DNA of 64,000 nt from Raillietiella orientalis (lineage: Eukaryota), in contig JAYWIR010000064.1 of assembly GCA_036172245.1 (NCBI GenBank), positions 186,001-250,000 on the forward strand, read 5' to 3'. Positions within the stretch are counted from its first letter, which is position 1. The number at the start of each line of letters is the position of its first letter. Both the position numbers and the translations under genes were made by a program. Under the pieces are notes generated by a model that was not told the DNA's origin, did no database searches, and was given only the letters and a program-made list of their open reading frames with translations. Below are positions 1 through 64,000 of this stretch, piece after piece.

Positions 1-335
1 GTAAACAAAAATTCTACAGATGATCAGCAGCTGCGCACCGTGCCCTGCAAACATTACTCACATCATGATTAGGGTCACCTAGGTGTTCTCTTTGAACTGT
101 GTTGTCCTCTTGGGGAGATTCTGTTCCTAGATTCTAGGATCTGCGAAGCTGTGGACGCATGTTTGAAACTGGCTATGAGGCTCCCCCCAAGAAAATCTGG
201 CACTGGCTGACCTATGATTGATCTCAGCCGTGGGAAACGTTTCAAGAGAAAAGGCGATTTCTTGACATGAGTCAAAAAACCGCTGCTCAGTGTGTGATCA
301 TCATCGATGGTTGAACCTTTGTTCACGTGCATCTT
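1..335 (-). mobile_element. LINE (L1/Tx1-like) reverse transcriptase remnant
   Basis: ORF 75..332 has FLLKRFPRLRSIIGQPVPDFLGGSLI, resembling the non-LTR RT motif LA.RL...L..II...Q..F..GR.I; degraded. Confidence 0.45.
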
Positions 336-1049
336 CCTTCAAAGACGGAAATCCTATCTCGAGGGCTGATGCATTCGACTTTATACTCGCTATCTCTCGA
401 TAATTAATTTTTACTGCAGTCTATAATCATAACAGTTCAGTTCTATTGGATTAGTAAGATTAGTAGGAAGCGTGGGATTACACGATCGTTGAGAGGCGAA
501 TGAATTATTTCTGGAAGAATGCAAAATTCTACACTTCTATCAAATATTCAGCCATGAGGAACGAATGACGCAATTTAACTCAAAATTCATGCGCTGCTCA
601 AGCGATACCATCTTTACTCCAGCTGTAAGCTAAGAGGAAGCACGAGTCTGATGGTATGAGAATGAGATGTTTCCATGGTAGCGAATTCTCCCTTTTGATG
701 AATACAATCTGGAGAAAGCTATAAATTGGTGGGAATGTAAAAGAGATTGATAGGCAGCTAGTGAAACGTTTTATTCAAACCCATGCAAAGCATCCTTCCT
801 CGCAGCCATTGAGTCTACTGCCCCGTTTCGTATTTTGACTTGACATGTGCTAGACTTGAAAGCAAAATAGGATTTCACTTCTGTACAGTCCCAAAACCAA
901 GCTGCGGTTACACACAGTAATAATGACTTCCGAATCCATAAAACTCTACAGTTTCGCTAATCAGTCGGCGGTTTTATCAAAAACCTATGATTTCCTGATC
1001 ACGAGATTGCTTACAACAACGGAACCAGCAGAAGAATTGCGAGATAAGG

Positions 1050-1500
1050 GGCTCAAACGAAGTCATCCGGTATCGGAGAACTTGGTTTCAGCTTTCGATA
1101 ACACCAGATTCCATGGCTACTAAGTAATAGAAATCCTGCTCTCGAGAAAGCGCCCCCTTCCCCCCCCCCCCCAAAAAAAAAAAAAGAAAGATAGAAAGGA
1201 AGGAGGGAAGGAAGGAAGCAAAAACACGGGGAAGGAGAATCGACTCGATCTCGGTCGCTTGGCATATCCGGCAATCAAGGAAAGCTTCACATATAGATTG
1301 CAGCCGTCTATCGAAGGCAAACCAAGGGGGCATTGGACGGAATCTCTCAAGAGATCGCAGCATCCATTCTAGCTTGACATTGCGACAAAGTTGTCTGTCT
1401 CCCGAGAAGAAGGCACTCTGATCCTAACGTCCAGGAACCACAAATTTTTGAGCGTTCAACGGAAACTTGAATGACTCATTGCGAAGTGTGGAGCATCAAG
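1050..1500 (-). mobile_element. Ty3/gypsy integrase N-terminal remnant
   Basis: ORF 1088..1363 PPWFAFDRRLQSICEAFLDCRICQATE resembles the integrase Zn-finger WP....D...V..C..CQ; interrupted by C and A homopolymers. Confidence 0.4.
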
Positions 1501-2149
1501 ATATTTGACTCCTAAAGAAAACTCGATCACCCGAGTCGAAGATATTCAAACTTGAAGGAGAATTTCGTTTTTGCCTTTTTGCTTTGCTGACAGCACAAAG
1601 ACCGATATTGTCAGAGTCTAAAAAAAACATGGCTACCATAACGAGCGGGAAGAGGACTCCGATTTTTTTTTGTGTGTGTATTCAAATGACTTTTGAAACC
1701 TCACATCCAACACATTTTTGTGACCTATAAAGGCAGGGTTTTTCCAAACGGCGGAATCTAAATCTAATCTAAATCTACAATATCTGTAAGAAAACAAATT
1801 TTGTTGGTAGTCGTATCTGTTAGCTTGCTTCTTACAACGTCACCAATGGAATAGCTCTATGCTTATGAGACCTTGGAAACCAATCAGACAGGAATAAGTC
1901 TAAAGATTCTTGCAGATGGTTTCTTATCATTCTTCAAGCACTTCGTTGTTGCGTCTAAGACTTCAGAGGGGTTTTCCCATCTTGATGTTTTTTTTTTTTT
2001 CTCTCTCTCTGAGGCAGAGAGAAGAAACCAGCATTCGTTACGTAGATATTTAGCTTTTCCCGAAATGTCTGGAATTGGGCTCCTTCACGAGGAGGGAGGA
2101 AGTCCCGCAGTGAGTGGCTTTCATGCACACATTTGCAACAGAATTGCTA

Positions 2150-4100
2150 ATTCTGCGTTATTTCAACGAAAAGGAGAAAAATGGCCCGCCCATGCGTAGA
2201 GCTTGCGGTGTCGAGTCGACAGATGCTGCCGAAACACTTCGGCAACCCGTTTCCTACATCCTGCTTATCTGGAACACTGTGACACCTTCGAATCTCGCAA
2301 GCATCCGACGCTTGCCTTTTCTTTTCGGAATATTTCTGGAGCAGTTGCTTCCGGGACTTGAGCGTTCACTTTACGGACCATTCCACTTTCTCTGGCAGAT
2401 GGGATGGTTCCTGCTCTTACTTGAAACTTCGTTGAACAGTTTCAGCCTCCCCCCTTATCTGGCGATCCTCGACGTTTCCAGCAGTTTCGTCGGAAAAATC
2501 ACACACTCGAGCAAACGCACCCCTTGCAAGATCGCTCGGAGTGAGGAATGAATTCCGTTCGTTCAGTCAATAGTCGGCTGCGTTTCCCACTGCTGAGACA
2601 ATCCGTCGGCCGATCTCCACAACCACGGACTTTCAAGGAATTCACGGGCTCCTGAAAAATCTTCACCCATTTTCAACAACTCCCTTCCACTTACCATCCG
2701 ACGTGATGCGGGAGGAAAAATTCCCGACGTGAGTCAGATCTCGTTTCGTTCAGCGTCCCGAGCATGCGAATGGTGTAATGAATAAATAAGGTGATTTGAA
2801 GCAGGGATGAACACCCCTAGCGACAACGGCTAACCGTCCAGCTGACTCTCTTCTCATTCCACAGGACGCGAGAAAAACCTAGAGGCTTAAACGTGAACAC
2901 ACCCCAATGCAATCTCTCTCCAGTCGCCACATATCATTGAGAGTAGTCCTTGCTGCTGCTGAAAAAGCTGTCTTGTTCGAAACAACCCGTCCTTCTGTAC
3001 CATCAGAATGCAAGGGAAGTACCCGTTTTCCAATCTTTGCTCTTCTCAAAGTTCATGTTCCCCGGAGAAAACCGTTGGCCTTGACCTGAGGAATGGTCGA
3101 AAAACTTGCCCAGAAGTAATGCTCTTTCCCTCGTCATCAGGATGAATAGCGTTCATCGTATTGTGAGAAAAAAAAAAAGATAGAAAAGAGAAGAAAAGAA
3201 AAGAAAAGGGGGGGGGGGTGGATAAAGAGCTGATCCTCTCTGAAAGCCGAGGATTTGTCAGGAGAGCTGCAACAAATGAGTGCCTTAGAAACGATGAAAG
3301 TCGCGAGGAAGCGGGAAACTTCGAGCTGACCACCAGTCCTCCTAACTGAAATCCAACTGGACTTAATTCGAACTGAACTGTTCCCGCGCCCACTCGACGT
3401 TTCGGGAACTTCGATTTCAGTCCGAATGCAAAGTGTCGACTTGAATGAACCTCGGAGTCTTCGTGAACGGTTGTCTTTCTACGCGACTCTATCACTGCCA
3501 TCAGACACTGAGTGAATTCGGTGGACGCCTGAGGGTTTCAAGCCATACGGCATATCTCACTCTTGCTCTTAGCGTGCAGGAAGGGAGCACGGACGACACA
3601 GATATTCGTCATCCTTACTGTTTCTCATCGGAAATCATCACATTTCGAAGGTCTCCTTCCTCCTGCTGACGAATCTCTGAGAGAACCACAAGCAGTTCCT
3701 CGCTGCTGTATCATTTTGATAACATAATCGTGTTCCTTGATGATCCTGAAGTTTGTGATGTATTCAAGTTTCCAGTGAGAATTAATTTATGGATTTCATC
3801 AATTTCCCTCTTCAGAAATAAATGGGTGCTAGAAATGTGAACTGCAGGAGATCAAAGTTTCCATGCAGAAGGGATCCTGCAGGGAGGAGAATGGAAGTCT
3901 ACAATCTGCTGAAGCCTTCGTATTTCATCTGTCACGTAATGTCCAATCGATACACATGCAGCACAGAAAATCACGTAATGGCTTAAATTCCTTTTCAAAT
4001 AATTGCAAGCTTTACAGATGAAGCAGAATTCCTTTTCGCATGATCGTTTGCAAAGATGCATGCGTTGGAAGCAAAGATCCCTACGTCTCTCTTCCAATAG
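2150..4100 (-). mobile_element. Ty1/copia gag-protease-integrase remnant
   Basis: Minus-strand ghosts in copia order: protease-like EDSEVHSSRHFAFG (~3450), ELLKMGEDFSG (cf. ELVH.D..GP, ~2670), PDKGE and NG...ER (cf. SD.GGE, QNG..ER, ~2370-2465); many stops and frameshifts. Confidence 0.45.
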
Positions 4101-4156
4101 AGAACGAAACTGTGTTTTCAGGCCTTTTTTTCCCGACGATCAGTGAGTCAAAGATC

Positions 4157-4160
<4 letters not shown>

Positions 4161-4191
<31 letters not shown>
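4161..4191 (+). repeat. poly(A) 31-mer
   Basis: Directly visible; longest homopolymer I saw in the window. Confidence 0.95.
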
Positions 4192-4192
<1 letters not shown>

Positions 4193-5349
4193 CAGAAATG
4201 AATTCCGTCCAGAAGGTAACGAAACGAACATATGAAAGCAATTGCACCTCTTTACAAGAAATCAAGAACCAAGTGTCGAATCGCATTTGCTTTGGAAATT
4301 TATTCCAAAGGAAAGTACTGTGATTTATAGTGTTTGTTTTCTTCATTCGGCTCCGAAATAGATCACAGCCCAAGCCCATCTATTCTTTTTTCTTTTTTTT
4401 TTGCTTTATCGTATTATGAACTCCTTGGAGGAATGACTGACCAATCCCACAGCGCAATACGGGACTGTACTCTGAGAATTCCCACAGCCCAAGAACAGTG
4501 CGGCGATTCACGTTGGTAGGATAGTTTCAAACATGTGCTTTGGGTTACTCGGCAACAACACATCTGCCTACTGAAAGTGATTTAGCATCAAACGAGAGGA
4601 GTTGTAGCTGCTTAGTACACTGCTCACCCAGTTCTTCGGCTTCTCAAGAGTAAGGTAAGTGGAACTTCCAGAAGCTTTCCGCTGTTGAGCTTTGTTGGCA
4701 TAGCGACCGAGCACCCGATTTATCTTCATCCCATTTTTTTTTTCATCCGGGCAGTTCACAGGGGTTGTTGTTTTTCGAGAAGTCTTTTGTTCTGTAAATG
4801 GAGCAATACATTCTTTCTCGGGTTATAGTTTGGGAGCTAATGTAATTTACCGAAAAGGATTTTTCATTTAGGGAGTTGCGTAGCTATAGATTTTAAGACA
4901 CCAGCGCAGCTTTCATCTGCTTCCAAAGCCTCGTCCGTTCCATGTGCCTCTTCTAAGCATGACCGGATGGACATGACTAAGAATGTCGTGAATTGCCGTC
5001 GTTTCTCGAGCCTTCGTGTTTGATTTCCCCAGATTTTACTGTTCCGAGAATTTTTCTCCAGAATTTTTTTTTTTTTCTACCCAAGGAAATGTAGACACAA
5101 AAGGAAGATTTTCCTTCCATGAAATCGTGTGCATCATGGTCTTGTGATTCATTCTCGAAGGTTTCGGGACAGTGGTCTGAACGCGCACCAAAAGTGTTCC
5201 GTGCTCTCCCTGTTTTTCAGTAAAGGGTACGAAGAGAGAAACTCTTGCAGTGTTTCCACATCCACTTCGACCGCTTCAAAACCATCCCGTCGAGTCGGAT
5301 TTCAGACCTGCACGCGTTTTTGCCTTGCTTGGAAAACCCTTGGAGCTGC

Positions 5350-5830
5350 ACCGAGTTTTTGCACTTTGAGTTCCCAGCCTGAGCAGCTATAAGTGTGCGC
5401 GTAGGACGAGGCAAAGTAATGAGCAGTTTAGCAAACGCACTGTCAAGTGGTACATTGAAATATATGCGTATATGTACGTGCACGCAAGGATCGCTGGGTT
5501 TCGAACAATCGACCAGTTTCGTTTAATAGTTTGGAATGATCCAGAACATCACTGGTCGGATGGCTGGGCAGTGGTCGTATACATGCTCTTTAGACCTTCC
5601 CGTGGAAATAAGCAAACTTGGAAAACTGCCACTCTTTCGATTTTGCAAAACGGACTTAGCGTGATGGCGCCATGAAGATGACGCAATCAGTTTATGGTAT
5701 TTGCGAGTGAGCTGCCGAAAATGCAAAGGATTTATAGGAATCGTGTTTGATCGGGATAAGTACTCCGATCCGTGCAGAAACAAGATGGCTGATGGCAAGT
5801 GGGCTGTTTGGGATGCAGTGAATGATCAGG
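5350..5830 (+). mobile_element. Ty3/gypsy RNase H-integrase remnant
   Basis: GKVMSSLANALS (cf. PGK.N..ADALSR) at ~5410-5447, GIVFDRDK (cf. IVSDRD) at ~5737-5760, then ADGK (cf. TDGQ). Confidence 0.5.
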
Positions 5831-7349
5831 GATACCACTTCAATGAGTGAAAATTGATTGGAATTTCAGGCGCCCAAGCAAAGTAACGAATACGTATGAT
5901 ATTGCAGTCCTGAAGGTTTGTTTGATCCGCGTCTAATCCCGTGGCACAGCTTCATTGAAACTGATGTCACATTTTTTCACTATTCCCGGAGAGGAACTGT
6001 TCCTCCTGGACACCTAGTTGCAGCAGAAATCCATTGACGGAAGGGAAAAGTAAATCTCTGAGGCATGTTGTTTTCCACAACTCCCCATTCTGTTTCTGTG
6101 GGGAGAACATTTGAAACCGACCACGGAGTTACTCGTCGGATTGCGGCATATCACGTTGGATTTCGTCAACTTTGTCTTCTCAATTTCCTCCGGTGGGTGC
6201 ATCTTAGCAAAGCCACGTGTATCTCTGCTTCGGTCTTCGTTTCCGGGTTTCTTGAGAGCTCAAGCTTCGAGTACATTTTTTTCTTTTCTCTCTCTCTTAC
6301 TTCACAGGTCTTCTCCGTTGGGTGCACTCGAGAGTCGTGTGAATTGGTCTGCCTCATTATCTGTCTTTCCTTCGAATCGAACAGTGATTTTGGCTGATAT
6401 TCTTCAATAGACGCTTTCGGCAATTTCCACGGTTGGATATGTTTGTTCTCCTGAGAGTTCAGGAAGTTAGGAAGTGTGATTTATCTGTGGAAGTGAGTTT
6501 ATGGAGGCTGAAAGAGAAACATACCATGCCGTGTACCCTTGCTCTCCTCTGTGTTCTCACCCCGACTTTGACAGGATTCCCACTATTCCATATGTGCGCG
6601 CGCCTCCATGCTAAACGCTTCCAGCCTCTTCATCTGTGATCGACACTCCTTTGAATGCTAGGAATTTCTCGTTCTTAGATCGATCACAAAGGATCAGCTT
6701 TCTTTCATCGTTCTCCGCCTCTGCTGCTTCTGCTCCCCAAGGAATGCTACAGAAGCTATTAAAAAAAATTGGTTTCTCAAAACGTTTTCACCAACGCTGT
6801 GAATCGATCGGATCCTCTGCAACCTCTGATTAGAAGAAGAGGATGGATTTAAGTTGATAAAAATCCTAACACAATGCCGACTAACTTCCTTAGATGCTGA
6901 CGTGGGAGTCTTCCGTCCACCAGTCTAGACTCTTTGACTTTTGTTCAACAGTACCTCTATACAGTGTTTTGAACATCCTGCGGATGCCTGTGCAAATAGT
7001 TAAATGTTTCAATTTGTACTTTCAAGATTGGCAGCTCAACACAAGTGCACTCATTGTTGGTGTGTTGTTTCAGTGTCGAGTTTTATTCCCGGCTCTTGTG
7101 CTCTTACAATTGCTTATGATGTCCTCATCCCATACTATATGATCCTAGAACCCCTTCCCATCCTCGCAGAAATCTATGACAAAAGTTTCGAACGTACCTG
7201 CAAGAAATATTCATTCGTAGAGGAAAGTGGAAAAAGCTTTCCGCACCTCCTCAGATTGTTTCCTGCTTTTCGAGATGGAATTACTGCCACACCAAATGAT
7301 GCACATATTTTTATTTATTTTTTCTAAAAAGAGGTTTTATCTCAGCGAG

Positions 7350-8950
7350 TGGTCACAGCGTTTCACACACCTAAGAAATGAAGACTAATTGAATTCACTG
7401 TTCTGTGGCATACCTTCGAACAGTTACTCCCCGAATAGTTGCTCAAAATTCCTTCTTCATCCGGTGTTTTCTCTGGATAAAGCAAGGTCATCAGAGATCG
7501 AGAAAAACACGCCAGCAGGTGGAACTTCAAAAACCGGTTTCTTCCGATGACACCTGGAGTAACCATCTTTGGCTGTATTTCCATTCAAGTGAGAGGAACG
7601 GTATCGGTGAGCGCTGCTCCATTTGTCTGACCGTTCCTTGCATGGAAGGATTCTTGGATACTTGATCTCACTTCTCCTCTGAGAGAAAAGGACCCCTTCA
7701 AGTGTTTGCAATCCTTTCCCTCTTCTCCCATTCCGGAGTGGATGCCTTGATTGAAGATTGCCAGGACCGGATTCTGCTCTTGGAGGCGTCCTACAAGTCC
7801 CTTAATCCGTGAAGTCTTGCCCCCTTTCAATGAGGATAAAAAAAAAATGAAAGGGAAGCCTTCGATTCTCTTCTGAGAAATCAAGGATCTCTTGTGGCAG
7901 TGGCCTCGCACGAGTCTTCCTTCCATGAGGAACGACGGAAGCGTTCAGGGGAAGTAGACACGGCGTGGCCAAACGAGAAGCCGATAAGAAGCCGTTCAGG
8001 GAGCCTCTACAGTTTGGTTTCGTCCTGTCACACGAGAAAGAAAGAGCGACCTTCTAAGGAATTGTCCATCATGTTCTCGAAAAAGCAGATCCAGAATCTG
8101 GAAGATTCAGAATCTTTCAAGAGAGGACCTCCGAAACACTGGGATGTTTCACGAGCACGAGGTTCCCATCAAAGAAAGGGGGTTGACGGAAAAATGGAAG
8201 CGAGAGATTCCATCATCTCCTGCCCCTGTCGATTTATGCTCATGAAACGGTTGCTATGATGCTTGAGGGTTCGTTTGTTACAGGCAGCGCCCACCTGATG
8301 CTTCCCATACGTACCCGAGAGTGTTGAATTTCCTCTTGCTATTTCCTCTCTGATGTACGCCTCCTGACTCTTGGGAGGTTCGGTACTTGGTCGTTAGCCA
8401 AATCCCAGGGATCCAACGACGATTTCTTTTAGAAAGTTGTGGGCCCTTCTTTGGAGACGAAGTGGAGATCCATTTTTCCAAATTTGCTTTTTTTTCTTTT
8501 ACTAGCGTCGTTGCTGAGTACTCGTAGGGGCAAATGATATCCACTTTTCTTATTATGACCTGCAGCCATCTGGCCGTAGCTAATGTCACTTTCTGGCAAA
8601 CCGACCCGTGAATGTGTCAAAAACGTGAACAGCAGGGCAGTGCATGTGCAGAGCACTCAATGCAAAAGGTGGCACCACTTGGGGAAAAGAGTTCTTCCCT
8701 TTTTTAGGCAATCCTCGAAGAAAGTTCAGGAAGCTCTCACCAAGAACTTCTCGCGGTGCACGGCGATCTTTGTCGGAAGTTCTTTCCATCGAGGCCTGCA
8801 GCCTTCTCATTCTTCCGGTAAAACAAAGCACTTCCAACGCAGAGAGGACTTCCCTTGTTGCTTGCTGTCTTTGTTTCCATTTAGCCATCTCAACCGCTTC
8901 TGATCTCATTCGTTAGGGCCAAAAACCACAAAGAGAACTCTGAAAAGTGC
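7350..8950 (-). mobile_element. LINE (L1/Tx1-like) ORF2 remnant: endonuclease + RT
   Basis: Ordered ghosts: SFLNFLRGLPKK (cf. SWNVRGL), DIICPY..RWIPG (cf. NVYAP..W..GDFN), MEGRLVRG (cf. F..GR.I.D), GSFSLRGEVRS (cf. F...RGVRQG), SISDDLAL (cf. YADD). Confidence 0.6.
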
Positions 8951-10199
8951 AGCTGCTCTGCTTCAGTGTCTTTCTTGCTAACGTGTGAGGATCTTTTCAC
9001 ACTAAGGGTTCCGTGTAGCGGTGCGCAATGCACCATTTACCGTCGAGGCTCATTGATTGCACATCCCGAAATTTTCTCCCTCCTTCTTCTTTGTTTCAGC
9101 AGACTTTCTTTCGGTGCTGCGAAGGTTGCGGAAGGTTTTTCTCAAACGTAGCATCTGTTGGGCAACTTGTCCAAGAATCACATTCCCAGTATGTAATCGG
9201 GAAGCTTGGCCACTGCTGTCATTGACGATGTAAAAGTGACACTGGATCCAGCTCCATTCTTTCGTTTCTTCCTCAACCAAGTCGCATTCCCGAGTGATGA
9301 AGCAGATGGATTTTTTCACGCACCTGAATTGCGGCTCTAGAAAGCTCTTACTTCCGCCCCGGGCGCACTTTTGATTCCATTCTGCGAGATTGTCTGCGGT
9401 GTCACTTGAGGATTGCTATTGCCTCCGGGGCTTTGAACATCAGGTAATCCTTTCCTGGCAATAAACAGCCAGAGGATGATACTCAGATTCCAGTCATACA
9501 GAAGCGTATTCCTTTTATTGCTAGAGCAATATTTGTATAACCTTCTTGAAGTGTTCTACAGTTATGGAGGTTCAGGTTTTATTAGCTAGCAGTCGCGGAT
9601 CCTAGGGCCCACTTGAAGGGACGGCAGGATTTATAGGGAGCTCCAGCAGACATTTGCAGCGCATTCGAAGGCGTCGGGCGCAGGGGACACCAGGGGATTC
9701 TGTCATGTGGTGAAGTGAAATCCTCGCAAATCCAGAAAATTAATCCTTATCAGTGTTCTCGGTTTTCAAAAGGGAGGCTGAGTCAATGGTCTTTGGGTGA
9801 GCCTTTCCTTCGACTGTTGGAGAACACGATTTGCTGTTTCACAGCTGATTTCAGCCAACAGAATTAGTCGAGCGTGTTTCCGATCTGAAGACTTCACAAA
9901 ATTCCTATTTTGTGGAAACGAATCTAAAAATCCCAGAATCAAAGCACTTGCGGAAGCTTTGCGCCAAGGGACTCGCATCCTGTGACGTGATCACGTCGTT
10001 TTGTGTGCTTGCAGCTGTGAACTCGAGTGGTTCAAGACCGTGAGCTACGTACGTATCCCATCCACGTTTCCACGCAAAATGACGTGGGCATACGCTTGTG
10101 TGAATAGTCGAGCACCTGGAAGTGGGTGCGTATACCCTCAATACACACACACAAAAAAAAATTCGCTCCATGCCTGATTTCTCCAAGATGCATTTCTGT

Positions 10200-10650
10200 C
10201 ATTAAGATAAGCTCAGCGCTTTACGAGCTCGCAACTACGAATTAGATCTCACCGAATGGACCTGTGCCGAACACTCTTTCGAAAATCTTTCGTGTTTCCA
10301 GATACTCAAACCGGGAGTCTCTGAAAGATATTCGGCATCAGAGGTGAAGAGAAAGGTGATGAATCGTTGCTGTTAATTTGGAGTAAGCCATTTCCTGTAT
10401 TATGGGAACAGGAAAATCAAATTTCACATTTTTGAATCCTTCCAACCAATTGGCACTCACGAAACCTACGCGGCTGCACCAGACATCTAAAGCAAGGCAC
10501 GCACACAGGCATCCGATAGAAAGGGTTTCCCCCTCTGAGGCGGATGTTCTCTTCGGGCAAGCATGCATCTCTAGACTTCGCACTCTGCTGCTTGGCACTG
10601 GGGTTCTACTTGGAGGTGCAGAAGTTGCAGCTGCAATTCTTTGCCTCTTG
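10200..10650 (+). mobile_element. Ty1/copia RNase H remnant
   Basis: LIWSK (cf. ISW.SKKQ) then NPSNQLALTKPTRLHQTSKARHAHRHPIERV (cf. DNQSAIALA.NP..H.R.KHI..R.H.IRE). Confidence 0.45.
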
Positions 10651-11033
10651 GCTTTGCTCAGACGGGAGAGCAGATCCACCTTCTTTCAAAAGCAGTGAGA
10701 CTTTTGCGTGCCGTTTCACCTACCAGCAGTGTCGGGCATCAACGACGCTAAAGAAACGCCTATCAAATTCATTCTCTATTTTCTATTCATTGCTTTCGCC
10801 GAGCCCTCCTCTTCCGCTCTCCCGAAATCGCGCACTGTTTATTTTTTGGACTGATTGTTCGATCTCCGAGATGTGTTCGAAATTTCCGCTTCGCAATCCG
10901 AATTTCCCACCTGAATGCTGGCAAGGTTGTTCCAACGAAGGAACGTTCTTGAATAAAATGAGAAACCTTCGATCGAACAAAAGGGGAGCTCCTGGAATGA
11001 ACCGGCGTCGAGAATGGATGATTGAAGGAATAT

Positions 11034-11071
11034 GAGAGATGTAGGATTAACAGAGAGATGTAGGATTAACA
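11034..11071. repeat. Perfect 19-bp tandem duplication GAGAGATGTAGGATTAACA x2
   Basis: Directly visible: 11034-11052 and 11053-11071. Confidence 0.95.
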
Positions 11072-11249
11072 GGAATTGAACTGCTGGAAGACGCTTAATG
11101 GGAATTTCATTAAAGCGCCGTTCTCCTGAATGTACAAGATTGTATTCTGTGTAGTGAGCACGAGGAATCATCTCAAACCGGTTGAGCAGCACTCCGAGCT
11201 TGACAGAACAAGCTGCTATAAATACAAGCTGCTGCTGTTTCTTTGGTTG

Positions 11250-11900
11250 TTGCTGTGGTGGGGGGTGGGTCAGTAACGAGTTTGTACATTACACCTTTCG
11301 AGTGATTCCAAGAGTCTGCTCAAAGGATCTCTACGTGAATTCGGGGAGAAATTTGAAAAGCAGAGATCGAACGCCGTGTCATTCTCATATGAGAACCGCC
11401 GTCCCTTCAGCGGTGTTGAGATTCATCACCTACGTGAATGAGCACCACCATGAATGTCTTATAGATAGCAATTATTCCCTCTCGTTATTCGACAGACCAG
11501 ATTCATGCAAACGCCTTCTAGCACTCACTCCCTTACGACCCTTTCTACACGAGCAGCAGAACCTCTTACACTACCTTTTGATGTGGTACCATGTAAACCA
11601 TTTGGAAACCTCCTGGCTCCATCAGCCGCCCGTTAGCGAAATTTTCCTGAGGAATAAGGGAGGCGTCCGAAACTTCGCAGACTTATCGATGCAACTGCTC
11701 ACCTCGCAGGATCTGGATCTGCGCCCTCGGAGGGGAGCAGAGGGATTGGACTTTTGCTGTTGCAATGAGGCGCGGCTTAAAGTTATCTCGGGCTTGCTCT
11801 TTGTGGATCGTACTGCCATCTCTACTGACTCTGTCCGTTCCATTGCATGGAACTGCAATGAAACGGACACGATTCTACATCTATCTACATCATAGCATCT
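11250..11900 (-). mobile_element. Ty1/copia reverse transcriptase remnant
   Basis: Minus strand: RDGSTIHKEQAR (cf. DG...RYKARLV), MEPGGF (cf. MEQPEGF), VVLIHVGD (cf. LLYVDD). Confidence 0.55.
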
Positions 11901-12449
11901 TTTGCCCGTAGTGTAACCGCAAGCCCGTGCGTCCATAGAGAAAAAAAAGATGGGTTCATTCCCATAATCGATCCGCTCTCGAAAGGCATCTCAAAGGGGA
12001 TTTGAGTATTAAAAATGGAACACGCCGTGCCTCGCCTTCAGGGACGTAGATCAGTACGCATATTCATGCCTCATCCACAGGGGCAGTTTTTGCTTTTCCA
12101 GTTGCTTCCAGAGCTCCTTTCTTCTTACTTCCTTCGCATGAAATCTTCGCAGGAGTTAAAGATCAATCAGAAGTTCTGTCACGCTAGAGACGAGCACACG
12201 TTCGAGCTATAGGTTGTGTGAAAAGAAGCGAACGAAGGTAAAAACGGAGGCGCAATAGCTACGTGTGGTCGACCGAGATTCTTCATAAACAGGGCAACCG
12301 GAAAGCCAGAACCAAAACCCCTCCCACACTGCGCACCTTTTCCCCCGGGGAAAACCGGTCAGCCGCTTCTCTGCGTTTTAATCCTTTGCTTCATTTTCTG
12401 GGAGTGTGAAAGGGAGCGCAAGAGGACGTCTTCCTAGTCCGAGATCGCT

Positions 12450-13030
12450 AAGCGGAAGAAGAACGTGCTCAATTCAGTCGATCGAATCGCTCGAGGACTT
12501 GCCATTCGATGGCCTTGTTGAAGCGATGGTCATGGGTGATGGAATGCAGAGTTCAAATCTTTGACCTTCGTGACAATGGCGCAATTTTCGTAAGGCAACC
12601 TCCAGTCGACTAAGCTGACGCATGCGTCGGCTAAAACATGATGCTGGTCCTCGATTTTTGGATCCATTTCCGCTATTCATTTCCAATTTTGCTGAAGGTA
12701 CGTCAATTCAAAAAACAAAACAAAAAAACTGAAAATCTATTCCCTGGGAATATCGTATTTGAAGTGCTACATGGTCCCTAGAATGGTCCCATTGTTCATC
12801 CTCACAGAGATGCTCAGTCAGAGATGTGGGGCTATCATTTCGAAGAGCTCCCATTTCCTTTCTCTCTGCATGGGAATTCATCCCGTTTTCCCTGTTTCAT
12901 TCTTTGTGAAATTCTTCCTGGAACGGGATTGGATAAAGAATTGAAGATGTCGCCATTTGCAAATTGGATTTTCCAGAGTGCGGGCCTGTACTTCGCCTCA
13001 GTTGGTTTCCAGTAATGTTGTTTAGTTTTC
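12450..13030 (-). mobile_element. Ty3/gypsy RT thumb-RNase H remnant
   Basis: ORF 12474..12686 RLEVALRKLRHCHEGQRFEL (cf. AL..WRHYL.G..F.V). Confidence 0.5.
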
Positions 13031-13899
13031 AATCAGGGAAAAATTGATGTTTCCCGCTGCTGGTACACACACGACGATTTTTTTTCTTCTTATTTTTCCT
13101 CTCGAAGAATGCAGCCTCCATTCTCGACAGTGGTCCACGCATCGCTCGCCCTGCAGTTTGTAAATCCTGCTCTTTCTGTAGTCGCCCTTTTCGTTCGGAG
13201 ACCCTTCCTCGTCCGTCGTAGTAGCCTTGAAGAAAAAATAAAAGAAGGAAAGACGAGTTTGCTCAGAAATCTGGACCGGGGGAAGCCATAAATCTGTTCT
13301 CTCTTCTTCATCAAGGGAGGACCGGCTCGTCTGTCCCGATAAAGTCAAGAACAGAGAGACCATGAGTGATATAATTTGCTAAATCTTACTGCCCGTTATA
13401 ACAAGGACGCTGCTCGTATAAGGAATTCCGTCGTGTTGCAGACAAAAACATAAAGAATGCAGCAATGCACCGAACTGTTGTGTTGGTATCGGCAACAGGA
13501 ATGAGAGAACGAGCCCGAGTGAGCATGCTTTACGGTTATGTAAGCTGTTTGTCATTTCCGGTCCACGGCAGTGCGTCAAAATTAAAAACTGCTTTCCTTC
13601 TTCTTGGGAGGACTTCCGCCATGCAAGCAGGGAGACATGAAAACGCGCATCGGAGCGGTCGCTATGGAAAACCTCGCTGGGAAGATTCAAACTGAAAACG
13701 GGACCAGTAAGCAGCAACCTATGCCAGGCCCTTTTCTTCTCCACATGGGCCATTCCTCTGTAGTCCGCTTGACTGAAGCGGCCGTTCGACAGTGAAACAG
13801 CTCGCGATGAATGAAATCACTGGGCATCCTCGACTTGCCTTCAGGACAGAGCTCGACTTAGGCACCGGACGGGGGACGTGCCTTCCCTTTCAAACTCGT

Positions 13900-15600
13900 C
13901 CGCGAAAAGAACTGCAGGTGCCCTACCGGTCAAGCAGAGCGCAGCTGCCCTCCCCGATTGGGGGAGCAAGCAAGCCACTCGCCTTCCATCGGGGAAGCCC
14001 CGCGCGCTCTCTCTCCCACCAAACTGATAGGGTTCTCATCCACGCGCACCTCCTCGCGCAGGGTAGCGACGGAAGCCTCGAAGGATGAGCGCCCTCCTCC
14101 GGAGAGCGAAGACAGAGAGGGCTAAAGAAAGTCTTGCTCCACTTGTCCCGTCGTAGATGACCCAAGGAACGGTCTTGGGAGCGGCCTCTGCCATCCCTGT
14201 AGGAAACGCTTTCAACAGCCTAGCGACGCAGCCCCAGGAAAGGCGTCCCGATCCTTGGGTTCTGGCTTGCGTACCAGTTCCATTGCCTTGATCCAGGAAT
14301 GCAGCCGCTGCTGCTTAGGCTGGATCGGAATCTCTCGTTCTCATCCCGTGGCAATTCCTTGGCAATTCACTGCCCTTAGGGTTGGGCAGTGGCATCACCC
14401 CTCACTAGGGAAAGCGGAAAGAGCAGCAAAACGGGAACGAGGATGGAAGACCCCAAGAGGCAAACCTCGAACGCGCTGGGAAACTGCATCCGAGATATTC
14501 CAGTACCAAGGAAGAACTACAGAATAAGATCAAGAAACAGGACACATCGATGGGGACATTCATAGGATCCATAGACGTGGAGGAGACATCGATGAAGAAG
14601 AGGGGCAGGCCTCGCCCTGGAGGCAACACTATGGTCAGCAAGAGGAAATACAAAGTTCTGCTGGATCAACGGATTGTCAGCTACTTTCAAACGGGAGAAG
14701 CTTCTAGAAGAATCCACCCCCTCTCACGGCGTGGGCCGGTCCCTAATAGGAAGCCCGAACCAGGCAGACAGTCGCCCGTTTGCAGCTACGGACCGCAGGA
14801 CGTTCACTGTCGCATGGAAACGCTCCTCAAATTTTCCTCTCTTTTGGTAGAAGAGGGAATTAGCTGACGTTACGCTTTCTCCACCGGCCGGTTAGTAGGT
14901 AGGGCGGTTTCTGCGAAACGGAATTGCCTTCCTGAACCTGACAAATCTGTGTGATTCCCTCCACTAAGCCCTTCCCTAATGCAGGAAGCAGGAGCTAGCA
15001 AGCCAGGAGTCTGCTCCCTCTTCACTGCGTCTCATCTCCGGGAGGGACGCGAGGAGGGGAGGAGGCGCCACGAGTCTTGCCGCAGGGGAAGCAGGCAGCC
15101 GCGAAAGTGGGAAGAGTCCATCATCGGAAGATTGAATCATGCGGGCCAGTGTCCTTTCCGGGCTTCGAAATTCTCAGGGGGACGCAACCGAGGAGGAAGG
15201 GACGTGAAAGTCGACCCCGAAGATGACTGAGGAGATGCGCCGCCGCGTTGGCGGAGGCTCCCGATCTGGGATATCCGGGAGCCTCCCGCTGCAGACGCCG
15301 AGCTCTCCGCCACGTTCGATGGAACATCACGGACGGGAGGAGGCGAAGGGAGCGTGCGAGACAGCAGTTCCCGCTCTTCTATATTCGCCATTCGCCAAAA
15401 GGAACACGCTTCTCTCCAGTGGAACAGACATGTCCAGGAACCGAGCAAGTCCTGCAGTAGCCACGAGGAGGCGGCCTTCAAGAGTCCAGTGAACCGGATC
15501 AGTCCAAGGAAAATCCAAGAGAAACAACGCAACCTTAACATGATGGAGCTAGGGATGTCCACTGTTTCGGGGTTCCCATCCCCAGTTGAATATTTGTAAA
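13900..15600 (+). mobile_element. Ty3/gypsy gag-protease-RT N-terminal remnant
   Basis: KYKVLLDQ (cf. protease VLLDSG) in ORF 14550..14867; KSPVNRISPRKIQEKQRNLNMMELGMSTVSGFPSP (cf. PYR.SP.E..E...Q...ML..G.I.PS.SP) in ORF 15354..15599; ends where the LINE remnant begins. Confidence 0.55.
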
Positions 15601-15649
15601 TCTCCCAAATACAATTTTTACAAATTTGTACAAATGCATATGGGAGAGC

Positions 15650-18250
15650 GATCGATCTGCAAGTCTCTCATAAGATGATGCGAACGTCTAGATCAAGAGG
15701 AGACTCGCTGGGCTCAAGAGAGTTCCTTCGGAGGGATAGGTTCCCTAGCCTCTTTCCCGTTTAAGGGCTGGAAAAGAGAGGCTGTCACAAAGCAGTGGAA
15801 GACATGGGAGATTCCCGATCTGCTGGTCATCTCCATCTCGGAGCAAAAACTTCCACCCAGGTAGTACCGTGATCTCCGGAAAGAGTGTTCTCCGAACCAC
15901 GAGTGCTGTTCTGGTTCGACGAACCAAAAAGGAAAGAGTGGAACCAAAAAGGAAGAGCAGCGCGTTGGGAAGGTCAAGAGATCCTCTCTTAGTAGATCCA
16001 TAAAAAGTGCCTGTGAATTCTTAGTGGGAACACCAGAAAGCACCTATATCGAAGCGAAACGTGCAAAACGGAAAGATCATTCTCCCGAAGTAGCTGCCAT
16101 CAGGATGAGTACTCCCAACCACTGTTGACGCACAAATAGGAATGATGGATGGATGGCAGCACGAGTTGAGACGTCGAATCTTTAATTCCTGAAGGGAAAG
16201 GGAGGCATACATTCTTGAAAAACGAAGAAGATACTTCTGGGTTCAGATGATTCAGATTCCTGCTACTCGAGATGATCATCACGTACAATTTTCTCAAGGA
16301 ATGAACGTCAGCAATGCTGTGGCAGGCTTAAGGTTCTCCTTCTCATCATAAGCCTTCTGCAAAGACAGCCCTTTCGAGGGATCTATCTCTCTGTCTAAGA
16401 TTCGCGATGAAGTGAGGGAAGCTGAGCACAGAACACTTTCTCTCGCAGCTTCTCTGAATCTGGAAGTAACCACGGATCCCCAAAACACAAACCACTAGGG
16501 GTGGTCTCTCTGTCACACCCCAGAAGGACATTACAGGGTCCCTCTTCAAGATAGCAGAGTTGTTAGAACCAGAAGAATGAGATGTGGAAAGCATACAGAT
16601 GTGGAAGATGCATGGGTTCCAGTCGGTCACAATGAATGCTGAGAGAGATTCCTAGACTGTTTCATCCTCTTCGATTATTTATGGAAGAAATGATGGCAAA
16701 AATATTCGGTGGATGAGAGGTTCCAGCCCAAGGTGCACCTGAACAGAGGTTCTAAAGATCCTTCAGAACTTCTTCATCCAGCCATTTCTGCATCTCCTTC
16801 AGAGAAGTGCTCGAGTGGGCAGAAGGTTTATTGAGGTTTCTCGGACGCAGAGGCCATCGTGAGGCAGGGAAGTGGGCTTTTATCACTAGAAGCTTAGCGA
16901 CTCTGCACTCGAGGAGCCCCAAGTTGCCTTCGGAAACTCTGAATTTCCTAAAGCCATTTTCTAGTTCTTCCTTAGAGCTCAGTCCGGACGAGCCACTCAA
17001 GTTGCGTACATCGGAACTTTCCCCCGCATCTCTGCCATCCTTCTAGCTGCCCATCGGCTTCGAAGTAGCTCCTCGCTCTTTCTAAGACCGACGGTGACTA
17101 GCCTCGTGCAAGTCTTCTCGACAAACTGGCAACTCTTTGTCCTCCTTGACAGCAGTTCCCTCCAAAGTTGCTGGGTTTTCGGAATGTGAGCGAAAAGGGT
17201 GAGGACGAGGGTTTCGGTAGCCTCCAATCCTTGAAACAGCGTATACCGTTATCGGTTCCTTGGGCATGCGTGAAAGGAAACAGCGTGAGACACATCACCC
17301 TTAGAGCAGGATCAATTACCAGCCAGTCCGAAGAACTCCTAGAAAGATGCTCAAGGACACTGGCATGGAAACGAGTAGCACGGTAAAGTGACACTCCCTG
17401 GGCAAATGTGCGAACTTTTGGTTCTTGGCTTCACACTGCGGTCAGCCTTCCTCGTCTTCGGTATGACGTAGAGAACCGCATCTAAAGAGCAGTTTCTTTG
17501 CTGCAGATGGAAAATCGTCCGAAGCGATGGATTTTCAGCCAGATTTGCAGGGATTTGGAATCACCGAGGTTCACCTCCTCCCATACTGGGATGATTGAAC
17601 CTATGCCATCAGACAAAGAAGAGAAATCCCTAAAAGCGAATTCTTCGCTCCCACATCCGGTCTCCGTTTCTGTCCGCGCACCGTCAATGAAACCAAAGAT
17701 GAGAGTCTTTAATCTCTTACAAACCAGCCTGTTCCGAACTGTTCTTCGGAAGCACGGAGCGCAGATGGATAATCTGCCTCTGCGAACAGAGACGTAAGCA
17801 AAAGAAGCAATCCATTCCGGTTGTAACTCCCGTGAATTCTGGTGAAATTCCGATTCATCAAGCAGACCATGAAGAGATTGATGTTCCCAAGGAGTGTCAA
17901 GCTGGATGCTGCGCAGCAAAATCCCTGTGCCCTACACAACACACGAGGCCATAAATGGAAAGCAAGCAGAAAATTTCATGGTCATTGCGGGCAAGATCTA
18001 AAGTGCATTTGCGGACGATCGATTACTGCAGCCTCCCTGTGAGTTGCAGAGCGCCAACAATTCATGCCGGGTTGTAAAATATTGCAAAGTTTTACGAAAT
18101 CATCTCAGAAAATTTCTGGGATCACTTGGAGACCTCTGCAAGGAAAGAATTTCGCAAAGTTTCTTCTGTCGCAAGGGACACAAGTTGTCATGCTTTTTTT
18201 GATGGTGGAACGGGTTTCAGAATACTGGAAATCTCATCCACAACCCTGAC
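15650..18250 (-). mobile_element. LINE (L1/Tx1-like) ORF2 remnant, the longest in the window
   Basis: Collinear ghosts: FFPCRGL (cf. SWNCRGL), GTGILL, SICAP (cf. NVYAP), HRFGRF (cf. SRLDRF), KLYVMIISS..LNPEVSSFFK (cf. YKI.A..L..RL...Q..F), FDIGAF (cf. D.EKAFD). Confidence 0.65.
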
Positions 18251-18599
18251 ACCAGGATTCACGTAGAATTCCGATCAGGGGAGGTCTAGCAGATGGAAGA
18301 ACTTGCATCTCTTACGAGATGCCATTTGGACCTGGCAGAGTAAGCAGAACTGTGGGATCCTCACTTGTTTCTCCTGTTACCCGACTCTTTTCCCTTGCAA
18401 TATCACATCTGCCAAGTCCAGTGTCCTCTGTGTGCTTGGAGTCTGAGGTTCACCTCATCTTTGGCCTTGCTCAGGTTCTGGCATCGCTATCTTTGGCATC
18501 ATCAAAACTTTTATGCATGATTCGAGGTCACTGAAACAAGAAAGCTTAAGAACGCATGATGAGCTGTGATAATTTCCGTTTGCCACTCAACCAGCGCAT

Positions 18600-19300
18600 G
18601 AGATGACCTCGGGGTGAGAAGCGAAGCCATCGAGGTTGAAGTGGTCAGGCCTAACTGCCTTGCAGAGCACGGAGTTTCCGTACATATTCCGGGGAGTTAA
18701 ACCTAATTATCTGGCGTGTTCCTGGACTCCTATTGGCCTGCTGGCATGCAGCCTATATCCATCTCTAATAGCGCGCTCTTCGACTGAAAGAAAACTGAAT
18801 TGTCGGTCCCCGTCCAAACTTCCTGACGTCTGCAGACTGAAGACTGACACTCTGTTGCCATGTTTTCAAACGAGGGTAGAAGTCCTGAACCGACGACGCA
18901 TATTCGTTGCTTCCCGGCGAGGCAGGGATTTGCAGACGGGTCCCATGGCGAGCCTCACCAAAGAAACGGTGATGGAGAGACTACTTTCTGGCTGGTGGTG
19001 GCTCCATCTCCTGCGAAATATTACAGCTTGAACATGAAGGCATCAAATGCTGCTGAGTTGTGTTCTTAAAGGCAAACAAATGGCTCCTTTGCAACTTTCA
19101 CATACGGAACCTCCTTCAGGTCCGAGAGAAAAATGCCGTTTCGTGGTACGAGGGAGAGAGCTGGGGCCAAACAGATTCGAGAAATCAACTCGCAGCTTCA
19201 AGTGAGCAAGGAGACCCCTTGAAGTCGTCAGATCGGCAGATTGATGCAACCACATGCAATGCGACAGTGCCGATTAACAAACACCATCTCTCCAGATTGA
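18600..19300 (+). mobile_element. hAT transposase remnant
   Basis: ALQSTEFPYIFRGVKPNYLACS (cf. VE...F..L...L.P.Y..PS), LNMKAS (cf. DNA.NM.AA), WLLCNFHIRNLL (cf. the hAT C.AH.LNL CxxH motif). Confidence 0.5.
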
Positions 19301-20099
19301 TGTATAATTGGATGTGTGTGCACGTAGGGATGCAATGAACCTATCTCGGCGACCGTACGCATCTACCGTGTGCTTGTGTTCTTCACTCCTTCAACTGCTG
19401 ACCCCTTCTGTGGAGCCACTGACGTCGGGAACGTAGTGCAGGCAGCTAAAGATATACCGACGGTTTCAGAGTTGATACTAACCGAATAAAAACGGATATC
19501 ATCCTAGCAGCTGACCTTCATCAGCATGACTATTTGTTTCATTTGCGGCCGGACCGTCGCTTTCTGCTCGCTCTTATCAGGTGATGGTTGCGGATGAAGG
19601 AAGACATCTGACATGCATGATTAGGGGTGACAAGTGGTTCCTAATGATGTACGCCGCGCTTCATTCGAGTGGTGGAGTGTGTGCGCTCGCTGTGTCCACG
19701 CATGGTGTGGTACTCCGGTGTGGTATCCACGCATCCCCCAAAGAGTGAATTCTTGAATGGGAGCGCCCGAAAATTTGAAATCGAAATGATGTCCAGGTTC
19801 GGTTTCCGGGCCTCCGGTCCCAAAAACTCGTTTTGAATTCTCCGTCCTCTTTGCTTTTCACGCGGCCTTTTCAAGTTCCGTTCAGTACCTGCGTACAATT
19901 CCCATCCACTTTTATTCCCAGATTCCTAGATTCTCCGTTATTCTGTCATTTCATCTCCCTAGATGCATTCTTCCCTCCTTAAAAGCTACAGAGAACACTC
20001 TCTTATCCTGTAAATGGTTTGATTCGATCGTCTTCCACATTCCGACTCTTACAAGCACTTATGCGCCTGCTTTCACGGTGACCGAGTCGAGTCGGCTAG

Positions 20100-21900
20100 C
20101 CTTCTTCAGAGGAAGAGAGATCGCCTGTAATTCAGCCAAGAAGGCCCGAACGAGTCCTTCATTTCCTCCCGAGGATCTCGAAGAAATGCTACCTCGGTTC
20201 TAGAAGCAGCACCCGGAAACTTATTCTCCTCTCCACCGATTTCTGCTTCCTGGATTCGATCCTTCTGCAAAATTATCTGAACAGTTACCTCAGCCTTAAC
20301 CACAGCATCATGATGTCGGTGTGGATAAAGTCGGCATCGTCCTGTCGTTTGCCAGATTTGTGGCGTCCACGTTCTCACCATGTTCTGATCAGCATGCGTA
20401 CGCCTCGTCTTGAGCGCCATCATTGCGAAAATTGCCCAGCGGGTATAGGGCTCGGACGAAAAGTCACCTCTCCTCGCCGAAGCACTGCTACGATCAATTC
20501 TTGTATTTGTTCCCATCCCGTTCCTAAAGATACTGGGGTTATCTCGTTTGGTGGGCCTGGTGATGACCTGCCGCATTCAACTGCTTCACCTTCTCCTTAG
20601 TAAGGCGCTCGCTTTCTCTGGAAAACGCACGTTCCGTCGGGATCCTCATTACTCGCGAAACTGGTCTTATCGCTCTGCATTCGTGGAAGATGCTGGATTT
20701 TCTGTCGTGGAACCCGTCCCTTTAACAAAACGGGCATGTTTGGTCGCATTAAATCTTGCAAGGGACCTTCCCAATGAGCGCCTCCTCCGCCGGAAAGGGA
20801 GTTTCGAAAGAGGTCCGAGGAGGAAGCGAACGTTTGGGCAATTTTTCCGAATCTCCGCAGCGATGTTCGGAAACCCTAGATTTTACGACAGTAATTCGGA
20901 ATAAAGAACTCTTTGCTCGGGGTTGTTGTTCTTCCTGAAGGGACAGATAATCCAAAGTAAGCACAAGCATGTGCAGCCGAAGTATGGTCGCATTTGCAGG
21001 AAAAGAATTGTACACCTCCTTCAGCCCGATAGTGGGCTGCTGACATCTTTTATGGTTTCCGGCCGACGTGAATTGCGTACCTTAAGCTCCGTAATCATTC
21101 AGTAAGCAATCAGAACCGTAGGGGAAGCTTTTAAAATAGAGATGAGCTTGGAAAGACTGGTTTAAAATCAAGGCGGGAGGTTTCACCCCACTGAGACGGA
21201 TGGAATTCCCTTCCTCAGTCAGGGTCCTCTCCGGAAAAGCGAACAGTAAAACCTGGTGGTTGGAACCGTGGACGCAGGTGGTTCGTATTCGGAGCTGGCT
21301 CCAGTCCGGGAACACTTCTCTGTCAAAGATCGGCATGCATCCGTCAGAGATCTGTCAGTCTTCGTCACCTGAATGGGGGAGGAGCGAGCGTGAATTCTTG
21401 AGTGGATGGTTTGCATGCCCAGTGCGAAAACAAATGCACCACAACTTTCTCAACCGTGCAAGATGTAGGAAAGTAATGGAAGACATGGGAAACCAACCTC
21501 CTCGCCTCGTAACCATTCCTCGGAGAATGCAAACATCTCTCCACAGGGAAACATCCCTGACAATGTTTGCATTCTCTGCGGGAAAGGCAGGGTTTCCTCG
21601 ACGCACGAAGAGCACCAAGTGATGATTGAAGAGTAATGAATATCTCCGGAGTAACTGTCTTTGACTGGTCTCAGATTTACGCTCCGTGTTTCCAGCTCCA
21701 GATTTAATCTTCCGGGGTCAGAATTCTTCGAGTAAGCTCTTCCAGTCAAAGTACCTGGCCTTCTCTGCATGGGAGAGGTCGGGACACTTGCAGTTCACCC
21801 TCAAGATGCAACAAATCCTTCTGTCCAAACTGCAAGTGACTGATTCGTCACGAATAACGCATTCCAAAGTCTCGAAGCGGTTCAGAATTCAAGGCAGTTC
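20100..21900 (-). mobile_element. LINE (L1/Tx1-like) ORF1 zinc knuckle + ORF2 endonuclease remnant
   Basis: ORF1-like WCICFRTGHANH (CCHC knuckle ghost, ~21410-21445); endonuclease LDYLSLQE, ARFNA (cf. GDFNA), TNTRIDR (cf. SRIDR). Confidence 0.65.
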
Positions 21901-22371
21901 AAGCATTCTGCTCTTGGACCTTTACCCTGGAGAGTTTGCTGCTGCTGTTCCTTGAAGAGGTCCGAGCCACAGGATGCTCCCACTTCGACTAAAGCGGCAT
22001 GCTGCTTAAGAAACAGGGTTGCCTCGAAATGCACGTAGCGTTATTTTTTATCCCTCAAAATATTGAATTGCTCGCTTCGATCCTCGTGCGGAAGGAGATC
22101 AAAAAATTGAAGCAAATAAACGCGAGTTGATGAAAAATTGAATGCCTCCCCCCCCCTTCCCCTCCCCTTTTCCGCTCTCAGCTACAGTTCTCCGGGAACT
22201 CGAAAACCGTAGGGGGGCATCGCAGCGGCTGGAAAACGGCCGCCACTTGGGGCTCGCAAAACTGTTTCGCGGAACCCGAAGCATCAATTCGCGGTTTCTC
22301 CGGATACTGCTGGGCAGCGAACGCGGATGCGAGCTCGTCCTGTAGATGTGCATCCCGGATCCTGGAAACAC

Positions 22372-22512
22372 CCCAGCGTCATCTCTCGGGGAGATTGAAA
22401 AGCCCACACACAGCGTGTCCGCCTCGGCGGCGATCCTCAATCAAGAGACGGAAGTGATTCGAAACCCGTAGCGATCGGCCAGGGACGCTGTGGCCACACC
22501 GCCGCGGGGCCG
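22372..22512 (-). mobile_element. tRNA-derived SINE-like family, head-only copy
   Basis: Reverse complement has B-box GGGTTTCGAATC (22456-22467) and GTGGG..TCCCCGAGAGATGACGCTGG, matching GTGGG..TCCCGTGAGATGACGCTGG of the copy at 24971. Confidence 0.6.
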
Positions 22513-23379
22513 TCCACCGAGGACCATGGTGCGCGTCACGGCACACGGAAGGCCAGCAGACACGGGCGTTTTGCGTGCGCACATTTTCCCCCAGTCATTT
22601 CCTGGTCCAAACTTTCAACGTATAGCCGGAACCGCAGAAGAATGTGGGACACGCGTGCGTTACGAGGGAAGATCTGTACCGTGTTCGTTCAGGACGGCAA
22701 CAGCAAAGGAACCCGGCATGTGAAGAAGAGGTGTTCCCAGTCTCCAAGGTTTCTTCCTTGAGCTTTCCAAGCACAGATCTGAGGAGCAGAAAATAAACAG
22801 CTTACGTGGCGAGGCGCAGAGATGAAAAATAATCCGATGGTCAGATGCCGTTGCCATGTGAACACCAGACCAGGTTTTCGTGGCGCATGATGAATTTGTG
22901 CAGCAACTGGCATTACTCTGATTCCCCAGCAAACAACACCGCAATATTCTGATGCTTGCCGAAGAAGCACTTTTTTCCTCTCTCTTTCTCTCTCCTCTCA
23001 GTGGAGCAACTTAAAGTCTCTGATTAGGGAGAACGAATGTTCGTAAATAAATGAGGGAGGTCCAGTCAATTTCCCTACGATCATTTTTATGCCTCCGACT
23101 CTTTGAAGTTGCCCTCCCACTCCCCCCTAAACAACGAAAGCTCACTGCAGGGACAAAGATAAGATGAGGGCTGTTTGCGATATAAAAAGTGTCCTAATCT
23201 CTGTCACAAGATATTTGCAAAGTCAGATGAGCTCCAGAGGTTTCTCGGAGGTTTCGAATGACCCGCTTGATTATCACCTCTGAATATTAACCATCGCGCC
23301 ACAGCACCCTCGCGACAAACTGAAGCTGCGAATTGAGAGATAAAACTGCAAACGTCAAACCTCCACACAACGAGTGGCA

Positions 23380-23720
23380 TCCGAGAAATGGAGGATGCTG
23401 CAGTAACCGAAGAAGTTTCGTGCGATCGCATTTCGCATCCGATGGAATTTTTTTCTTCTTCTCCTTCGTGCTTGATTTTTGCATCCCGAAATTTTCCTGA
23501 AAGGAAGCGTCAGTTCACAAAGATCGATCCGCGCACGACGTGGCTCATCTCGCGGACGGGCGAATTCGGACCACGCCATTGCTGCAGTCCCGATCGGGGG
23601 CCATCCGATCCACAGGAAAAAGAAGAGCAGATTCTGCATCCGGTTGCTCAGTGAAGTGCAGCACTTCCAAAATTCAATGCACGGTATCGAATCGGTGTGG
23701 CCTGGTGCGGTTGATCCAAC
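23380..23720 (+). mobile_element. Ty3/gypsy RNase H remnant
   Basis: LIFASRNFPERKRQFTKID (cf. PIAFASR.L..AE.NY...E). Confidence 0.4.
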
Positions 23721-23849
23721 TCGCCATCTGTGAGAGCCCATGATGCTGTTGCTACGAGAGCAAGAGAGTGCCGTACGTTGGCGCCCCGTACGTTCCGCGT
23801 TATACGAGCCCTGTGGTTTACAAATGGATGGTGCGATCGTGCTTTCCCG

Positions 23850-24350
23850 AAAAACAGAAAATATGTGTTCAAAGTTCGAACACTTGGATATCTGTGCTCC
23901 AATGTAAAGGACTCCACAGTTCCATTTTTATCCTTCTCGCTGCTGAATCTTCTTGCGCCACTCCATCCATGAAAATTGCAGCTGTGGAGAGACTTCTTGC
24001 TGCCACTTTCTAACTCTTGTGTGATTCCAAAATGTAGAGCCATGCAGACCCACGGTTCCTTCTTACGTTCGACAAAGTCCCCTATCGGAGGGTCACTCTT
24101 TGTGAAACGATTATCTAAGCTTTCTGGACGGTTCTGATCCTTCCATCGAAATCAGTGCCTAGCGTTCTCCATCCTTACGTGCAATGTGTGAAACAGGGTC
24201 GTCTGCCAGGTGCACCAAGTGTCCCTCTAAATCGCAGTTCGGGCCATCAACCACTGTTCATCGTTCACGAATATCCTCCTTGTCCACGTTTGCAAATCCC
24301 TCTCCGCGCAAAGATGGGGCAGCACTTGCACGATTTACCTCGACCGCCGC
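23850..24350 (-). mobile_element. LINE RT core remnant
   Basis: LVHLADD (cf. YADD, ~24198-24218), LDNRFTKS (cf. GL.IN..KS), LHFGI (cf. YLG). Confidence 0.45.
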
Positions 24351-24679
24351 CGCCGAAGTGGAACGATGCTCTTCCCATACGTCTGGCTAATTCCCTTCCC
24401 CCCTTCCCCCCCTTTCCGCCCTCCTCCCCAGCAGTCATTCAGGTTCAAAAGTTTCAATTCCCTTAGAAGCAAGAAACAGTTTTGCGTGCAATTTAAAATC
24501 GAAAGGTCCTCCCGTAGCTTCGCAAGCGTTTTGTTTCGATTGCAAGCAGTTTTTTCTCTCTAGGATGAGCCCACAATAAGATTCAAAACGCTTTCACGGT
24601 ATGTTTATATGGCCACGTTTTCATATTCTTTTTAAAACAGCTGAACTCACTCTTCTCCATAAAACGTGGAAAGGTATCC

Positions 24680-24805
24680 ACAGCGTTATACAAGGCTGGC
24701 TTACCGCGTTATACGAGAGTTGTCTCCATCAGTCTTCCGAGTTATTCGAGGGCTGTCTTCATTCCCCTCCCTCCTCCTCCTCGTTACGACGGAGGCCTAC
24801 AGTAC
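24680..24805. mobile_element. pogo/Tigger-type terminal fragment (MITE remnant)
   Basis: Repeated (C)GCGTTATAC(G)A(G) motifs and an end reading CTCGTTACGACGGAGGCCTACAGTA; same motif at ~23795 and 45488. Confidence 0.4.
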
Positions 24806-24879
24806 TTCGTTTCTATTAGATACCATTATCAGATGGTATTTTCCAGAAATGGGCATTTTTCTAGCGGTATTCTTCAGGG

Positions 24880-26250
24880 GTATTTTCTAGTGATGACATT
24901 GCGGAGGATGTCGGCGCAGGAGCTCTGGTGAGAGAGCCTGGGGAGGCTCTCACACCGAAGAAGGTCAGGGATAGAGACTGCGTGGTTGAGTCTCGGCACG
25001 TGGCACCACTGGGCGCTGTGGGTTCGAATACTCGGAAAGAATCAGATGGGTGGGGGGGGGGGCGTCGTGGGTTCGAGTTCCTCCCGTGAGATGACGCTGG
25101 TCCGCCTGCATTCATTAGGGTGAGGACTGGTAGCGGTTCAAACCAGATGCCTTCGATGAGTGGCCGGGATTGGGAGCCGACCTCCGGGTCCTTCTAGGAA
25201 GCAGAATTAACCAGTGGGGAGTTCCCCTCTGGTTGTATAAAGGAGCGGACACCCCTCTCAGGGGAACTTCCGTGTCGTACCATGGAGCCAGCTCCATGTG
25301 ATACCTCTCCAGAGAGTGCAGAGAAGAGCGCCCCTCCCTTTGGGGAGCACCTTTCTGGGAAAATTCGGAAGCGTCCCTTCGGGGTTCTCATCAGAGGAAG
25401 AGAAGACAGGGAGCGGTTCCCTTGTGGGTTCCTTTCAGAGAAAAAAAAATCGAGCGATCCCCTCCGGGTTCCCTCTGCAGAGAACAAGGAAGAAATTTCT
25501 CTTCGGAGACAACCAGGGTAGAGGGTTCCCTTCGGGGTTCCCACCAGGAGTAAGAGAAGGAAGGACTCCTTCCTCCAGAGCGTTCCTGGATTCACAGGGT
25601 GGTCTCTCCAGGGTTGCCTCCCATAAATTGAAGAGTTGTAGCACCCTCGGGTGGCACGGGCAGCGTCAAAGAGCTTCGTGAGCTGCGAGGTGAACGGTTC
25701 TTCGGCACATGAAGAACCGGAGAGAAAAAAAAGGTCGGGTGAGGTCGACGGAGCAGTCGAAGGCCTTCCTAGGCAGAGTGAGATGGAGAGACCTCTGGAA
25801 CGGAATTCACCCATGGCTCGAATCGATCGGTTGTGACCACTCGGATGAAGCCCCCTGGGGATCGACTCCAATAGATGCCCTTCCGGAAAGCTCATCCGGT
25901 GGTCCACTGCACCCGTGCAAGAGGTAGTGCAGAGGCGAGTGGATCTACGTCTTTCCGGGAATCCAAGCCTGCGAAGCCGAACGGGGATCAGTAATAGGAG
26001 GCAGCGTAAGGGGGGGGAGATTGCGTAAACGTCCGTAACAGAGGCGTAGGTCAAACAGAGGTGCGCTCTGGCGCGCGGCAAAAGGCGGGATCTCTTCATT
26101 TTGTTGTACGGTGGTCGGGGAGGCAGGGAGATGCAGATGGGTCCCCTCACCCGGTCACGCCGTGGCGTTTCCTTATCAAAGGCCACGTCCCGGCGAATCC
26201 AGAGAAAAAATCTCGGGCGGGTTCTAGCGAGATCCATGATGGGAACGGAG
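24880..26250 (-). mobile_element. Ty3/gypsy RT remnant split by the SINE-like insertion
   Basis: SFPEGHLLESIPRGLHPSG..IRAM (cf. FLGH.IS..GI.PD..K..AI) at ~25800-25900 resumes beyond the insertion as FFGVRASPGSLTRAP (cf. AF..LK..LT.AP) at ~24915-24965. Confidence 0.5.
24971..25730 (+). mobile_element. Long tRNA-headed SINE-like element, full-length copy 1
   Basis: B-box-like motifs at 25021, 25070 and 25135; hairpin-repeat body; 9-bp terminal stem CGGTTCTTC/GAAGAACCG at 25695-25719; A-rich tail; candidate TSD AAGGTCAGGG (24961-24970) / AAGGTCGGG (25731-25739); homologous to 28852-29577 and 54385-55142. Confidence 0.75.
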
Positions 26251-26299
26251 GGGGAATGGACTTGGAAAAGAGGAAAGAAAAAAAAAAAAGGAAAAAAAA

Positions 26300-27750
26300 A
26301 AGACGAAGCTGGAAGGATGCTGCTGCAGGACAGGAGGAGGGGAGATCGCATTCCGCGCCATTGGGTTCTCCGTACCCTGCGCTGGGTGCCAGCGAGTTCC
26401 TGTTCGTGGCGTCGCTGTGGATCCACTCCGAGACGCGGGTACTGGGCTGAGGAGAGGATGGGCCTCCCTTCTGGGTCCTCTTCCTCCTCGCCCCGCACCT
26501 CGCGGCGATGACACCGCAGGGCGCTGTGACTGCAACAGGCGGCGGCACGGCCCTCCAGCCACAAAGAGGGGCAAATCGCGGCGGCGCTGCCCCTCCGTGA
26601 GTCGGATGGGGGTCCAACATGTCCCCACGATGTCCAGAGGCAACACAGCGGTTCCAGCAGGTGCGGGGAGAATTTCAGTGCCCCGGGCCGGGCACAGTCG
26701 GCAGCACCCAGAGGTTGCAGCGCGCACGTTGCACGGAAGGGGGGGCAGCCTCCAGCGCTCGAGATACGAAGGCGGGAAGCAGGGTGGAGGACTTGACCTT
26801 TTGATGGAAAACGTACAGTTCCGCTGCCATATCGAGCGAGTTCTGCCAGAAGACGAGGAAACTGTCTCTCCGGGTACAACAAGACCGCCAACGGTCTCCC
26901 ACGGATCCTCATTGCGTCTCCGCTTAATGGGCTCCGTTTTTCCGGAGAAGAAACGGAGAAGGAGGGAAAAGATGGAGAGAGTAGAGAGAGAGTCACTGAT
27001 TTTTGAAAGGACTAAGACCCAAAATCGGAAGAGGCCTGGTTCCAACGCACCCCTCATGCGTAGAAAGGACCGACCTTTCTCATCCCTCCAGGAAATAATG
27101 CTTCCTCCTGTTTTGACGGTTGACCCTCCTATGCATCCATTGACTTCCTGCTGGCATGGCGCTGCCCCGTTCCATGTTCAGACAATGGTCCGTGATTTTC
27201 CCTCGGCCCTTTCCAGTGGGATCGTTTCGTTCGGCCTGTGCCTCGGAACGGCGACCTTCCAGCTGCGAAACTTCGGTTCCGAGCAATCCGGGACTCATCC
27301 TTCCTGGCTCCTGAAGGGGTTCCGAGCGGGATCCAGCAGCGAGTTTGGGATCCTCTGAGACTCTCGAGCGATCCGGCACGTCGCCTCGCCCCGGATTCAG
27401 TTGGATCCGCGGTGCCAGCCAGACGGTGACAAGCCTTGCTGCAGCCTGCGGCGGTAACCTCCATGCACGGGAGGTCATTTTCTGATTCTCTCCTTCCACC
27501 TGCCTGAGAACTGCACCGGTGCGCGTCCACGGGAGTCACGGGAAGGAAGCTTCCGGAACGACGGGTTCCTCCTCGTCTCCAGCCGCGCTATCCTCGCTGC
27601 CTGACGCTGGTCTTCGGCCAGTCCGACACCCCCGAGGTTCCCTCACCCTTTCTTGAGGTTCCTCCTTTCCTCTGGAAGCCCGAAGAGCGCGCTCATGCAG
27701 TCCTCGGAAACCGCGACCTCCGAAACCCGGGACGGAACTTGGGCGCTCGT
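26300..27750 (-). mobile_element. Ty3/gypsy integrase remnant (core + GPY/F region)
   Basis: VPDRSRVSEDPK..LLGTEV..EAQAERN (cf. P..IVSDRDP.F..LGT...DGQTER.N); KRRRNEDPWETVGGLV..WQRNCTFSI..WRLP (cf. K.RR...F.VGD.V..W.GPF.I..L.LP). Confidence 0.6.
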
Positions 27751-28099
27751 CCTCGCTTTCGAGCAGCGAGGACGGCGGAGCGGGAAACTCAGTTCAGTCC
27801 GCGGGAACGTCCGACGAAAAGGAAGGTGATCCGGGAACCCGACGCGCGCTTTTCATCCTTCCACGAAAGATGGGGAGGGAAAAGGAGTTCCGTCTGTCCT
27901 CCCCCTCCCCCGCCTTGCGGGCACCTTTTCATCGGGCACTTGGCGCATCTTCGCTGCAGAAGCACAGCCAGTTTCACGACCGATGAAACTGTTGCATCTT
28001 GTCTTCTGCTTCCCTTTCGCAAGCTCACCCCTGTCAGCACTCCCTCCGGTCAGTTTCACAGATGCCGATTCCCTTCATAAAGCGACGTAGATTTTTTAA

Positions 28100-28830
28100 T
28101 CAACAGCGTGCGGACGTTTCTCGAAGTTCCCTTCCCCACGTTCAGCAAACTGTTCCTGGTTTATGAAGTACACGCGATCGAGGTCACACGTGATTTGATG
28201 CTCTCGTCAAGCAGGGAGCGAGTGTCCATCCGTGCTAGAGGAAGAGGATACCGGCTCTTCCTTCACTCGAGCGCATTCAGGGACCGCGTCTTGTCCGACG
28301 ACCATCCCAGAAAACACCCGCGCGTGAGCACACGCGAGCGCGTCTCTGAAGCGAGCGAGGAAGAGCGCGCTCCGGAAGCCGCTGGAAGGAACGAGGGTCG
28401 GGACAGCCATGACACGCACGCCCTGCCCAGGATGATTGGAACGCCGCAGGGGAGGAACGTCTTCCGGAAACCACTTCGTTTTGTTACATCCTTCCGCCTT
28501 TCGACGAGACCGAACTTCGCTATTCCCTTTCTTCGCCTGCGCTACCTGCATCGGTGCACCCGGGAGGGGCACGGAACCCCACCTCCAGGTCTTTCCGGCA
28601 GCTCCTTGTAGACAGGGGGCGGTAGGAAAAGCCTGATGGCGGAGAACCCTTTGGGTCCTCACCAGCGAAAAGACACCGGGCCTCTTTCCCTTTCCCAGCT
28701 CGGAACTCCCCTGAGGCAGTCGCCCGGGTCTGCAGGCCGCACCTGTACTTCGAGGGAGCGAACCCCTCCGAAGACGCACGCCAAGTGGTCAGTGCAGTTC
28801 GTCGGGCGCGCGGCGCGGGGAAACTCATCA
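28100..28830 (+). mobile_element. Ty3/gypsy RT thumb remnant
   Basis: PQGRNVFRKPLRFVTSFRLSTRPNFAIPF (cf. P.....R.FLG...YYR.FIPNFA..A.PL). Confidence 0.45.
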
Positions 28831-28851
28831 TCCGGACAACTCTGTCTTTCT

Positions 28852-29577
28852 TTCTTTCTGGTTCGCGAAGTGCTGAAGAACCGTCCGCCTCCTTAGGAAG
28901 GGGGGCACACGGAGCTCTTCAGCCCAGTCCACGCCACCCGAGGATGCATGTCACTTTTCAAGAGTACGGGAAGGGACCCAGAGGGACCGCCCTGTGAATC
29001 CAGGAAGACTCCAGAAGGAGTCCGTTCCTCTTACTCTTGGTAGGGAGTCCCGAAGGGAATCCTTGTCCTCGTTGTCTTCAAAGAAACCCCGAAGGAATAA
29101 GAGGATAAGAAGATCTTATCCACTTCCTTGTTCTCTCCGGAGGGACCCCATGGAAAGGATTTGCTCCTTGTTTCCTCTCCTGAAGAGAACCTCATAGGGA
29201 CGCTTCCCCATTTATCTGGGAGCAGCACGCTTCCTGACACTCAGGAGAGTCTATTAATCCACCACCTCCATGGTACGAGATTGAGGGTCCTCCTCTCTGA
29301 GGGGGGGACGGCCCCATCTGCATACCGGATGGAAACCCCGAAGGACTCCTTGATTCCTGGATTGGACTCCGGGGCTCCCGGCCAGTCGATGGGGCTTCCA
29401 GCAGTGCTGCACTCCAAGCTTGGAGGCCAGGGGACACATCTTGCAGGGGGAAGAGGGACTCGAACCTACGGTGTACCCATTTCTCTGAGGTCGATTTTTC
29501 CCCGGGCGGGATTCGAACCCACAGCTCTTGGTTCCACGCGCAGAGGGACAGCATCCACGCGGCTGCCGGCATGGTCT
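28852..29577 (-). mobile_element. Long tRNA-headed SINE-like element, full-length copy 2
   Basis: Reverse-complement B-boxes GGGTTCGAATCCC (29508-29520) and GGTTCGAGTCCC (29455-29466); same body; terminal GGTTC..GAACC hairpin at 28860-28882; (GAAA)n tail; candidate TSD CTGTCTTTCT (28842-28851) / CCGTCTTTCT (29579-29588). Confidence 0.75.
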
Positions 29578-30239
29578 CCCGTCTTTCTCGGGATCTCCTC
29601 CATCGGAACGGGCTGGATATACCGGCGGGGCTCGTTGCGTTAGCAGCACGAAGATGGCGCAGCAGGGGGGGGGAAGTCGGCAGGAGACTTCCCGGCTTTC
29701 TGGAGGTAGTCTGGGCGGGCGGGAATCCCGCTACCTCCAGGGGTTTTTTCGTTTCGAGGCATCCGTCTCTGTTTTCTGTATGCTCATGGCAGCTTTCAGC
29801 TGGCTGATTCGGGTTGGACACACAAAAAGGAAGAAGAAGACACAGAAGGAGGAGACACAGACAGGAAGACACAGGGAGAAGGAGAACGCACAAAAGGGAA
29901 GAGAAAAAGAAAAAAAAACGAAATTTCTTTACATGTCGATCTGCACTCCTGGATTTTCACTCCCACCGCCACAAATGTTTGATCCGGCATCCTCAAAGAA
30001 GCGCAAGCTCAAAGAAACTCAAAGCGCGAAGAAACTCAAAGCACCCCCGCCGCGTCCTCGACATGCCCGACTTCGTCCTTGTCTGCCTCTTGGTCACTCC
30101 GCGACCTTTGATTCGAATGGATGAACATGCCATACGCACGGGATACATCCGCACGCGGACTGACAGTGAGGGGAACGGGAAGGGGCGGGGGGTACTCGCC
30201 CCTCATACAAAAAAAAAAATAAAAATAAAATGAATGAGT

Positions 30240-32050
30240 GAATAAATAAAAGCACAGCGAGGATTCGGGATCGCCGGGGGAAAGTGTTTCCGTTTCCGGG
30301 ATTCGGGAGAGAGTGGGAACGGGAGGGCGCAGGGAGGCGTCTGATCCCTTCTCCTACGCATCTTCCTCAGCCTGCCCGATACGCAAGCGGAGACCTCCCT
30401 CGTTTCCGGTGGGAGGTGGCGACCTCTTCCTGCCTCTTCTTCGAGGGGGAGGACGCGCGAAATGCTCTCCCACATCTTCCGCTGCTGCCGCCGCACACGA
30501 TGGTCCCTGTGGACCGGAATTCGAAAGATCCTTGTGGAGGGGAGGATGGTCCCAGAAGCGACTGCCGAAGGGAGTCCTCCGGGAGGAAGAGGGCTGCAGC
30601 GCTGCGCTTCATCCTCAGCCCGGCTCACGCGGCCCGGCAAGCTGCTTGCATATGAAACAAACGCTCATCCACGCGCACAACCCGTGGGGGGGCACGACCT
30701 GGACAAAGACCGACATGCAGCCAAGGGTTCTCCGTACGGAGGGGTCGACGGGGCAACGAGGGATGAAAATAAATGAATGAATGAATGAATATACGTATAC
30801 GGTGGGACCTCGGTACTCGCCGGTGTCGGAACTCATCAAACTCGGTACTCGTCGCACTTTGACGAGAAAAAAAAAGTTTCTACACTCGGCGCATGCTCGG
30901 AACTCGACACCCTACCCTCATGATGAAACAAGTGAACGTTTTCGTCTCATGGTAGCTCGCAAACAGTGCCGAACACTTCCATGGAATGCCTTTCGAAGCG
31001 TTCCTTTTTGTGTGTGCTTTCTGTGCATTTTACTTGTCAATCATGGATCCTAACAAATTCGTTCGGTACTCGTCAGTTTCGGCACTCGTCACGAGTTTCG
31101 GGATTACTTACAGACGAGTACCGAGGTACCACTGTACGTGGTTCGAGGAAACGCCATGTGTGGTTCCAGGGAAAATGAAAAGGGGGGAGGGGCCACCAGG
31201 GTCATTTTCGTAGCCTCCCCGCATCCCAGGCGAGGCCGTCCTTCCGCTCTCTGTACTATGGAGACGACGAAATGGACAGCCAGTGGGTGGCGATTCGCGC
31301 GCCTCCTTCCACGGGCGGTGAGCCACAGCATCTCCAGCGGCCCGGAGGTTGAGGGGGTCCTCGCAGAGCGAAGAACGGCGGCAGAAGCAGCCAATGGTGT
31401 GGGAGTGCTGCCTTCTGGCACTCGACGCGCCATCCGCTGTGGAGGAGCCGTGGTCCAGGAGTAGCGTTGGCCACGCGCGAAACCACTGTGAAGGATGATG
31501 GTCGCCGCCCGCCGTTCCACCGAAGGAGAGGCCCTGCACCTTCCGAGAAGATGGCCGCGGGCGCCACCGCTTCATCCAAGCGGATGACAGGAGAGCCTGG
31601 GCAGCTCTCGTCGCCGCTCATCACCCCGTCTTGTTGGCGAAGAGACAGCTGAGGGTGAGGACGAGAGGCGAAAAAACGAACGACCGAGGATGGGTGTGAC
31701 CTGCCACGTGGTGGCTGGTCACGTTTCTTGAGCACCTCCGCGTAGGGAGAGGAGCTTCAGCTCCGTTGCTACTGCCCGTAACCGTCAGGGAGCTCGCTCC
31801 AATGGGAGGCTCCAGTTCGGTCTGCGTTCTTCGCGCGCGGCGCGCCAGGGCGACAGCGGCGTGTCCAGGCGCTCCACTCTCTCGCGGCTGGCGCGTAGCG
31901 AGCCGTTCCGCCACGGAGCAGCAGCCGTTCCGCAGGTGCACGGGAGCAGGAGGCTGCCCCTTGTGAGTCTGGGAGTCTCCCACCTTGGCGGATCATCCTT
32001 TCGTCCGGCCGGAGACAAAGGTCGGGTCACGCCTGCGCGTGTTAGTCCGA
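30240..32050 (+). mobile_element. Ty3/gypsy RT-RNase H-integrase remnant carrying a MITE
   Basis: RFRWEVATSSCLF..ARNALPHLPLLP (cf. F.W.....AF..LK.AL...P.L..P) before the MITE; VIFVASPH..RFARLLPRAVSHSISSGP (cf. V.TDH..R.ARW...L...I.Y.PG) after it. Confidence 0.5.
30800..31134. mobile_element. Tigger/pogo-like MITE (Tc1/mariner superfamily), 335 bp
   Basis: TIRs CGGTGGGACCTCGGTACTCG (left) and CGAGTACCGAGGTACCACTG (right; reverse complement CAGTGGTACCTCGGTACTCG, 18/20 match); TA on both sides (30798-99, 31135-36); many subterminal CGG(T/A/C)ACTCG repeats. Confidence 0.9.
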
Positions 32051-32749
32051 GTCTTGTGCTCTAGTTATTGCGCCTGGTGGGTGTTACCAGCTGTGTCGTA
32101 TGTCCACGGCACCTCCATCTCGCTGGATCTGGTGCTACGTAACGGGAGGAGAATGGTCTCACCTGGACATTTCTTGGCCCTTCGAGAGCTCCCCGAATGC
32201 CTTAATTTCCAGGAAAACACAAACAAACACAAAAGAACACCTCAAGGTGTGCGTAACCAACCCGTGCAAGTTTGCGCACTCCAGCGATTCGGACACTGAC
32301 TACTTACTCTGACACTCGTTCTTCCGCTCGTCTTGAGCGTTTTTGCTGATCCAGAACGGTTCCCATGCAACCAAACCATTCCGCTACTTTAGGGAATTGG
32401 AAATAAAAGTCGACGGCATGATAGCCGAGTCTAGCGCTTTGCGGTGCCATTAATTTTCTTTCTTTCTTTCTTCCTTCCCAAGGATGCGACTTCTGCGTAC
32501 AGTCTTCACGGATTGCTCGAGAATCCTTGTCAGGATCTCAACAGGAGACAAGTGACCAAGTTCATTTATCTTGACTGCTCCGTGATCAGAATCATCCATT
32601 AAGTTCAGGAACAAACTCTCCCTTTCGTTTCCTTTTTTTTCCCCTTTTTTCTGAAACTTTCCGTTTTCAATTCAGGTTTCAAGTAGCCGTTCCTTCGTAT
32701 GGCTGCGCGCTACATGTAAACATGGCTGCAGTTTTCTGAGGTACCTAAA

Positions 32750-33950
32750 ATGGACCATCTGGCTAATGAGCGTCATCGTAAATGACGGAAGTGTACCAAA
32801 AGCGAAAGCTGCATGTCGGAATCCAAGTTGTCGAGTCAGCAGAGGTCTTTTTTCATGCGAGCTGTGCTTCGCTACGGCCTCCTGAGCATCATCTCCTCTT
32901 AATCTCGGATGTTATTCTGTGTTTCCTCCTTGAAAAAGTGATGAATGTTCTACGTTTTAAGCCACTCGTGCCTAACAAACCCTTTCACGCAAGCGCGCTC
33001 AAGTCTCTCCATTACTGTACCTCTGGCATCATCTATTGAGCGAAAGGAAAACTACAAAACACGCGTGGTGTGGTTGGGTAGGTGTTTTCTCTTGTAGCCT
33101 TGTGGGCAATAGAGCACCATTGCTGCGTTGTTATTTTGTAATACATTGTTAAGCATCAATTGTTCACTTTCTTTCTTAATTTATTACTTTCTGTAAGAGA
33201 GTATATGCCGGGAAAATAGCGCCTCACGTTTCTATTTTTTCCTGATCCTCAAATGAGCATAGGAGATTTTCGTCAGACACACAGAGATCCTTAACCCTGA
33301 TCTGAACGTACCAGATGATTCCTACTGTTCTATTTTCGGAACGTATAGATGAGCAATCTGTGTTTTTGAAATTCCTCCTTTTTTTGCACATAATAATATC
33401 CTGTTTTCAATTCTGGGATAGCTGATCCCTCGTCCACATACGTAGATCAAACCGCGAGTAGTATTAGGAGTTTTCGAGAGAGTGCAGCACTAAGAAAGCA
33501 CTCCGCAAGCTAAAATCGCTTCCCAGCATTCTGCATCAGTTTTGCGAAACACGGGAAATTTGTCTCTATCTCTGATTCCATTATTCGTGCAGAATAGATT
33601 GAACGCGATCGAATGGAATTCTTCTTCCTCCAGACTCGCGAAACCGTGCAGAACTCCGATTTCAAAATGGCGTTCCGAGCGAGTCGTCAAACTGTCTCTG
33701 AGAATGCGGCACATCGGGATTTCGGCAAGTCTGAACGACGTCCGGTTCACTCTTCCCGGGAGAGCGTCGTGATGCGCGCCGACATGTGCGTCCGCTTCGG
33801 ACTTGCAGCTAGACCTACCCAATGGATCTCGGTCCAAGGAGTGCCAAGTCCTTCTTTGGCCCAAGAACGAAATGATGCTCCCCCTCCCACATTCCCGTTG
33901 GTCCATACGTGAGGAGCGAGTGAGTCCTGGGCATCCTGGCCATCCCATCT
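32750..33950 (-). mobile_element. Ty1/copia integrase and RNase H remnant (internally deleted)
   Basis: ASLEEEEFHSIAFNLFCTNNGIR (cf. SD.GGEF.S..F..FC...GI) in ORF 33490..33948; HHFFKEE (cf. HHFIRE) at ~32925-32945. Confidence 0.6.
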
Positions 33951-34750
33951 CTCATTCGGGGCTTTTGCTCCGAATCGTTGTTCTGCTAGCACTGTTGGTA
34001 CAGGATGATCAGAATCCGTTCTCCGACGAAGAGCGATCGCTTCAGCATTTGCCCGCAGGGCGGCGCTCCTCTCTCGAAGATCTCGTCATCCGGGGAATCC
34101 GAGGCTGTTCGGTGGCCCGCGGGCTTCGTTCGGCTCGAAGGCCGCCCGCCGGTGCCCCCGCGACTCTCGTTTCAGGGAACCGGGAGAGGCTTCCCGACAA
34201 TTGCAGTCGCCTTTTCCCGGACTTTGCGACCGAAGTTCCGGACCCCGCCTCGAAGCCAAAAGCCTTTCTGATAGTCTCCGCTCCCAGGTTGCAGCAGAAA
34301 CCTGGATTTTCGGTTCTGCGACGCGTGCGCCACTGCAATCGGAGCCAGGACATCCGCTCTCCCTCGGGAGCTGGACGCCACGAAAGAAGCCCTGGGCAAA
34401 CCGGACGACTCTCCGAGGCTCTGCGTCCGCTAGCGCCGCGCGGGCGAAGCGGAGGGACACACCGCAGGGTGCGACCGCCGCTGCAGGCAGGGAGGATTCA
34501 GGGTCGCGGAGCAGCCTGTGAAGCAGGGAAAAACTTACCCAGCTTGCGGTGACCCACCCATGAACAGTCCCCTCCGGCGATTGGCAGCCACATGTGGCCA
34601 CTCTCCCCTCTTTGCCGACGTGGGGGAGAAGGACGGCGAGGGTGGGGCGTCTCGGTGAGGGGACTTGGAGCGGTGGGATGCTGCAAGCGGCGCTGCGATG
34701 TCAACGGTCCGGAGACTGCACCCCCTCTCCGAGGATACCGAGCGGGTCGT
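33950..34750 (+). mobile_element. Ty3/gypsy RT thumb remnant
   Basis: SRLFPDFATEVPDP..QQKPGFSVLRR (cf. RFIP.FA..A.PL..Q.AF..LK). Confidence 0.45.
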
Positions 34751-34789
34751 GGGGCTACCCATGGCAGCACTGCGAGAAAAGAGTTTCTC

Positions 34790-34930
34790 CGCTCACCCTC
34801 TTTCCTCCTCCTCTTCCTCCCTTCCTCCTTTCCTTATTTCCTCACCCTTCCTCCTGTTTTCTTCCTTTTTTCCTCCCTTCCCCTCTTCCTTCCCCCTTCG
34901 AAAGCGCCTTCTTCTCCATCACCATCCTTT
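34790..34930. repeat. Polypyrimidine (CT-rich) low-complexity tract
   Basis: Directly visible. Confidence 0.9.
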
Positions 34931-35749
34931 GAGCGCCGTTCCCTCTGCTCTTCGGACCAAAACTGGGAAGGTAAAGACGACGATATTCTGGAGGATTTCG
35001 GTCCTATCGGGAGAAACGAAGAACACTGGAGGCTCCCCAGGGAATGCGTCCAAAGCAGGGAGCTTTCCTCTGACGCCTATGGCTCCCCGTCGGTCGGGCC
35101 AGTAGGAAGCCGGTGACGCCCTCAGGGAAAAAGGAAGGAAGTTGTTTTTCTGTTCTTTCCTCCGGAAGCAGCTGCGGGATAGGGATGTAGGAGGGATGGC
35201 ACGCGACCCAGTGTGCCGGCTGAGGCGGCGCTTGCATTGGAAACGATCGTGAGAGGCGTGCAAGGTCGCAGTGATCTGCGCTCTGATTCCGTCGCCCTTG
35301 GAAACGTCCAGGAGGTAGCCGCTCTATTCAGAAGGTCGGGTAGCGGGCAAAATGGAATGGGGGAGGGACGATGGTCACGCGAGAAGGGTGTGGGGGATTC
35401 GATGCAGGGCGATTTTCTCTGTTCTGGAGAACGCCTGCTGCTGCAACGACGGGGATTCGCTCCGTCCCGCATGCGGTCAGCCCTCCATCTCTCGGGAGGA
35501 ACTCGAACTTCCTCTTCCCTACGCGTCTCCCGGACGGCCCATGAATACGCAAAATGAGAGAACCCAGCGTCTTAGGATTCCTGGGCTCCTCTTTTCCATC
35601 CCTCTTTCCCCCGGTTCCGATGACCAGAGGCCTCCGCAACCACCTGCTCTTTGGCCTTCTCCCGGAACCATGAAGGTCGTGCATATCTCCACTCTCTGCG
35701 ATGCTGGACCCCTCCTAGAACCAAACCGAACAAAGAGGTACCACGCCTC

Positions 35750-38100
35750 TCGCAATCCTTGCCATCCCTTCCTGCTGGAGACGGAATGCCCGTGCCCACT
35801 CCAGCCTCGAGAGTCGCGGAGTTCTCTCTGTGGTCCCACCCTCTGAATGGTATGACCTTGGGACTAGGAAGAAAAGGACCTCCTTTCGCAGCCTCGCCCA
35901 CCCCTCTTCCTCCTGGTAGTCGCGCCAGGCAGTGGGCGCACAAAGGGTACCCCTCTTCTCAGCCCCTTCCAGCACTCCTCATGACCTACTGGAGGCGTAC
36001 CGCTAGCGACCTCGAGGGATCTGCTCCCGTTGATCTTCATAACGTGCTTCCTGGGAGTCAGATCTAGGGTACCTCTGGCTCTTCTTACCCTAAGGAGACG
36101 TCCTCTGAGGGTCAGTTTTGATAAGGTCATTTCCAAGGAGACTCTGGGCTCCTTCACCTTAGGGAATGACGATACCTGATGACAGCCAAGCGCGAGAAAA
36201 ACGTCCTCTTCTTTCGAGCAGGACTCCAAGTCCTTCCGGGAATCGGGAGTTCGGTGAATTCCCCCCTTTCTCTTCCCGCAGAGGTAGTGATTCTCTTGTC
36301 GCTTTCGGGGAGAAAGGGAGTTCTAGAAAGGCAAAGTGTGCGCATTTGTGCTTTCATCTACGAGGAGTTTTTCGAACTGTGGGCAGCTTCCTACACCGTC
36401 CGCCAGGCTCCTCTCGGATTTCGCCTATCCCTTTTCTCTTGCTATTCCGCAGTCTCGCTGATACTTACGGAGTTTTCCAGCTCTCCTCGGACAAAGGAAG
36501 AAAGGGTGGGGTGCGGAATGGGGAGGGGGGAGGATAGAGAAGTAGTGAACGAGTCTCCCTGACCTCCCGAGAGCGGCATGCGAACCAAATGACTTCGGAA
36601 CCTCACATTTTTTGAGAGGTTGGCAGGAAGAGGATAAAGGAAGTCTCTGGAATCACGGCTTCTGCCCCAGCCCTCGTCGAAGGATGAGCGCCTTTCCTCC
36701 CAGTCCAACGGATAGCGTCAAGGAGAACGATGCTTCCCTCCTCCGTTTGGTCCGTTCCTGTTTCCTTCGGGCGCTCCGGCGTGCCTCTGGGTCCCATGCC
36801 ACCAATCGGCCAGCTCTTCCTCTTAGGAAAGGCGTGACCGTGGCCCCTGCACCCACAAGAAGGACATCTACCTCTCACTCACGTTCTCCTGAGACGCGCG
36901 CTTCCTCCCTGCCCGCATCCGCGCACCCCGCCTCTCTCCCTGGAGCAGAGCGGCGGCGCGACGCGCCTGCGTCAGGCCTCCGCCGCCGCCGCCACCGCCG
37001 CCCTCCGGAAGGCAGAGGGAGGCTGCGAGGGTATGACGCTCAGTGCGGCTCCGTCAGCGCCGGCCCGCGAGAGGCGCGTCGGCGCAACCCCCTCCGGCGA
37101 AGAGAGGCGGCGGCCTCCGCAGGACATGCCCTCTGGGGCCATACCCTCCTGAGACGGGAAGATGGGCAACGAAACCTGCTGCTGCGACCTCTTCGGCAAA
37201 ATCCTGGTGAGTCCCGCCTGACCTCCCCTCCATCCTCGGGAGGGAGGGGCTGCGAGCGCCCGTTGCCCACGACCGCTCGACGAGCCCTTCGGACCGCGCA
37301 GGTCGTCGGCATCCCTCCCTTCCTCCTTGAGGCCGCGCAGGAGACTCCTTAACCCGACCCTCCCCGAGAGTGGCAGAGTGTGGGGGTCGGTCCTTTCGGA
37401 AAAGCCCCACTCGTTCCTCTTAGGGTGCGGGACCCGTCCCGGAGAACCTACAGGGGTCTACAGGCGAAGGGGGCAGCCGCGATGGTGCCCTGATGGACGC
37501 GTCTAGGGTCTCTGCTCCCTTCACTCCCTGATACCAGTCTGCTTCCCTCTGCTGCTCCCGACGGACTTTTACCCCTACCCCTGATTCCTTCCCCGGGCTG
37601 GATGGCTCCCTGTCCGCGCGGGTCGTCCGTCTCGGAAAGGCGCCAAACCTCCCGCCGAAGGTCTGGCCCGCATATCCTTTAGGGAGCGCCGAGGGTCGCC
37701 CCGGAAGCGGCTCCTCTCTTTCCCTCCAGGAAGGGAGGAATCTCGCGTCTTCGGAGGGGAAAGGGAGTGAGTAGGGGGGGAATCTCCTGAGCAGGTGTTC
37801 CGACGAGGGCGGTTTCTCAGACCTCGCTCCACTCGGCCATGAGTTCCCTAGGTCCACATGGCCGGGGTGGAAGTGGAGGAGTAGGAAATGAGAACCCGAC
37901 CCCCATTTACCCCACTTCCCGCTCGCCGAAGGACTTTCGGAGCAGAAGAGCAGGCAGAGGGGGCAGGGAAGAGAGAACTGGCTCTTCGGACGAGGCCAGG
38001 GAAGAGGTTGGAAACCCCTCCTCCTCCCTTCCCCTCTCCTCCACTGAGGTGATGCAGCCCCCTTGCGGGCGAGAGGTGTGCAGGGTCCACTGTGGCCATC
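35750..38100 (-). mobile_element. Ty3/gypsy (probable chromovirus) pol remnant
   Basis: RT start RRFPPYSLP..ETLDASIRAPSRLP; integrase RTLCLSRTPFLPESD (cf. STAYHPQTD), SKLTLRGRLLRV (cf. KL.P...GPF.V); chromodomain-like VIPFRGWDHRENS (cf. YLV.W.G....E.TWE). Confidence 0.55.
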
Positions 38101-38199
38101 CAGTCTACCCCGTAGATGGAATGCGCGCGACTTTCAGCCGGCACGCCCCATGACAGCAATTCAGTCGTGGGTAGGAAAGCCGCCTCGAGGAGCTGCGGC

Positions 38200-39800
38200 T
38201 CCTGGCCAGAACACTGCCCCACGTGTGTGTTGGGGGGGGAGGGGGCGTCCGTCTGACGAACAAGTCGCTTGGAGCGCCGAGTCGCACCTCTTCCCATTCG
38301 TGGGCACCTATCCGATCCGCGAGACAGGGGAGGCGACCTCCCTCGTCCTTGAGCGAGCCCTGGATGGTTCGTAGGCACGCTCGAATGCTCGTCCAAGCCG
38401 TTGGGAACGGAGGAGAGAATCGCGCAACGAGGATCCCGCGGCGGGAACCTTTCCTCGCTGCTGTCATCTAGTCGGCAGCAGCGAAAGCTCGGTTCCTCGC
38501 CCACCGCCAGAGCTGCACGGAACGAAGCGAAATTTTGCCAGAGCAGGGAGCTCGCGCCTCGTGTGACCGCGTTCGTTCACGTCTTCCCCGTTGGCCACCT
38601 TCTCGCTCGCTTGCACAGCCTCCACCTTGCAATTCTCTCCCCAGCCCCGGGGGAGAGCTCTTCTCGAGGGCGTCTGTGGGCACCGTAGGGAGAAGTTGGC
38701 GCCTTTGGAAGCCAATCAAGACTCTCTCGGTCTTGGGTCTTGAGACTCTGCTCTTTCAAGCACCAGCAGCAGGCATCCCTCGCTCCGAAACTCTTTCGGA
38801 GGGTCCAAGATTCGCACCCGCGTCGTTGCAGCACCCACTGCCATAGGAACCGAGATTCAGAAGTCATCCTATCGAAGCAAAGAAGTTCTTCTCGTGCCCT
38901 CCTTCTGTCATTCTTTTTCTTTTTTTTCTTCTTCCTTACTCAACAACACAGCCAACTCCCAGCTTCCTTGCTTTCTGCTGATCCGTACAGGCTGTTCCGA
39001 GGAACGGGATGCAAGGCACATGAGTGAAATCGCAACTTCAATGCAACGGTTCCTCCCGCAGCGACTTGAAGAAGGGAGCGGGAGCAAAGCACCGGGAACT
39101 CTCGCTTTCTAAAAGGGAATCCACGAGTCTTCCGATCGATGGCGGCCACCTTTGGCAGTTTCACGATCCTGCATTCCCGGAAGCCCCCTTGCGAGCATCG
39201 GAGCGACTTGTTTCCCTCAGGGAAGCTTTCCATTTCCGAAGGCACCCCGAGGCTTTGAAAATTCTCAGTGGGAGCAATAAACACACCCGCGGTTTCCTCC
39301 ATCGTCACATCCGCGCTGGCGCGACCGATCAAAGAATCCCTATGACAACGGGCTTTAAGCAGGTCTCCTATCGTCTCCATCCGCTACAGAGGTGCTTTTC
39401 TGAGTAGGAGCTCGACTGGTCCCGTTCTAGTGAAGGCTCTCTCCGAGTAGGCCGTTGTCCGGATTCCTTCGCCGTCAGAGAACAGCTGATGGCGGGGGTG
39501 CATCGGTCAATCTGACCTCTTCGTCTCCTCCTCCTGACGAGGTTTCGTGCCGGCTGGTAGCACACCGTGCCCTTCTAGAGCGTGTCCTGGGTATGTCGGA
39601 CATCCCAGTACACGCTGCCTTTCTCCTGGTGTGCTCCTACGGCCTCTTTGGGACTTCGGATGCTCCCCCCGTGACGTCGTTTTCTGGGCCCCACGGCGAT
39701 CACTCTCACCGACGACAGATGCTTCATCTAGCGGGGAGATGGAGAGCCAGCTCTCGAGCTTCCCCGCCCCCTGACAGCTAGTCGCGAGTGGCATCCCTCA
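38200..39800 (-). mobile_element. Ty3/gypsy integrase remnant
   Basis: TMEETAGVFIA..LGVPSEMES (cf. T...TA.LF...HG.P..IVS), VAAIDRKTRG (cf. A.HPQTDG), ALPRGWGENCKVEAV (cf. KL...W.GP.KV). Confidence 0.55.
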
Positions 39801-40099
39801 GGATAAGACCTCCAGTGCCGTTACTCTGCCGCCGCCCTGGAGCACTGGATCCAGTCGCAAGAAATTTGGGATCCGTTCCTGGAATGAGTTGATTTGATTG
39901 GAGGCGATCTGCTCCCGATTTTCCTGAGATTCTGGATCTAGGTCAGCCCGCTCGCATCTCTCCGAAATCGCGTTTGCGTTGCCGTACCAGTGGTCGAGGA
40001 TGTGGTTTAGGGATGTCTCCCTCGTCCCACGGGCCTTGTGCTCATGCGATCCCCTGAGTCTTCTCTGGTAGGCGCTGCCAGTACAGGTAGCAGGATAGC

Positions 40100-40700
40100 C
40101 ACCCGAGCGGCATCTCTATGAGAATCTTTGGTGCGCCACCTTGGTGCTCTCCTACCCATGTGATCGCGCTTCCCTCCCTCTGCCATCCCCCGCACGGGAG
40201 GGGGATGGGGGGGGGGGGGAGAGACTCGCTTCTTCATTGCCTCGGGCTACGACAGCAAGGTCGGAGGCGTTTCTTCATCGCTCGCGTCCGGAAGCTCAAA
40301 GAAAAAATTTTCCCGAGGGACCCCCAAAACGAGGAGGCGGGAGGTGAGGATGAGTGCTTTCCCGGATCAGAGCGAGTCGATCGAGAAACCTTCACGGCGC
40401 GGACGAACGCGAGGTACGCCCCCGACGTGGGGAGGGAGAGGGGAGGAGGTCCGCTTTCTCGCCGGGGGCTCACGCAAGAGGTCCACGACACGCTATCATT
40501 GACGCCGGCCGCGAGAGAGAAAACCTGTGAGCCTTCGGGCGGATTCCTGTAGGAGAAACGAACGACCGAAAAGTCAGGGCGACCATCCGAAGCAGGGTTC
40601 CCAAGGTATCCCGAACCAACGCGATCAGGATGCCTCAGGGACCGATGCCCGCCGGGGCCGGAGCAACTGCGGCGTAAGAGCCACCAGCAATGGAAGGCAG
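40100..40700 (+). mobile_element. Retrotransposon gag remnant
   Basis: RKLKEKIFPRD..RRGLTQEV (cf. retrotransposon gag W..LK..F.P and F..GL...I). Confidence 0.4.
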
Positions 40701-41199
40701 TCAGCGTCATGATTTCCATTGCATCATTAATGAGGGCAGTGCACCAGCCTGCCGCTCTGATTAATGACTGCTCCCAACGTTTCGATGCGTCTTTTAGAAG
40801 TCACGTAAAGCGCGCCGACGTTGATGGCGCTGCGGTTGAGCAGAGCACGACATACGAAATGCAAAAGTTAACGTGAGGGGAATTTTTTCCTTTTTTTTCT
40901 TTTTATGGCTATCAAGGGCAGCCTTCGCACTTGTTGCAGGGGGTTATTTCCCCTCCCCCCCTTCCTCCCTTCCTCCTTCCCCCTCTTTCGAGCAGAAGCG
41001 GTGTAGAGGAGCTCCCGCATAACTCCTCGAAACTGCTGAACGGCCTCTGCGTTTGATCAATCTGCTCCCGTGACCTCTCCCGTCTGACTGGATCAGCGAC
41101 AACAGCGGGGTTCCAGGAGTTCTTGCCGCAGAGACGAGAGCCAAAGCGTTCCGCAGCCTTCCTTCCGGGTTCGAATTTTCATTCCGTTCCTCGGGTGCG

Positions 41200-43700
41200 C
41201 CACCTTGTCGCCACGTACGGAGAGCACCTCGTCGCGTCTTGGGATCGGACCACCGTCCAAACCACACGGCGAGCGCTTCGTGAAACCCCATAGGAGACCC
41301 AAAACGCCCTCTCTTTGCTCCCATGGGGAAACGGAGATTCCAAGAGAGCTGCATCCGCGCCTGGAGACCTCGCTTGTCCCTGGATGCATTGCGGCATGCG
41401 AGTGTTTCGGAAGATGAGAAACTCTTCCACTTTAACGACTTCCACCCTGTATCTCAAGCCGCCGCTTCGTTCAAGAGGCAGCGCTCTCCACGTCCAAACC
41501 TCTTTGATAAGATGGCTTCTTGAAAAATGGACTGCGCTTGCCTTTTTCTTCTTCTTCTTCTTCTCGCATCTTTGCAAAGTTCTCCGAGCCATCTTCTGTA
41601 CGCAGAAGTCCGGCGTTGCTAACGTGCTGCACCTTATCCTTCTTTGTCCTCCCGCGCTGCCTCCAACCTGAATTCGCCGTTTTCTTGTAGCGAAGAATTC
41701 CAAATGGAATCCTAGTCGGCATATCCCGAGAACGCCGGATCAAGATTCGTTCAATCGTGGACATGCTCACCTTCCAATATGCTCGCCGGCGCCCTCTTGA
41801 TGACCCTGCGTGGAGTTTCGCAGAACAGAAGCTCTTCCTCGATCCCGGATATCCAAAATAGCCTTCCAAGGAAGAAAGTTCCTCCTCGATGGATCCGGAA
41901 AGGAAAGATTGGGTGATGAGAATCGTCGGAGGCAAAAAAGACGAGGTTCCTTCCTCCCTTCCTTTCACCGTTGCGAGCACTCATTCAAAAGCTGAGAGCA
42001 CAAAGGATTGATTTTCCATCTTTGCCTGACCGGAAATTGAATGCCGGGATGATACAGCGGTCTGAATCTCAGATAAGCACTCTCTCATCCCATATCCAAT
42101 TCCGAATTGCCTTCGGTGTTTCGAGGAGGAATTCCCTTATTTGAAAGGAAGAGCTTTTCCAGTTCAGCGCCGCCTTTCCGATCCATTTCCTCTACATCTG
42201 TTAGAACCTGGAGTCAAGGAATTTCTAAGGTGGTCGCGGATTCGGGGAGCTTCGACCCGATGTGGCTCATTACAGGACGATCCGATGGCTACTCCCGCTT
42301 CTCGCGTGGCTTGGCTTGAAAGGGGGAGGGGGAGAAGACCGACTACAGAGACGGCGGCGTGCACGCGTCCTTTTCCGTGGATCCCCAGCCAGCCCTCGGC
42401 ACCACGCCCGCGAATTTCAAGAAACCCGACTGGAGGATCTGTGGCCGCAGGGGACTTCCACTGCTAGGCGAGCGACCGCAGATTTCAGGATGAGGGCTCC
42501 CGGTCGCTCGCGGGAGACCTTGGCGCGCGCCCCAATCGCTTGCGTTGTTTCCCTCACCACCCGATTGGAAAAGGCGCCATTCCGCCTTTGAGGCAGCAGC
42601 GAAAGTGCAGGTTCCGAAACGGGAGTGCCCAGAAGGGGCGATCCGTCTCGATTGATCTCGCAGCAGCAGCAGCTTTGCTTCTTCGCGTGCGCGCGTTCTT
42701 CCCTTTCCGTTTCGAGCGCATTAAGGTCGCCCGTGCCGACAGCCACATGCCCGATTACGCGACGCGATCCAAGATGCAAGGAGAGACCCCGGATCGGAGT
42801 TTTCCCGATTTTCACCCGGGTACTCTGGGGCGTTTACTTGCAAATTAAATAAACACTTAACATTTCTGTGGTTCACCGGTGGTCCAACCCCGTCCTTTGA
42901 ACCTGCTGCGTTACCGGTTTGAGGACCGGTGAGGTCCACCACGGCAGCAGAGGGGAGGGGGCAGGCAAAAATGAGGAGAAACAAAATAAAAATAAAACAA
43001 TTATGAAGAAGAGGGTGGTGGGGTGGAGTGAGGGAAGGTATCACTGTCTGCTGGGAGCGGTCCTCTGCATCCTTTGCAGGATCCAGGCAAGGTCTTCCTG
43101 GATGCTGCGGTCCAGGCGGGATCATCCTAATAATGTTGCCATCCTCGTGAAACGGACGGCAAAAGTGATAGGCATTTCTGTGGCTGTGTCCACCTCTTGC
43201 GTCGCTTCACGGGGTTTTCCCGAAGAACCTATTCTGGTGCCGAGGGGTGTTCCGGCATCCCTCACGTGAAACCTGTGAAGACGTAGCCACTGCATCCCTC
43301 AAGATGCAGTTGTCCCGGAAGTCGGACGCGATTACCCGCAGGATGAATGTACCGTGCAGAGTTTGCAACCCGATAATAAGCTGCTCGCCCAGTGAGTAAC
43401 TGCAAGCAACAGCCCTCATTTCGTGAGAACCGAAAGAGTGAGTCAATCAGAGGTTCGGGAAAATCCCCAGGTGGTTGCTTGACAACAAGCACATCATCAT
43501 TATCATCAAGATTAATATATTGGACTTTCTGCTCCATTGCTGCGAGATTTCCCCTGCGAGAGGACACGCAAAGACGTGGTTGATTATCCCCATCGAACGT
43601 ACACCATCAATCCGGATTTCGGATCAAACAAGCGGAGCTCGCGGAAAGATCGCTTCGTTTCTATGATACGGAAGTTCGGAATCTGCCGTGCGCTCAGATC
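41200..43700 (-). mobile_element. Ty3/gypsy protease-RT-integrase remnant
   Basis: EIRIDGVRSMGII and LIIGLQTL (protease ends), VIPSLTP (cf. I.PS.SP), LEKLFL..GIP and LYHP..SGQAKMENQ (cf. YHPQTDGQTERVNQ) at ~42010-42160. Confidence 0.55.
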
Positions 43701-44699
43701 GAAGACGCAGGCCGATCCTCCCTAGCGCCGCGGTAGAAAATTTCCACGCACATAGCAAACCAGGAAGTACAGGTGGCAGACCTCCTTAGTCGTCAGGAGA
43801 AAAAAAAAAAAAAAAAATGAAAATCCCCTGCTCGATTTCCACTCCGGTGTTCGGTGTTCCAGCGCTCCAGCTGAGAACTGCATCGACAGATGAGAGAACC
43901 CCCCTGGTTACAGTCGGTCGGTTCGTCAACCGGAATCAGCTCGTCCTTCTGGTAATCCACGATCCGGTTCACTTCGTTCACCCCGACCCCTGAAAGCGCC
44001 TTCCGTCTTCCGATCAAACCGGGGCTTTCGTTTCGAGGCGCGTCCCTTTGAGGTGCACCGAGCAGAAAATTATATTTTATTTTTTTCTTCATTCCTCTTC
44101 CTTTTTTGTCCGCGCAACGCCGCTCCTGAACAGCACTGGAATTTGCCATCCAAGTGCAAGAGAAGGACACTTCAAGAGAAGCCGAGATTTGCGAAGCCGC
44201 GGAACATCGGGGGCTTCCAGCACCCTCCCAGGTGCACCACGTTTATCTCGGACTTTTTCTGAAGACTGCACAAATGTTGGAGTAGCATGTGGGAACTGGC
44301 AAACTCCTCCTTACAGTACCAATAACGAAGAGATCTTCATGAGCCACACTGTCGATGCATGCATGTCGTTGCATGTGCAAAGTGTCGAATCCATGGAAAC
44401 GAGATGCGCGACTTTTTTAAAAACACTTGGAAGGCTCGTCTTATATGCAGAGGCTGTATCCCATTGTCTGCGCATCTTCCTCTGGATCCTCGACTTCTTG
44501 CCTTGCCATCTCAGCCACATTGATTAACGCATCGATGGAGAGGCAGGCAGTCTTTGTGCTCCCGGATAGCAGGAATACCGCTTTCCAGCGACGCTCGAAG
44601 GGTCTTAGGGTTCGGGAGCAAAGATAGAAACGCATAAGAGAAAAACTGGGTCGATGATAGATGTAGGTCGGGTTGCAGCTTAGAGTTCTTTGGCTTCAT

Positions 44700-45517
44700 T
44701 TTTGCATTATTAAGCTTTTTATCCCAAGGAAATGTTTCGGAAAGAGTGAGAGCAGTGTGCTTGGAAGGTTTCCGTAAGAAATAACCGGCATGCAAGTGCA
44801 TCCAGATGCCAATTACTTATTCATATAAATGCAATTCCCGCCATGATGTTGTAAGCTGGAAAAAGATGTAAGGAGTGCTGACGCCATTTTCCCTCCGTTT
44901 ATTAATTCATGTTGAGCTCCAAAGTCCTTCATGTTCCCTCATGTGTGGGAATCCTGCTCGAAAATACTCAGACGGTGGCAACACACACAGCATTCGCAGG
45001 ATCAGCAATGGTATTCTCCTCCTTTCACCTCCTCCTCCTTCCAGCACTTGGAAACCCTCAAGGTATTTCACTCGTTTCCCGGGGACGCGGACTCTCACGA
45101 TACGATGGCGACGGTCATCGTATATAACGCTGTACATCAGTCCCGTACGAAGTTGCGGATGAAATGTGAATTTCGCGGCAGAGCACCAGGTCAGGCGTTT
45201 CGGAACAGAACGCGAAGACGTGATGCGAGTAGGACGATTTCTACTTTGTATCGAATCTTCCCGAACAGAATAGAGCGAGAAGATGCGCTTATTAGCAACG
45301 AGGATGGCAGAGCTGACACCAGAGAATTGTTCGAATCGATTAGACGTCAGCGAAAATCCAAAAACTTTCTTTCTACTTTGAGTCTTCTTGATTTTTTTTT
45401 TTCCTTTTATAAATACCATCGTAGTGTATCCGTACATAGCCTATAGGGTTCGTATAACACGGATTCATAGAAGGCGCAATGTATTGTCCGCGTTATACGG
45501 CGAACGACACCCTACTG
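44700..45517 (+). mobile_element. pogo/Tigger (DDE_1) transposase remnant with right terminus
   Basis: KIL-DGGNTH (cf. LLILDGH.SH), YSPPFTSSSFQHLETLKVF (cf. LPP.TS..LQPLD..VF), C-terminal SLLDFF; then inverted motifs CGTATAACACGG (45451-62) / CCGCGTTATACG (45488-99) and CTACTG end. Confidence 0.65.
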
Positions 45518-46949
45518 CATTGCAGGAAATCTCTTACCACGCTTAAAGTCTATGCTTAAAGATCAGTCTCCAGGATAGCGGCAGCAGAAAAATCCGAATG
45601 TTCTCCGCATTTGCTCTTCCACTGAAGCGAAAAATTCAGTGTCATGTAAAATGCAAAATCAAGCTGTACGTGAAATTCCTGTACTTGGAGAAGGGCGACC
45701 AATCCAGCCAGAAATGCATCGTCTTCGCTCTTTGTCTATTTCAACATGCCTTTTGGAAGGCATTTTTTGGTATTTCGTTTTGGTTGCGGAGCTGACTGTT
45801 TGGTTTTCCATTTTCAAAAGTTCTACTGGTCACACTTTTTCCCACTGCAGCTGTTGAGGAGAATTTCCCTGTGATTCCATCTTGCCTGCTCCGAGCGGAT
45901 CCCAGATCCAGAAATGCCATCCTCGCCTACTTGGTTTTCTGCTACGGGAAAAAAAAAAAAAAAAAATTCCGGCCGCAGAGGCATTTTATCTTTCGAATCG
46001 GTTTGTGTTGATTTCGTTTTCCTCTTCTGCAAATCAATAGAAAGGAAGAAAGAACACACACACACACACAAAATCCAATCCATCTCTCCATCGGCGCGCT
46101 GTTTGCATTTCTATTTGGAAACGATTCTGCGTCCACGGAGACGCCTTCAGGGCTCTCAGTGACTCGCCTCAGTGTGCATGCAATCGTTCCGTTTGCGTAC
46201 GCGGACGGGATTCAGCATCCCACGGCGTGGGCAGGAGACAGCGTCGGGACTCGGGAACGACTGCACACCACTTTCCCGTCAGACGAGAAATCAGAATCTC
46301 AGGGAAAACACTTCTTCAGCATGCTAACCAAAGTTCGAAAAAAGTGCGGATCCATGATGTCGGGGAAACCGTCAAAGCATTCCAGCCATCGTGCTCCTCC
46401 TTCCCGGTGGCGAATGTACAGGTGCGATGTACATGTCGAGGTTAGCAGCTCTTGTCATCTCTCGACGTTCCTTCGCAGCCTCTGCACTCGGAACACGAAA
46501 GCGACGGAATTTCGTGCTGTGAGATTTTGTGTTGGTTGAAGGCGGACTGGACGCAGGAGGTTTTGCGTGTTTTCTTGGTGTTGGTGTTGAGTTGCTACGG
46601 ATTTCTGAAGGGAACGATGTTTACTTCAAGATACCCTCTCATTGAAAACGGCCTTGGGTCGTTTGATCGACAACAGCTGTGAACATTACTTCTATGATCA
46701 AACGGAAGATGTCACGCTTCAACACTCAGCGTCAATGTTTTGCGGATTTTGCGTACGGATTGACCGTAATACGACTATGGATGGCGCCAAATCGAAGAAC
46801 TGCTAACCCCAAAACGCAAAATGCCACAAATCTTTCCCGACGACGCTCCGACTTTTGGTTGCTTACTGAGTTATTCACCACCGAACATGGGCTCACTAAA
46901 CCCTGTAGACCCTGAACCCCATTACGATTCTCCGGTTTCGTTCCTGCTT

Positions 46950-47350
46950 CAAGTTCTGGAACGAAAGCGTCTCAGGACAAGGAGGAAGTATCTGGTAGCC
47001 AGAACAAAAAGGCCTCGAGCAGATTCATCCTTGAGCTCATAAGAAACATCCTCGTTGCTTAGTCATCAGAAGGCTGCGCCACTGATTTGAAATGCTTATT
47101 CCACATCTGTTAGCAGAGCAATCCTCTGGCTTCCGCCGGTGTCCACCACAAATCTTGAATGACCCACTGTTGCCTTTGATGTGCCGCATGCGCTCCGCTT
47201 GGGCGGTGGAGAATTCCATTACGGCACGAGGTGTGCCATCGCTCCTCATCAGCATTTGCTGGATGGAAATCGCTCGGGCTCCTTGATCCCCCTATCAAAC
47301 TTGCGATTTCACCACTCTCTTTCTATATCCGGTATGAGAGATGTGGCAGG
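46950..47350 (-). mobile_element. Ty1/copia RNase H remnant
   Basis: AVMEFSTAQAE (cf. VALSTAEAE), ISISNQWRSLLMTK (cf. I..DNQSAI.L..N). Confidence 0.45.
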
Positions 47351-47799
47351 ACGTCATTCCTATCGAGTAAGGGGACCTTGGTTACTACACTCATGATTAC
47401 AGTCATCACCCACTTCTCAAGATGCAAAACACTTAAAGAGATATGATGATGTCAGCTCAGAAACACTTTCTTTCCGGCTCAATTACCAATTCCCCGTTAA
47501 TTGCAGGGAATTCTAGTATGTGTGCGCATGTGGGTTTTTGTTATCCACAATACACGTGTCTAGGAGGAGAACAAAGGTCACTCGTTGGTGCTCACCGCAA
47601 GAACGGGTGGACGTTGCGTTTCACAGACATCTCGGTGACTCCGTGGTTTGCGTGAACGCTGCTGACTATCCCTGGCTAAATCAAAGTCACATGTCATGAG
47701 CTGCACAATAGCAGCGCGGTTGCGTGCGAGGAGCGCAACCGATCGCGTGATTCGTTGGCAGTAGGAAAAGGCGAGAGAATTCCGTACGTGAGATTGTGT

Positions 47800-48950
47800 G
47801 TGTTTCTTTCCTCGAACCAATCGGCGACCAGCGAGTGAGCCGCAGAAAACTGCAGCGAGGAAGCGAACCGATGCTGCCTGAGGCCACGTCGGAGGCGTGG
47901 TGGACGGACAGAGTAAGAGAGACACTCCTCTGGCAGCCAATTCCCGATCCCCCTTCGCACGCGGAGGATCAGAGCAAGGTTGGCAGCCTCACCGTTCTTC
48001 CACACCCACCGAACGAATTGCCACTATCGAGGGAACGAGAGCTTCCTATGCACCGACCCCCCGAAAACCCCCTGACCCTTTTGACTCTCACGTGGGAAAC
48101 CACGCAGCCTGTTGGCCTTCATTAAGTATTCTTCAGCCGCATGTAAAACGTGCAAATGGAGGAGCTTATTGCAAAGAGAAGATACCGTAGTGCTCTCGGC
48201 TCTTGGCTTCGGAGCGGTTCTTGGCTTTCTTCGGTGGAGCTGAAGGGGCTCTCCACTGCTGATCAAGAAGAAAGGCTGGTGCTACAGGAAGAGAAACAAC
48301 CGATAAGCACAAGTAAAGAATTGCTTGAGTCGAAAGCACGTAAAGCGGAAGGCTCCTCGACGTTGTCTTTTGATCCCTTAAAGTTCTGTTGCAAGCTCCG
48401 CTTACCAACCGATGTCATCAAACCCTCCCATCCCTTGAATGAAAAGTCCCCTCATGGCATTCGAGTCTCTGTTGCATTTGAGAAAGCATCTTCGAGGAAA
48501 GATGAACTCGAAGAAGACCTTTGCCGTTGTTTGTTATTGTCGTTGTTGTTTTCCGCTTTTTTTCTTTCTGTACGAACACATCCTCATTGAAGTAAATATG
48601 GGAATGCTTTCACGACATGCTCCACTTTTATTCCAGAAATCAATGATGCGATGAGATCTTTGATGATTATTTAGGATGAAGGAATGCAACCGAACATCAT
48701 AGATCACCTACAAGAATACACATGCATCTCCGTCATTGAAGTGATCCGTAGAAGAGAAAAGAAAGGTTCCTATTTCCGGCTTCCCCGAATAAGTCTTGAA
48801 ACGAGCAGAAAATTCCAATTCTTGGCTTTCCATCTTTCTCCGAGACTTGGAGAAAGTGGAAAGACAACGAAACCTTGTGCAGGACGCGGGGATGGGTGAA
48901 GATTGATTTCTGTGCTGTAAGCTAATCTAATTCTCCTCTTCATTCTGCGT
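47800..48950 (+). mobile_element. Ty1/copia GAG-pre-integrase/integrase remnant
   Basis: LLWQPIPDPPS (cf. LWH.RLGH.S), ENPLTLLTL (cf. PLEL.H.D), LKFC..HGIR, QPNIIDHLQEYTCIS..RKFQFLAF (cf. KP..SHLR.FGC.A..K..FLGY). Confidence 0.55.
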
Positions 48951-50559
48951 ACCTTATTAATCCTGGGAACATCTACAGCAACAACCCCAGGAAAGTGCTT
49001 TCGAAGAGCTCTTGTTCCGCTCTAACCATCCTACCAAGCCACAACCAGCAATGAGGAATTAAAATTTGATATGTTTGGGGAGCTCAGATTTTAAAAATGA
49101 AAGCACAGCTCGCTCAGATTGAAAAAAAAAAAAGGGGGGGAGAGAGGAAGAAGCTGGCATCCAGCTTCATCTTTGCGAGAGCTCCTGTCAGCGTCACTGC
49201 TTCTTCGTATGGCAGGTGGAGGAGAGCATCGACTGGAAGGCAGGGTCTGGCCGGAAACGTTGAAGGGAAATTGCTGTCACGGGAACCTTTGGTGATAGGG
49301 AACCCTGCGGCTACTGGAAGCTCTTCCCAGACGCTGCTCCATTCATCGAGTGGAGCAGGGAAAAGGTCTTTCCAGAGAGTTCGAATGAACCATCTGTTGC
49401 ACCCGTCGTTGCTTCGTCTGGGTGCAAACCGGTTTTCAATATGGGGCAGACTTGTCTCAGCCCCTGAAGGAGAGCAGAAGGAGGTAGAGTCTCTCTACCG
49501 TGTTCCCTCGAAGGGAGGAGCTGGTCTCCCCCGCCTCGTTCCCTCTGGTGCCCTACCACGAGAACTACTGAGCAGAAGCTCGCAGGAGCTCCGCCCCTGC
49601 CAGTTTCCGAAATCCGTCTCGTCTCCTTCCTCCCTCTATTACAGCCCGTCTCGGCAGAAGTTGTATCGCCTGGATATCTTGTAAGCGGCATCAGCCTGTA
49701 TGTACCTCCCCGCTCCTTTCAGACTTGTTCCTCTTGTTAGCTGGATGATGGATTGGGCCTGTTTCAAGCTCCGCTTTCAGTTTCCTCCTAGAGAAGTCTT
49801 GTGATTCCTCTGCGTCTCGAGGCGGCGCTGGAGAAGTCGAAAGTTTCGGGTTTCCGGGAAATTTTTCCATCCTTCTGGGAAAGCATCATATTACTGCTGG
49901 ACGTTGTCACATTTCCGTGCCCTTCACTCTCGCTTGCAATCTCGAGAGGAAAAAACTTTTTTTTTTTTTAAAAAAAAAAAAAAGAAGAAACACTCGTTCG
50001 ACTTTTTCCTCGATTCTTGCGGTCTGTTCGCCGCCCACTTGCTTTGGTGAGCATCTCATGGCCGAAGGTTTCTTTTCTGGGATTACAAAAATACTGGTGC
50101 GACCCCCGCACACATCTTCCTGGGGAAGACTTTCACACTAGAAAGCACCTCGACGATGTCGAAGGAAGTGTAACGAGTTCATCTAGGGCTGGCGATGGTA
50201 TCCTTGTGGCTAGGCCGATTGTCCTTGGGCTTCCTCTACCACCGATCTGTACTTCTGAAAAAATGGATTCCATGCTCCAGGATTCCTATCCGTCTTCTTT
50301 CCTGTGCTGAGGGAGAAAAAAAAAAAAAAAACTCTTCAACGGAGAAACATTTGAGATGCGATCCTTGAAACGATCGTTTCCTTAGGAAACGCTTTTTGTT
50401 GCATGCAAAGCCTGTTGTGAACCGCGGTTAGGCATTGTGACTATTGCTGCCAGTCTTACCACAGATCATTTTACCGTCTCTTTTTGTCTGTTTTCCAGGA
50501 GGAGTTACCATGTGCTGCGCTGGCAAAAAGCGATGTCTACTGTGAAGTTAGGCACGGTC

Positions 50560-51300
50560 TCTTTTCTTTTAGGATAACTTTCGTAGTTCCGCTCTTGTTG
50601 GCGCTCTCGCACGGAAACGTCGCTGAGCCGGTGAGCTGCTGCATCCATTGAATTTATAGAATGCCGTGTAGCCATTTTCGAGAATGCCGATCGGGGAAGC
50701 TCGCTTCATAGGGGTGACGCGAAAGGACTCGCCTCGTTTCGCTCGGTTGCGTTTGCAGGGATGGTGCGCCATCTGAGAAACGGGTGGTCCATCCGTCGAA
50801 ATTCAGGACTCGATTCTCATCCCCTGCTAGTCTCACGAAACGAGAGACCAGCCCCACGGGCACGAATGGAAGCGCACGTTCCTCTGCCGAGCTGGCTAAG
50901 ATTCGAAATAATCTCGAAGACCAGGATCAGAGGCGCTTGGCCATCTCCTCGTGTTCTTTTCCGATCGGAGGAAAGACACGTGACTCTTGGCGTTCTCGGC
51001 GTTTTGTTGAGATCGTCGTCTTCAGGGTCGGACTTCGCATCGCAAACCCGATCTTCCGATGACGATCTTCCAGATCGCCAAGACCTACTCGCAACCGTGA
51101 TTTATTCCGTTGCGGGGGGGTTTCCAACCCATTCGCAGCATGCGTTCTTTCTTTGGATCTCTGTACTCCAGTTCTCTACATTGTGGATTGCAGTCATAAA
51201 ACCGTCGTGGCTTCAGGATATGTGACCGATCGTTTGGTCCGTTGTTGCGTTCCCGACTCTTATTCAGATGTAATCCGTGTGCGATTTTCTGAAACACTTA
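50560..51300 (-). mobile_element. hAT transposase remnant
   Basis: VLNFDGWT (first catalytic D, cf. L..DGWT), preceded by IGFAMRSPTLK..VFPP. Confidence 0.45.
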
Positions 51301-51999
51301 GGAGATTGATGTTGACACGTGAGCTCTCGGGCGAGTAGAGCCGCTCTCTTTAGAAACACTGTGGCTTTGCTCTTGCATTCTCTATCCTCCGTTGTGCCAG
51401 TTTCGTTTGGCTCTCAAGTAGCCAGATCAGTTGACAAGCAAACCGCCGTTGAATTACCGAGAACTCATTAGCAGAGACCCAATCGCGAGGACCACGCTGT
51501 AAGGAGCGAGCTACCCCTATTTGGTCTTATCATGGACCTATCATTCAGTTTCATCAATGCTAACGGCGTGAATAATTAGGAAGATGCTGAATTAGCAATG
51601 CTGTTGGGCCCATAAGGGTTTGCATGTTTTGTCTTGTTGAGATTTGTAACGATTCTCATTCGAAAAAAGGGAAGGATGCCTGTCCCACATGAATCTCGAT
51701 CTAGAGGAACCGCCTCATTCCCAACAGACTGCTTCTTATCCACAAAAAGTGGAATGGAAACTTAGAAATTTATACCCATTGCTTAAGCGATCGCTGAAAC
51801 CTATTCTTGCCTCTATTTGTGTCCAAGAAATATCGCTCTCTTCACAGAGGTCTGACTGACGTGAAAAAGAATTGTTTCTGAAAAGCTTTTCTTATCTTGG
51901 GCGGCTTTTTGCTCCCCCTGGAATCCACCGGAAAGAGGTCGTTTGTAGGCGTGCGTCTCTTAGTCGAGAATGTCCCGTCTGTCCCTCCCAGTTCAATTT

Positions 52000-53400
52000 T
52001 TTTTTTTCTTCTGCGAACACAGGAAATATCAAGGAAATTACCTCCCACCTATTCGACAAGCCCTTCCTTCCCCCTTTTCCTTCTTTCCAGATAGGCACAA
52101 GGATGTGCCTAATAAGAACTCGGTTAGAACTGGCCCCCATCTTGCGGGCAGACCGTGTCTGCAAGGTTGCTCGAGAAATCGAACAGCTTCGTGGGAAAGG
52201 AACTACATCAAGGTGCTGCCAGATGATCACGGTGGCTTCCTATATCACCTGTCAACTTTTACCATTGGAAAAATGCAGTCAGTGTGAGCGACCAGTCCGC
52301 CGAATTCAACAACTGTTTGTAATTCGCTGGAGCAGCGATCATTTCTCGAAAGCAGGAATCGAAACGTGTCCTAGAAGCCGGAAACGACTCTGCCATCTTC
52401 CAACACCTCCATCAACGCCTCAGTGCGCTTGCTGGAATGACTTAAGATGAAACTCCAAAAGCATCGGGCTGGAAGAATTTGAAGCTGCCGCGTTTGTCAT
52501 TGGGCAGCTTGAGAAAATCTTTGCTCAATGCTTTCGTGAAAGAGGGAAGGAACGTGAGGAACTCTGACAGAACTCTGGCATGGGGGAAAAAATGAGGGCT
52601 CCTTTCCCAAGATTGCACCTATGTGCCAATTGAATTGCTGGTTGAATTCCAGGGCTGTGATAGAGGAACCAATTGGCTTTGGAATCTGCAAAGAGAATCT
52701 CGATGCCTGCAGTAGTGTGAATGTTGACTCCATTGGCTCTCTGTGAAGCCCTTAGCATTGGTTCCTAAAGTGCATCCTGGAAGATTTGGGAACTGTAAAC
52801 CAGCAAGATCAAGAACTCCAAAGTCACCGAGGTTGTGACTGTGTTCCTCTACCAGACTGCTGTGCTCATTGCACCTCGCCGTCGAACACAGCCCTACCAC
52901 CACCAACCTGAGAACGCGTGGACCACATCGCACCTAGAGTGGCGTTTTACAGAGTTCCTCGAGCTGACTTTTGGCAACGGATGGAATTCGAGAATGTTCC
53001 CGAACTTGCTCCCATATGCCATTCTTCCCGATCCCCAAACTCTTCATGCATCCATCTTAGGAACGAAGGATTGCTCGATTCCTGGAACGGACGCAGCAGG
53101 CACCTCTTGTGGGCCTGGGGACATGTCGCTGCTTCCAAGGCGTCCATCCAATAATCCGCTTCCCCTTCGGGGAACACGTGAAGTTTCTGAATAGTGGGAA
53201 GCTCCAAGCGTGAAATGCGACCTCACGAAGAAGAACAAATGAGAAAATCTCGAAATTCTTCCTCTGAATCATGGATAATCCTCGAAATTGTGGCCCGCAG
53301 GCAGTACTTTCTGCTGCTTTGCACGCAGGTATCACGGAACCCTCCTCTTCGCTGACAGGGAGCAGCAGTCTTCTATTAAAAGGGCTGAGACCTCCGCCCC
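52000..53400 (-). mobile_element. LINE (L1/Tx1-like) RT and C-terminal remnant
   Basis: LLRPFQESSNPSFLRWMHEEFGDREEW (cf. D.EKA.D.V.W.FL...L...GF...W), SGTFSNSIRCQ (cf. S..F...RG.RQG), ILVPIWKE (cf. W.IWK.RN). Confidence 0.5.
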
Positions 53401-53698
53401 AAGAAACATCGTGGTTCCTCAGATAGCACCCTTTTCAAACGTCTTTCGTTAGGCGAATTTTCCTACCCGCTTCTTGAGGGGAAAATCCTTAATCCAGAAA
53501 TGTCCTGGATCGATTTTCGACTCAGCTTGTCTCGTTGCTATGTTGCCTTTCTCTTTCAGTGCGATGAAGAAGCGTGTCGCTAAATACACGGCTTGTTCCC
53601 GAACCCCCCCTATCGCGGGGACCTGATGCTCCTTATTCTGGTGAAAATTGAGTGCTCCTTCTTGGGAAAAGGAGGCCGCGTTTGCCTTTGCCCGCGTT

Positions 53699-53905
53699 GG
53701 CGGCCGCGTAGCTACGGTCTCCACGCGTCGTACCAAACGTCGCGGGTTCGAATACCCGGAAAGCATCCTTTCCGGATATTCGAAAGGATTGACGCCGAGA
53801 ATGGGGAGCGCATCGTGGGTTTCAAGGATGACGCTGGTTTGCCCTGTAGGTACGGCATTGGTTGACACCCGGTCATGCCGGGGTGTTTACTTACAAAAAA
53901 TAAAC
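53699..53905 (+). mobile_element. tRNA-derived SINE-like family, short copy
   Basis: GGCGGCCGCGTAGCT..GGGTTCGAATACCCGGAAAG (cf. copy 1 GGGTTCGAATACTCGGAAAG), TCGTGGGTT..GATGACGCTGGT (53827-38), A-rich end ACAAAAAATAAAC. Confidence 0.65.
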
Positions 53906-54384
53906 ACATGTCTGTGGCAGGACGTTTGATCCTGCCACGTTACTTATAACTACGAGAAGGAACATGCCGGGAAATGGCACGCAGACCAGCGGGGTTCGCC
54001 TCGGCAGCAAAGGGGGAGAGGACAGAAACAAAAAGAAAGAAAAACAAAACAAAAAATGCAGTCAAAAAAATGGAGTAGGGGGGAGGGAGGAGGGAAGAGA
54101 TTACTGTGTGCTGGAGGGCGTCCTTGTAAAGATGCCGGCAAATTCCTGTTTCAAGGCTCCCAGATGGGGCCATCTTGACGCTGTCCTCATGAAGAGGACA
54201 GCAAAATAGATGGCGTTCTTGTCGTTGTGATCCCCCTCTGCAGTTGCCCCATGCAGCTACCATCCCACGTAGGCAGCAAAATGCTGCTAGGGATGCGGCC
54301 GGCATGAGAACGTCGCGCAGGAAGGGGCGCTTTAAAACGCCTCTGGAGTTGCCGCCAGGGGTTCCAAAGGTCGCGTCAAAGCGT

Positions 54385-55142
54385 CCCTAAAGGGGTCGGA
54401 GGACAACGCAGTCCACTAGGAGGTGCGGGAGACATTCCCACTCCCCGCACCTGGCATAGTTCAGGTCCACCTCTCCCAGCCGTGTCTAATGATTCCAGTG
54501 AGCGTTGCATGGGAGGCCCCAGTTCAGCAGCGTCAACTGGTGGGAGTCGGAAACCGAGTGCTCCCCGCTGACTGGCTTCCAGGATTCGGAGCTGACCATC
54601 CGGACTCCTTCCAGGAATCAAAGGAGTCGGTTTCCTTCGGATTTCCCCTCCGGTTGTGAAAATGGAGACGTCCCTCCCCTCAGAAGAGATCTTAGATCGC
54701 GTTTCTTGGAGCTGGTTAATATCCCCCTTGGGAGGGTTGTCTCTCCCGATTGTCAAGAGGCGCGGTGCCCCCTTCGGAAGCGCCCTCCAGAGAAATTTGG
54801 GGGCGTCCCTTTGGGGTTCTCTTCAGAGGAGAAAAGAAGGAGCGTCTCCCTTGCGGGTTCCCTTCGGAGAAGAAATAACGGAGCCGATCCCTCCAGGGAA
54901 TCCCTCTGGAGAGAATAAGGAAGAGGTTCCCTTGAGGTTCTCCACCAAGCGTGGAACAGAGTGGACTCCTTCCTCAGGCGCCTTTCTGCATTCATAGAAT
55001 AGTCCCTCCGGGTCGCTTTTTAACTCTTGAAAAGCCGCACGTACCCTCGGATGACGTGGACGGTGTCCAAGAGCATTGTGTGTCCCCCCTTAAGGACCAA
55101 CGGTTCTTCAGTACTTGACGAACCAAAAAAAAAAAAAGAAAA
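54385..55142 (+). mobile_element. Long tRNA-headed SINE-like element, full-length copy 3 (decayed head)
   Basis: Body aligns by eye to copies 1 and 2 (GCGTCCCTTTGGGGTTCTCTTCAGAGGA; GGACTCCTTCCTC; ACCCTCGGATG); terminal CGGTTC..GAACC at 55101-55124 followed by A13. Confidence 0.75.
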
Positions 55143-55299
55143 TTCGACAAAAAGACAAAAGCCGGAAGGAAAGCAGCGAAGCAGAAGAAAGTCGAAAGGA
55201 TTTCCGTCATCCTTTTTTAGAGGATAGACTTTCGCAGAGCTCAGGCGTCCAACGTTCTTGCTCTTTGCTCCTTACAAGTGTCCCTCCGCCCTTCCTTTC

Positions 55300-56600
55300 T
55301 CCCCGCGAATGGAACACCTGAAGGGTTTCTCGGACCGGTAGTCTGCTCCTTAGCAACGCATAATGCATTCTTGACAGACACTCAGAAGCACTCTCTCCCA
55401 GATTCCATCTCATGGAACCAGAATCCTCCCCAAGCGCGGACACCGCGCCCTCTATCAGGATGCGTGCAGAAAACTTCCTGATGGCGATCGTATTCTGGTT
55501 CCGGAAAACGGAAGGAGCGCTCCCATTTCAAGAGACACACTGTCCTCTGTTTTCAAAGTCCACTCATCATTCGTTTTTTCCGGGAACGGTCCCGCATTTC
55601 CGACCACCACAAGAACTACAGCCGATGACCCGGACATGCGTCGGACGCACGACCTCCTCCGTGAGACCCCGGCACGCTTGGGGAGAGATTGGAGTTGCTC
55701 CCCTTTCTAGCGTCTCGGATGGAGGACCGAGCTACCATCTTCCAAATCTGTTGCCCTTCCCAATGACCGGAGAGAGCGCTTGGGCAACCGCGGCAAAGGG
55801 GGGCAGCGATCCGAAAGACGACAATTCCTGCGAGAACTTCCAAAGTCCCTTGGGCGTGTGCGGACCTCGCGATGCGCATGCTTTCAGTCCACAAGATGAA
55901 CGAAAGCCGCTATCTATTACTGGAGACAGTCGTGATTTCCCCCTTCACCCAGTCGTCCCACCAATGGTTCGCGTTTGGGTCCTGGGTTCATTCTCAAGCC
56001 TTGGTGTTTGGACTCTCGGTTGCTGCGTCAACTGAGGTCCACGAGCACGTAATAAAAAGATCTCGAAGCCATCCCACAGCACGGTCACTGTGACGCGCCA
56101 CCTACTCGGGACGATGGACCGCTGACCCTTCATCGCGGCGAGCTCTCTGTCGAACGGGCGCACTTCGATCTTTCAAGCGACAGCATGGACTCAGCGCCCC
56201 CTTGCGCCAAGCCTGACCACCCGTGTCTCACCTTTCGTGAGGTTGAAACGGTCGTGACGGGTTCGCCGCTCGGATTCAAACCCATAACCTCCTACTCGGC
56301 ACTGAGCCGTTTATTTTTTTTTTCTTGCCTCTGCGCAAAGTTTGACTGCTCGAGTAGGAGGTTTTCATCATGGTCTTCTCATCGATCTGTGGACTGCATT
56401 CGGTCTTCCTGGCAGGTTTTCCAAACGTGCTGGACACCATCGGTTTGCTGGAATCGTTCGCGCGCGCACGTTGCCGGAATTTTCGACTCGTGCGGGACAC
56501 CTTCGCTCCAGATACTCCGAAGAGTCTGCGATGACCACGCGAGCCGGGCGCACAAGCTCCTCAGAACCTTCTCGAAGGGCTGGAGGCACCTTCTCGAATA
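55300..56600 (-). mobile_element. Ty3/gypsy RT-RNase H remnant
   Basis: DSSKPMVSSTFGKPARK..QIDEKTM (cf. PS.SP..SP...V.KK..CIDYR.LN), RIAAPL..HWEGQQ, ASDAC (cf. TDAS). Confidence 0.55.
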
Positions 56601-57449
56601 GGCAGCACGGAACGGTCTGCGAAGAGACCGTCGGCGCTTTCCTCCTTACCTCTCCCGCTAGGGGGGGAGAAGGGGAGGGCAACAGAGGAGAGAACTCCAG
56701 CCGCCGTCCCGGAAGGCGTCTTGCCGAGAGCCCTCTCCTCCGCGGAGCACCAGGGGATCCATGAGATTCGGACGTGCGCTGGAGAACCCGCATGGAAGGT
56801 TCCCCTTCCTTACGAGAGGCAGGGACTAGGAGTGCCCAGAGTTGAAAAGGCGGGGAGGCGGAATTCCTTCACACCCGCACACCTCAGGATGCAAGGACGG
56901 TCGCTGATGCACGGAGATGCAAAGTGGAGCTGCAGACCTGCTATGCTGTAGAAAAAAAAGAAGCAGCAGCTGATGTAATCAGGGCAGGATGCAGAAGAAC
57001 CGCTCTTTTCATTGGGAAGCGGAAGCTTTACGCAGATGCTGCCTAGTCGATGAGAGGACTGCTGCGTCGGAAAGTGAAATAATGAGAACAAGGAAACAGT
57101 TACTATGAAGATAAAAAAGGAAAGCAAAAAAAAAACAAGGCAGAAACAGAAACAAGGCAAAAACAAGGCAAAAGTTGCCGTGCATTCTGGTCCTCAATTC
57201 GGGAGGGAGGCTGGAGAGCTGCGTCAGCTTCCAGAAGACAGGAATGATCCAGATTAATCTCCAGAGAATGGGCACAGGCATTATTTTAATGAAGTCCGCT
57301 ACCGACTCCCATCCAGTGTGATGAAATCCGCCTGAGCCCGGTCACGTAAGCGCGGTCGCAGCACGTGCCTCCCGGCGCATGAACGCGCGAGCGACCGGCG
57401 ACTGCCTTCCGCAGACGTCCCCGCCACAGGGCGGGCAGCTCTCGCGTCC

Positions 57450-57830
57450 CTCCTGGCAGGCTGAACTTGGGAACCAGCCTGCCCGCTCTTGAGAACTGAT
57501 GCACCAGATCGCAGAGAGTGCAGTTGTTCGCAGCATCGAAGTGCGCGAATTGTCCCGCACATCCTCAGAATGCCTGCGTGATCTCCGGCATCTGCTGAGC
57601 GGGTCTCGTGCCCCGACCGCCAAGCTTTTTTTGGAAGCCCACATCATCATCACTCGCTGCACTTCACCAGAAGGACAGTTCAGAGAAGACCTCCTGAAAC
57701 ATTCAGTCCAGCTGGAAAACGACTGGTCGTCTAGGTTTCGTTCCGAGCTTTTCGCATCTCCTCCGCGACCACTTCATCACGCGTTCTGTCCATGTACTTG
57801 TTCCGTAAGCAAAAGAAACTGACTTCTGCA
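57450..57830 (+). mobile_element. Ty3/gypsy integrase core remnant
   Basis: TAKLFLEAHII..SSRFRSELF (cf. TA.LF...V..F.S.FW..L). Confidence 0.4.
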
Positions 57831-57849
57831 CTTTCGCTTTCACTCCGAG

Positions 57850-59100
57850 TCCCTTCGTAGCACTAGGAGCTCGAGGCAGATGACCTCACATAATGGTGGG
57901 ACTGGTGAAAAACTAGGAGGGGCATTTATACGATGCTGCCCTATCGGAGATTCAGCCGGCCGGTTTTTCCACCCTGGACGGTGAGCCAAGGTGCATACGT
58001 CCTAAGGTGATCAGCATCCTAGATTTCGGGTCCTTAGATGGCCATCCTGAGGAAAAGCAACAATGTGAGTTTTTTTTTCCCCGCTGCCACCAAGGAAGAA
58101 GTACTACGAGGGACATTTGGGTTTCATGGCTGCTCCTCTTCCATGGGCTCGAAGCCACGAAAGGCTCCTTTGAGGAATCCTCCTCCATGTTGTCCGTCAC
58201 CCTGTTTTCCTATCGGAGATCCTGTCGGCCTGCTTTTTCCATCCTGGACCATGAGCCGAGGTGTGCACGTCCCAGTACGTCATCCGCTTCTTCGCACACT
58301 CCGTCTGGGGCGCGAAGGTTCGCCCAAGCTCTGCGAGGACTTCGCCACTCCGCGGCTTCCGCATTCCCGGCGATCTCACTGCTCATACCCAGGCTGCTCC
58401 GTCGGCGAGCAGGAGCCACCGTCTCGCGCCACTGCACCTTTCCCTCGTCCTGGGACACCTGTTCCGAGTGGAAGTCTCGAACCTTTTTCCGGGACTGGCT
58501 GTTCCGAGGATACCGGCATGAAAGACGGTCACCCTCCTTCGCTTCCTTCCTGCAGAACCTCTACGAGGAGGCTGACCGTGGTCCTTGCGGGCGACGAGGG
58601 AGGTTCCTCAGAGATCACCCGGGGATCTGCGCCGACGAATCGAGCACCTCTCCTTGCACTTCGGATCCTCCAGCCGCTTCTTCCGGGCGTCACTCCTTGG
58701 GGTCGGTATAGAGGCATGGATCTGCAAATGGTTTCCGGTATGCAAGAAGCTACTGGACGCGCGGTGCCGTCCGATCGCAGAGCGTGGCATGGGCGCTTCG
58801 CGGCAGCGAAGGAACGCCACTTCCCCTTCCTGCTCACGGAAGCGCACGCGACTGCTCCAAGGGTAGACCGCTCAAGTCAAATGGCGACGAGCCGACGGGC
58901 TTTTCGGTCCGTCGTCTTTGAAGGTCTACCATACTTGGACGCGTCCCGGGTGCGACCAACGGCGGGGGACTGCGTGCGCCAGCGCTCGTTTCTAGCCGCT
59001 TCTCCTCATGGAACGCCGGACACGAACGTCCTCCGAAATTGCCCTGAGTCGGCTTCCCTCCGCCGCGGGGCTGCTCTCAGAGAAGGGAGCTTCTAGCTAA
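57850..59100 (+). mobile_element. Ty3/gypsy RT-RNase H remnant
   Basis: KTRRGIYTMLPY..PVF (cf. T..G.Y...MPFGL..P..F), EKQQCEFF (cf. K..KC.F), FAQALRGL (cf. AF..LK). Confidence 0.55.
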
Positions 59101-59549
59101 TGAAGGCAGCCGAGCGCCCGCGAAGAGGTCGGCTTCGTCTGCGAAGGCGAAGAGCGCCTTGGAGCGCTCTCCACGTGAGGGTTCCCCTGCCTCTGCACTT
59201 GGAGGGTCGAGACGCTTCTTGGCTATCCGTCTTATAGAAAGGCGTACTCAAAATAGACGCGGTGGTCGTGGACCATCTTCCGATCCTCCTTCATGATCAT
59301 TCTTCGTTGCGGCTCCATTTATTGAAGGAGCTACCTCCGCTTTCCAGACCAGAGGTGGCGTCCCCCACCCCCCTTCATCCTGCTGGATTTCTTGTGTCCC
59401 TTCTCCAGCTCCGGAAGCAATGCAACGATGCCATCCATCCGGAGGGATCCAAGCCCATGAGTCCGGGTCGTCTCATTTTCCCCGCATGAGAATCTAAGCT
59501 CCGTCTAGTTTCCTGCATTTTGAGGATTCACTTCCCGGCGGCCTCGTTC

Positions 59550-59920
59550 CGGGAATTCGCTCTCGGAGGTTCTCGCTCGCCTAGAATCACCAGAGCAGCG
59601 TGCGCGCTGAATCCTCCTCGTTTGGGGGTTCCGTGGATCTAACTAGGACTGCATGGATCTTAACGTGATTCCCCCCTTCTAAGAGTCCCTGTCCTGTTGA
59701 ACTATCGGACTCTCCCTTGCTTCTGGACACCTCGGACGCGTCTGTTCCCTGTTTACGGAGCGATAGGAAGCATCCGGGATGATAATGCTTCCCTGCTTCT
59801 GGAGCTCCGAGTCAGGGCGTGGCGGAGAATCTGATCCAGGTGTCCTTTGTCTCGCAAATGCATGTTTCCTATTCTGCATTTCTTGGGCTCTCCACACGGA
59901 CACCATGCTATGGGGTGTAG
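59550..59920 (-). mobile_element. Ty3/gypsy RT-RNase H connection remnant
   Basis: VWRAQ..KHAFARQR..PPRPDS..IIIPDASY (cf. W....AF..LK..P.L..PD..V.TDAS). Confidence 0.5.
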
Positions 59921-59949
59921 AGACGAGAATTCCTCTTTTCTCCCTCCTC

Positions 59950-60076
59950 CTTCTCCTTTCTTCCTCCTCAACTATTAACTCCTCCTCCGATTCTTTTCTC
60001 ACTTCTCATCTTTCTGCTACTCCCCCCCCCCATTCCATCCCTCCTGCTCGCTTTTTGGAACACAAGTAGCTGGAGA
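59950..60076. repeat. Dispersed ~127-bp repeat R, copy 1
   Basis: Aligns almost ungapped to 62439-62564; last 33 bp CTGCTCGCTTTTTGGAACACA(A/C)GTAGCTGGAGA differ at one base. Confidence 0.9.
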
Positions 60077-60079
60077 GTG

Positions 60080-61020
60080 CCCCTCACGGCGGTTTAAAAT
60101 ATCAGACAGGATCTCGTCCCACACGATTGCACTTTGATCCCTTAGCCTGAAGGCCGAGAAGCCATTTGTTGAGTGCGATGTCCAGTCTCCCTTCTGACAC
60201 GCATCCAGATTCCGGAAGTGGGAAGCAACGGATGGTGATGGAAGATTTCCATCATCATTCTTACGCCACCCAGTCTCCTTCTGGAACGCCCTCGGAGTTG
60301 CCAACTGGAGCAAAACAACCCCACCTCATCGCAAGGCCACCGGACAAAACAAAACAAAACTTAGAAGGCTGGCATGTGGAGGGGAAAAGAAAGAACAAGG
60401 AAAAAATTCTAAATAGAGGGATCTTAGATTTGAATCCAGGAAACCGAGGTCTTTGGCGCGTTCCCGGAGCTTTCCACAGCGGCCGCCAGGGAGCGCGCCC
60501 TCTCCACCGAGAGGCTCTGCCGCTTTCCGCGCAGGAGCAGACAGAGGAGCGCATGCGCTGTGTCTTGGTGGCTCTCGAGACCGGCCTCCGCCGAACTTCT
60601 CGCGGTCGCCTCCAGCCTTCCGGCGCAGCTAAGGAGGTACCTGGAACGTGAAGATGGGCATCCCTTCTTCTCATCCGAGGAGAGGAATTGGTGTAGGCAT
60701 ATGGAGGAGGCTGAACGGCGGGTCGGAGTGAAACGGCTCCGTGGCGACAGATCTCCTCTCGGGCGAGGAGGAAGGAAGGATTTGCATCCTTTAGACAGGT
60801 TCGAGCTCTTCGCCCCGCAGCAACGGAGCAGTAGCACTCGCCCAGGAATGCTGTCCTCTCCGGGCGAGTTGGATCCATTCGAGTCCGCGCCGATTGGTGC
60901 GGATTCGTCCTCACTCGAAGCTCGCGGAGGTTATCTCGTCGTCCTCGGAGATGGCGACGTGAAATCTCGAAAGATGATTTGCATCCTAGAGACCCCGTCA
61001 CGGGAGTTCGCTCTCCCTCG
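60080..61020 (+). mobile_element. Ty3/gypsy RT thumb-RNase H remnant
   Basis: GARPLHREALPLSAQEQ, then AELLAVASSLPAQLRRYLE..HPF (cf. P.A..SR.L..AE, E.ELLA...AL..WR.YL.G..F). Confidence 0.55.
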
Positions 61021-61249
61021 CTAGGAATCTCCAGGAAAACGCGTACGCTGGACCTTTAAAAAGTCTTGTTTCCACTCCTCTCGTGCGGCACTCGTGCTTG
61101 CCTATTCCAGCTCTTGTACTCCGTGAGAGACCACATCTTCATGTGTATGTGTGGAGGGGGCTCTCTTTCACCTTCATTAATCAGCAGCACCCGGGCGCTT
61201 AGAGGTTGGTGGGGGTTCCGGTTCTGGCAGGGTACGGCAAACGTGCCGC

Positions 61250-62230
61250 GTAGGAGAGGAGGGATCTGACGTCACAATGGGCGAAGGGAAAGGCGAGGAA
61301 ACGAAAATGGGCCAATAATGGGAACGGGGAGAGATCAGTTTCTGGTCCTCATCCATCCTCCTTGATCCAGGTCTTTGTGCGATACGGACAGTGACCCCGC
61401 AAAGGCTGGAGTCGGGTGAGATTACCTTCCTTCCTTGTGCACAGTGAGAAGAGCGGTCTGCAGGAGGAGGAAGGCAGCCTTGCATTCCGCTAACGAGGAC
61501 GCAGCCCCGTCTCGAAGAGAAGGCCTCTTCGTACGGGTGCAAGCCGTCCATTGCCTCTTCCTTTGGAGGAAGAGGCCAGCGCACCTCCGTTCTCTTTCCC
61601 CTGTGCATACTGTGGGAGAGCACAGAGCTTCGCAGACACGACGCGGTGGGAGAGACTGCTAGGATACTGGCGCGACATCCCTACAGGTCCTCTCAGCTGC
61701 GAGTCAGCCAGCTAGGGAGCCGCATCCATCCGGCCAGGGAACTCATTCCTCCAGCGGCGGTGAAAGTTGCTCGGCAACGGTTGGTCCTTACTCGGAGGGG
61801 AGTTGCCGAATTTACCGTCAAGAGCGCGACACGGGTGCGCAGGTTCACTTCTTCGATTCCTACGTAAAGTCTCCAAAAGGGAACGATCTTCCTGAGATGA
61901 CGGCATGCGGGAAGGGTTCAGACACTCCCTTGCGCATCTCTTGATAGCTTTAATCTTTGGCCGCCTTGCACTGGGAAGGCCCGCGGGGAGACAAGGAGCT
62001 CCGGAGGAGCCTTCCATCACGGAGAGCCTGCTCGTGAACAGGAACTCCAGTCTGCGGCGGCTCACCATCGTGCACACCCGGCTGAGTGGAGAGAAGAGGA
62101 TGCAGGCTCTCCCAGCGCAACCAGGGTTGTCCAATTCGATTTCCGCTGACTGAATGAACGGCATCAGAGAGGTGGGGATGGAGGACTTGCAAACAATCCT
62201 CTGGGACGGTCGTCTCTGGGAACTTCCTGC
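61250..62230 (-). mobile_element. Ty3/gypsy RT remnant
   Basis: RLEF..VMEGSSGAP (cf. YEF.VMPFGL.NAP), LLETLRRNR, AECKAAFLLLQTALLT (cf. ECQ.AF..LK.AL.T). Confidence 0.6.
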
Positions 62231-62438
62231 CTTAAGTCAGTCCCAAAGCTCAAATCCAGAGAACATACCTCTCCGGAGTCCTACTCTCTTCCTTTTCCTG
62301 TTCCTTCTCTTCTCCCACCCCTCTTCCTCTTCCTCCCTTTCTGCTTCTCCACTTCCTCCTCCTTTCCTCCTCTCTTTCTCTTCCTCTTTTTCCATCACCT
62401 CCACCGGTCTTCCTTCTCCACCATTGCTCTTCTTCTTT

Positions 62439-62564
62439 CTTCTCTTTTCTTACTCCTCTTCTACCAACTCTTCCTCTGATTCTTTCCTCACTTCTCGTCT
62501 TCCTGCTACCCTTCTCCCACCCAACCCCTTTCTGCTCGCTTTTTGGAACACACGTAGCTGGAGA
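62439..62564. repeat. Dispersed repeat R, copy 2 (preceded by a CT-rich tract from ~62280)
   Basis: Direct-orientation match to 59950-60076. Confidence 0.9.
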
Positions 62565-62569
62565 TTAAT

Positions 62570-64000
62570 TTTAGGGAGCAGAAACGAGACACGTAGTGAG
62601 AGAAAGGCCACGTGCATCCCTGAAGCTCCCTTCACTGGTCACTGGAGGTCGGAGCGAAAGAGTGGGAAGGAAAGAGGAAAAATCTTCCGAAGCATTCCTG
62701 GCTTGACTAGGAGAGTGCGATCCAGAAGAGGGAAGGAGGAGAGCCGCAGGACTGGCTTGCTTTCCACCCTCGCCTCCACCCACGCCTTAATTGCCGAAGG
62801 CAACAAAGAAAGCAGAGGGTGGGGGGAAAGCTGTGGTCGCCACGACGACTGACAGCCTTCTCTTTGCATTTGGCGCCTCTCAGCTTTTTCCCACCATCCT
62901 TCTCTCTCTCTAGGAGGAGGATCAAAGGGCAATAGAGGCCCACCCCGGTCTTCCTTCCTCCCCCTGCTCCCTGTTCCCGTTCAAGGAGCCGGAAGCAAGG
63001 TAGAGAGACTCCAGTGGGAGACGATGTGTCCAGGATCTGAGGTCTCTCCTCACCAGAAAGGGAAGGAGGCATAAAATTTCCCCTAGAGCCCTCCGGCGTG
63101 AGCGCGGCCTTGCCTCCGACCAGGTGGTGCGGCGCCTGCTGGCGGCAGCGCTGCGCAGGTGCGCACGAGCTCGTGGCGGGGGAGAAAAGCGGGGGAGAAG
63201 GAAGGAAACAGCTCCTGCGCGCGCGTGCGCCCCTCTCTCTTACGCGCGTGCTTTTCTCCCGGCAGAAGTCCCGCCGCTTCGCTCCCGAGACGGCCGCGAG
63301 CACGCTCGAGGAAGAGGACGAGCCGCCTCCGCGCGCACGGTCGCTCCCAGATGGACATGCAGGGAGCCCGGCGGGAGCAGCCCGCCGGGAACACCGTAAG
63401 TGCCGCTCTCCTTTCTTCCTTCCTCCCTGCGCCCGAGGGACAGGGGCAACTCTTTCCCGCTCACGTGCTACCCTCTTCCTCGCCGGTTCCCTGGACTCCG
63501 TCGGACGGTGACGCTCCCCGCGGGAAGGCACAGAGGTCCCAAGTCGGCTCCTCCCCTGCTTCACACGTCCCCGCAGCAACCAGACGAGGGTCCTCCGAGG
63601 CGGAGCGACTTTGCAGAGTCTGCGGCAGGACTTTCAGAGTCCCTGTAGCGACTCTGGAAGCCGTGCGGGGGGCGTCTCGCAACGATCGAACCCATCTCGA
63701 CGAGCGAAGGTATCTCTCGCGGGGTTGCCAACGCGAAAATCCAGTTCGGACGCGAGAAGAAATTCTCCCCACACCTCTCGGAGACGCTCGCTCGCTTAGA
63801 TTCCCCGCCCCCTCTTTCTCTGCTCCTGAGAGAGCGCAGTAACTCAAGGAGCAGTGCGGAGACGATTGCCCCCAGCAAAGCAACGCGGGAAGCGCTCCAG
63901 CGGGCGGTGGCGCGCCTGGATGTGCTCGTCCACCACAGAGGGAAGGACAGAGTAAGGGTGCGACCCCTTCGTTCCCCTTGTCGTAGGTTCAGGAGCTGCC
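62570..64000 (+). mobile_element. Ty3/gypsy RT thumb-RNase H-integrase remnant (runs off window)
   Basis: IFRSIPGLTRRVR (cf. R.FLGL..YYR), AHELVA, QPAGNTVSAAL (cf. PG..N.VADAL), YLSRGCQRENP..ILPTP (cf. YV..C..CQR.K..L.PLP). Confidence 0.55.

Follow-up and report, generated by a model that had tools for sequence, protein, structure and literature searches.

An unusually long, probable tRNA-derived SINE and its three or more subfamilies in the genome of Raillietiella orientalis

The 2012 description of SINEBase covers 175 SINE families of 75-662 nt and defines SINEs as shorter than 700 bp, in practice shorter than 1 kb; it includes the quasi-oligomeric CHRS family, whose subfamilies differ by internal duplications (PMC3531059). 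BC1, a 152-nt RNA that is expressed from a known single gene and is the master of the rodent ID SINEs, comprises a tRNA-derived 5' domain, a central A-rich region and a non-repetitive 3' region, and its 5' domain folds as a long stem and not as a cloverleaf according to a title cited in the same article (PMC1978531). In the mammalian T+ SINEs B2, Dip and Ves, a Pol III terminator or a shortened remnant of it is located before the poly(A) (PMC8466645). Tailless retropseudogenes, as described for cellular RNAs of therian mammals, are truncated at single-stranded A-rich positions (PMC5322556), retrozymes are non-coding, structured and non-autonomous elements in tandem units of 170-400 nt (PMC7229834), and LINEs of the relaxed type recognise the A tail (PMC3747384).

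The window analysed here is a stretch of 64,000 nt (positions 186,001-250,000 of contig JAYWIR010000064.1), and the genome searched comprised 210 Mb in 491 contigs. An HSP90 exon of this genome scored higher with HSP90-alpha of vertebrates (903 bits) and with Hsp83 (879) than with the yeast protein (596), which places the host among the animals. A segment of the window that had been flagged in a sequence-only reading is an old, end-shortened copy of a high-copy, non-coding retroposon family. Judged from the sequences of its copies, this family is likely a tRNA-derived SINE of unusual length, probably made by Pol III and mobilised by LINEs, with three or more subfamilies. This agrees with the earlier proposal of a non-coding, tRNA-headed, unusually long and LINE-mobilised retroposon, for which the sharp 5' end, the target-site duplications (TSDs) and the tRNA match of the first head unit now speak.

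Like the tRNA SINEs described in SINEBase, the family is interspersed in more than 100 copies and has a tRNA-related head, a body of obscure origin and an A tail; like those of CHRS, its subfamilies differ by internal duplications. Unlike the SINEBase families as described in 2012, it has a GC-rich hairpin-array body and unique sequence behind an internal A tract, and it measures 0.88-1.06 kb against 75-662 nt, so that it is longer than any of them (maximum, 662 nt); the old form is within the 1-kb working limit only, and the young form within neither limit. A literature search, with most subscription papers outside its reach, found no tRNA SINE of at least 0.9 kb. The family shares with BC1, as described in PMC1978531, the order of tRNA-derived 5' domain, central A-rich region and non-repetitive 3' region, and with BC1/ID the progeny without the 3' region and a head predicted as a long stem; unlike BC1, it is ~1 kb long, many of its progeny retain the 3' region, and it is known here from genomic copies alone.

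Three copies are located in the window (Table 1). They had been described as sharing one layout of ~730-760 nt, of which the relatedness was confirmed by nhmmer (E-values of 1e-171 for copy 1, 1e-99 for copy 2, and 1e-21 and 1e-86 for the head and the body of copy 3), but neither the 3' end nor the contiguity of copy 3. The head of copy 3 is located ~670 nt upstream of the remainder, with an inserted repeat in between, and not in a contiguous copy of ~750 nt. The supposed terminal stem-loop and the A or (GAAA)n tail are both internal, since the family continues for ~115-150 nt, and copy 3 for ~75 nt, beyond them. The first ~10 nt of copy 1 are degraded or missing, and the copy is 3'-truncated, ending at the internal A tract; copy 3 stops just before a terminal hairpin that is present in full-length copies. 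The B-box-like motifs that had been noticed in the heads are present, three in copy 1, two in copy 2 (at 29519 and 29466), and one in copy 3 (at 53745) together with a degenerate one (at 53818). Also as noticed earlier, runs of four T (T4) are missing from the sense strand of copies 1 and 2; copy 3 has a single T5. No Pfam match was obtained for ORFs overlapping copies 1 and 2.

Table 1. Coordinates of the predicted features in the window
Feature	Position	Strand	Remarks
Copy 1, old-subfamily SINE	24971..25730	+	nhmmer model positions 11-807 of 828
Left TSD, copy 1	24961..24969	+	8/9 identical to 25731-25739
Right TSD, copy 1	25731..25739	+	8/9 identical to 24961-24969
Head unit 1, tRNA-derived, copy 1	24971..25035	+	subfamily consensus 58-67% to host tRNAs, ~70 nt
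Box B in head unit 1, copy 1	25021-25031	+	box A-like stretch near start, by eye
Second B-box-like motif, copy 1	25070..25080	+	16/19 identical to box-1 context
Third B-box-like motif, copy 1	25135..25145	+	old subfamily only
Body, degenerate GC-rich hairpin array of ~40-43-nt units	25330..25560 (limits approximate)	+	period 40
Internal 9-bp stem-loop before A tract, copy 1	25695..25719	+	from sequence; family extends past it
Copy 2, oldest ('c2-type') subfamily	28852..29576	-	ends in decayed internal A tract
Candidate TSDs of copy 2	29588-29579 and 28851-28842	-	9/10 identical
Copy 3, head	53690..53862	+	model positions 2-169
Insert in copy 3, from a different repeat family, ~670 nt	53863..54535	-	matches in 43/263 loci, some at the same place
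Remainder of copy 3 (body, A tract, purine linker)	54536..55212	+	model positions 177-827

A 25-nt motif of the head gave 2,252 matches genome-wide at up to three mismatches, on both strands and on many contigs (control, 0), which is a lower bound on the copy number. Copy 1 itself gave 4,660 candidates, and its best non-self matches are 70-80% identical (40 scored). At least three successive subfamilies were distinguished, termed c2-type, old (copy 1) and young, with consensus identities of 72-85% and in a ladder-like succession of a single line. The full length is ~0.82-0.88 kb in the old form and 1,059 nt (median of 22 copies) in the young form. Young copies are 86-96% identical to their own consensus; the best copy reaches 96-97%, and none in the samples exceeds 97%. 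The young set is star-like: 21 of its 22 copies are nearer to the consensus than to each other member, and the remaining one is of the old type. For one young copy, the best non-self matches among 40 scored reach 86-92% identity, and a very recent burst was therefore not seen. CpG sites diverge slightly faster than other sites (0.109 vs 0.075). In the 5' flank of L088, the pre-hairpin end motif of the SINE directly precedes the head of another copy, i.e. the two are head-to-tail neighbours.

The first head unit is tRNA-derived, as judged by comparison with 54 distinct host tRNAs: the young consensus matched at 48/72 positions (tRNA-Gly), the c2-type consensus at 44/69 (tRNA-Asp) and the old consensus at 42/72; the scores were 19.5-24.6, whereas those of shuffled sequences peaked at 14.3-14.8 (SD ~1.5). 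Relative to the SINEBase limit for tRNA relatedness (at least 60% over 60 nt), the young and the c2-type consensus are above and the old consensus is just under (58%). Units 2 and 3 are 60-62% identical to tRNA in the old consensus, with scores of at most ~2 SD above shuffles, and do not score above shuffles in the young and c2-type consensus; box 2 probably arose when the T-arm of unit 1 was duplicated locally. The strict box-B pattern is absent from the young consensus and is matched only by box 3 in the old and only by box 1 in the c2-type consensus; in the old and the young subfamily, a single position of box 1 deviates from it. In the young subfamily, a 1-nt insertion interrupts box 2, and box 3 has been lost. 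The proposed multi-B-box promoter is hence not a conserved design, because the extra B-boxes decay between subfamilies. The predicted fold of the head comprises long stems and no cloverleaf, and ARAGORN predicted no tRNA in the window or in 30 loci of the family. SINEs with several tRNA units are represented by CYN-III of colugos and Twin of mosquitoes.

The 5' end of the family is sharp, as seen at 81 junctions with near-random flanks and a G at position 0 in 70%. On the 3' side, the order is stem-loop, A tract, purine-rich linker (~70-100 nt), terminal hairpin (~45 nt), T run and poly(A). A motif of the terminal hairpin gave 146 matches genome-wide (control, 0); 30 of these loci were inspected, and the SINE model was found upstream in 28, while the other two start inside the linker. 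Distinct copies with the terminal hairpin were found for each of the three stem types (25, 3 and 5, respectively), and linker and hairpin therefore predate the split of the subfamilies. The T run behind the hairpin has 1-9 nt (mode, 3), with 3 nt in 16 of 35 copies and at least 4 nt in 11 of 35, so that a terminator or a remnant of it stands before the A-rich tail; ahead of this run, no T4 is present in the three consensus sequences, compared with 2-7 A4 runs. AATAAA is missing from all three consensus sequences and was found within 150 nt in 4 of 35 copies. The variable-length T run directly before poly(A) resembles that of the T+ SINEs B2, Dip and Ves, as described in PMC8466645; unlike these, the family has no AATAAA in any consensus and is far longer, and as AATAAA is lacking it is T+-like at the 3' end but not a member of the T+ SINEs.

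Among 30 copies selected by the head (exact motif matches, the first among the matches listed; 23 young and 7 old), seven are full, one ends in the hairpin, four end just before it, five end at the stem or A tract, and 13 end earlier, some of the latter being interrupted by other inserts. Among 73 copies selected by the body, the 3' end is located at the A tract in 35, within the linker in six and immediately ahead of the hairpin in 28, and four are full. The 3' ends fall at several preferred points, and one cluster is located 0-5 nt before the terminal hairpin. Copies 1 and 2 belong to the class ending at the A tract, and copy 3 to the class ending before the hairpin. Copies with 5' truncation occur among loci L137-L166.

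In two separately diverged young copies (L251:2300-2452 and L252:2236-2388), the SINE breaks off at about nt 833 and gives way to one shared sequence of ~150 nt. This sequence opens with an inverted likeness of the first 30 nt of the SINE, and over its other 125 nt the two loci are 99% identical. This shared break suggests a recent site-preferring insertion or a template switch. The inverted head was considered as a sign of terminal inverted repeats and rejected, as it belongs to a separate insert in both loci.

The candidate TSDs of ~10 bp reported for copies 1 and 2 were recovered (AAGGTCAGG / AAGGTCGGG, 8/9 identical, for copy 1; 9/10 for copy 2); taken singly they are weak indications, and they are backed by the tests on the family. 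In full-length copies (head and hairpin present), a TSD score of at least 8 was reached by 23 of 35, compared with 6.1% of 396 swapped flanks. These TSDs are of variable length (9-16 bp) and mostly start with A, and in 15 of the 23 copies the left TSD is separated from the 5' G by 1-9 extra bases. Among old copies that end at the A tract, six of 16 reached a score of at least 7 (null, 1.2%), as did 9 of 26 head-selected copies among the matches listed (null, 2.8%), and TSDs were found in one or two of 27 copies of the pre-hairpin class. In a position-blind test, 48 unselected, mostly old copies gave no excess (5/48 vs a null of 5.8%); the position-aware tests were devised after it. A tail, TSDs of variable length and 5' truncation, the marks of LINE-type integration, are hence all found in the family.

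LINEs are abundant in the genome, with 3,358 reverse transcriptase (RT) candidates, of which 150 were scored; the top one has endonuclease and RT domains. No partner LINE sharing 3' homology with the SINE was found in 16 LINE loci (the top scorers, best 16 of 3,358 candidates), and no LINE sequence was found upstream of the terminal hairpin in 30 of the 146 hairpin loci. The insert in copy 3 is located ~110 nt downstream of box 1 and is bounded on both sides by a 6-nt duplication (one mismatch). It shows a likeness, in antisense, to a LINE 3' end (67% with the terminal part of a long ORF in L043), and several of its matches are end-to-end, so that it is possibly a fixed-length, non-autonomous LINE derivative. 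Positions 26141-26180 of the window resemble, by eye, the antisense LINE-end motif that opens this insert. In L037-L044 and L046, LINEs are ~5.5 kb apart and are followed by the same short sequence after their 3' ends, as in tandem or site-specific arrays. The element at L045:1690-8554 encodes an RT, with no APE domain detected, and adjoins a sequence that we take to be 28S rRNA, in antisense, near the R2 site. A 5S rRNA copy (97 bits) at L148:2566-2684 has an A run after it and then, immediately adjoining, a full-length SINE.

Copy 1 had also been said to split a collinear gypsy RT. No RT was detected in any search of its flanks: there was no match in 18 frames within ~3 kb on each side, nor in nine short frames near the copy at E<=10, and one frame of the right flank gave no match in PDB. 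The 30 ORFs of the window gave no Pfam match, and the right flank of copy 1 is single-copy; a very decayed remnant of a gypsy RT may be present beside it.

For the formation of the copies, the following steps are proposed. Pol III would start at the 5' G from an internal promoter, read through 0.88-1.06 kb without T4, and stop at the T run behind the terminal hairpin; transcription from head to T run is proposed because no internal T4 is present in the three consensus sequences, and the RNA of the family is probably made by Pol III. An A tail would then be added to the RNA by some enzyme without an AATAAA signal, a step suggested by the absence of AATAAA from the consensus. The ORF2 product of an APE-type LINE (of the A-tail-recognising, relaxed type) would nick an A-rich target for target-primed reverse transcription, and priming on the A tail would yield full-length copies, whereas internal priming on a single-stranded A-rich region would yield 3'-truncated ones. 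The ends of copies 1 and 2 at the internal A tract are best explained by such internal priming. The pre-hairpin class is not well explained by it, since TSDs are found in only 1-2 of 27 of these copies. The truncation at preferred single-stranded A-rich sites, with TSDs, resembles that of the tailless retropseudogenes of PMC5322556; unlike there, it is a SINE RNA that serves as template, and TSDs are mostly missing from the ends beside the terminal hairpin. Linker and terminal hairpin were probably captured, by analogy with BC1/ID, as unique flank from an early master locus, and would span the sequence from an old A tail to the first downstream terminator of that locus. The family probably became longer as hairpin units were duplicated in tandem and hairpin tips were extended.

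The old consensus shows a period of 40 nt in its body (autocorrelation of 0.57, compared with a maximum of 0.38 in 200 shuffles) and matches itself at 73% over ~100 nt; in the young consensus, the period was undetected by autocorrelation (0.34 vs 0.37). CTTCGG occurs six times on the sense strand and not on the antisense strand, and forms the predicted loop in many hairpin units of the body of copy 1. Folding z-scores of two consensus sequences were -7.9 and -5.1 for sense and -3.9 and -3.4 for antisense (12 shuffles each); for copy 1, they were -1.1 for sense, i.e. no better than shuffles, and -2.8 for antisense. Indels between the subfamilies add whole units or lengthen hairpin tips, and 13 of the 14 distinct indels of at least 5 nt are located outside helix interiors, compared with ~50% expected (nominal p ~0.001, on the basis of one predicted fold, one alignment and manual reading of contexts). 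Covariation supporting the fold was neutral, both in the consensus comparison and in RNAalifold on heads. Single changes in stems gave G.T 43 times and A.C 36 times (p=0.5), double changes gave nine paired and nine unpaired combinations, and stems are slower to change in four of six subfamily comparisons; RNAalifold on 29 of 39 candidate heads (ten that ended short or carried extra sequence were dropped) showed any double change in 3 of 21 pairs.

Much of this evidence also bears on an alternative that we regard as rather unlikely, namely that the copies are retropseudogenes of one changing, functional host Pol III RNA of ~1 kb, comparable to BC1/BC200, with a fold under host selection. The single ladder-like succession of subfamilies and the terminal hairpin behind all three stem types fit such an RNA, though its source gene was not seen, the best copy in the samples being 96-97% identical to the consensus. 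The stronger folding of the sense strand in the two consensus sequences is likewise in its favour, and the sense fold of copy 1 is not; the strand bias of CTTCGG fits as well, with the reservation that its copies are not independent, because they descended from duplicated units. The position of the indels agrees with a selected fold, but slippage at hairpin tips yields the same pattern, and the covariation counts are neutral. The 5S rRNA copy with its A run suggests that Pol III RNAs may be retroposed in this genome. The RNA itself would be an undescribed functional Pol III RNA of ~1 kb, with a tRNA head refolded into long stems and with selected hairpins of the UUCG type, a reading of the sequences to which we give little credence; that it would end in the terminal hairpin followed by U, and be A-tailed without AATAAA, appears equally doubtful.

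The probable assignment to a LINE-mobilised SINE is challenged even less by two further explanations. A retrozyme-like or ribozyme-bearing element, with a circular or cleaved RNA, would be hairpin-rich as the family is, and the 3' ends clustered 0-5 nt before the terminal hairpin, mostly without TSDs, would be accounted for if the RNA were cleaved at the base of that hairpin; such an element is nevertheless highly improbable. No Rfam family was found at gathering score in the window, only weak, unrelated matches being obtained at relaxed thresholds (E<=5 for six loci, E<=10 for copies 1 and 2), and neither a hammerhead core on the sense strand nor a telomerase-type template (TTAGG repeat) was found at a conserved place, so that the suggested retrozyme-like module or captured known ncRNA found no counterpart in the Rfam and hammerhead searches. 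The sequence analyses of the family gave no sign of a catalytic or host function. The family is non-coding, structured and non-autonomous as are the retrozymes described in PMC7229834; unlike these, it has no hammerhead and forms neither tandem 170-400-nt units nor an LTR-bounded arrangement, and consists of dispersed single copies with a tRNA head, unique flanks, poly(A) and TSDs. Least probable of all, and by a small further step, is a non-autonomous LTR element, solo LTR, MITE or Helitron derivative: visible TSDs are often missing in old copies and 3' ends are ragged, as such an origin might have it, but TG..CA ends are lacking, as are terminal inverted repeats and direct copies in pairs, and the full-length copies, with poly(A) and TSDs of 9-16 bp, largely refute it, together with the 5'-truncated ones. 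None of the signs of LTRs that the sequence-only reading had named as counter-evidence applies, as the family starts with G and ends in a T run and poly(A).

If the family is a SINE, it exceeds the sizes catalogued for SINEs (up to 662 nt in SINEBase 2012) by up to 60%, at 1.06 kb. The known classes of retroposons are unchanged by it, and its relevance is for retroposon specialists; an expressed source gene and a selected fold, if true, would give it much greater importance. It illustrates a probable growth route of a Pol III retroposon, in which hairpins are duplicated, T4 is avoided and flanking sequence is captured as far as a terminator. Its end, with a terminator and poly(A) and without AATAAA, is open to study, and its copies offer thousands of natural 3' ends for comparing internal priming with tail priming by the LINE machinery.
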